The notes below the pieces were generated by a model. The model searched no databases, was not told the DNA's origin, and was given only the letters and a program-made list of their open reading frames with translations. Below are positions 1 through 32,000 of a stretch of 32,000 bases of DNA, in pieces. Numbering within the stretch: the stretch's first letter is position 1; every line of letters begins with the position of its first letter. The translations under genes were made by a program, and so were the position numbers. Source of the stretch: an uncultured archaeon (lineage in GTDB: Archaea > Asgardarchaeota > Thorarchaeia > Thorarchaeales > Thorarchaeaceae); the NCBI GenBank assembly GCA_964648855.1, contig CAZYLT010000012.1, forward strand, positions 1 to 32,000, given 5' to 3'.

Positions 1-2
1 AT

Positions 3-899
3 TCACATGGTCAAGAAAATAGCAACTTGATCAATACAACCGATTTATGGTTGGCTAATAACCTGACTGATTTGGGCTACACTGTTGTGTGGGCCAAAGG
101 TGGGATCAACTCAAGCGTGATGGACGGCGCTGTTGGATTTGTTGCAGGCTCCATTTATGGAACTAGCAACGGATACACGACTAGCGAAATCTCTGCACTT
201 GAAGATTGGTATGCAGATGGAAGGAAGTTCGCATGGATTGGCTACGATTCGGACTATGGTGGCAATCAGTACATCAATGATAACATGACTGCCCTTCTCG
301 AGGCGATGGGATCACATGTATATGGCGAACCACTCTCAGTTGAAGACCCCGAGTCTAATGCTGGAGCTGGATATCGTCCAGTTGCTTCCGTGACTAGCGA
401 CGATGCCTTTGTCGCTCCAATAGTAGAAGGTATTGAGAAAGTTCTCATGCACGGTCCAACCTGTCTCTACGGCAGTGATTCTGATACTCCTGGAGAAGGC
501 GTTGATACTGTTGCACTTGAAACTGAATCTATCGAGAATGTCTATCCATTCCTCTACTATTCACCCGATGCAACCATCGTGAACGGAGACCTCATTGATG
601 GCTACGAACATGAGGAAGGTGACACAGGTTCATTTGTCGCAGCAACCATCGAGATTAACGCTGGTGAAACTGGTGACAACGTGATCATTGTGTCTGGAGC
701 ATCACCATATGGTGACTACCGCCCAATGTTCGAATCCGAGTACTATGATGTTGAGCTGTCAGAGATGATAGTCCCACAGGCTATCGACTTTGGCATGAAT
801 CAAGCACAGGCCCAAGATATGACTCTTATACTTGTTATCGGAGCCATTGGTGCTGTTGTGGTTGTAATCATCATCATAGCCGTCATGAGAAGGAAATAA
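3..899 (+). CDS. Membrane-anchored surface protein with DUF4350/GldG(GIFT)-like domain, 5'-truncated by window edge
   Basis: Frame is open from position 3 (SHGQENSNLINTT...). 'SHG' motif, 'YTTSEISALEDWY' and 'LLEAMGS' resemble DUF4350/ABC-aux domains. Acidic composition. C-terminal TM helix (LILVIGAIGAVVVVIIIIAVM) followed by RRK. Confidence 0.65.
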   Translation, partial: SHGQENSNLINTTDLWLANNLTDLGYTVVWAKGGINSSVMDGAVGFVAGSIYGTSNGYTTSEISALEDWYADGRKFAWIGYDSDYGGNQYINDNMTALLEAMGSHVYGEPLSVEDPESNAGAGYRPVASVTSDDAFVAPIVEGIEKVLMHGPTCLYGSDSDTPGEGVDTVALETESIENVYPFLYYSPDATIVNGDLIDGYEHEEGDTGSFVAATIEINAGETGDNVIIVSGASPYGDYRPMFESEYYDVELSEMIVPQAIDFGMNQAQAQDMTLILVIGAIGAVVVVIIIIAVMRRK

Positions 900-908
900 T
901 TCAAATCC

Positions 909-951
909 GAAGTAGTTGGGTTTCAGCCCGCTACTTCACTCTAATTTTTTT
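909..951 (+). terminator. Hairpin plus T-tract terminator
   Basis: GAAGTAG-TTGGG/CCCG-CTACTTC inverted repeat at 909-937, then TTTTTTT at 945-951, just after the stop at 899. Confidence 0.55.
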
Positions 952-991
952 CCGTACAGTTTATTTGTGGCATTACTATCTTTGTTCCAAT

Positions 992-2893
992 ATGAAAAGA
1001 TACAAAGTCCTTCTCTGTGTTTTGTTGCTATCATTTGTGCCAATAACGATAACGTTGCCAAGTGCTCAGCCAGCGAGTGCGTGGGGATTGACCACCCACA
1101 TGTATATTGTTGACACGGCAGTCAATACCATAACGAACTCCAGCTGGTTGGAAGCGTTTCAGTACTATTTGCCTGAACTGATAACAGGGTCAACCACGCC
1201 AGACCAAGTATGGCAAGACTGGGAAAATCATCTGTATTACCCAGAAACTGGAGAATACAATGCTCCGTGGGCAGCAGCACAGTGGTTTGAATTTGCTAGA
1301 AACAATTTCACTGCAGGAAATTGGGAAGAGGGGTTCTTCGCTGCAGGTGTGCTAACTCACTACTTCTCAGATCCATGTATCCCCGTGCATACCGACTCGT
1401 ACTGGCCGGGACACCCAGGATATGAAAAGGACATCAATGAGAATCTTGGGTCACTTGAGATTGATGACCCGACAGAAACAATTGTTGAGAATGTGACGGG
1501 TCTTGTTATTCAGAATGCTGAGTATTCGCATCAATTCTATGATACTATAGTTGATCACTATGATGATGAAGACTCACGAGCTTTAGACGATCCCGAGATA
1601 AAGGAATTAACAGAGAATTGCCTCTACAAAGCAGTAGATGGGGTTCTGTCCCTTTTCTATACCCTAACAGATTCCATTTCGGCTCCAGATATCACCATAA
1701 CCTATGACTACGTAGCATTGATTGACCATGCTCATACAAATGACTACATCGACTATCAAGACGAGGATCAGCTTTCATCTATTGAACAGACACTCGAACG
1801 CAATCACTATGAACTGAGAAAACAAACAACAGCAGTTACCACCGAGGACCTCTCCGACGTGGACTTGTTCATTGCCACGTGCGCACTTGATGAATATACT
1901 TCATCAGAATTGACAGCCATTTCAAATTGGGCATCGACAGGAAATAAGTCAATGATTCTCACTGGCAGAGGGGATTTCTCAGAATACGTTGACAATGCTA
2001 AACCAAACCAAATATTGGAGGCAATAGGGTCGGACATACGGATAAATGACGACAATGTCTACATGCTCGGGACCTATCAACTCTGGTATAACGACATTTA
2101 CGATATACCAGAACCTCAGAATACAAATGATTTGACATATGGTGTGTCAGCGTTAACATTGTTCTCACCAACATCCCTCTACTTCATTGACGAGAATCCC
2201 ATCTTACCAATTATCTATGGAGAAGAGAGTGCGTATCAGACAGACCAGAATGCTCCAGCTCCAGAAGTCATCTATGATGATACAGATGATGGATTATATG
2301 GCGAACAAATCCCCTTGGTCGCAGTCGAGGAAATTGGCGATTTACGGCTACTTGTTGCAGGTACCACTTTCTTCAGCAACTATGACTATGGAAAGACTGC
2401 CATCTTTAGTAATATTCAACTCTTAGAGAACTTCATTGACTGGTCAATAACAAATAGGTCTACGGAGAATATCAGCAACGAAGATGAGGTCGGACCACGA
2501 ATTAAGGACATTAGTTGGACACCTGAAAATCCAGATGGAGGAAACACCGTCACCATACACGCAGAGATTACAGACCCATACGGAGTAAACTCCGTCAAGC
2601 TCAATTATACAACGGACTCGACTAGTGTAGAGCTGGACATGTCTGCCACAGGCGATGAGTATTCAGTGGAGATTCCAGATGTAACTAGCGGAAATCTTAC
2701 GTTTAGCATTATTGCAACGGACGCCAATGCCAATACTGCAATCAGGGCATATTTTGATATTTCATGGGGAGCTGGTACAGGCACGACCGATACTGTTCCA
2801 CCACCCAATCAGACAATGTTGATTTTCATTGGAGTTGGCATTGCCGTTGTGGCAGTTGTCATTGTTGTAGTAATTCTGCTTAAGAGAAGATAG
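992..2893 (+). CDS. Secreted, C-terminally anchored Zn-dependent phospholipase C / S1-P1 nuclease family protein with DUF4350-like and Ig-like domains
   Basis: Signal peptide MKRYKVLLCVLLL...ASA|WGLTTH, where mature N-terminal Trp and His are Zn ligands of the PLC/P1 fold. Also PD, 'NH', 'HYFSDPCIPVH' and 'HPGYE' motifs. Middle domain 'LIDHAH...YTSSELTAISNW'. Beta-rich C-terminal domain, TM helix and KRR. ATG at 992 preferred over TTG at 965. Confidence 0.8.
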   Translation: MKRYKVLLCVLLLSFVPITITLPSAQPASAWGLTTHMYIVDTAVNTITNSSWLEAFQYYLPELITGSTTPDQVWQDWENHLYYPETGEYNAPWAAAQWFEFARNNFTAGNWEEGFFAAGVLTHYFSDPCIPVHTDSYWPGHPGYEKDINENLGSLEIDDPTETIVENVTGLVIQNAEYSHQFYDTIVDHYDDEDSRALDDPEIKELTENCLYKAVDGVLSLFYTLTDSISAPDITITYDYVALIDHAHTNDYIDYQDEDQLSSIEQTLERNHYELRKQTTAVTTEDLSDVDLFIATCALDEYTSSELTAISNWASTGNKSMILTGRGDFSEYVDNAKPNQILEAIGSDIRINDDNVYMLGTYQLWYNDIYDIPEPQNTNDLTYGVSALTLFSPTSLYFIDENPILPIIYGEESAYQTDQNAPAPEVIYDDTDDGLYGEQIPLVAVEEIGDLRLLVAGTTFFSNYDYGKTAIFSNIQLLENFIDWSITNRSTENISNEDEVGPRIKDISWTPENPDGGNTVTIHAEITDPYGVNSVKLNYTTDSTSVELDMSATGDEYSVEIPDVTSGNLTFSIIATDANANTAIRAYFDISWGAGTGTTDTVPPPNQTMLIFIGVGIAVVAVVIVVVILLKRR

Positions 2894-2900
2894 TTTGCCA

Positions 2901-2931
2901 GGCGGCTTTCTGCCGCTCCCTTTTCTTCTTT
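2901..2931 (+). terminator. Hairpin plus pyrimidine tract
   Basis: GGCGGC-TTTCT-GCCGCT followed by CCCTTTTCTTCTTT after the stop at 2893. Confidence 0.5.
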
Positions 2932-3067
2932 CCATAGAAAGACTCTGTGGATTTATTACGGAATGGGTCTAGTCCGCCAATGTTCTTATTATCAAATTCC
3001 TAATTAGATACCTGATAATTAGAACTGGTTTATTGAAGAGGGAAACCTCTAACTGGAGAAATTGGAA

Positions 3068-3664
3068 ATGCTGGAGAGAGATATCCTATTTGCCTTTGGT
3101 TCGGCACTGATAGAATTTGAGGCAACCCTCTTTCACAAGTATCTAGTACTCTCTGCTAGTGGTTCATTGATAACAAGAGAAATATTCCAAGAACATTTGC
3201 GAAGCATGGAGAAGAAGGGGTACGTTTCCAAAGCATACCTCCATGGAAAGGTCTGCTGGAAGAGAGAGATTAGTGTGAATGACTTAGCACAGGAGTTGTC
3301 TGAGGGCGATATCGATAAGGACAGACCCATTCTCGAATTTGTTAGGTCGAAGTATCGACATGGTACAAAAGTAGAAGATGGAATGGTGAGCGGATCGAGC
3401 AAGGTAGCCGAAGAAATTGTAAGAGTCATGGACAATCTGCTGCTTACTGAATATGCGGGTCAGGCAAAGGCTAACGCAAAAATAATCCATCATGCTAGAG
3501 AGATGCGGAAAGCATTGTCGAGATCTAGTCCAAACTTCATCGAGTATCTGGAAAGAAACGTACCGGAGCTATTGCAGCCCATGAAACAACTACTGGATAC
3601 AGAAGGAGAAGATCTTCTTCTACTCAGCCTTCATCTTATCGAGAGTAGGTATCCAGCAAGTTGA
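3068..3664 (+). CDS. Hypothetical protein, possible N-terminal winged-helix
   Basis: About 198-aa ORF with GGAG upstream. 'REIFQEHLRSMEKKGYVSKAYLHGKVCW' resembles a wHTH recognition helix plus wing. Confidence 0.6.
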   Translation: MLERDILFAFGSALIEFEATLFHKYLVLSASGSLITREIFQEHLRSMEKKGYVSKAYLHGKVCWKREISVNDLAQELSEGDIDKDRPILEFVRSKYRHGTKVEDGMVSGSSKVAEEIVRVMDNLLLTEYAGQAKANAKIIHHAREMRKALSRSSPNFIEYLERNVPELLQPMKQLLDTEGEDLLLLSLHLIESRYPAS

Positions 3665-3692
3665 TGGAGAACCACGTTGTGTTGCTCGATAT

Positions 3693-4772
3693 CTAGTATT
3701 TTCTCTCTACGAGAAACTGCGAAAGATTGAGAAGGAAATTCTTATACCTTTCAATCAGAGGCGGAATTGTTGCCTCCAATGCATCCTGTCCCTTTCCTAG
3801 CAGATCCATCATCAGATCCTCGGTTTCTCTTAAGGCGCCAGTATCACGAAACAGCTGCCGAACCTGTTCCACTTCGTCGTCATTCATGCCTTCTTTGCCT
3901 AAAAGATTTTCAAGCAAGTTCCTCTGCTCTTCATTCGCGTTCCTGTAAGCCAGAATCACCAGCATTGTCTTCTTACCTTCACGAATATCGCCATCTGCTG
4001 GTTTACCAGTTATTTCTTCGTCACCAAATGTTCCTAGGATATCATCTTGCATCTGAAAAGCCTGGCCAACTTTGATTCCATACTCTTGCAATGCATTCAG
4101 TTGTGATTCGGTGGCATTTGCCAAGGTGGCACCCATTAGTAGAGACTTCTCAAACAAAACGGCTGTTTTCATTGCAACCATTTCCAGATAAGTGCCCGGA
4201 GATGTATCCTTTTGGTTCATCATGGTCATCTCCAGCATGACACCATCAGCCAAGTATTGAAATGCCGTCTGGTATAGCCTCTGGCACTTAACTTCAATTT
4301 CAGGATCGAGTTGCGATTCGCTTATTGCTTCAGCCCCCATATTGAGGAGGGAATCACCACCAAGAATAGCCATAGTCATCCCGAAATCTTGAGCCTTTTC
4401 CATGTTCTTAGAACGGTTCTTGTACCAATCGCGATATGTGGCATGGAATGTTTTGCCCCCCCGTCTGGTTTCGTCATGGTCGATTAAATCATCATGCAGG
4501 AGTGATCCATTATGCAAAATCTCCACAGAACATGCTGCCCGATACAGATGGTCAATGTCCACTACTTCTCGAATGGCTTTGTACCCTATTGCAACAAGAA
4601 TGGGACGAAGCCGTTTTCCCCCGCGCATGATATACTCCCTGATATTGGCATAGTATTTTGTGTGCCAATCTCCCAATCGACTGACTTGTTCTATTTTTGA
4701 ATCTAGATACTTTGAGAGAGCATCGTTGACTCTCTGTTGCTCCTCTTTCACAATTGCCTCGTAGTCATTCAT
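3693..4772 (-). CDS. Trans-polyprenyl diphosphate synthase (IdsA/IspA/IspB family)
   Basis: GGKRLRP, first Asp-rich motif LLHDDLIDHDETRRG, KTA, and second motif AFQMQDDILG...GK...D..EGK. Start placed at ATG 4772 (MNDYEAIV). Confidence 0.9.
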   Translation of the reverse strand: MNDYEAIVKEEQQRVNDALSKYLDSKIEQVSRLGDWHTKYYANIREYIMRGGKRLRPILVAIGYKAIREVVDIDHLYRAACSVEILHNGSLLHDDLIDHDETRRGGKTFHATYRDWYKNRSKNMEKAQDFGMTMAILGGDSLLNMGAEAISESQLDPEIEVKCQRLYQTAFQYLADGVMLEMTMMNQKDTSPGTYLEMVAMKTAVLFEKSLLMGATLANATESQLNALQEYGIKVGQAFQMQDDILGTFGDEEITGKPADGDIREGKKTMLVILAYRNANEEQRNLLENLLGKEGMNDDEVEQVRQLFRDTGALRETEDLMMDLLGKGQDALEATIPPLIERYKNFLLNLSQFLVERKY

Positions 4773-4929
4773 CAGGCATCTTCCGAAGCTGGCACTCCCA
4801 AACTCCTTTTTAGAGTTTCTGAATCTGTCGAATATCATTTCATGAATTAACGACTATTGGAAGGAACTATCAAAATGAGTCAAATCTTTTCATCCGGGTA
4901 ATATTGCGAGTCTGAACCGCAGATAGGCA

Positions 4930-5844
4930 TCAGATATAGACTACGCCCTTCATCACCGTTACTGCAGTACCGCTTACTTTGACTTGTTCAATGCCCTCTC
5001 TATCTCCTACTACTTCCACTATCACCTTGCTTGGACGACCCAGGTGGTATCCCTGCTCCAGGACAATAGTTGTGACACGATTTGTAGAGTCAATAATACC
5101 ATGCCGAATGAGATAACTTCCCAAACATCCCGAGGCAACGCCAGATGCCGGCTCTTCGGCAACACCAAGCGCAGGAGCAAAGTGTTTGAGATGTGCATCA
5201 GAAGTCACTTCATGCACATCTTTCGTGAATGCAATGATTGAGTCATAGTCGCCATCAGCAGATAGACGCTCAATCAACTCCAGATTTGGCTTGATTCGCT
5301 CCAAGGCATCCAGACCCATCAACGGAATAACCAGATGAGGAGTACCAGTACTGACTGTCTGTATAGGATACAGAGACATTATGTCGACAAGGTTCAGTCC
5401 AAGCGCCTCTGCATATACTCTAGTATCATAGGTGTTCATGAACTCGGGCCGTTGATGCGTTATTTGGACTTCATGAGTGCGGGTAGTTTCATTCTTGACA
5501 ATCTCAACCTGTAAAACCCCAGATTTGGTTTCCAATGAGAACATTGTCACATCGGACACCAATTCTGCCTTTCCCTCTTCAACTAGCGCATGAAAGGCTG
5601 CAATTGCAGAATGTCCTGAGAAATCAATTTCACCCTTTGGAGTGAGAAATCGAAGACTGAAGTCAGCGACTGATGATTCGCAAACAAACACAGTTTCCCG
5701 TGATTTCATCTCTTCTGCAATCATGTACATTTGATCGTCATCAAGAGAATCTGCCTGCAATATGACAATAGCGGGATTTCCCCCGAAATGTGTTTCTGTG
5801 AAAGCATCCACTTGAAGGAAATTCAGTTCGTTTCTACGTGACAT
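4930..5844 (-). CDS. PhzF family isomerase/epimerase
   Basis: QVDAFT..FGGNPA, RETVF, RFLTPKGEIDFSGH, VSTGTPHL, EEPASGVA, EQG..LGRPS, V.G.AV. Start placed at ATG 5844. Confidence 0.9.
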   Translation of the reverse strand: MSRRNELNFLQVDAFTETHFGGNPAIVILQADSLDDDQMYMIAEEMKSRETVFVCESSVADFSLRFLTPKGEIDFSGHSAIAAFHALVEEGKAELVSDVTMFSLETKSGVLQVEIVKNETTRTHEVQITHQRPEFMNTYDTRVYAEALGLNLVDIMSLYPIQTVSTGTPHLVIPLMGLDALERIKPNLELIERLSADGDYDSIIAFTKDVHEVTSDAHLKHFAPALGVAEEPASGVASGCLGSYLIRHGIIDSTNRVTTIVLEQGYHLGRPSKVIVEVVGDREGIEQVKVSGTAVTVMKGVVYI

Positions 5845-6179
5845 TATATTGCAACTCGCGAAAAATAAGATAGCACTGCTAATTAAGAATTGCATGGGTG
5901 ACATCCTAGGCCCTAGTTGTGCATAATTATGGGCAGGAGATTCAGTCCTGTCATCTCTTCGGAAAGATCAAAACCCACAATGTTGACCAATATCTCTCCC
6001 TAAGTTGAATACCCTCACCTGAGAAATGATTTTCTCTCGTAGCAAAGAATCAGGAAATCATTGACATGAACAAGCAATCGGCATTGCAATCATAATCTCA
6101 TGGAGAGATGATAATCAGTGGGCAATTTGTCTGTTCTCCTCAGGAAGATTTAATTCCCGCTTCCAATAGATGAGCCTCA

Positions 6180-6521
6180 GTGAGTACCATGCAGATAGGC
6201 CTTCTAGACCCGGAAGATTTGTTTCTGATAAGCATGGAATCTCTGATAATCTTAGGTTTATTTATAGCCACAGTGCTCTCATATAAAATCAGAAAGAAGC
6301 ATCCAAGAATTACGTCAGAAGGATGGACTTCTATTGTAGCCGGCATTGCAGTCTTGATGTTTCACGCAATACTCGATGCCTTAGATACGCTTCAATTCGA
6401 TGATTTTCTGATTGACATCCTAAATCTTTTTGATGGGTTAACATTCGTGATTGGACTACTACTATTCTCCTATGGTATATATCGAATTGCTGAGAATGGT
6501 GCAAAACAGTGGGGGTTATGA
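6180..6521 (+). CDS. Small 3-TM membrane protein
   Basis: Three hydrophobic stretches, with 'LDALD' after TM2. Start could be GTG 6180 or ATG 6189. Confidence 0.7.
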   Translation: MSTMQIGLLDPEDLFLISMESLIILGLFIATVLSYKIRKKHPRITSEGWTSIVAGIAVLMFHAILDALDTLQFDDFLIDILNLFDGLTFVIGLLLFSYGIYRIAENGAKQWGL

Positions 6522-6524
6522 TTC

Positions 6525-6896
6525 ATGCAAGGAGTCATATGGGAATATCGCCCTCCTAGCGGCGTTCTGGAACTCGTAAAGGCATTCTTGGACCTCCTTA
6601 CAGTGGTTGGATTCGTGCTGCTACTTGTGGTTGTAATCTACACAGCAAGAAGGTATCCGATGATTGAGAGAAAGAGAACCTTCTATCCATTGCTCATATC
6701 TGCAGTTTTTGGAATTATCAGTTGTGCAATGGATGCATTTGATGAGTGGTTTTGGTTTACTCCAGGAGAATTCTATGACTACATCTGGAAGCCAATCAGA
6801 CTATGGTTGTTTCTCATTGGCATATTCCTTCTTATTGTTGCCTTCAGTCAATTCTATGACTTCTCAAGTCGTCTTTTTGGAGAAGAAAGCACATGA
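6525..6896 (+). CDS. Small 3-TM membrane protein, paralogue of the upstream gene
   Basis: Three hydrophobic stretches, with 'MDAFD' after TM2. ATGA overlap with the next gene. Confidence 0.7.
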   Translation: MQGVIWEYRPPSGVLELVKAFLDLLTVVGFVLLLVVVIYTARRYPMIERKRTFYPLLISAVFGIISCAMDAFDEWFWFTPGEFYDYIWKPIRLWLFLIGIFLLIVAFSQFYDFSSRLFGEEST

Positions 6897-7795
6897 ATGG
6901 TGTTGTGAAGACAGTATATGTCGTCCATTTGGCTGGCATTCCACTTGTAAGCGTAAATTTGGACGGATCTGCTAGGGACAATCGACAGGCATTTGAGGAA
7001 CTGTTCGGAGGCTTCACAAGCGCGATTAATAATCTCATAAAGGAATTGGGTCACGATGAGCTGAAGGCAATTGAATCAGGTGATGGGCTCTTAGTTTACA
7101 GCTCGAGAGATCCCATTCTCTTTGTTGTCCACGCGGAAAAACAGGAATATGAGCAGTTCGCCAAGATATTAGTAAAACAAATTGAAAATCAGTTCTTCCA
7201 GGAGTTTGAAGGACATCTTCAGGAAGAAGAGGCTTATGTGCGAGGGGAGAGATACCAACGATTCAAATCGAATATTCGCGATTTATACAACCACCTTATT
7301 AGAATAAGAAACGATCATCCTGAGCTCATCCAGTTTCTACCTTCTTTCATTCCACTTTCTCAGCTCTATATGGTTTTAAATTTGGGACTTGATATAATCA
7401 AGAAATTTCCAGATGACACGATAAAGCTGGTTAGGGAACTGAATAACTACTTCGGAAACAAGCCAGAACTTGAAGACCTAGTGGCCAGAACCATAGGGAG
7501 GTATGCTGGGTACCGTATTGCAAAGAAGGAATGTAAAGATAAGCTCGTGATACAACAAAGTGAGCTCCTGAATTTATTGAATGAAATCTCAGTGACAAAA
7601 TTTGACAGTGATGAAGAAGTCTACGATATCGTATTGTGCCCGGTTTGCCGCGGTAAGAGCGCTGATAGACCCATTTGTCACTTTTTTAGCGGGTTTATTG
7701 AGGGGGTATTAGGAAATCCTAGTATCTCTGTCGAAGAAATTTCATGTAGAGCTATGGGAGATACGAGCTGTAAATTTGCATTACATCGGCATTGA
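6893..7795 (+). CDS. Longin-like domain fused to V4R (Bet3/TRAPP-like fold) domain
   Basis: N-terminus 'VYVVHLAGIPLVS...LFGGFTSAINNLIKEL...LKAIESGDGLLVY...ILFVVHAE...LVKQIENQFFQEF' matches the Asgard longin/roadblock pattern. C-terminus 'IGRYAGYRIA...CPVC...PICHFFSGFIEGVL...VEEISCRAMGDTSCKF' is the V4R signature. Confidence 0.75.
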   Translation: MNGVVKTVYVVHLAGIPLVSVNLDGSARDNRQAFEELFGGFTSAINNLIKELGHDELKAIESGDGLLVYSSRDPILFVVHAEKQEYEQFAKILVKQIENQFFQEFEGHLQEEEAYVRGERYQRFKSNIRDLYNHLIRIRNDHPELIQFLPSFIPLSQLYMVLNLGLDIIKKFPDDTIKLVRELNNYFGNKPELEDLVARTIGRYAGYRIAKKECKDKLVIQQSELLNLLNEISVTKFDSDEEVYDIVLCPVCRGKSADRPICHFFSGFIEGVLGNPSISVEEISCRAMGDTSCKFALHRH

Positions 7796-7824
7796 TTGCC
7801 GAAAAGAGAATTCATCTCTATCTG

Positions 7825-9858
7825 CTATCGATAGATGATTTCTGTCGTTGCTAAAATCGCTTTGGAAGAACGTCCAATCTCGAGAACAAACCCACCTGGT
7901 TCTATTTTCCAATCATGTGTATCTGTGTCGTAAAATGCAAGGTCTTCAGCGCTTATCTGAAGAGAGATTTGCTTGGCTTCATTTGGTCGAAGGAAGACCT
8001 TCTCAAAACCGACCAATTCTCTTTCTGGTCGCTCAACTGAGGACTCCAAATCTCGGGAGTAAATTTGGATGACCTCGGAACCAGAAATCTCCCCGGTATT
8101 TCTTAACTGCATGTCAAGTGTTACGGTGTCATCTGGTGAAGTCAGGATGTTCTGTCTGGCTATTACGGATTCAAAATCAAATGTAGTGTAGGAAAGCCCG
8201 AAGCCGAATGGGAAATCTGGCTCAATGCCCTTCTTGTCAAACCAACGATAGCCAACGAAAATACCCTCATCATAGTATACTTTCTTCTCTTCATCACCAG
8301 GATAATTCCGTGATTCTCCTGAATAGTGAGCTGGAGAATCGGAGAGCTTCTTTGGAAATGTAATGGGCAGACGGCCAGACGGGCTGATATCCCCAAAGAG
8401 GATATTAGCGATGGCATTCCCCCCTTCCATTCCTGAATACCATGCATTGAGAACCACTGGCACCTCATCCAACCATGGGTTCATAGCAATGGGACTCCCA
8501 GCAACTAGAACGACAATCGTATTTTCATTTTGAGCGGCGGTTTCTAGGATTAGCCTCACTTGTTTCTCGGGTAAGTGTAACGACTGTCTATCGTAGGTTT
8601 CTGAGTCCATCCCTTTGCTGTGGTCAAGGCCCATGAAGAGAACAGCAACATCAGCTTGAGTGGGATCCTGGACTACTCTGACGATATCGCCGCATTTGTT
8701 CCTCATTCCTTCAAGTGGAGTTATCTCATATGGTGGTACTACTGCTGATGATCCACCATAAAGAAACCTGCCAAACTTCTTTCTCAGATTCGGCCCTAGC
8801 AAGGCAATGCGCTCTAGATTCTCAATGTCCAAAGGAAGAAGACTTCGATCGTTCTTCAGTAGAACCATTCCCTCTTCCGCGGCATATCGCGCGAGCTCTT
8901 GATGCGCGGATGTGTTTCGAGCTCCTGAGGGGACATGCTCATTCCTGTCAAGTGCTCGAGCTCGAATCATGGTCCGCAGATTCCTTCTGACCAAGTCATC
9001 TAATGTATCCTCGGTGAATTTGCCCTGTTCAAAAGCCTTCTCAAGAGAGCTTACCTTGTACCTTGCTGGAAAGGGCATCTCTAGCGTAAGGCCTGCATGC
9101 ACGCAGGACTCTGTTGTTTCAATTCTGCCAGTGGCTAACCAGTCAGTCATGGTCATCCCATCGAAACCCCATTTTTCGACCAAGACATCTTTAATCAAGT
9201 ATTCATTCTCAGCACCATAGACTCCATTGACCATGTTATAGCATGTCATAAAAGACCAGACATCTGCGTCTCTTGCCAATGCGCGGAATGCTCGAAGATA
9301 GATCTCATGCAATGTTCGTTCATCTATCTCCGCGCTCATTGTCTTTCTGTCGATTTCCTGATTGTTCGCCGCAAAGTGTTTTGCACATGCAGCAATATCC
9401 TGACTCTGTACACCTTTGACAAATGGCACAGCCAATTCCTTTGTAAGAAATGGGTCTTCGCTGAAGTATTCGAACGTTCTCCCGCAGAGAGGAGTTCTAT
9501 GGATGTTGATTCCAGGTGCTAGGAGAGCATGACGCCCACAGGCTCGTACTTCCTTTCCCATCGCGATTCCAACACTACGGGCAAGGGCTCTATTCCATGA
9601 AGCCGCTAGAGAAACTGTAGCTGGAAATCTTGTGTTCTTCTTGAACCAGCTCGAGTGTCGCGCAACCCCCAACGGGCCATCAGTAACCTTGAATGGTGGA
9701 ATTTTTAGCCGCTTCATTCCCTTTGTTACATACATTCGATGGCGACCCTGACTGCTAAGAAGGGAAAATTTCTCATTAAGAGTCAAACGAGAGAGCAGGT
9801 CCTGTGTTCGCTCTTCAACACTTAACGCTTCATCAAGATATGGGAGAAGTTCGTTCAA
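7825..9858 (-). CDS. Glycoside hydrolase family 3 beta-glucosidase with C-terminal Fn3-like domain
   Basis: TDGPLGV, LAPGINIHRTPLCGRTFEYFSEDP, KHFAAN, MTDW (nucleophile Asp), VLLKN, GSSAV, SPSGRLPITFP, YDEGIFVGYRW, PFGFGLSYT. No signal peptide. Start uncertain; TTG 9858 has GGAG upstream. Confidence 0.95.
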   Translation of the reverse strand: MNELLPYLDEALSVEERTQDLLSRLTLNEKFSLLSSQGRHRMYVTKGMKRLKIPPFKVTDGPLGVARHSSWFKKNTRFPATVSLAASWNRALARSVGIAMGKEVRACGRHALLAPGINIHRTPLCGRTFEYFSEDPFLTKELAVPFVKGVQSQDIAACAKHFAANNQEIDRKTMSAEIDERTLHEIYLRAFRALARDADVWSFMTCYNMVNGVYGAENEYLIKDVLVEKWGFDGMTMTDWLATGRIETTESCVHAGLTLEMPFPARYKVSSLEKAFEQGKFTEDTLDDLVRRNLRTMIRARALDRNEHVPSGARNTSAHQELARYAAEEGMVLLKNDRSLLPLDIENLERIALLGPNLRKKFGRFLYGGSSAVVPPYEITPLEGMRNKCGDIVRVVQDPTQADVAVLFMGLDHSKGMDSETYDRQSLHLPEKQVRLILETAAQNENTIVVLVAGSPIAMNPWLDEVPVVLNAWYSGMEGGNAIANILFGDISPSGRLPITFPKKLSDSPAHYSGESRNYPGDEEKKVYYDEGIFVGYRWFDKKGIEPDFPFGFGLSYTTFDFESVIARQNILTSPDDTVTLDMQLRNTGEISGSEVIQIYSRDLESSVERPERELVGFEKVFLRPNEAKQISLQISAEDLAFYDTDTHDWKIEPGGFVLEIGRSSKAILATTEIIYR

Positions 9859-10302
9859 GCCAAGAATCTCCAACAGAAAATGGAATAGCAAGACCTGCTT
9901 TAAGCACGTCGTTCGTTAAGTCATGGAGATGATAAGAAGGTGGCGGGACGTGGGAAATCGTGGTAGGAGGGGGGAGTTTCGTAATTGAGGGCATGTAACG
10001 AAAAACTAGCCCACGTACCCGCCAATGTTCAATTGCATCATAGTAGTAGCCCTTTTCCCTCATTGACTACCACTCGACAATCTATTAATTGTGGCACTTC
10101 TTATTAAGGTTTTCTTTGAGGTCGTAGGCACTTTAAAAAACTTAAGTGTAGTTTAAGATACTGGAAAACTGGTTGATTTTCGGAAAACATCCTACAAAAC
10201 TAAGCAAAGAACGGCCCTAGATTTAGTTTTTTATGAGTGAAATCTCGGAAACATTTGTGAGATTAAACTGACAGAAGATGAGTAGGGGATGTATTAAACA
10301 AT

Positions 10303-10332
10303 AAAAAGGCGTCTGGTAATTTCCCAGACCGC
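10303..10332 (-). terminator. Hairpin plus U-tract terminator of tes
   Basis: Minus strand reads GCGGTCTGG-GAAATTA-CCAGACGC-CTTTTT immediately downstream of the stop at 10347. Confidence 0.6.
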
Positions 10333-10346
10333 TTCTATTGTCTAAA

Positions 10347-11999
10347 CTAATCACCCTGATACGGTTTGGAAATGCTGTCTTCCTCAACATTGTCAGGTCT
10401 ATGTCGTCCACGCCATTCTTCTATTGGCATGCTAAATTTCTTCTCTACCCGTGAGCGATGGATGGTGTTCATCGTGCAGAAGGGAATAATTCTGCCATCA
10501 GGAACAGAGTAATTGATATCACAATGCTGTACTCGTTCCAAGTCAAAGTTGTAAGGATCTTGGAAATGCATCATGCCAATCATGATGACACGTTCCATGA
10601 ACGTGGAGAGGGAACCATAATCGCCCCGGCTCAGGAACGCTGACAACAGATCCTTCATGATACCCTTACGCTTGATGTGTCGGATTCCTGCGGCTAATTT
10701 AGCTTTCGCCCGTTTGCTAGCCGCCATTTTATCATCAGCATACAGGTTGGCAATGCCCTCAAGAAGCTGGATGAACTTATCTACATCGATTAGATTGGTG
10801 ATTGGTTCATAGGAACCGTCATCATTGATGTAGAGAAATGTAGACATCCCGCATGCAAAGTGTGCACTAAGCTCTAGCTGAGGAGTACCCTTCATCAGTC
10901 CAAGAGCTCTGCCCACAGGCATCATGGCTGGTACGGGGTACCATTCTGTAGCGGGAATCTTGCCACCAGTTTGTTCCTCTATGAGATGTATGCAGTCGGG
11001 AATTGTGATTCTCATGTCCGTTCTAGCATCATAATCAATACGACCAGTAATGCTCACAGGCTGGAAATTGACACAGCGGATGACATCATTATTTTCTATA
11101 GCATACTCTATGATGTCGCCCAGTTGGTCGTGATTGACACCACGTACAACAGTTGGCACAAGTACGAGTGAATCAAGTCCAACTTCGCGACAATTCTGTA
11201 TGGCCTGCTTCTTCAATGGAAGAAGATTGGTTCCACGGGCTTCAATGTACGGCTCAGGAGTGACACCATCGAATTGCATGTAGATAGTTGATAGACCAGC
11301 GTCGAGTAGTTCCTGTGTATACTTCTTGCTTTTCCCAATACGGATTGCATTGCTGGCTATTTGTACGTGTTTGAATCCTAATTCCTTTGCCCAACGGATG
11401 TACTGGGGCAAGTGTTTGGATACAGTGGGTTCTCCACCAGCGAATTGAAGTGCTGGAGCAGGAACAGGAAGATTGCTGCGAAGATTCCGCATCATTTCAA
11501 GAACCTCTTCCGGTTCTGGTTCATAGACAGTTCCAGATTCAGCTGCATGTGCAAAACAGATTGGGCACCGGAGATTGCACCTGTTTGTGACATCCAGTAA
11601 TGCAAGAGCTGTATGCGATTTGTGTTCGGGGCACTGTCCACAATCATTTGGACATCCGTCTACTGTTTCTGTTCGGGGATTGTCCAATCCAACCGTCTTG
11701 TACCACCACTGTTGGGCCTTCATGAACATATCAGCGTCTCCCCAGTAAATGTCAACAAATTCACCATGCGTGTCACATTTCTTCTTGTACATCACTTTGC
11801 CATCTTCCTCATATAGGGTGGCATCGATTACATTGACTTCATCATCGACCAAGAGACATTCCGGACATATTGACTTGGTATTGTAAGGAAGTTCTCTTAC
11901 ATCGTGCTTCTCAACATGATAGCGGGAAATATCACCACTATCCTCATGATGAGTTTCCTTGCTAGGTACTGGTTCAACATTTTCTATTTCCATTATCAT
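10347..11999 (-). CDS. tes: Tetraether lipid synthase (Tes / GDGT-MAS), radical SAM enzyme
   Basis: N-terminal rubredoxin-like SICPEC...C..HG, auxiliary cluster GCPNDCGQCPEH, radical SAM CNLRCPICFA, GGEPT, NFQPVS, H..CG, and C-terminal MHFQDPYNFDLERVQHC...PDGRIIPFCTMN. This is the MJ0619-type architecture. Confidence 0.88.
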   Translation of the reverse strand: MIMEIENVEPVPSKETHHEDSGDISRYHVEKHDVRELPYNTKSICPECLLVDDEVNVIDATLYEEDGKVMYKKKCDTHGEFVDIYWGDADMFMKAQQWWYKTVGLDNPRTETVDGCPNDCGQCPEHKSHTALALLDVTNRCNLRCPICFAHAAESGTVYEPEPEEVLEMMRNLRSNLPVPAPALQFAGGEPTVSKHLPQYIRWAKELGFKHVQIASNAIRIGKSKKYTQELLDAGLSTIYMQFDGVTPEPYIEARGTNLLPLKKQAIQNCREVGLDSLVLVPTVVRGVNHDQLGDIIEYAIENNDVIRCVNFQPVSITGRIDYDARTDMRITIPDCIHLIEEQTGGKIPATEWYPVPAMMPVGRALGLMKGTPQLELSAHFACGMSTFLYINDDGSYEPITNLIDVDKFIQLLEGIANLYADDKMAASKRAKAKLAAGIRHIKRKGIMKDLLSAFLSRGDYGSLSTFMERVIMIGMMHFQDPYNFDLERVQHCDINYSVPDGRIIPFCTMNTIHRSRVEKKFSMPIEEWRGRHRPDNVEEDSISKPYQGD

Positions 12000-12108
12000 T
12001 TATCTCCCATGAAAATGTAACCACCACTGAACAGGGTGGTATTGATACATGTCGCCTTGTCTGATGCAATATAATCTTTATCCGAGCATTCAGAGTATGA
12101 ATAGGGAA

Positions 12109-12429
12109 TCAATCATCATTAAGGCTGCTCAAAGATAGAACATAGCCTTCCTCAAATGCACCACGAGCCAGACGTTTGGCATGCTTTTGAATCTCCAAGA
12201 AAGCTGGGTCCACATTGCGAATGTGCAGAAGAGCATCAATGACCTCTAATATATCAACAATTTCTGCAGTATCGCCCGACTCAAGAAGCTCTTTTGACTC
12301 TTCCACAATTTTTGCTCTCAATAGATAATCCAGTTCGTCACCGCTGGCGCGTCTATACTTGGGTTTCTGTCCATTGTTTTCAATTAGTTCAGGTATGCGA
12401 TCCCTCACTAGCTTCTCATCCGAGTCCAT
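12109..12429 (-). CDS. MazG-like / PRA-PH-like nucleoside triphosphate pyrophosphohydrolase
   Basis: KLVRDRIPELI, K..EE..E, E..DILEVI, KR..RGAF..G. Start is ATG 12429 or TTG 12447. Confidence 0.85.
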   Translation of the reverse strand: MDSDEKLVRDRIPELIENNGQKPKYRRASGDELDYLLRAKIVEESKELLESGDTAEIVDILEVIDALLHIRNVDPAFLEIQKHAKRLARGAFEEGYVLSLSSLNDD

Positions 12430-12443
12430 GCAGGTTACCCCGT

Positions 12444-13118
12444 TCAATCAGTCAATTTCATTACAACTTCAATGTGTTCCTTCGCCTTTTCTTTGAATTC
12501 ACTAAGAGCTTGCTCGACATCATCTGGGATATCCTCTGTCCAAGGTGCCTCCGCATCTCTCTCAACGCCATACTTCATATTTTCAAAAGGTAGAAACTTC
12601 GCATTCCCTGATTTTTCTAAGGAGATGGTGCCAATCCATTGTCCACCTTTTACTATCTCATATGACGGAAGAAACTTCTCTAGTGATTTAGGTACGATGG
12701 CATTCCAGAAGATCGACATGCCATTAAATTCGTCTCGACCGCCTAGACCAATGGTATATGTCTCGAAAATTGCCTTTGCGAATTTAATGTTGTAGATGAT
12801 TCCTATTTGGCAGTTCAAGCACTGATTGAACTCGAGCCCGTCACCATCCTCATCAACATATGCAATCCCATTTTTCTCGACATTATTATCATTACAGTGA
12901 ACGCAAAGGTTCATCCCCCACCTGACTTCAAGATAGTCTTCAAAGGGACCTTTAAGGAACCGGTCTTTAGCGCCTTCAAAGGCCGAACGGACAGCCTCTA
13001 CTTCTTCTCCATCCATTTTCTTGTGGACTGCTCGCCAGACCTCAAGCAAATCCTGCCATAAGATATTGTAGATAATATCAGCAAGCTTGTCCAAGGATTG
13101 TTCTTCAAGATGCGACAA
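12444..13118 (-). CDS. Hypothetical protein with putative zinc ribbon
   Basis: 224-aa ORF with CVHC...CLNC pairs. GGTGA SD lies upstream of the TTG start. Confidence 0.65.
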   Translation of the reverse strand: MSHLEEQSLDKLADIIYNILWQDLLEVWRAVHKKMDGEEVEAVRSAFEGAKDRFLKGPFEDYLEVRWGMNLCVHCNDNNVEKNGIAYVDEDGDGLEFNQCLNCQIGIIYNIKFAKAIFETYTIGLGGRDEFNGMSIFWNAIVPKSLEKFLPSYEIVKGGQWIGTISLEKSGNAKFLPFENMKYGVERDAEAPWTEDIPDDVEQALSEFKEKAKEHIEVVMKLTD

Positions 13119-13269
13119 CTGTAATCACCCTATGTTGTTCAATGGATATAGTTTTGAGGTGACCGACAATTAAGTGTTGGTTGCACTTATCCAAATTGAC
13201 CCAAAATGCCTGAATAGCCAAGTATGCCTAGCCTAAGATTTTTAACTAGAACGCTTGCCATATCAGCTA

Positions 13270-13424
13270 GTCCACAAGGAGAGTAAAGGATGGATTGCCA
13301 AATTAGCCTGTAACGCGGGCCTTTCAACTAGATGCTGGTATATGCTTCTCTCAAACTTGAGGACGAGCAGACTACTTCTGCCATATTTGAAGTTCAGTGC
13401 TAACAAAACAGAGAGGAGAGTAGA
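13270..13424 (+). promoter_or_regulatory. Putative structured 5' leader of ileS
   Basis: TATA-like TTTTTAA at about 13239-13245. Long-range stem GTCC-A-CAAG-GAGAG / CTCTC-AAA-CTTG-A-GGAC enclosing several hairpins. Confidence 0.5.
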
Positions 13425-16400
13425 ATGAGTCCACTCCCGAAGAGATACAATCCGCAGCTTGTTGAAGATGAGATACTAGATTTCTGGACAGAAAATAACA
13501 TCAAAGATAAGACTGTTGAGATGAGAAAAGACGGGCCGAGATGGAATTTCTTGGAAGGGCCACCCACAACAAATGGTTTCATGCATGTGGGCCATGCACG
13601 TGGTAGAGCTATGAAGGATGCCCAGCTCCGATACATGACAATGAAGGGATATAATGTATGGAGAAGAGGGGGATGGGATATGCAAGGGCTTCCTGTAGAG
13701 CTCGAAGTGGAAAAGAACGAGGGGTTGGCTGAAAAGGGAGAGATTGAGTCAGAGATAGGCCTTGAAAGCTTCGTGGAGAAATGTAAGGAACTAGTAGACT
13801 TCTATCTGGAAAGATGGGTGGATGATTCAGTCCGACTAGGCCTATGGCTAGATTATGAAACTGCATACCAGACAAGAAGAGATGATTACATTGAACATGT
13901 CTGGCATTTTCTGAAGCTAGCCAGCGAAAAGGGACTCCTTGGAAGAGGATATAGAGTGAACCCCATATGTCCCAGATGCGAAACAGCACTATCTGGACAT
14001 GAGGTATCACAGGGCTATCAAACAAAAGACGATCCCTCGATATACGTGAAATTCAGGAGGCAAGGTAAAGAAAATGAATACCTAGTGATATGGACTACAA
14101 CGCCCTTCACCCTCCTTTCTAATGAACTCGTGTCGGTACATCCCGACTATACATATGTAAAACTCAAAATAGAAAATGAGTTTTGGTGGATAGTAGAGGA
14201 CCTAGTTGAAACCGTGATGGGAAAGGCTGGAATTGAAGACTATGAATTTGAAGAACGAATAAAGGGCAAAGAGATGCGTGGATGGAAATACGTTCACCCA
14301 TTCAAACCAGAAGTCCCATTTCATCAAGAACATGATGAGGAATACATGCATGCCGTAGTGACTGGAATACATGTGACTGTTGAAGAGGGTACTGGGTTGG
14401 TGCATACCGCGCCAGGATTTGGCCCAGATGACTTTGAAGTGGGCAAGGAATTTGGTGTTCCAGTGTTCAACCCCGTCACTAGCAAGGGGAGATTCACAGA
14501 TGAAGTTCCAATGTTTGAAGGAAAGTTCGTATTTGATACAAATGAAATAGTACCCAAGATGCTCGATGAAAAGGGGCTCTTAGTTCATAAAGAAACCATA
14601 GAACACGAGTATCCACACTGTTGGCGATGTGATTCGCCTCTTATCTACCTAGCAGATGCAACTCAATGGTTCCTCAAAATGGAAGGAGTAAGAGAACAGC
14701 TGGTAGAAAAGAATAGAACTGTTGATTGGACTCCTGAATGGGCTGGCACTGGCCGGTTTGGCGACTGGGTGGCAAATGCAGATGACTGGTGCATCTCCCG
14801 CTCTCGAATATGGGGATCACCACTACCGGTCTGGGTCTGTAAAGAGTGCAGCGAAGAGGTAGTCATAGGAAGTCGGAAAGAACTCAAAGAACGGGCAATA
14901 GAATTTCCAGATGAATTTGAAATGCATAGACCTTGGGTCGATGAGATTGTTCTCCGGTGTACAGAATGCGAAGGCAAAATGTATCGTGAAGAGTTTGTCT
15001 TAGATTGCTGGTTGGACTCGGGAATGGCACATACCGCCAGTCTACATTACCTGAAGGACCCAAGCGTCTTCAAAGAGATATTTCCATTTGACTTCATCAC
15101 AGAAGCGGTTGACCAATCTCGCGGTTGGTTTTACAGTCTGCTGTATACCTCCGTCCTTCTTCATGGAGATGTTGCATTCAAGGCGTGCGTAAGTCAAGAG
15201 CACGTATTAGATGAAGATGGAGGAAAAATGAGCAAGTCAAAGGGCAATGTGGTCTGGGCTAAAGACGCGTTCGAAGATTTGGGTGCAGATCCGTTCAGAA
15301 TGTTCATGCTTACAAGGTCAGCTTCATGGACGCGAACCAATTTCAGCACAAAGCAAATAGAATTGACTAGAAGAAATCTTGACATTCTCTGGAATGTTGT
15401 GCTTTTTGCCGAAACATACATGGAACTGGATGAATTCAAGTATGATGAGAAGCGGATGCTAAGCAATTTGGACAAGGCAGAAATGGAAGATAAGTGGCTT
15501 CTTTCCCGCGTGCAGACTGTTCTCAAAGAGTTCCACAAGCACATGGACAAATATCTCTGGCATCTAGCGGGAAGAGTTCTCCTAGAATTCATCTCAGATG
15601 ACCTCAGCCGAGTATACCTTCCTCTAGTAAAGAAGAGGGTTTGGCTTGATGCGGATAATCCTAAGAAAGTCATGGCATATGATACACTATTCTACGCGTT
15701 GGACACCATAATACGTTGTCTTAACATATTCACTCCCTTCTTGGGTGAATATCTACACCAACACTTTTTGAATCGGTTCAGTACCAGCAATCTCGAATCC
15801 ATTAATATGACAGAAATGCCCGGAGTTTCCGACCCCCTATTTGATTCAGAGATAGAGGCAGCCTTCCACGTCCTTCAAGAATTACGCTCTGCATCAAGTC
15901 ATGCGAGGAACAAGAAGGGCATGAAGCTTCGTCACCCTGTTGCTAAAGTCATGTTAATACCTGCAAGTGATGAGGTTGGACATAGGGCACTCTCATTAAG
16001 GGAATTGCTCCTTGAGGATTTGAACACGCGTCAATTTGAGGTTCTTGACTCAGAAGTTGTATCTGAGTTCATCGACTTGAGTGTGAAACCAAACTATCAG
16101 ACACTTGGTCCAAAATACAAGGACAAAATGAAGGAGCTAGTTAAAGTGCTTCAAGAAGCAGATGCGAACAAGTTACGAACTGACCTACAGAAAGGTGAGG
16201 CAGCCCTCAGAGTTGGTGAAGAGAATCTCAAGGTAGAACTTGAAGACGTGGAATTCGAGGAGTCATTACCCGAATACCTTAGTCGTGCAGAGAGCAGAAT
16301 AGGCGATGTATATGTGGATCTCACACGAACAGAGGATCTTGAAGCAGAAAGCCTCGTTAGAGATGTGACAAGAAGAGTGCAGGTAATGAGAAAAGAGCTC

Positions 16401-16622
16401 GACCTAGATGTGGACAAGAATATCGACTTGGTCGTTCAGTTTTCTGACAAGAATTCTCTTCAGCTTGCACAAATGTATGAGGGATATCTGTCGAATGAGA
16501 CAAGGGCAGAGTCCACAATTCTAGCTGGTCCTCAAGAAGAACCGGAATGGAGCCAGTATGATCATGTCAAAACCTGGGAAATAGATGACCTAGAGATAAA
16601 AGTTGGAATGACACCGCGGTAG
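13425..16622 (+). CDS. ileS: Isoleucine--tRNA ligase (archaeal/eukaryotic type)
   Basis: EGPPTTNG.MHVGH (HIGH), GWDMQGLPVE, IWTTTP and GTGLVHTAP (editing domain), YPHCWRC, WCISRSR.WG, EAVDQSRGWF, KMSKS. 1065 aa. Confidence 0.96.
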   Translation: MSPLPKRYNPQLVEDEILDFWTENNIKDKTVEMRKDGPRWNFLEGPPTTNGFMHVGHARGRAMKDAQLRYMTMKGYNVWRRGGWDMQGLPVELEVEKNEGLAEKGEIESEIGLESFVEKCKELVDFYLERWVDDSVRLGLWLDYETAYQTRRDDYIEHVWHFLKLASEKGLLGRGYRVNPICPRCETALSGHEVSQGYQTKDDPSIYVKFRRQGKENEYLVIWTTTPFTLLSNELVSVHPDYTYVKLKIENEFWWIVEDLVETVMGKAGIEDYEFEERIKGKEMRGWKYVHPFKPEVPFHQEHDEEYMHAVVTGIHVTVEEGTGLVHTAPGFGPDDFEVGKEFGVPVFNPVTSKGRFTDEVPMFEGKFVFDTNEIVPKMLDEKGLLVHKETIEHEYPHCWRCDSPLIYLADATQWFLKMEGVREQLVEKNRTVDWTPEWAGTGRFGDWVANADDWCISRSRIWGSPLPVWVCKECSEEVVIGSRKELKERAIEFPDEFEMHRPWVDEIVLRCTECEGKMYREEFVLDCWLDSGMAHTASLHYLKDPSVFKEIFPFDFITEAVDQSRGWFYSLLYTSVLLHGDVAFKACVSQEHVLDEDGGKMSKSKGNVVWAKDAFEDLGADPFRMFMLTRSASWTRTNFSTKQIELTRRNLDILWNVVLFAETYMELDEFKYDEKRMLSNLDKAEMEDKWLLSRVQTVLKEFHKHMDKYLWHLAGRVLLEFISDDLSRVYLPLVKKRVWLDADNPKKVMAYDTLFYALDTIIRCLNIFTPFLGEYLHQHFLNRFSTSNLESINMTEMPGVSDPLFDSEIEAAFHVLQELRSASSHARNKKGMKLRHPVAKVMLIPASDEVGHRALSLRELLLEDLNTRQFEVLDSEVVSEFIDLSVKPNYQTLGPKYKDKMKELVKVLQEADANKLRTDLQKGEAALRVGEENLKVELEDVEFEESLPEYLSRAESRIGDVYVDLTRTEDLEAESLVRDVTRRVQVMRKELDLDVDKNIDLVVQFSDKNSLQLAQMYEGYLSNETRAESTILAGPQEEPEWSQYDHVKTWEIDDLEIKVGMTPR

Positions 16623-16631
16623 AGATTACTC

Positions 16632-17948
16632 TCAATTGTCGCTAAGTTTCATTGCTAAGTGGTGGTAAAATCGAGCGTTCTCATCCAGCGAAGGCAGCCA
16701 AACCCATTCATTGGGACCATGCAAATTATCGCCTCTTGGACCAAAATCAAACACATCGGAACCATGTCCAGCAAAGTATCTGGAGTCGGAAGCGCCGAAA
16801 CCTTCAACGATTGCATGCGGTATTGATAATTCATCTAGTACATCCAATGCAGTCATTATGAGTTTTGAAGATGGATCTGAGTCAACATAGCCCATTCCGG
16901 CATGCACCTCAAGCGATTTCAAATCCATTCTGCCCTTCAAGTTTCTTTCAAATGATTCTTTCACTTCTCCACCATCGTTAGTCATAGCTCGTATATCGCA
17001 ATATAGTTTCCAGGAATCCCCATCCTCTTCTAGGATATTTGGATTGATTATAGTTCCCTTATCCGAGAGACGAGTGGGAAAGCTGGTACTTGATATGGTT
17101 AACAGCTCTCTCATGAGATTTGTCAAATTCTCATCGTATTCACATACTTCACCATCATCTGTGGGGTCAATAATATCCATCTCTATCCAATCAGGAACAA
17201 CATTCGATTTGACAAAGGCCCCTCTTACTTCTGCTACAAGTACATCGGAGCGCAAATCGAGATGTTTTGATGCGGCGAGCATAGCATGCCTGTCTACTCC
17301 TAGTCTCAGATATGCCGAATGCCTAGTATCAGTTCCGAATGTATCTGTTTCGAAACGAAAAATATTCTTCGTTCCCCTAGTGGTGGCATTCTTCTTCTTG
17401 GTCCTGAATATCGTCGGAAGTATATTTCGCCGCCGGTTGATTATCTCTTGATTCAAACCATCTGCGATTACGATATAGTCAGGAAACCGATCCTCATCAA
17501 GCAACTTCTTCTGCAGGACATTAGCGCCATTACGTCCTCCAATCTCTTCATCACCAGTGGTGCCAATCATCACGGTGCAATTTGGTTCATCGTGAGTCAT
17601 CATCTCTGCCATCTTTAGTAGAGATACAAGATTGCCTTTATCATCACAAGTCCCTCTCCCATATGCCTTATTGCCATCATATGTGACCTCAAAGGGCGGA
17701 TGATCCCAGTTGTCACCAACTGGAACCACATCAAAATGGGCAAGAAACAGCACAGAGTATTCTCCTTCACCAAATTCGCCAATCCCACTGTAATATCCTT
17801 CTGATTCGATAAGCTGGGTTCTGAATCCATAATCCTCCAAGCGAGCTAGGATGTACTTAGGACACTCAGACCCAGACGTTCTCTCATCTGTGTTTGTTGT
17901 TTCAAAAGCTACAAGGGTTTCAAGAGCCTCCTTTACATCGAATGCCAT
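16632..17948 (-). CDS. M20/M25/M40 family metallopeptidase (ArgE/DapE-like)
   Basis: AHFDVVP, YGRGTCDDKG, DEEIGG, GASD.RYF, FGP...NLHGPNE. Start placed at ATG 17948 (MAFDV). Confidence 0.9.
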   Translation of the reverse strand: MAFDVKEALETLVAFETTNTDERTSGSECPKYILARLEDYGFRTQLIESEGYYSGIGEFGEGEYSVLFLAHFDVVPVGDNWDHPPFEVTYDGNKAYGRGTCDDKGNLVSLLKMAEMMTHDEPNCTVMIGTTGDEEIGGRNGANVLQKKLLDEDRFPDYIVIADGLNQEIINRRRNILPTIFRTKKKNATTRGTKNIFRFETDTFGTDTRHSAYLRLGVDRHAMLAASKHLDLRSDVLVAEVRGAFVKSNVVPDWIEMDIIDPTDDGEVCEYDENLTNLMRELLTISSTSFPTRLSDKGTIINPNILEEDGDSWKLYCDIRAMTNDGGEVKESFERNLKGRMDLKSLEVHAGMGYVDSDPSSKLIMTALDVLDELSIPHAIVEGFGASDSRYFAGHGSDVFDFGPRGDNLHGPNEWVWLPSLDENARFYHHLAMKLSDN

Positions 17949-18043
17949 GGCAATCAGTTGGAAATATGGGCTCTTGTGACTTATACTTATCCAAAAAGAG
18001 TTGAAAAGTGACATCCAAAATACGATGTCACTCAAACAACGTT

Positions 18044-20257
18044 CTATGTACGCTTGTAAACCCAGCGGCTCCATGAGCCCAGAGTAGGTAGTTCCTTGGG
18101 CATTCCCTTCCGCTCACGTATCTCAAGAATAAGCTCTTCTTGAAGGTTGGATGGTAACGCCTCAAAGCCTCTAAACTCGTAACCAAAGAAGCTTCTACCG
18201 GCAGTAGCACTTCTGAATTCGTCAGCAATACCTATTGTTTCTGATGTTGGTAGTGTGCCTTTGACCGCAACAGCCTCTTCCTCACCCTCTATTGTGACGA
18301 TCTGTCCACGATGGGAAGTTAGAACCTTGATTACCCCGCCCTGTGTGTCTGTTGGCGTCTTGATATCCACATTGAGGATAGGCTCGTACAGGCCAGGTCG
18401 CCCAGTCAGAAAGCTCAAGTTGAGAGCCGCACTGGTCATTGTGGCAACCTCGTTGTAACCTGTGTGAGCAGGGTCAGTATGAATTGTTGCATCTGTGATT
18501 GTTGCCTTGACACCCATTACAGGTTCATGAGCCAGCGGACCTGCTTCTACAAATTCCTTGAATGTGCTCTTGACGTAAGGCTCGATTCTATCAAATCGCT
18601 GTACACCACTCATCTGATCCACTAACATGCAATTCTCATAGACGTCAAGGATTTTCCGAGCCTCTTTGGCATCCCAATCTGCTTCATCTCTGAGAATCTG
18701 TGCACGTTCACGTTCTGGCATATCGATGGTGACTTTCTTCTTCTTGATCAGTTCAACAGTTTTCTCATCCAGAGGTTCAAGGAACATCTTGATTCGGTTG
18801 TGACCGTTTGGTGACTTGGTATGGAATTCATCTCCATGTTCCGTCATCTTCTCTCGATATACAATAATCGGCTCAGATACGTTGATCTTCACTTGTTCAT
18901 TAATCCTTTTTGTAAGGATTTCTATCTGGAGAGGGTCAATTCCATCAAGGCGATACTCACCGGACTCCTTGTCATGGAAGAATCTCGCCGTTGGGTCTGC
19001 CATAATCCATTTGCGTACGACTTCACCAAGCTTAGCAACGTCCTGTGGGTCAACGGGCTTAATGCTCCGACTAACAACGGGCTCACTGACATATTCAATT
19101 GCCTCAAAGCCTTTCATATCAGAACCTTCAGCTACGAAGGTTTCTCCAGAAGGACACATGAAGCCAAATATTGAGAATAGGTTTCCGGCGGGTATCTCTT
19201 CCATGGGAAGGATATCAGTAATTTCTTGAACGCCTAACCTTCGAACTCTAGCGGTTTGCTTCATGTTCACAAGTCTGATTTCTTGACCAGAGTGTAGAGT
19301 ACCTGAGAACACTCTTCCAATGAGAGTTGGCCTCTTGCTTTTCGGGTCGACAAAAATCTTGGTAATCATTCCTAGGAGCGGACCATCAGGGTCGCATTTG
19401 AGTAATGCCTTTCCTTCGGGACTCTCAGGGTCACCCTTCCATATTCGCGGGATTTTGTAGATTTGAGCTTCTTTGGGATTTGGAAGATGTTTGACGATCA
19501 TCTCAAGTATAGCATCATCGAGTGGAAGATTCTCTCGGAGCCAACGTTCGTCGCCCTCGTTATATTTCTCAAAAACTACTGTGGGTTTTATATTTTTCTT
19601 CTTGAGGGTTTCCATGGTAAATGCCCATCCAGTCTTTGCACTGCCAATAGCAACGGTTCCCTGTTCGAAGCTGACTCGCCAATTCTTCGTGAAGTCATCG
19701 GGAGCAACTTTCTTGATGAGTTCATTCACCTTTGCAATGATAATGTCAATTCTCTCGTACACTTTTTCAGGTGGCAACTTGAGCTCGTTAATCAGTCTGT
19801 CAACTTTATTGACAAACAGTACTGGCTTGCAGGCTTCTCCACCGACAGCCAATTTGATATTGGTTTCAGTTTGAGTCATTACACCTTCGAGTGCATCCAC
19901 CAGAATGACTACACCATCACTGGCTCTCAGCGCACGCGAAACCTCGCCCGTGAATGACAAGTGGCCGGGCGTATCGGATAGCTGTACTAAGTACTCGGTA
20001 TCATCCACTTCGAAGTTCAATAGAACCACAGAGGTAAAGATTGTAATTCCTCTCTCCTGTTCTTCTTCATCGCTGTCAGTCATCAATGCCTGACCAGCTG
20101 CAGCATCACTCATAAGACCAGCACGACGCATCAAATAGTCGGTTGTTGTCGTCTTACCGTGGTCGATGTGCGCGGATATGCTAATAATGCGCTTCTGTTC
20201 GTAATTATCTGACTTGATGAGCCTCTTAATTGCATCAGGCTCCTTAATCTTAACCAT
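18044..20257 (-). CDS. Elongation factor 2 paralogue (aEF-2p-like)
   Basis: AHIDHGKTT, EQERGIT, DTPGH, NKVD, KSPNGHN, EPI, with full EF-2 length (737 aa). Divergent motifs GKTTTTD, GHLSFTGEV and HTDPAHTGYNE. The gene is not within an S12-S7 operon. Confidence 0.85.
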   Translation of the reverse strand: MVKIKEPDAIKRLIKSDNYEQKRIISISAHIDHGKTTTTDYLMRRAGLMSDAAAGQALMTDSDEEEQERGITIFTSVVLLNFEVDDTEYLVQLSDTPGHLSFTGEVSRALRASDGVVILVDALEGVMTQTETNIKLAVGGEACKPVLFVNKVDRLINELKLPPEKVYERIDIIIAKVNELIKKVAPDDFTKNWRVSFEQGTVAIGSAKTGWAFTMETLKKKNIKPTVVFEKYNEGDERWLRENLPLDDAILEMIVKHLPNPKEAQIYKIPRIWKGDPESPEGKALLKCDPDGPLLGMITKIFVDPKSKRPTLIGRVFSGTLHSGQEIRLVNMKQTARVRRLGVQEITDILPMEEIPAGNLFSIFGFMCPSGETFVAEGSDMKGFEAIEYVSEPVVSRSIKPVDPQDVAKLGEVVRKWIMADPTARFFHDKESGEYRLDGIDPLQIEILTKRINEQVKINVSEPIIVYREKMTEHGDEFHTKSPNGHNRIKMFLEPLDEKTVELIKKKKVTIDMPERERAQILRDEADWDAKEARKILDVYENCMLVDQMSGVQRFDRIEPYVKSTFKEFVEAGPLAHEPVMGVKATITDATIHTDPAHTGYNEVATMTSAALNLSFLTGRPGLYEPILNVDIKTPTDTQGGVIKVLTSHRGQIVTIEGEEEAVAVKGTLPTSETIGIADEFRSATAGRSFFGYEFRGFEALPSNLQEELILEIRERKGMPKELPTLGSWSRWVYKRT

Positions 20258-20292
20258 CTTTTTCACACTCGTTTTGGGGAATAACCATAATC

Positions 20293-20356
20293 TGACCCGA
20301 ACTGCCAGAGTTAACGCGAGAGAACTCGGCGGGGTCACCGAAAGCTATTCGGTGGC
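20293..20356 (-). promoter_or_regulatory. Putative structured 5' UTR of the EF-2 paralogue
   Basis: Two adjacent GC-rich hairpins lie between a TTTTAAG box (about 20380-20386) and the start codon. Confidence 0.5.
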
Positions 20357-20403
20357 ATGCGCGACGAGTCTAACAGGTTCTTAAAAGATTTCCGTCAGAG
20401 GAG

Positions 20404-21183
20404 CTACTTTGTTGCAACTACAACCATTCTATCGGAACCGGCAGTATATGGACAGCGCGGCAGTTTGTTCTGTCCAAAGAGGTCAATCTTCTCGAACCCG
20501 ACCTCTGTTATGAGACGGCGAATTTCGAGAGCGGTGTACATACGAATATTATTGTTCGCTAATGCGTCTTGATTGGGCAAGACCTTCCTCGAGGCCTCTA
20601 CATCAATGTAGGTTGCCGGTCTTCCTCGTAGGACTCCAGCAGGAGCATCAAGAAAGTGTGGTTCACTTAGGAGATAGCCACCATCGAGCTCAGTCCAAGA
20701 CTTCTGGAACTTTGGCAAATTATATGGATTCATCAGGTCAAGTAATAGTCTTCCACCATCTACAAGTGCATTGTAGCTTCCCTCAAGCACCAATTTGTTT
20801 TCTTCATGGTTGAAGAAACCAAAGCTGTGACTGAGAAGAACTGCACCATGAAAGCGCTGTACGAAGTTAATCTCTCTCATATCACCGCGATAGAAATTGA
20901 CATCAACGTTTTCATCCTTGGCATGCCGAGTAGCGGCATCAATGAGTGTTTGTGATAAATCAAATCCGGTAACATCTAGACTGTTCTTTGCGAAGAGAAC
21001 ACTGTGATCTCCTGCACCACACGCAATATCGAGAATCTCGTCCCCCTTATTGAGATTCAGGGTTTCTATACAGAAGTCAACGACCATTTCATCGTAGTGC
21101 TGAATTCCTGGAATCGAACGACGATGCTTCACTCGAAATAGTTCAGCCCAGAATTCATCCCAGCCAAGCTCGACTGTTTCCAT
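20404..21183 (-). CDS. Class I SAM-dependent methyltransferase
   Basis: ILDIACGAGDH, VTGFDLS, GDMRE, SFGFF, L..GGRLLLD, R.YT..E. Confidence 0.9.
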   Translation of the reverse strand: METVELGWDEFWAELFRVKHRRSIPGIQHYDEMVVDFCIETLNLNKGDEILDIACGAGDHSVLFAKNSLDVTGFDLSQTLIDAATRHAKDENVDVNFYRGDMREINFVQRFHGAVLLSHSFGFFNHEENKLVLEGSYNALVDGGRLLLDLMNPYNLPKFQKSWTELDGGYLLSEPHFLDAPAGVLRGRPATYIDVEASRKVLPNQDALANNNIRMYTALEIRRLITEVGFEKIDLFGQNKLPRCPYTAGSDRMVVVATK

Positions 21184-21469
21184 GATGTATACGTCCCATG
21201 GAAAAATGTGCTCTAAATCGATATGAAGGTTGTCCTATTAAGAATAGAAATTCGACAGGACCCGTATTCATTGATAGCCGCCGGGAGGGACGCTAGTCAA
21301 AGCAACAGAAAAGTGTTGAATCACGGGTCTTCTGTCGTCTTCAGATAATGGTCACGAATCCCTTTAAATGTATAGTATTGCGCTAAAAAGGTCAAACTGT
21401 TCGAAAAAGAAACATGGTAGTATGTAGTCGTGGGGAATGCGTTTTCTGACGATAGATAGAAGAAAGAAA

Positions 21470-21579
21470 TGGTAGCCCCGCCAGGATTTGAACCTGGGTC
21501 AAGGGGAGTTCCTATCGAAGAGCCAATAGAGCTCAATGATACCAGAACCCCTCATGATGGACCGCTACACCACGGGGCT
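21470..21579 (-). tRNA. tRNA-Gln(CTG) with 34-nt intron at 37/38 (21508-21541), CCA encoded
   Basis: AGCCCCG/CGGGGCT acceptor stem, anticodon stem AGGGG/CCCCT, loop TT-CTG-G^T, GTTCAAATC T-loop and ACCA end. Spliced length is 76 nt. Canonical bulge-helix-bulge: TTCT/AGGA helix with GG^T and AC^T bulges. Confidence 0.95.
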
Positions 21580-21702
21580 ATAATCCAAGCAAGGGCGTGT
21601 ACCCAATGCTAAGCACCGCACTACTATGATGTTCTTTAATCCTTTTTGGTGGTTCTATAGATTTTAATTCTGAAACATAACAGATGATTAATATTGTAAT
21701 GG

Positions 21703-22470
21703 ATGCCCAAGGCATTCCGAGTAATGATGCCATTTTGGAATGAAATGACCCATGGGCAGTTCCTGTCTGAGAGCAAGAAGACAAAAATCGCGGTGCTTGT
21801 GACAGGCTCCCTTGAGGCGCATGGTAGGCACTTACCTCTCGGTACAGATGCCCTTCTTCCGGAGTATCTCGCCAAGCATATAGCTGAGAACACAAACGCA
21901 ATGGTGCTCCCTGCTATTCCATTTGGCGATAGCTGGATTTTCAATCAGTTCGAAGGCACGATTTCGGTCAGGCCAACGACCCTCATCGAGTTCTACACAG
22001 ACATTATGAAAGGCATATTCATTCATGGATTCAAGTATATCGTTGCGCTGAATGGACACGGAGGAAATACGTCTCATTTAGAGAGTGCTGCCAGACTAGC
22101 CACCAAGAAGGGTGAGCGGGTGGTCATAATAGTAAATTGGTGGCGAGACCTTGCCAAGGAAGTGAGAAATGAGCTGGTAGAAACTCCGATGGGGCATGCG
22201 GGGGAGGATGAAACCTCTCAAATGCTATTCGTTAAATCAGACTTGGTCGATATGGAATCCGCATATCCTTCGAGAGTCGGGACGAAGTATCGAGTCGTAT
22301 CAGCCTGGTACAGAGAGGATCTCTATCCTAGGGCGACCTATGGTGACCCCACTAAAGCAACAGTAGAGAAGGGAGAAGCAATAATGGAACAAGCAAAACA
22401 AGAGATTATTAAACTCATTGAAGAACTTGAGAGGGGAAAGCTACCTCTCGATGGTAGAAACTCGGATTAG
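21703..22470 (+). CDS. Creatininase family amidohydrolase
   Basis: GSLEAHGRHLPLGTD, GTIS, NGHGGN, HAGEDETS, GDPTKATVEKG. Start may instead be ATG 21725/21728. Confidence 0.9.
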   Translation: MPKAFRVMMPFWNEMTHGQFLSESKKTKIAVLVTGSLEAHGRHLPLGTDALLPEYLAKHIAENTNAMVLPAIPFGDSWIFNQFEGTISVRPTTLIEFYTDIMKGIFIHGFKYIVALNGHGGNTSHLESAARLATKKGERVVIIVNWWRDLAKEVRNELVETPMGHAGEDETSQMLFVKSDLVDMESAYPSRVGTKYRVVSAWYREDLYPRATYGDPTKATVEKGEAIMEQAKQEIIKLIEELERGKLPLDGRNSD

Positions 22471-23369
22471 AGCCCAACCCGAAAGATGAGAGAGTCTCTA
22501 AGAATACGTTGAAACATTCTCAAGAGATTTTTACCTTCAGTGGCTATGGTAGAGAAGACGGGATATCCTTCAACATCCAACATGTCGACCATATAGTCAA
22601 CCGGTAACGCATTTGGAAGATCTCGCTTATTCAATGACACAACAATGGGCATGTTAGCTATCCTGTCGGTCCCAAGTGCAATCTTTAATTCTTCTAACGA
22701 AGCCAAATTCTCGTTTGTCATTTCCGGTCGAGAGTCAGCCATGAATATGATGCCATCAGCATCACGAAGGACATTGATCCTTTGACGGGCATGCCGCCTC
22801 TGCCCTGCCACCGTAAAGACATCAAATACTATTTTCTCACTAGCAGTGACAGGTACAAAATCAAAGAAAGTGGTTCGCCCCAGATCGTCTGCAATCTCAA
22901 TAAGCTTGCCTTTTGATAGGGACCTGACATGAGAAAACAACCATCTTAAAGCCGTAGTCTTTCCGGATAGAGAGGGGCCATAGAAAACTATCTTGATGTG
23001 AATTCTTCCCTGATCATCTCGCTTCAGAGCATGACCTGGAACCATCTCAGCTATGGAGTGTTCACCTATTTTTGCATCTTCAGCCAAGCTTTTTGTTTGC
23101 TCCGTATCGATTCTGAAACTCGCTGATGATGCAAGAATACTCCCATCTGGAGGAGTTGAATCCTGATACACTTTCTTTGTTGGAGGTTCTTTCTTCGTAG
23201 GAAATGCCTTAGGTTCGAGCGTAGGTTTCTCGGTTTTCGTTGGTTCAGCCCCATCCTTTCGCGCCTCAGATTCTGAAGACGGCGGTTGCTCTACGGCTTC
23301 TTCCTTTTCTTCCTTCTTCCCCTTTAATCGGGCAATGATTCTACGGAATAGGGACAAACCTCTCTCCAA
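22467..23369 (-). CDS. MglA-like small GTPase with N-terminal extension
   Basis: IKIVFYGPSLSGKTT (G1), RTTFFDF (G2), FTVAGQ (G3), ADGIIFMADS, NKRDL (G4). About 120 aa of N-terminal extension. Confidence 0.88.
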   Translation of the reverse strand: MERGLSLFRRIIARLKGKKEEKEEAVEQPPSSESEARKDGAEPTKTEKPTLEPKAFPTKKEPPTKKVYQDSTPPDGSILASSASFRIDTEQTKSLAEDAKIGEHSIAEMVPGHALKRDDQGRIHIKIVFYGPSLSGKTTALRWLFSHVRSLSKGKLIEIADDLGRTTFFDFVPVTASEKIVFDVFTVAGQRRHARQRINVLRDADGIIFMADSRPEMTNENLASLEELKIALGTDRIANMPIVVSLNKRDLPNALPVDYMVDMLDVEGYPVFSTIATEGKNLLRMFQRILRDSLIFRVGL

Positions 23370-23455
23370 TCACACAACAACGCCAGGTAAGACTTAAACT
23401 TTAGGTGAGTGTAATCAGTGAGCTTTATCAACCAATTTATTGAGTTTTCATCATC

Positions 23456-24580
23456 ATGACCCCCTCATTTGTTGACCAACTCCGTGAAACCGAGTTCCCA
23501 ACACTAAACAAGATGGTCTATCTCAATAATGCGTCTACAGGCATTATGCCACAACACACACTTGGCGCAATTGAAATGTATCTTCAAAATAGAGTGTCCG
23601 CTAAAGGCGATTTTCAAGATACTCTTGCCACCTTTGGCAAAATCAGGAGCAATTTGGCAAAACTATTAGGCGGAACGAGTGAGGAATATGGATTCGTACC
23701 AAATACCTCTACTGGACTGAACACATTTGCGAACGGATTGGATTACCCAAAGGGTTCCAACATCGTGGTTTGTGATTTAGAATTTCCAGCAAACTATATT
23801 CCGTGGCAGCACATTGCAAGAAGGAAGGATATCGATCTTAGGGTTGTGAAGTCACAACGCGGAGCAGTTTCTGATTATGATTTTCTAGAAGCCATTGATG
23901 AAAACACGCGAGTCGTGGCAATCAGCATGGTACAATTTGCATCAGGATATGTTGCAGATATAGAATTGTTGGCCGAGGCGGTCCATGAAGTCGGGGGCTA
24001 TATTGCAGTTGACATAATTCAAGCTGCTGGATGGAAAGAATTCGACCTGCATAAAATGGATGTGGATTTCGCAACAGCCCAAGCTGCTAAATGGTTAATT
24101 GGACCAATCGGAGCCGGATTTCTCTTTCTGAAAAAAGAGCTTCTCGATGCAGTGACTCCTGTATATCTAGGATGGTGGGGAGTGAAAAATTTGGATGAAT
24201 TTGGCTATTCTATAAGAGAACCTCTTGATGATGCTAGACGTTTCGAAGTGGGGTCACCAGCCATGATGGCCTATGTAGGATTTCTCAAGTCGCTTGAATT
24301 ACTACTAGACATTCCTGCCAAGAGGCGGGAAACAGCTGCTCTTGATACGGCCGATTATCTTAGAGACCGCCTAGATGAATCTGATATCGATTACTATGAA
24401 TTTGAAGACAATCATCGTTCACCCATTGTATCCTGCAAACCGTCTGATGTAGAACTGATTCAGAATTCTTTGCTAGAAGAGAATATTCACTGTTCTGTTC
24501 GCAAGGGTAGGTTGCGGGTATCACCCCATTTTTACAACACAAGGGAGGATATTGACCTCCTCATGGAGCAGATGAGGTGA
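23456..24580 (+). CDS. Class V PLP-dependent aminotransferase/lyase
   Basis: YLNNASTG, NTSTGL, EFPAN..PW, VQFASG, DIIQAAG, AAKWLIGP.GAG (PLP Lys), RFEVGS, LRVSPHFYN. Confidence 0.88.
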   Translation: MTPSFVDQLRETEFPTLNKMVYLNNASTGIMPQHTLGAIEMYLQNRVSAKGDFQDTLATFGKIRSNLAKLLGGTSEEYGFVPNTSTGLNTFANGLDYPKGSNIVVCDLEFPANYIPWQHIARRKDIDLRVVKSQRGAVSDYDFLEAIDENTRVVAISMVQFASGYVADIELLAEAVHEVGGYIAVDIIQAAGWKEFDLHKMDVDFATAQAAKWLIGPIGAGFLFLKKELLDAVTPVYLGWWGVKNLDEFGYSIREPLDDARRFEVGSPAMMAYVGFLKSLELLLDIPAKRRETAALDTADYLRDRLDESDIDYYEFEDNHRSPIVSCKPSDVELIQNSLLEENIHCSVRKGRLRVSPHFYNTREDIDLLMEQMR

Positions 24581-24584
24581 CGAT

Positions 24585-25265
24585 ATGTTTCAGCAGGTGA
24601 CAGAAGGAATCCATATTCAAGTAAGTAATACATTTGATTCAAATATTGGCTTAATCCAGTCAGGAGATAGATTCGTATTAATAGATGCAGGAACTGGGGC
24701 ACATGTCCAGAATCTGGAGAAAGGGCTCTCTTCATTGGACCATTCTATAGAAGATATCACAGATGTGGTTCTCACACATAGTCATATCGATCATATTGGA
24801 GGGGTGGTTCCCATAATGGACCGAGCCGATGGTGTACTTCATCTCCACGAGAAAGAGGCCAATCGCATAAACTCGGGAGACATGCAGTTGACCCTGTCAA
24901 GCACCTTTGGGGTTCAGCTTCCTGAGATAAAGATTGAGAGATCCTTCAAAGATGGAGATGCATTGAAGCTAGGAGAATTGAAGGCAACAGTTGTACATAC
25001 CCCCGGACACTCTGAGGGGAGTTGCTGTTTCCATTTTGAGGAGGAGGGAGTGATGTTTACTGGTGATACCCTCTTTGCAGACGGGAGTTTTGGCAGGGTT
25101 GATTTTCCAACCGGTGATCCGCAGCAACTAGTCGATTCTCTGGAAACCCTAACAAAGATTGACTTCAGTACCGCATTGCCAGGCCATATGCGCCCAATCC
25201 TTGGTAATGCTCAGAGGTCAGCAATGTCATCATATAAGACAGCCAAATCATGGTTTAATGTGTAG
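24585..25265 (+). CDS. Metallo-beta-lactamase fold hydrolase (glyoxalase II-like)
   Basis: LIDAG, THSHIDHIGG, HTPGHS.GS, FTGDTLF, GRVDF, PGH. Confidence 0.9.
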   Translation: MFQQVTEGIHIQVSNTFDSNIGLIQSGDRFVLIDAGTGAHVQNLEKGLSSLDHSIEDITDVVLTHSHIDHIGGVVPIMDRADGVLHLHEKEANRINSGDMQLTLSSTFGVQLPEIKIERSFKDGDALKLGELKATVVHTPGHSEGSCCFHFEEEGVMFTGDTLFADGSFGRVDFPTGDPQQLVDSLETLTKIDFSTALPGHMRPILGNAQRSAMSSYKTAKSWFNV

Positions 25266-26244
25266 AAAGCGTCTTTACCAATTCATCCGTCGCCATCGTG
25301 ATATCTTCATCGGCAACATCTTCGTTCTCTAGGTACTTGGCTTCGATGGCCTTGACAAGTGCATACACTGCTTCACTTGTTGGAGTTTCCAGACCGAGTT
25401 CATGTGCCATCTTAATGACGGCGCCGGTAATCGTTTCAATTTCGGTCCGTTTCCGGGCCTTGATATCTTGGAGCATTGAATTTGTATTATTTGCAGTTGC
25501 CTTTGCAGTGCCAAGGGTATAGCGAATTGGATCATTTGTATTTAGTTCTATTCCAAGTGCCTTCACAACTTCGACCGTTTCTTCTACTAATTTGATAACG
25601 AGTTCCCTTAGCATGGCACTGCTGTATACCTCACCATTCTTCATGTCAGTGATGGCTCCAATTGGGTTTATGCCACAATTGACGATGGTCTTAGTCCATA
25701 CTACGCCCTCGATGTTTCTACTACCCTGTGCCTTAATATTGGCATCATTCAGAAGTGAAACTGTCATGTCGATTAGCTCGTCGTTTTCAGGGTAGTGCGA
25801 GCCAATTTCTGTTATTCCTTCTCCAGTGGCATTTACTACCCCGGGAGACTCCAAGATTGCACCCATACATGTTGTTGCTCTCAATACTCTTTTTGTTTCA
25901 AGAACTTCTGCAATCTGATTTTCGGTACCGAGACCATTCTGGACAACTACAATATATGCACCATTATCAACTAGGTGGCGAACCTTTCGTGCAGCTTCAA
26001 CCGAGTCATATGCTTTGGTAGTTATGAACACTATGTCGGCCACCTTTATCTTGTCGGCACTTGTTTCAGCGTTGATATTCAACGCAGTTTCACCAACAAC
26101 ACCCTTCATCCGCAGTCCATTCTTCTTAATCTCTTCAACATGGGGCCAGCGTGCGATTAGGGTAACGTTACCCGGCTGTGCCATCTCCAGCATACCGCCA
26201 AATAGGCTTCCTATGGCACCAGCACCCATTATGACTATCTTCAT
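25255..26244 (-). CDS. panE: 2-dehydropantoate 2-reductase
   Basis: GAGAIG, TKAYD, QNGLG, W.K...NCGINP, N.NSMLQD...R.TE. Located in an operon with PPS and PoK. Confidence 0.93.
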   Translation of the reverse strand: MKIVIMGAGAIGSLFGGMLEMAQPGNVTLIARWPHVEEIKKNGLRMKGVVGETALNINAETSADKIKVADIVFITTKAYDSVEAARKVRHLVDNGAYIVVVQNGLGTENQIAEVLETKRVLRATTCMGAILESPGVVNATGEGITEIGSHYPENDELIDMTVSLLNDANIKAQGSRNIEGVVWTKTIVNCGINPIGAITDMKNGEVYSSAMLRELVIKLVEETVEVVKALGIELNTNDPIRYTLGTAKATANNTNSMLQDIKARKRTEIETITGAVIKMAHELGLETPTSEAVYALVKAIEAKYLENEDVADEDITMATDELVKTLSTH

Positions 26245-27035
26245 CTCTTTTCCTCCTTGGGGTCTGCGAAACCAACCGCTTGCTTTTCTAAGTGCTCAAT
26301 AATTCTTTCGATAACAGTCTCTAGATTCTCCCTGTTATCAAAAGCCTCGATCATTGCATCTAGTTTCTCTTCTGGTTCTTCTGACAAGCTACGGGCACGT
26401 TCAACCATCATTGGCATCGCCCGAACTATGTTATCAACGATAGTAATGTCCGAATAGATGGCAGTTCGACTCATAGGATTCAGATCAATTGTGACCACAA
26501 ACTTGCCAACTCGTTTTAGAGCCTCCGTGCGGTCACCATCTTCGAGTGGAACCAATACTAGGTCCGCAGAACCAATTCCATCGGGGTCGACCTTTCGCCT
26601 ATTGCTGCTTAACTCAGGAATAGTTTCAGAGGGGCGGTTAACTGTGCCAAGAACACCTTTCGCTCCTGCATCCGTTAAAGCCTTCAGAATAGCATCCTCT
26701 CTTTCCTTTCTGTAGTAGAAGAGGTTGATTTCTAGTGGGGCTCCACAAATCTCGGATAACTCCACAAGCTCTTCTGGTACCAGAGAGCAAACATTACCAT
26801 TAACGCTAATCACTGGATGGTCCGCTAAAAGCATGGATGCCACAGCTGCATCGATGGCCTTCATGGCTTGGTCATTGGTATTCTCGCCAATTAGATAATC
26901 AAACGCTTCTCCGCGTCCATGTGCCAGTAGGCCTGCAGTAGCTACAATATTATCTTGATGCCCTTCAATTATTCTCTCACGCGTTTCTAGAGATACTCGT
27001 CGGGGGTGATCGGATGGGATCTCTATCTTTGTCAA
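26241..27035 (-). CDS. pps: Phosphopantothenate synthetase (4-phosphopantoate--beta-alanine ligase)
   Basis: IPSDHPR..SL..RE, AHGRGEAFDYLIGE, PVISVNGN, EINLFY, VPLEDGDRTEAL, IDLNPMSRT, DNIVRA. TTG start at 27035 overlaps the PoK stop. Confidence 0.93.
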   Translation of the reverse strand: MTKIEIPSDHPRRVSLETRERIIEGHQDNIVATAGLLAHGRGEAFDYLIGENTNDQAMKAIDAAVASMLLADHPVISVNGNVCSLVPEELVELSEICGAPLEINLFYYRKEREDAILKALTDAGAKGVLGTVNRPSETIPELSSNRRKVDPDGIGSADLVLVPLEDGDRTEALKRVGKFVVTIDLNPMSRTAIYSDITIVDNIVRAMPMMVERARSLSEEPEEKLDAMIEAFDNRENLETVIERIIEHLEKQAVGFADPKEEKR

Positions 27036-27988
27036 TGCAGTAAACCTCCTCCCCTGTTGGCAATTGTTGTCACAAGTGTTTCCTCTGGCATCCAATAATC
27101 AGTCAGTATATTACGGGCTCTATCCACGTCATTGTGCGAACATAGACAAAACAGCGAATCTCCTAGCATCACCATGCTAGAATTCTTCAGATTGGCACTA
27201 TCTAATTCTGACAAAGCTGCTTCTGTTCTTTCGCTCATAAGCCCTGTGAAATGGGCGAAATCTCTTGAAGCCCTGATAAATTGTTCACAGGTGGGGTCAT
27301 CTCGCATGTCATCAACTAGCTGGCTCCCTCGTTCGTTGATCCGGTGTCTATACTCTTTATCATTTAGCACCGTTTTAGTTTCTAGACCACCTGAACCAGC
27401 CAAGACAACAGTGAAGGGCGACTCGCATCGGAAGGGATTAATCTCTCCAATCCCAGGCGCACCAGGTCGTACCCGGATTTCCATCCCGCCAGTGAATTGA
27501 GCAATAACATCACCAAGGCCACCTTGCTTTGCAACCTCAGCATAGTGAGCATATTGCGCAGCAACTTCTGGTGTCATTTCAGAATCTAGGATGTAGTTCA
27601 TAGCGAGGGCGGTACCCAATGCACCAGCACCTGATGCACCGTATCCGACGCCTATGGGTAGCTCTGATTTGTGCTCTACCGTAGCTGAGATTCTTTTTCC
27701 GTATACTTCTGACACTTGTTCAACCACCATTTCTGTGATTTCTGCCTCTATGCGCTTGCCATTGTATGTAACTAATACCTCATGTTCATCTTGTTCTATT
27801 AGTTGGATAGTGGTGACGGTTCCCGCGGTGATACAAAATCCTGCACCGGTTGAACCTCTCTTCAAGAGATTGCTACTGGTATCATGGATTCTGAAAAATC
27901 CGGTGATGTGCCCAGGAACAAATGCTGTTGCAGTTCCAACTAAAGGTATCAATGTTTCCGTCAACTCATCCTGAACTAGGCCGTTCAT
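27032..27988 (-). CDS. pok: Pantoate kinase (GHMP family)
   Basis: AFVPGHITGFF, GSTGAG, LPIGVGYGASGAGAL, AH.AEV...GLGDV, PGAPG, MVMLGDSLF. Start may be TTG 27964. Confidence 0.93.
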   Translation of the reverse strand: MNGLVQDELTETLIPLVGTATAFVPGHITGFFRIHDTSSNLLKRGSTGAGFCITAGTVTTIQLIEQDEHEVLVTYNGKRIEAEITEMVVEQVSEVYGKRISATVEHKSELPIGVGYGASGAGALGTALAMNYILDSEMTPEVAAQYAHYAEVAKQGGLGDVIAQFTGGMEIRVRPGAPGIGEINPFRCESPFTVVLAGSGGLETKTVLNDKEYRHRINERGSQLVDDMRDDPTCEQFIRASRDFAHFTGLMSERTEAALSELDSANLKNSSMVMLGDSLFCLCSHNDVDRARNILTDYWMPEETLVTTIANRGGGLLH

Positions 27989-28067
27989 AAAGATATGTAT
28001 ACGATTTTATCAACATGGATATACGCCTCTATAATGTATATACAAAGCCCTCTTTAACAGTGGGTCG

Positions 28068-28928
28068 TCAATCTTCGTCCTTTCCCAGAGGAACAAGACT
28101 GGTGTATTGCTTTACGCGAGGGTCATCGTATGGTGGGGGGGCAGGATACGCCCATCGAGCATCGATATCGCGTCCGCTCAAGTCCCATACTTTGAAGCTG
28201 CCCGAAGACCACGTCAGTGGACTGAAGCCAAGAAGCAGAGTCTGGGTCCGCCAACTGGTGACCACCATATGTCGGTTCATTCCTGCAGTTGGCACAACCA
28301 AGAATGCATTAGAGAGTTCCATCAGAAGAGATGTGCTGATTCTATAGAAAAAGCTGTACGTCTTTCTGTGTTCTTCGCTGCCCTGCTGTCTCAAGTCACT
28401 AAGGTATCGATGAATGGTCTGATCGTGAACATCACCGTCCATGACATCAGAGAGATCCTCCACATCGACAGTGATGGCGGTCTCGAAGTAATATGCAAGG
28501 GGGAACTCGGTGATATGAAAGATGGCGAATTTGTCTTTGGTGATGGTCTCGTATAACTTCTGGAAAATGCTCTGTTTTGAGAAGAGCATATTGGGGTCCA
28601 TCTTCGCTGGTTCGAAATTATCCGCCTCTTCCGAGATGGTCAGTCGGAATAAGTCATCCAGCATGTCGCCATCATATCCAAAGTGTATCATATGATATGG
28701 CAACTCGTTGGAGTCCTCATCCATCCTGTTCGATGATACGAGGAATTCATTGAAGTCGCGCTTGAAGATGTCAACCTCATTGTCACCGTCTACAACAAAT
28801 AATGACTGTGATGGAGTGCCAAAATCCGAGATTACTTTCTCATAGGCATCAAATCGTGCCTTCTTCTCTTTCCTCAAGGTTAGCATTTGCCTCCTCGCGG
28901 ATAAGAAATTCTGGACACGTCCTTTCAC
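28068..28928 (-). CDS. Hypothetical protein
   Basis: 286-aa ORF with globular-protein composition and AGGT upstream of the GTG. No family recognised. Confidence 0.65.
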   Translation of the reverse strand: MKGRVQNFLSARRQMLTLRKEKKARFDAYEKVISDFGTPSQSLFVVDGDNEVDIFKRDFNEFLVSSNRMDEDSNELPYHMIHFGYDGDMLDDLFRLTISEEADNFEPAKMDPNMLFSKQSIFQKLYETITKDKFAIFHITEFPLAYYFETAITVDVEDLSDVMDGDVHDQTIHRYLSDLRQQGSEEHRKTYSFFYRISTSLLMELSNAFLVVPTAGMNRHMVVTSWRTQTLLLGFSPLTWSSGSFKVWDLSGRDIDARWAYPAPPPYDDPRVKQYTSLVPLGKDED

Positions 28929-29245
28929 ACCTGCTCTAGATTTCAGACTTTGTAGTTAGTTCATTGTTCGTTGTTGCCCTTTGTTGTTGCGACGCTGTAG
29001 CCGACGGCGAAACCACTAGGGCGTGCGGTGTCGGTGGGAAGGCTGAATGATTATGCAACATATATTCTTTGCCCACCAACACATTCCCATCCATTCTAAC
29101 GAAAATTTCACTGAAAATTTCAAAATGAAACATCACATCAGCCAAATTTTTGTGTAAAGAACCAAATTGACGTTACAAGAACCAGAATCCACATTCGAAT
29201 AGATTAAGAATGAACACGTAATCGTTAAAATTGGATGAATCGGCC

Positions 29246-30478
29246 ATGCAACACACATCAAAACTAATTATAGGAAGTCACAGCAATCTTCTGTCAGGTA
29301 AATCCATTGCACTATGTGTAACTGGAAGCGTGGCAGCTGTTGAAACCGTGCATTTGGCAAGAAGGTTGATGCGGCATGGCGCGGAAGTATATTGTGTCAT
29401 GAGTAACTCCAGTCAACAGATAATTCATCCCCATCTTTTGGAGTGGGCAACCGGAAACTCAGTGGTGACAGAACTCACAGGACAGATTGAGCATGTCACC
29501 TTGGCAGGAAAACACTCAGGCCGGGTTGACCTTATTCTAATTGCACCGGCTACTGCGAATACCATAGGCAAGATTGCCAATGGAATAGATGATACCCCCG
29601 TGACTACAACCGTGTCCTCGGGCATCGGAGCACATATTCCAGTCGTTGTCGTTCCTGCCATGCATGAGAGCATGTATGACCATCCAGCAGTGAATGAGAA
29701 TATCAAGAAGCTGAAGATGATTGGAGTCACAGTGATGACCCCAAGGATAGAGGAGGCTAAGGCGAAGATACCCAGTGTTGATGCCATTGTATCTCAGGTG
29801 ATCAGTTTGCTCGGGCCTAGAGACTTGGTTGGAAAGCAATTCCTAGTAAGCGCAGGACCTACTCGCGGCTGGTTAGACAAGGTCCGGTTCATTACAAACC
29901 CATCTACTGGAAAGATGGGAATTGCTCTTGCCGAAGAAATTATCTCTCGTGGTGGAAATGTTACGGTTGTTCTAGGGCCCACGGGAGAAAGACCGCCAGA
30001 TAATGCTGAAGTCATTAAAGTGGACACATCTGAAGAAATGCAGGAAGCAATTCTTGACAAAATAAAGACAAACACGGTTGATGCATTCATCTCTGCGGCT
30101 GCAGTGTTGGACTATATACCATCGAGGAAGGAAGACCGGAAACGCCCATCTGGAAAACCCTATACTATTGAGTTAGTACCCACCGCTAAAATAATAGAGG
30201 AGGCTCGTAAACTGGAAAGCGACCTTTTCATTGTGGGATTCAAGGTAGAGTCAGGAGTTTCAGATAAGGAACTGGTGGCCAGAGGAAAAGAAAAAATCGA
30301 GGCAGGCATTTGTGATATGGTGGTTGCCAACGATGCAGCCCGAGAAGGAGTCGCCTTTGGGACGGATACAAATCAGGTTATCATAATTGGTAAAGAGGAC
30401 ATTCAGACGAAGATACCCTTATCATCAAAACGCGAAATAGCAGGCGCTATTGTAGATGCAATGCTTGAACTGCTTTAA
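29246..30478 (+). CDS. coaBC: Bifunctional phosphopantothenoylcysteine decarboxylase/synthetase
   Basis: TGSVAA, EHV, APATANTIGK.A.GI.D, PAMH..MY, AGPTR..LD.VRFITN.STGKMG, AAAV.DY, VGFK.E, VAND, SKRE.A. Confidence 0.95.
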   Translation: MQHTSKLIIGSHSNLLSGKSIALCVTGSVAAVETVHLARRLMRHGAEVYCVMSNSSQQIIHPHLLEWATGNSVVTELTGQIEHVTLAGKHSGRVDLILIAPATANTIGKIANGIDDTPVTTTVSSGIGAHIPVVVVPAMHESMYDHPAVNENIKKLKMIGVTVMTPRIEEAKAKIPSVDAIVSQVISLLGPRDLVGKQFLVSAGPTRGWLDKVRFITNPSTGKMGIALAEEIISRGGNVTVVLGPTGERPPDNAEVIKVDTSEEMQEAILDKIKTNTVDAFISAAAVLDYIPSRKEDRKRPSGKPYTIELVPTAKIIEEARKLESDLFIVGFKVESGVSDKELVARGKEKIEAGICDMVVANDAAREGVAFGTDTNQVIIIGKEDIQTKIPLSSKREIAGAIVDAMLELL

Positions 30479-30512
30479 ATCCCTTAACCAGTAATGAGGG
30501 TCAACGCGCGGT

Positions 30513-30878
30513 CTAAAGTACATCCAATAGTTTGTCTGACATTCTCTTCATGTCAACAAAGATTAAGCCAAGCTGTGCGTCTGCCTTTGCAAGAACCAAT
30601 AGAAGGGCACTTTCCCCGACAGAGGTCATTAGTGTGTAGCCTTTGTCACCCTTCACATAAATCTCCAAGAGGTTACCCCTATCTAGCTCATTAGTCGCCT
30701 TCTCTCCTAAAGATAGCATTGCGGCACTTATTGCAGCCACTCTCTCCTGCTCACTCTCAGGAAGTGCGGAAGATATCATCAGTCCATCCAGCGACACCAG
30801 CGCAGCTCCTTCAACTCCTGGCACTGTTTCAAAATCTTTAATAGCGGCATTTATTTTATCAACACGGCTTGACATCAT
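30513..30878 (-). CDS. Roadblock/LC7 domain protein (MglB-like)
   Basis: VEGAALVSLDGLMISSAL, ERVAAISAAMLSLGEK, IYVKGDKGY, LLVLA...AQLGLI. GAGGT SD upstream. Confidence 0.92.
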   Translation of the reverse strand: MMSSRVDKINAAIKDFETVPGVEGAALVSLDGLMISSALPESEQERVAAISAAMLSLGEKATNELDRGNLLEIYVKGDKGYTLMTSVGESALLLVLAKADAQLGLIFVDMKRMSDKLLDVL

Positions 30879-30979
30879 ATTACCTCAGTTTTGCCTTATA
30901 ACAAGCATTCCGTCTAGTTATCTATTGAATGTTGTTATGCTATTGCACGAATTCTCCCCCAAAATTGCGCATTCTACAT

Positions 30980-31999
30980 TCATACCCCAAAGAATTCCTT
31001 TGGGTCGAACTTCTCATCTTCTTCCTTTTGCCTACGCTCTTGCTCCTCTTCTTCCTTGTTCAGGCGGTCTTTCTCGTCCCGAGTCAGTTTTCTCCACCCA
31101 TCCGAGCTCTGATCCTTTTTGTATTTCAGAATGGGTTCCCCTTTTCTTCGCTTTCGATACACCCAGATAGCAATCCCTGCCACGATAATTCCAGCAAATG
31201 CAAATATTATGGGCCATGGCAAAGGCCGAATAAACATGAAGTCGAGCATAGTTGCGTCAAGCGTATCCATACCATCTAGCGCGGCATGAATCTGAAAGTC
31301 GTACATACCTGTTCTAGAGGAAGTCCAGTTCTCGCTAAGAATGATTGAGTAATATCCACCACCGGATTCGGTCATTGCTACTGCTGATGAGTTTATCCAG
31401 GATTGCACTTCAGCACCCTCTACTGGGTGTCCTGTTCTGTCAACAAGCTCAATTTCAATAGTCACTCGGTCTCCAGACCAAATTATTTCTTGATTCTTAC
31501 TTATGCTCCCAATCACAATAGATGGTTGCCAATTCCAATTGACTGCGTTTTCGATAATTTGACTTCTTGATGGTCCCTGCTCATCTACAGTAGTTATTGC
31601 GATTTTGCCCAAACCATGCAGTCCAGCCAATATAACCGGATGCATGTCAGCAGTTGCTAATATGGATAAATTGTGAGAATGTTCAGTGAAGACACCTGTG
31701 TACTGGATATCGGTGCCAATCTCATTTGGAATACTTACGAGGGGATGTCCTGCATCATCTATTTCTATCTCTGAGCCACTATTGTCGCTCCCATATGAAG
31801 CAAGACCAGGCAACCAAGGATATTCACCATTGAATCCTAGAACCACGAGTGTTCCACCTCTGCTGACGTAGTCTTTCAGAAGATTAACTCTACTTGAGAA
31901 GAAGCTATCAATGATGTCAAGAACATTGGGCTCGATAATTATGGAGGAGAACAAACCAAAGACGTTCAAAGAATCAGAAAGGTTTGATTCGGTGTAGAA
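30980..31999 (-). CDS. Membrane-anchored extracellular protein, 5'-truncated by window edge
   Basis: Frame is open to the window end. 'LKDYVSRGGTLVV' (class I GATase-like/DUF4350 fold), Ig-like segment, TM helix (WPIIFAFAGIIVAGIAIWVY), then RKRRK and a charged cytoplasmic tail. Confidence 0.7.
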   Translation of the reverse strand, partial: FYTESNLSDSLNVFGLFSSIIIEPNVLDIIDSFFSSRVNLLKDYVSRGGTLVVLGFNGEYPWLPGLASYGSDNSGSEIEIDDAGHPLVSIPNEIGTDIQYTGVFTEHSHNLSILATADMHPVILAGLHGLGKIAITTVDEQGPSRSQIIENAVNWNWQPSIVIGSISKNQEIIWSGDRVTIEIELVDRTGHPVEGAEVQSWINSSAVAMTESGGGYYSIILSENWTSSRTGMYDFQIHAALDGMDTLDATMLDFMFIRPLPWPIIFAFAGIIVAGIAIWVYRKRRKGEPILKYKKDQSSDGWRKLTRDEKDRLNKEEEEQERRQKEEDEKFDPKEFFGV

Positions 32000-32000
32000 A

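Follow-up and report, generated by a model that had tools for sequence, protein, structure and literature searches.

Longin and Bet3/V4R folds are parts of the eukaryotic TRAPP Rab-GEF, and when and how they began to function together bears on the origin of endomembranes. To our knowledge, work on the longin and Bet3/V4R proteins of Asgard archaea has so far treated them singly, as soluble proteins with no known partners. In the 32,000-nucleotide stretch of thorarchaeal DNA analysed here (the window), one gene, C, carries both folds in a single chain, and it forms a conserved operon with two genes for membrane proteins, A and B. This makes a defined three-protein system through which ideas on the history of TRAPP-like parts before eukaryotes can be put to the test; the question is what the three products do together. 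The explanation we favour, at a probability of about 0.6, is that A, B and C would form one membrane-anchored complex, a membrane-docked sensor or adaptor held through the V4R domain of C, with the longin domain left free.

A patchy but tightly linked gene trio

The three genes lie on the forward strand in the tight packing first described for them, with a 3-nt gap between A and B (6522-6524) and an ATGA overlap between B and C (6893-6896), as both the open reading frames and direct reading of the sequence show. Gene A (6180-6521, + strand) starts at a GTG, with an alternative ATG at 6189, and encodes 113 amino acids; gene B (6525-6896, +) encodes a protein of 123 amino acids with three transmembrane (TM) segments; gene C (6893-7795, +) encodes a soluble longin and V4R/Bet3-like fusion of 300 amino acids. 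Each has dozens of conserved homologues and is thus a real gene, not a chance ORF. An A/T-rich box, ATTTAATT (6148..6155, +), lies about 25-30 nt upstream of the GTG at 6180 and is a possible archaeal TATA element, from which a leaderless or short-leader transcript of the trio might start. A and B share a frame here, and read-through at the TGA that separates them was considered. It was rejected, since the orthologous pairs in two other loci (L010 and L019) differ in frame. A survey of longer proteins, which carries little weight as evidence, contained no fusion of B with A or C.

The module is patchy across Asgard archaea and occurs in 49 of 400 genomes. It is missing from most Thorarchaeota genomes, several of them 96-99% complete, and is therefore accessory. 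Where C occurs, its companions are strongly linked to it. Orthologues of A and B adjoin every full-length C with enough flanking sequence in 15 Thorarchaeota genomes, and ten other Asgard families keep the trio together at 28 of 31 loci, so that the three genes proved to be co-conserved; one genome (G394) has C without A and B. The order varies among loci (A-B-C, C-A-B or convergent) and the outer neighbours differ, and a linkage that outlasts such rearrangement argues for function. Full-length relatives of C are also found in families whose proteins bear Hodarchaeales labels in the source records, and loci with such labels are among those that have the module.

Longin and V4R folds in protein C

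A search with C found 39 homologue clusters, and its AF2 model has a pLDDT of 83.7 and a pTM of 0.79. The longin-like N-terminus and Cys-rich V4R C-terminus of the original prediction were both recovered. Residues 1-140 (6893..7312, +) follow the order β-β-α-β-β-β-α-α in the model (E5-12, E17-22, H31-52, E58-62, E65-72, E75-81, H84-109, H124-141), which is the β2-α1-β3-α2-α3 topology of the longin superfamily, a five-stranded sheet between helices. The top PDB matches of this region are longin domains (Z 13.6-12.3, rmsd 2.1-3.4 Å, 113-127 residues aligned). With VIA-align, VAMP7 scored Z 13.6, Sec22 13.4, SRX 13.3 (rmsd 2.3 Å), synbindin 12.3 and sedlin 11.3, while the roadblock protein MglB fell below these longin matches at 8.4; Foldseek likewise returned longin and roadblock proteins. 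Helix α1 (residues 30-60) is modelled at low confidence (pLDDT 51-58). The Pfam search of C gave no match to Longin (PF13774) or Fuz_longin_1 (PF19036); among 25 relatives, sub-threshold matches were seen to Fuz_longin_1 in five (best E 4e-4) and to Longin in three (best E 1.2e-3). The matches from an Atlas fold search were all weak or confined to one domain (model-derived TM below 0.5).

The V4R/TRAPPC3-like domain spans residues ~145-300 (7325..7792, +) and carries the conserved motifs FPxxTIxxxR (173-181) and NEISV (230-234). Pfam V4R (PF02830) matches residues 244-298 with an E of 8.9e-15 and 55 bits against a cut-off of 31, and it matches all 25 relatives. The fold of residues 166-300 is that of PoxR (5FRU; VIA-align Z 12.4), DmpR (6IY8; 11.5), Thor-TRAPPC3 (7YH2, 11.4; also 7YH3), Bet3 (11.0) and MJ1460 (2OSO; 10.6), with 111-131 residues aligned at an rmsd of about 3 Å, and it is shared by MopR (5KBG). 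Sequence similarity between C and 7YH2 is insignificant (E 0.58). C has no match to Pfam TRAPP/Bet3 (PF04051), to which 4 of 25 relatives match below threshold (best E 0.014), and only a weak one to NCBIfam MsvR (E 8e-5, far below cut-off). Five cysteines, C249-P-x-C252, C262, C285 and C293 (7637..7771, +), do not vary among 31 close homologues, and in 25 distant ones they vary little or not at all. Their position is that of the Zn site of Thor-TRAPPC3 and PoxR, in which four Cys bind the metal and so tie the sheet to a helix, and they are presumed to form the Zn site of the domain in C; Bet3 has no such site (PMC10933270).

The known V4R structures suggest what such a domain might do. V4R relatives of solved structure have internal cavities occupied by hydrophobic ligands, and for Thor-TRAPPC3 a role in binding or transporting a ligand is suggested by Tran et al. 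(PMC10933270). Thor-TRAPPC3, PoxR, DmpR, MopR and MJ1460 stand alone or are fused to AAA+ or DNA-binding outputs and dimerise through N-terminal helices; in C, unlike these, the V4R domain comes after a longin domain, and membrane proteins are its predicted docking partners. The combination of folds in C has one described counterpart, a Heimdall longin-TRAPPC3 fusion shown as an AF2 homodimer model in Supplementary Fig. 10g of Tran, Akil, Senju and Robinson 2024 (PMC10933270), another Asgard protein with an N-terminal longin and a C-terminal TRAPPC3/V4R domain, which we liken to C by architecture, not by sequence. That report concerns one sequence and a predicted homodimer, with no membrane partners, operon or distribution, and its supplement nowhere uses the word 'transmembrane' (PMC10933270). 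Our literature search found no published report of the membrane partners A and B or of the operon. The system had been called undescribed, which thus applies to the partners and the operon and not to the fusion.

Predicted docking of C on two membrane proteins

By hydropathy, A has hydrophobic segments at about residues 14-34, 48-70 and 78-100, and B at about 18-40, 53-72 and 88-110. A is predicted to have its N-terminus outside and its C-terminus inside; it has a basic loop after TM1, a D-x-x-D-T motif closing TM2 and a conserved cytoplasmic tail with an invariant W111. Invariant columns number 20 among the 15 aligned sequences of A and 37 in the alignment of B. Both proteins have a matching D-x-x-D motif where TM2 ends on the outer side, and charged residues are kept in or at the ends of the helices (E20, H62, D66, D69 and D85 in A; K19, D23, D70, D73, E74, K89 and R92 in B). 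No Pfam or NCBIfam family matched A or B above cut-off, the matches that did appear, such as DUF981 in 6 of 15 sequences (best E 0.006) and ETR1_N in 3 of 15 (best E 0.0075), are at noise level, and the nearest clusters in a protein Atlas search are unnamed. Direct comparison of A with B gave nothing by BLASTP (E 1.7) and a weak hhalign match between the Thorarchaeota families (E 0.008, probability 4.8%). Divergent B-like ORFs, however, cross-match the A profile at 1e-5 to 7e-9, and on these cross-matches and the collinear motifs, rather than on direct similarity, A and B are distant paralogues. The description of the pair as paralogous 3-TM proteins thus held up.

The interface expected between C and the two TM proteins was also predicted. 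The A+B+C complex reached a score of 0.66, which is the model's own confidence, against 0.03 for the best control. It passes a mark that 58 of 80 solved complexes also attain, as do 2 of 110 mismatched pairs, a calibration that is only rough because own alignments were used and three chains submitted. The runs had at least 83% of contacts in common, with a partner pLDDT of at least 76. In the complex model, the main docking site for C is the cytoplasmic loop Y44-P45...R49 of B together with its C-terminal tail R116-L117-F-G119-E (interface residues 45-46, 49 and 116-121), while A contributes three residues only (110-112). By the positive-inside rule, all these elements lie on the cytoplasmic side. 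C is predicted to dock through its V4R domain and not its longin domain, which stays free; the contact surface is formed by FPxxTIxxxR, NEISV and the CPxCR knuckle, beside the Cys cluster. Twelve of the 17 interface residues of C are at least 90% conserved, against 79 of 300 overall (Fisher p = 1e-4). The predictor takes the alignment as input, however, so that the predicted contacts are not independent of conservation. Relatives at 20-30% identity conserve P173 and the CPxC knuckle, and TI..R and NEISV only in part.

We propose that A and B probably pair as a heterodimer of six helices, whose N-termini face outwards and whose C-termini are cytoplasmic, and that its cytoplasmic parts (the loop after TM1 and RLFGE tail of B, the QWG tail of A) would clamp the V4R domain of C. 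This domain may act as a Zn-stabilised pocket for small hydrophobic ligands, and the longin domain would be left in the cytoplasm as a protein-binding platform. A signal from the membrane or from the V4R pocket could then be passed to a cytoplasmic partner of the longin domain, possibly a small GTPase.

The charged residues kept in A and B, including the D-x-x-D at the outer end of TM2, would also suit a six-helix channel, a transporter or a cation site, and C, docked at the cytoplasmic face in the complex model, might gate or regulate it in response to ligand, metal or redox state by way of its Cys-rich V4R domain. The V4R cysteines serve as redox sensors in MsvR-type regulators, and the weak MsvR match of C is in keeping with such a role. 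No transporter or channel family rises above noise for A and B, however, 3-TM subunits are small for a transporter, and the longin domain would have no role in such a device. We regard a conduit as unlikely, even though it survives best among the alternatives.

Small GTPases, lipids and the relation to TRAPP

The TRAPP core combines Bet3/TRAPPC3 with the longin subunits Bet5/TRAPPC1, Trs23/TRAPPC4 and Trs20/TRAPPC2. C brings both fold types together in a single chain, with VIA-align matches to Bet3, synbindin and sedlin as given above and to yeast TRAPP (3cue_A, Z 11.0), and longin domains are common platforms for GTPases. The original prediction took the trio for a possible proto-TRAPP-like unit. 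Read in this way, the tethered longin and Bet3-like protein would recruit a small GTPase and change its nucleotide state, as a GEF or GAP platform. An Arf-like GTPase (22467-23369) and a Robl_LC7 roadblock protein (30513-30878) in the window had been proposed as partners. They lie 15-23 kb from the trio, and we reject them because they show no synteny with it: none of the 15 Thorarchaeota loci has a GTPase next to the trio, nor do most other families, and the orthologous loci contain no GTPase or roadblock gene as a conserved neighbour of the kind expected for an MglA/MglB-type switch.

Small-GTPase genes do adjoin the module in three other Asgard lineages. In one (f27; G381 and G382), a Ras-like GTPase, a 267-aa protein and C form an operon with stop/start overlap; in locus L072 they occupy 1591-2169, 2180-2983 and 2980-3843. 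In a second (f17; G211), C-A-B follows on the same strand after a gene for 352 aa, whose product joins an N-terminal domain to a Ras-family GTPase; another genome of the same family (G210) has no neighbouring GTPase. In the third (f30; G393-395), a GTPase gene and a 189-aa gene converge on the module. The genomes with such a neighbour have few Ras-like genes: those of f27 carry 10-11 in 2.4-2.7 Mb, G395 has 35 in 3.6 Mb and G211 has 60 in 3.8 Mb; the window's own genome has about 23. GTPase neighbours in 3 of about 11 families correspond to a crude binomial value of ~0.005, which is post hoc, and we take them as a weak hint of a GTPase link.

Other features also speak against a proto-TRAPP role. 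In the TRAPP-Ypt1 structure, the C-terminal tail of Bet3 reportedly inserts into the Rab pocket. C has no tail of this kind, because its last strand takes up residues 293-299 of 300 in the AF2 model, and its longin domain matches SNARE and SRX longins at least as closely as it does TRAPP subunits. TRAPP is soluble, consists of many separate subunits and has proven Rab-GEF activity; we know of no integral membrane subunit in it. Its Bet3-type and longin-type folds sit in separate subunits, whereas C holds them in one chain, and the trio contains no multi-subunit core of that kind. A proto-TRAPP unit that recruits a GTPase is improbable and ranks just behind the conduit, and that a TRAPP-like machine survives in prokaryotes, with a longin and Bet3-fold unit on an integral membrane pair recruiting or activating a GTPase, seems to us slightly more doubtful again. 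Were it true, the pairing of longin and Bet3 folds for GTPase control at membranes would predate eukaryotes, and TRAPP would have had a membrane-integral origin and become soluble and multi-subunit later.

Other parallels to the predicted arrangement are the SRP receptor, in which the SRX domain of SR-α sits on membrane-anchored SR-β, and longin or roadblock platforms of the Ragulator/MglB type; in both, as predicted for the trio, a longin-type domain is held at the membrane by a separate membrane-anchored partner. There, the GTPase is bound directly by the longin or roadblock domain. The trio differs in that its anchor is two 3-TM proteins with no GTPase and the predicted contact is made by the V4R domain.

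The position of that domain directly on its membrane partners in the model, together with the hydrophobic ligands in the cavities of solved relatives (PMC10933270), would also fit a pocket that takes a membrane lipid or isoprenoid from A and B, to be sensed, transferred or modified. Within the window, the trio has a gene for a polyprenyl synthetase 1.3 kb upstream, but it is not conserved as a neighbour. Bet3 carries palmitate, and the V4R family is named for 4-vinyl reductase; against a lipid or pigment function, C has no known catalytic residues, and its longin domain again goes unexplained. We hold this less probable than either the conduit or the GTPase platform. That A, B and C are functionally unrelated neighbours, as the lack of a known family for A and B might allow, is very improbable given their adjacency in eleven Asgard families in three arrangements with unrelated flanks, their tight or overlapping coding regions and a complex prediction that passes.

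The membrane-docked sensor or adaptor would thus have different consequences depending on its output. Should its target be a GTPase, no TRAPP-like unit anchored in a membrane would have been described from a prokaryote before it; if it does not act on one, the trio would still represent a new family of archaeal membrane-associated V4R complexes. The operon contains no further Bet3-type or longin-type gene other than C itself, which some genomes carry as a duplicated copy.

Gene layout and folds

The three genes, A (6180-6521, + strand, 113 aa), B (6525-6896, +, 123 aa) and C (6893-7795, +, 300 aa), lie in a Thorarchaeota assembly of 3.1 Mb in 62 contigs with 94.6% completeness, and the nearest homologues of C are labelled Candidatus Thorarchaeota. 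As originally described they are tightly packed: 3 nt separate A from B, and the stop of B overlaps the start of C in an ATGA. The products of A and B, annotated as hypothetical in the source databases and matching no family in Pfam or NCBIfam, each have three hydrophobic segments by hydropathy. Both have a Lys/Arg-rich loop after TM1, an acidic N-terminus and an acidic TM2-TM3 loop, so by the positive-inside rule the C-terminal tails are probably cytoplasmic and the N-termini outside. Their common layout comprises a short acidic N-terminus, TM1, a basic loop with (H/Y)P, TM2 with D-x-x-D at its end, TM3 and a short conserved tail. Compared directly, A and B show only weak similarity; the B-like ORFs of distant Asgard lineages match the A profile as well as the B profile (for example, E values to B and A of 3e-13 and 7e-9 at locus L082, 4e-17 and 4e-10 at L085, and 1e-17 and 3e-8 at L042). 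On this basis we take A and B to be old paralogues, in line with the paralogy first proposed for them.

The structure of C was modelled with AlphaFold2 on 31 homologues (mean pLDDT 83.7, pTM 0.79; lowest confidence in helix alpha1, residues 30-60). The N-terminus has no match in Pfam, and longin and TRAPP profiles give only sub-threshold matches, in relatives of C; at the fold level its longin-like character is borne out. Residues 1-140 follow the longin order of elements in the model, their top solved matches are the longin domains of VAMP7 (Z 13.6), Sec22 (13.4) and SRX (13.3), with synbindin at 12.3, sedlin at 11.3 and the roadblock protein MglB lower at 8.4, and a Foldseek search is consistent with this assignment. 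The predicted Cys-rich V4R domain was likewise recovered by Pfam above the cut-off (residues 244-298, E 8.9e-15). Residues 166-300 resemble PoxR (Z 12.4), DmpR (11.5), Thor-TRAPPC3 (7YH2, 11.4), Bet3 (11.0) and MJ1460 (10.6), values so closely tied that the domain is not assignable nearer to Bet3 than to bacterial V4R. Five cysteines are invariant (249, 252, 262, 285 and 293), and this cluster, a putative metal site in C, matches the Zn sites of Thor-TRAPPC3 and PoxR in position (PMC10933270).

Tran et al. 2024 (PMC10933270), who solved the Thor-TRAPPC3 structure, already remarked on one Heimdall sequence that joins longin and TRAPPC3 domains, which they modelled as a homodimer. Its two-domain architecture is like that of C, which is therefore known in outline, and the original description of the system as new does not extend to it. 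That paper makes no mention of membrane partners, and full-text literature searches turned up no further report of a longin-V4R fusion and none of these membrane proteins. What appears to be new is thus the pair of conserved membrane proteins, their operon with C and how it is distributed, and the predicted docking surface.

A second conserved cluster with longin-like N-termini was seen in the window's own genome (L002:504-3445; contig C18, ~23.1-26.0 kb) and in other Thorarchaeota genera (L025-L038). Its tandem 308-aa and 427-aa proteins give sub-threshold Fuz/Mon1 longin matches and weakly match the longin domain of C. A ParA/MinD-type ATPase gene comes after them, and the cluster also has a divergently transcribed polytopic membrane protein.

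Distribution and co-conservation

Within the class, full-length C was found in 14 genomes of six genera, and a seventh genus has a partial copy lying at a contig end; C is missing from most other genomes, including some that are 96-99% complete. A and B accompany C at every in-class locus with sufficient flank, and the genes around the trio vary. With a broader profile, full-length fusions were retrieved from 49 of 400 Asgard genomes in eleven families. The ten families other than Thorarchaeota contribute 31 loci, and in 28 of them C has an A-like and a B-like gene directly at its side, ordered as A-B-C, C-A-B or A-B convergent with C; two of the exceptions are contig ends, and the remaining one is genome G394, which has C and neither A nor B. 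All-against-all clustering of the module's neighbours gave no further widely shared family. That the linkage outlasts rearrangement across such large distances argues strongly for joint action of the three proteins.

In some Thorarchaeota genomes a second longin-V4R paralogue of ~305 aa lies directly upstream of A-B-C (L007:521-1438; L011:1486-2403; L040:80-415). It retains the predicted docking-surface motifs, hinting that a heterodimer, or another docking site on A, may exist. In one relative (L008:4233-6903), a 260-aa minus-strand gene without a family sits between the A-B pair and C.

Predicted complex and functional reading

When the A, B and C alignments were combined in one prediction, with C as the scored partner, the complex scored 0.66 in the model's own confidence, compared with 0.03 for the best control. 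Among solved complexes 58 of 80 scored this high, as against 2 of 110 mismatched pairs, a calibration that is only rough here because our own alignments and three chains were used. The runs had at least 83% of contacts in common, with partner pLDDT of at least 76. As a model, this supports binding rather than demonstrating it. Contacts fall at 110-112 in A, at 45-46, 49 and 116-121 in B, and at 173-178, 181, 230-234, 247-248, 250, 253 and 286 in C. All contact elements of A and B are on the predicted cytoplasmic side; those of C are confined to the V4R domain beside the CPxC knuckle, leaving the modelled longin domain free. Conservation of at least 90% is seen at twelve of the 17 contact residues in C and at 79 of all 300 residues (Fisher p = 1e-4; restricted to the V4R half, p = 0.002), a measure not fully independent of the prediction as the predictor reads the alignment. 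Relatives at 20-30% identity retain P173 and the CPxC knuckle, and the TI..R and NEISV motifs only in part.

We favour, with a probability of roughly 0.6, a longin-V4R complex that would be docked at the membrane and act as a sensor or adaptor. The original prediction is confirmed in its observations and partly supported in its interpretation.

A GTPase-directed, TRAPP-like role would be the most interesting possibility for the module; we consider it improbable. The Arf-like GTPase and roadblock protein proposed as partners are both genuine, and lie 15-23 kb from the trio amid housekeeping genes, with no counterparts beside it at other loci; no GTPase adjoins the trio at any Thorarchaeota locus. 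Bet3 contributes a tail to the Rab nucleotide pocket; C ends right after its last strand in the AlphaFold2 model and therefore has no Bet3-type tail. Outside Thorarchaeota, GTPase genes adjoin the module in three lineages. In family f27 (G381, G382), C follows the genes of a Ras-like GTPase and a 267-aa protein in a tight co-directional operon; in f17, the gene immediately preceding C-A-B in G211, and co-directional with it (L083:2010-5012), encodes a 352-aa protein in which a ~170-aa N-terminal domain is fused to a Ras-family GTPase (E 7e-49), a neighbour that G210 of the same family does not have; and in f30 (G393-395) a GTPase and a 189-aa gene are convergent to the module. Ras-like genes are sparse in such genomes (10-60 each), and a crude, post hoc binomial estimate for the neighbours is ~0.005. 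They are a hint bearing on the module, not support for GEF activity. Tran et al. 2024 (PMC10933270) noted that GTPase genes do not, as a rule, share operons with such genes.

GTPase loci and other genes of the window

In the f27 operons (L072:1591-3843 in G381; L075:2992-5263 in G382), the GTPase has 192 aa, the 267-aa protein has no family, and the two 3-TM genes are convergent right behind. In all three f30 genomes (L078:3001-5033 in G394; L084; L085) the GTPase is Arf/Roc-like and the 189-aa protein has no family; G394 has kept the longin-V4R gene and lost both 3-TM genes. In the window itself, the GTPase (22467-23369, - strand, 300 aa) carries its Arf-family domain at 123-292 behind an N-terminal extension of ~120 aa without a family match, and the Roadblock/LC7 protein (30513-30878, -; E 2.7e-21) lies at the window edge. 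Also present are an EF-2/EF-G-type GTPase gene (18044-20338, -; by Pfam domains) away from ribosomal protein genes, a coenzyme A pathway cluster (25255-30478) of ketopantoate reductase, phosphopantothenate synthetase, GHMP-type kinase and Dfp flavoprotein, and a 642-aa protein (965-2893, +) with a zinc-dependent phospholipase C domain and a GIFT/DUF4350-like region.

Follow-up and report, generated by a model that had tools for sequence, protein, structure and literature searches.

How does an archaeon adjust the amount of an aminoacyl-tRNA synthetase to the charging of the tRNA that it serves? Synthetase regulation and the sensing of tRNA charging are little known in archaea, and we know of no T-boxes in this domain. 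The question is raised by the region upstream of ileS in a genome belonging to the Thorarchaeota (Asgard archaea). A preliminary description, made from the sequence alone, had regarded this region as a candidate for a multi-branched regulatory RNA that switches ileS translation in response to tRNA-Ile or isoleucyl-tRNA synthetase (IleRS). We report that the leader carries a short upstream open reading frame (uORF) with an invariant Ile codon, that the +1 frame is open from this codon up to the ileS start, and that similarly organized leaders with Leu and Pro codons at the corresponding position precede leuS and proS. Judging from these sequences the ileS leader very probably reports on tRNA-Ile charging, and we consider it probable that it does so in a manner resembling the release factor 2 gene prfB, i.e. 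that a hungry Ile codon would trigger a +1 frameshift coupled to the translation of ileS. The preliminary description knew of no such element in archaea, and in the literature searched we likewise found no published description of frameshift control of a synthetase.

The ileS locus and its promoter

The window (the whole stretch of DNA analysed, 32,000 nucleotides) contains ileS on the + strand (13425..16622). The gene encodes an IleRS of 1065 aa with the Pfam families tRNA-synt_1, Anticodon_1 and DUF5915, and its orthologues are 65-92% identical across the family. A divergent gene on the strand opposite to ileS (12444-13118) encodes a 224-aa protein without a Pfam family; its coding region ends at 13118 and the 306 nt between the two genes hold the entire ileS leader.

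The promoter (13229..13246, + strand) comprises a BRE-like element, TAGCCTAAG, and the TATA box TTTTTAA (13239-13245). It is conserved in the family leaders, and in 64 of 65 leaders the TTTTA core lies 46-56 nt upstream of the uORF ATG. From the usual spacing between archaeal TATA boxes and the transcription start site (TSS), the ileS TSS is predicted to lie near 13266-13272, approximately 20 nt upstream of the uORF. A search for sequencing runs that contain 12900-14400 gave four DNA runs, all from a single study of a microbial mat, and no RNA run. The ileS Shine-Dalgarno sequence (SD), GAGAGGAGAG, is located at 13411..13420 (+ strand) and its GAGAGG is nearly invariant in type-1 leaders. Folding gave a predicted unpaired probability of ~0.39 for this SD and no consistent partner; nor was a conserved partner that would sequester it found by folding of the relatives.

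Two other motifs were observed in the same intergenic region. Specifically, CAATTAAGTGTTGG (window 13160-13190) is kept in most of the family leaders inspected, ~70-80 nt upstream of the ileS TATA box, and a GGTCAA box is present ~12 nt before the ileS BRE. Together they probably represent the promoter of the divergent 224-aa gene, or a regulator site.

A short upstream ORF with an invariant isoleucine codon

Comparison of the ileS upstream regions of 15 family genomes (IleRS 65-92% identical) gave a common layout, in which the promoter box is followed ~50 nt further on by an SD, the codons ATG GAT TGY CAA ATY and a stop, mostly at codon 7. In the window this uORF (13290..13313, + strand) reads ATG GAT TGC CAA ATT AGC CTG TAA (M-D-C-Q-I-S-L-stop), and this reading frame is referred to as frame 0. 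Its SD (13276..13283, + strand), AAGGAGAG in the window and AGGTGAGA in most relatives, doubles as the 5' strand of the closing helix P1 (see below), and a GGTGA or GGAGA is present 5-9 nt upstream of the uORF ATG in 56/65 leaders. The view of the preliminary description that ileS has a cis-regulatory leader is supported in that the leader is conserved, while the segment which it had read as stems (13285-13304) is an SD-led uORF.

A 16-mer covering the uORF core occurs in exactly one copy per genome in 68 of the 86 family genomes, always just upstream of ileS, also in genera having a second type of IleRS (~35% identical); the reversed 16-mer, used as control pattern, gave zero occurrences in the 86 genomes. 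The encoded peptide is MDCQI plus one residue in 52 of 65 leaders, with synonymous variation between TGC and TGT and between ATT and ATC. The Ile codon at position 5 is invariant and in some leaders it is followed by a second Ile codon. One leader (L239) has lost the uORF ATG and has an in-frame TTG upstream.

Two copies of the 16-mer are present in one genome, G048 (contigs C44 and C153). The copy in leader L053 has a stop as its first +1 codon and may be a decayed duplicate or contamination.

The proposed shift site (13299..13304, + strand) consists of CAA (13299-13301), which would occupy the ribosomal P site, and the Ile codon ATT (13302-13304) in the A site, with AAA (13300-13302) as the +1 codon. 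The site thus has the sequence C-AAA-U, the frame-0 stop follows two codons past AUU, and the putative P-site tRNA, tRNA-Gln(UUG), is encoded in the genome.

The +1 frame is open up to the ileS start codon

From AAA, the +1 frame runs through 42 sense codons (13300..13428, + strand) and ends at a TGA (13426-13428) that overlaps the ileS ATG (ATGA). The gene ileS itself is in frame 0, with its own SD, and the +1 frame stops at the ileS AUG, i.e. the synthetase is not encoded as a +1-frame fusion with the frame-0 peptide. In 54 of 58 leaders the +1 frame contains no stop between AAA and a point 9 nt short of the ileS start (35-60 codons in all), as compared to 11 leaders for frame +2 and none for frame 0 over the same span, where the mean number of stops is 4.3 for frame 0 (range 1-11) and 1.6 for frame +2. 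The four exceptions have an earlier +1 stop, at -14, -25, -66 and -79. Relative to the ileS start, the +1 frame ends as ATGA (+1), as TAATG (-2) or with a TGA at -8. Shuffled spans are stop-free with P ~0.09 per leader, and the frame is open in 13 of 14 representatives sharing less than 60% identity (joint log10 P ~-13.7).

Moreover, the distance between the uORF ATG and the ileS ATG is 123, 126, 129, 132 or 135 nt in 34 of 35 type-1 leaders; due to this multiple-of-three spacing the +1 stop falls on the ileS start codon. The peptides encoded in the +1 frame are not conserved (~25% identity). Removal of an intron by bulge-helix-bulge splicing, readthrough of stop codons and a small protein that is antisense or overlapping were weighed as other causes of the spacing, and these were dropped because of the stops in frame 0 and the lack of conservation of the +1 peptides.

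Leaders outside the motif set and in other Asgard families

Six family genomes lacking the exact 16-mer served as an out-of-sample set. Their leaders encode MDCEI, MDHEI, MDRQI, MDYQI (two leaders) and one TTG-started variant; NAA-ATY is present in all six, and the +1 frame then stays open for 39-42 codons, with its stop at +1, -2 or -4. NAA-ATY is in fact shared by every Thorarchaeota leader and recurs in at least five other Asgard families, the remaining codons being variable. The peptides in these other families are MDREI, MGREI, MDRQI, RDRKI, MRGLEI, MRDLQI and TERQI, i.e. the constant part is a start, 2-4 codons, NAA and ATY. Here the +1 frame reaches or slightly passes the ileS start (within ~16 nt), except in leader L021 where it ends 26 nt short. 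The open stretch of the +1 frame in leader L018 has AAA as its very first codon, and frame 0 of L021 terminates immediately after ATT; the region in which both frames are open is consequently reduced to NAA-ATY.

A looser scan gave candidate leaders with TTT-ATT and CTT-ATC, for which re-pairing would involve two of three positions, and a few of the candidates seem to use the -1 frame. In two leaders of one family (L261 and L262, f21), which read GTG TAT CGN CGN CAA ATT, it is the -1 frame, not the +1 frame, that is open, for 71-75 codons to just before ileS. These may represent a backward-slipping variant.

Leaders of other synthetase genes

Leaders with the corresponding organization precede leuS and proS, the enzyme identities of which were confirmed with NCBIfam. 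The leuS leader of the same family (genome G000, contig C6, ~92818-92921; leaders L323-L342) encodes M-D-C-V-L with GTT CTY at the putative shift site, and its first three codons (start, GAT, TGC) are common to the ileS leader. The +1 frame is 31-35 codons long in 17 of the 19 listed leuS leaders (three from other Asgard families), and 18 and 40 codons in the other two. The proS leader (genome G000, contig C2, ~119001-119097; leaders L350-L366) encodes MLGECVP (ATG CTA GGT GAA TGC GTT CCR). This pattern is present in 16/17 family leaders and in two leaders from other Asgard families, with a +1 frame of 23-29 codons in the family leaders that ends on or passes the start (ATGA in G000). In most leuS and proS leaders the +1 frame ends on or beside the start codon. 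According to our arithmetic, the chance of finding the cognate codon after the slippery codon in all three leaders (ileS, leuS and proS) is ~3e-4.

In proS an SD-like GGTGAA followed by a 3-nt spacer precedes the slippery GTT, the perfect SD-like part, GGTGA, being 4 nt from GTT; this leader has a clear candidate for a stimulator such as that of prfB. The ileS and leuS leaders have AGGATGGAT followed by TGC, which gives only a weak anti-SD match (the assembly lacks the 3' end of the 16S rRNA). It was also observed that the leuS leader has a downstream AGTCC segment able to pair with GGATT, as has the ileS leader.

No such leader was found upstream of thrS in the Thorarchaeota family. In this genome thrS is preceded by a uORF that contains a Thr codon and whose +1 frame is open. 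This uORF was rejected as chance, being unconserved even within the genus and located upstream of the conserved thrS promoter, and it does not constitute a fourth sensor. The thrS upstream regions (L293-L322) share a strongly conserved promoter box, CGCCAAGCTTAAGTG, ~45 nt before the thrS ATG, and from this position it follows that the thrS 5' UTR of Thorarchaeota is short and contains no frameshift leader. Hence, as judged from the upstream regions, the putative sensor system is not general to all synthetases, thrS being without one. For serS, valS, aspS, asnS and metS of this genome no convincing leader was found. Upstream of glyS (genome G000, contig C3, ~83970-84052) there is a uORF reading ATG CTG TTG ATT GGG TCT, in which ATT is followed by a Gly codon; the +1 frame comprises 24 codons and terminates at an ATGA. 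This may be chance, as in the thrS case.

A conserved hairpin closes over the uORF start

The stems named in the preliminary description are all present in the sequence, and so are the two copies of GGAGAGTA (13278-85 and 13415-22). Its basal stem, here P1, has its 5' strand at 13270..13283 and its 3' strand at 13345..13364 (both + strand), and the latter is composed of a pyrimidine segment resembling an anti-SD (CTTCTCTC in the window and TCTCRCCT in relatives) together with CTTG and GGAC. The pairs are GTCC/GGAC (13270-73/13361-64), CAAG/CTTG (13275-78/13357-60) and GAGAG/CTCTC (13279-83/13348-52). P1 is the basal stem of the minimum free energy (MFE) fold and pairs the uORF SD (13276-83) with the anti-SD-like segment downstream (13345-52).

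The comparison with shuffled sequences favours a structured leader in part. For the 108-nt domain 13266-13373 we obtained z = -1.93, with 9/200 shuffles as good, whereas the whole region 13270-13424 folds no better than its shuffles (z = -0.18; 83/200 as good). The latter outcome is one that the preliminary description had listed as counting against its model, but it arises only from the lack of structure in the 3' third of the region. For the same domain in 16 divergent relatives z is negative in 15 (mean ~-1.9), and the SD/anti-SD-like closing helix appears in most of the relatives' folds (15 of 16 by dot-bracket reading). In a plain MAFFT alignment 61.9% of the cells pair at the P1 register as compared to 38-46% with the partner slid; the corresponding figures for a model-fitted alignment of 64 leaders, which leans towards structure, are 68.6% and 36-46%, and here the covariation score was reached in 1/500 shuffles. 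The flanking pairs of P1 covary (AU, CG, UG and UA at one position) and the strands differ, GGAGAG/CTCTC in the window versus GGTGAGA/TCTCGCC elsewhere. A closing hairpin over the uORF SD and AUG is thus real.

Conservation in relatives, then, holds for the outer stem but not for the sequences of the inner hairpins. The apical hairpin GCCTG-TAACG-CGGGC (13306..13320, + strand) begins 2 nt after the Ile codon and has the frame-0 stop in its loop. Compared to a same-genus genome (GCCAA/TTGGC) it has two compensatory pair changes, and relatives have a hairpin of differing sequence at this position. The hairpin GCAGA-CTACT-TCTGC (13367..13381, + strand) was also confirmed, and according to the alignments a YTTCTG motif recurs here in many relatives. 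Together, the comparisons indicate selection on the Ile codon, on the slippery codon before it and on an open +1 frame, but not on the peptide or the inner stems.

Proposed mechanism

We propose that a ribosome would translate AUG GAU UGC CAA and pause with its P site on CAA and its A site on AUU. With Ile-tRNA-Ile plentiful, AUU and two more codons would be decoded followed by termination at UAA, after which the leader hairpin (SD/anti-SD-like) would close over the uORF start. With Ile-tRNA-Ile scarce, due to low IleRS activity or low isoleucine, the peptidyl-tRNA-Gln would slip +1, from CAA to AAA, and the shifted ribosome would read 41 further +1 codons and terminate at the UGA overlapping the ileS AUG (AUGA). 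Reinitiation at AUGA, or opening of the start region, would then give more IleRS, and the ribosome cover of the leader may in addition protect the transcript. More IleRS would restore charging and turn frameshifting off, i.e. act as negative feedback. Possibly, the hairpin limits ribosome loading on the uORF unless a shifted ribosome keeps the 3' strand open.

Some features count against this model. Re-pairing of tRNA-Gln or tRNA-Glu on AAA would involve a first-position mismatch, the uORF has one sensor codon only (two in some relatives), and ileS has a good SD of its own, partly accessible according to folding. The four leaders with an earlier +1 stop, the weak SD-like match of ileS and the lack of such a leader at thrS also count against it.

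Alternative explanations

An SD-led uORF with a conserved Ile codon, a conserved hairpin sequestering the uORF SD and AUG, and T-rich YTTCTG motifs downstream would also be expected for plain leader-peptide attenuation without a frameshift, where a ribosome stalled at the Ile codon covers the 5' strand of the hairpin and alters folding or transcription termination. We regard this as unlikely: it gives no account of the openness of the +1 frame (54/58 leaders), of its end on the ileS start or of the multiple-of-three spacing. Neither a conserved terminator/antiterminator pair nor a conserved partner of the ileS SD was found, and with the one alternative pairing that was observed, a stalled ribosome would release the anti-SD-like strand, such that ileS is repressed and not induced. 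No terminator-like site was found on the + strand, which is a weak test given that archaeal termination signals differ from bacterial ones.

Alternatively, the long +1 ORF might initiate by itself at a non-canonical or SD-internal start and be coupled to ileS, with the frame-0 uORF as a competitor or irrelevant. ATGA overlaps are typical of coupling, and in 25/65 leaders a GTG inside the SD is the sole +1-frame start; this frequency is, however, approximately the one-in-three expected by chance. In 38/65 leaders there is no ATG, GTG or TTG in the +1 frame before AAA, and together these numbers leave a +1 shift from the uORF as the only entry. In several leaders the uORF ATG is even preceded, at a distance of 2-11 nt, by a stop in the +1 frame. 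With the conserved ATG, NAA-ATY and the cognate codons of leuS and proS also left unexplained, independent initiation appears quite improbable.

The preliminary description favoured a structured RNA binding tRNA-Ile or IleRS, resembling a T-box or the thrS operator, with an anti-SD swap to the ileS SD. The closing helix is real, the anti-SD-like strand is on paper complementary to both SDs in the window, and AUY could act as a specifier. On the other hand, when 12900-13700 was searched with cmscan (both strands, E up to 10) none of the 4227 Rfam families, the T-box RF00230 among them, matched, and the anticodon-loop heptamer CTGATAA, as a sign of tRNA mimicry, is present in only 2/58 leaders, the core being an SD-led ORF. 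The second state of the proposed two-state switch, i.e. pairing of 13345-52 with the ileS SD, is predicted neither in the window nor in 34/35 relatives, and blocking of the 5' strand did not bring it about (mean pair mass 0.4; above 3 in 1/35). Moreover, an in-frame start codon, the SD spacing, a near stop and an open +1 frame are features of translation that such an RNA leaves unexplained. We therefore consider this alternative highly improbable; sensing of tRNA-Ile is retained from the preliminary description as a very probable report on its charging, which would not act through an RNA bound to tRNA-Ile or IleRS.

Finally, RNA polymerase slippage on the A run (AAA or AAAA at the site), putting the uORF in frame with the long ORF, is scarcely credible since the known sites of transcriptional slippage have much longer tracts than 3-4 A and since it would explain neither the cognate codon after the run nor GTT-CTY in leuS and GTT-CCR in proS.

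Comparison with known regulatory systems

The ileS leader and the T-box riboswitch on bacterial ileS (RF00230) would have the same task, to raise ileS when tRNA-Ile charging falls. They show no match in sequence or structure, and sensing would be by the ribosome in the former, by direct tRNA binding in the latter. Leader-peptide attenuation is known for amino-acid operons and for pheST in enterobacteria. Attenuation leaders also have a small ORF whose cognate codons report charging to a downstream gene; the ileS leader differs in having one or two sensor codons instead of a run, in that no terminator/antiterminator was found, and in that the read-out would be a change of frame.

Among frameshifting systems, the logic proposed for the ileS leader is that of prfB, the bacterial autoregulatory +1 programmed frameshift (PMC5009743). 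The two have in common a short frame-0 ORF and would share a slippery P-site codon next to an A-site codon decoded slowly when the own product is scarce, and negative feedback by a +1 shift that increases the synthesis of this product. The slow codon is a stop in prfB and a sense codon (Ile) in ileS. The prfB +1 frame encodes a protein fused to the frame-0 peptide, whereas the ileS +1 frame encodes no conserved protein and would only lead to a gene with its own initiation, via the stop-start overlap. Furthermore, prfB is bacterial and the ileS leader archaeal, and at 3 nt upstream ileS has at most a weak SD-like stimulator. As far as the account in PMC5009743 (its ref. 61) goes, a ketolide-induced frameshift in the ermC leader takes translation on into the spacer, with unfolding of the ermC start, and to that extent both systems would use a leader-ORF frameshift and new-frame translation across a spacer to activate a downstream gene. 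The ermC trigger is a drug and the direction and site of the shift differ; for ileS the proposed trigger is an empty A site and the frame ends on the start.

Shifting at hungry codons, where limitation of one aminoacyl-tRNA causes the P-site tRNA to slip +1, has been described by Gallant and Lindsley and for Ty1 (CUU-AGG-C) (PMC5009743, PMC8211752). Its occurrence in bacteria is described as for the most part an error of starvation with no clear use, and for Ty1 it sets a fixed ratio of products (PMC5009743); the ileS leader would by comparison be a dedicated sensor for the matching synthetase. In C. elegans zip-2, an overlapping ORF shifts +1 when elongation is slowed (PMC11831180), and as in our model frameshifting in an upstream ORF under slow elongation gives access to the main product. 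However, zip-2 is eukaryotic, it senses elongation in general and yields a fused protein, and it is neither codon-specific nor a case of synthetase control. A 2021 review of recoding in archaea has only one case of frameshifting, in the -1 direction (PMC8211752). If our reading is true, such a codon-specific sensor would represent a novel answer to a problem that is universal; no regulatory +1 frameshift would precede it in archaea, nor any natural case in which slippage at hungry codons serves as a dedicated sensor of an amino acid.

A proposed family of leaders and a possible exchange of IleRS types

Given the leuS and proS leaders, we are inclined to place the ileS leader in a family of +1 frameshift sensors, each with a cognate codon, that would occur across Asgard archaea and serve at least ileS, leuS and proS in Thorarchaeota. 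As part of the same reading, such a family would be a ribosome-based counterpart of the bacterial T-box, in which the A site reads charging and the frame that serves as track delivers the ribosome to the start. The element is located in the closest prokaryotic relatives of eukaryotes. It is ~160 nt long, its specificity should be programmable via one codon, and it would as such be a potential synthetic sensor.

Finally, two types of IleRS, which are ~35% identical to one another and have different N-termini (MSPLPKRY... and MFKPVPSQ...), are found in a single family and even in a single genus. The same uORF leader precedes both types (L028-L030, L037, L043-L045 and others, in genomes G002, G005, G015, G017, G035 and others), and for the second type the +1 frame ends at a TGA 8 nt before the start. 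The presence of two IleRS types behind one leader suggests that the synthetase gene has been swapped downstream of a retained leader.
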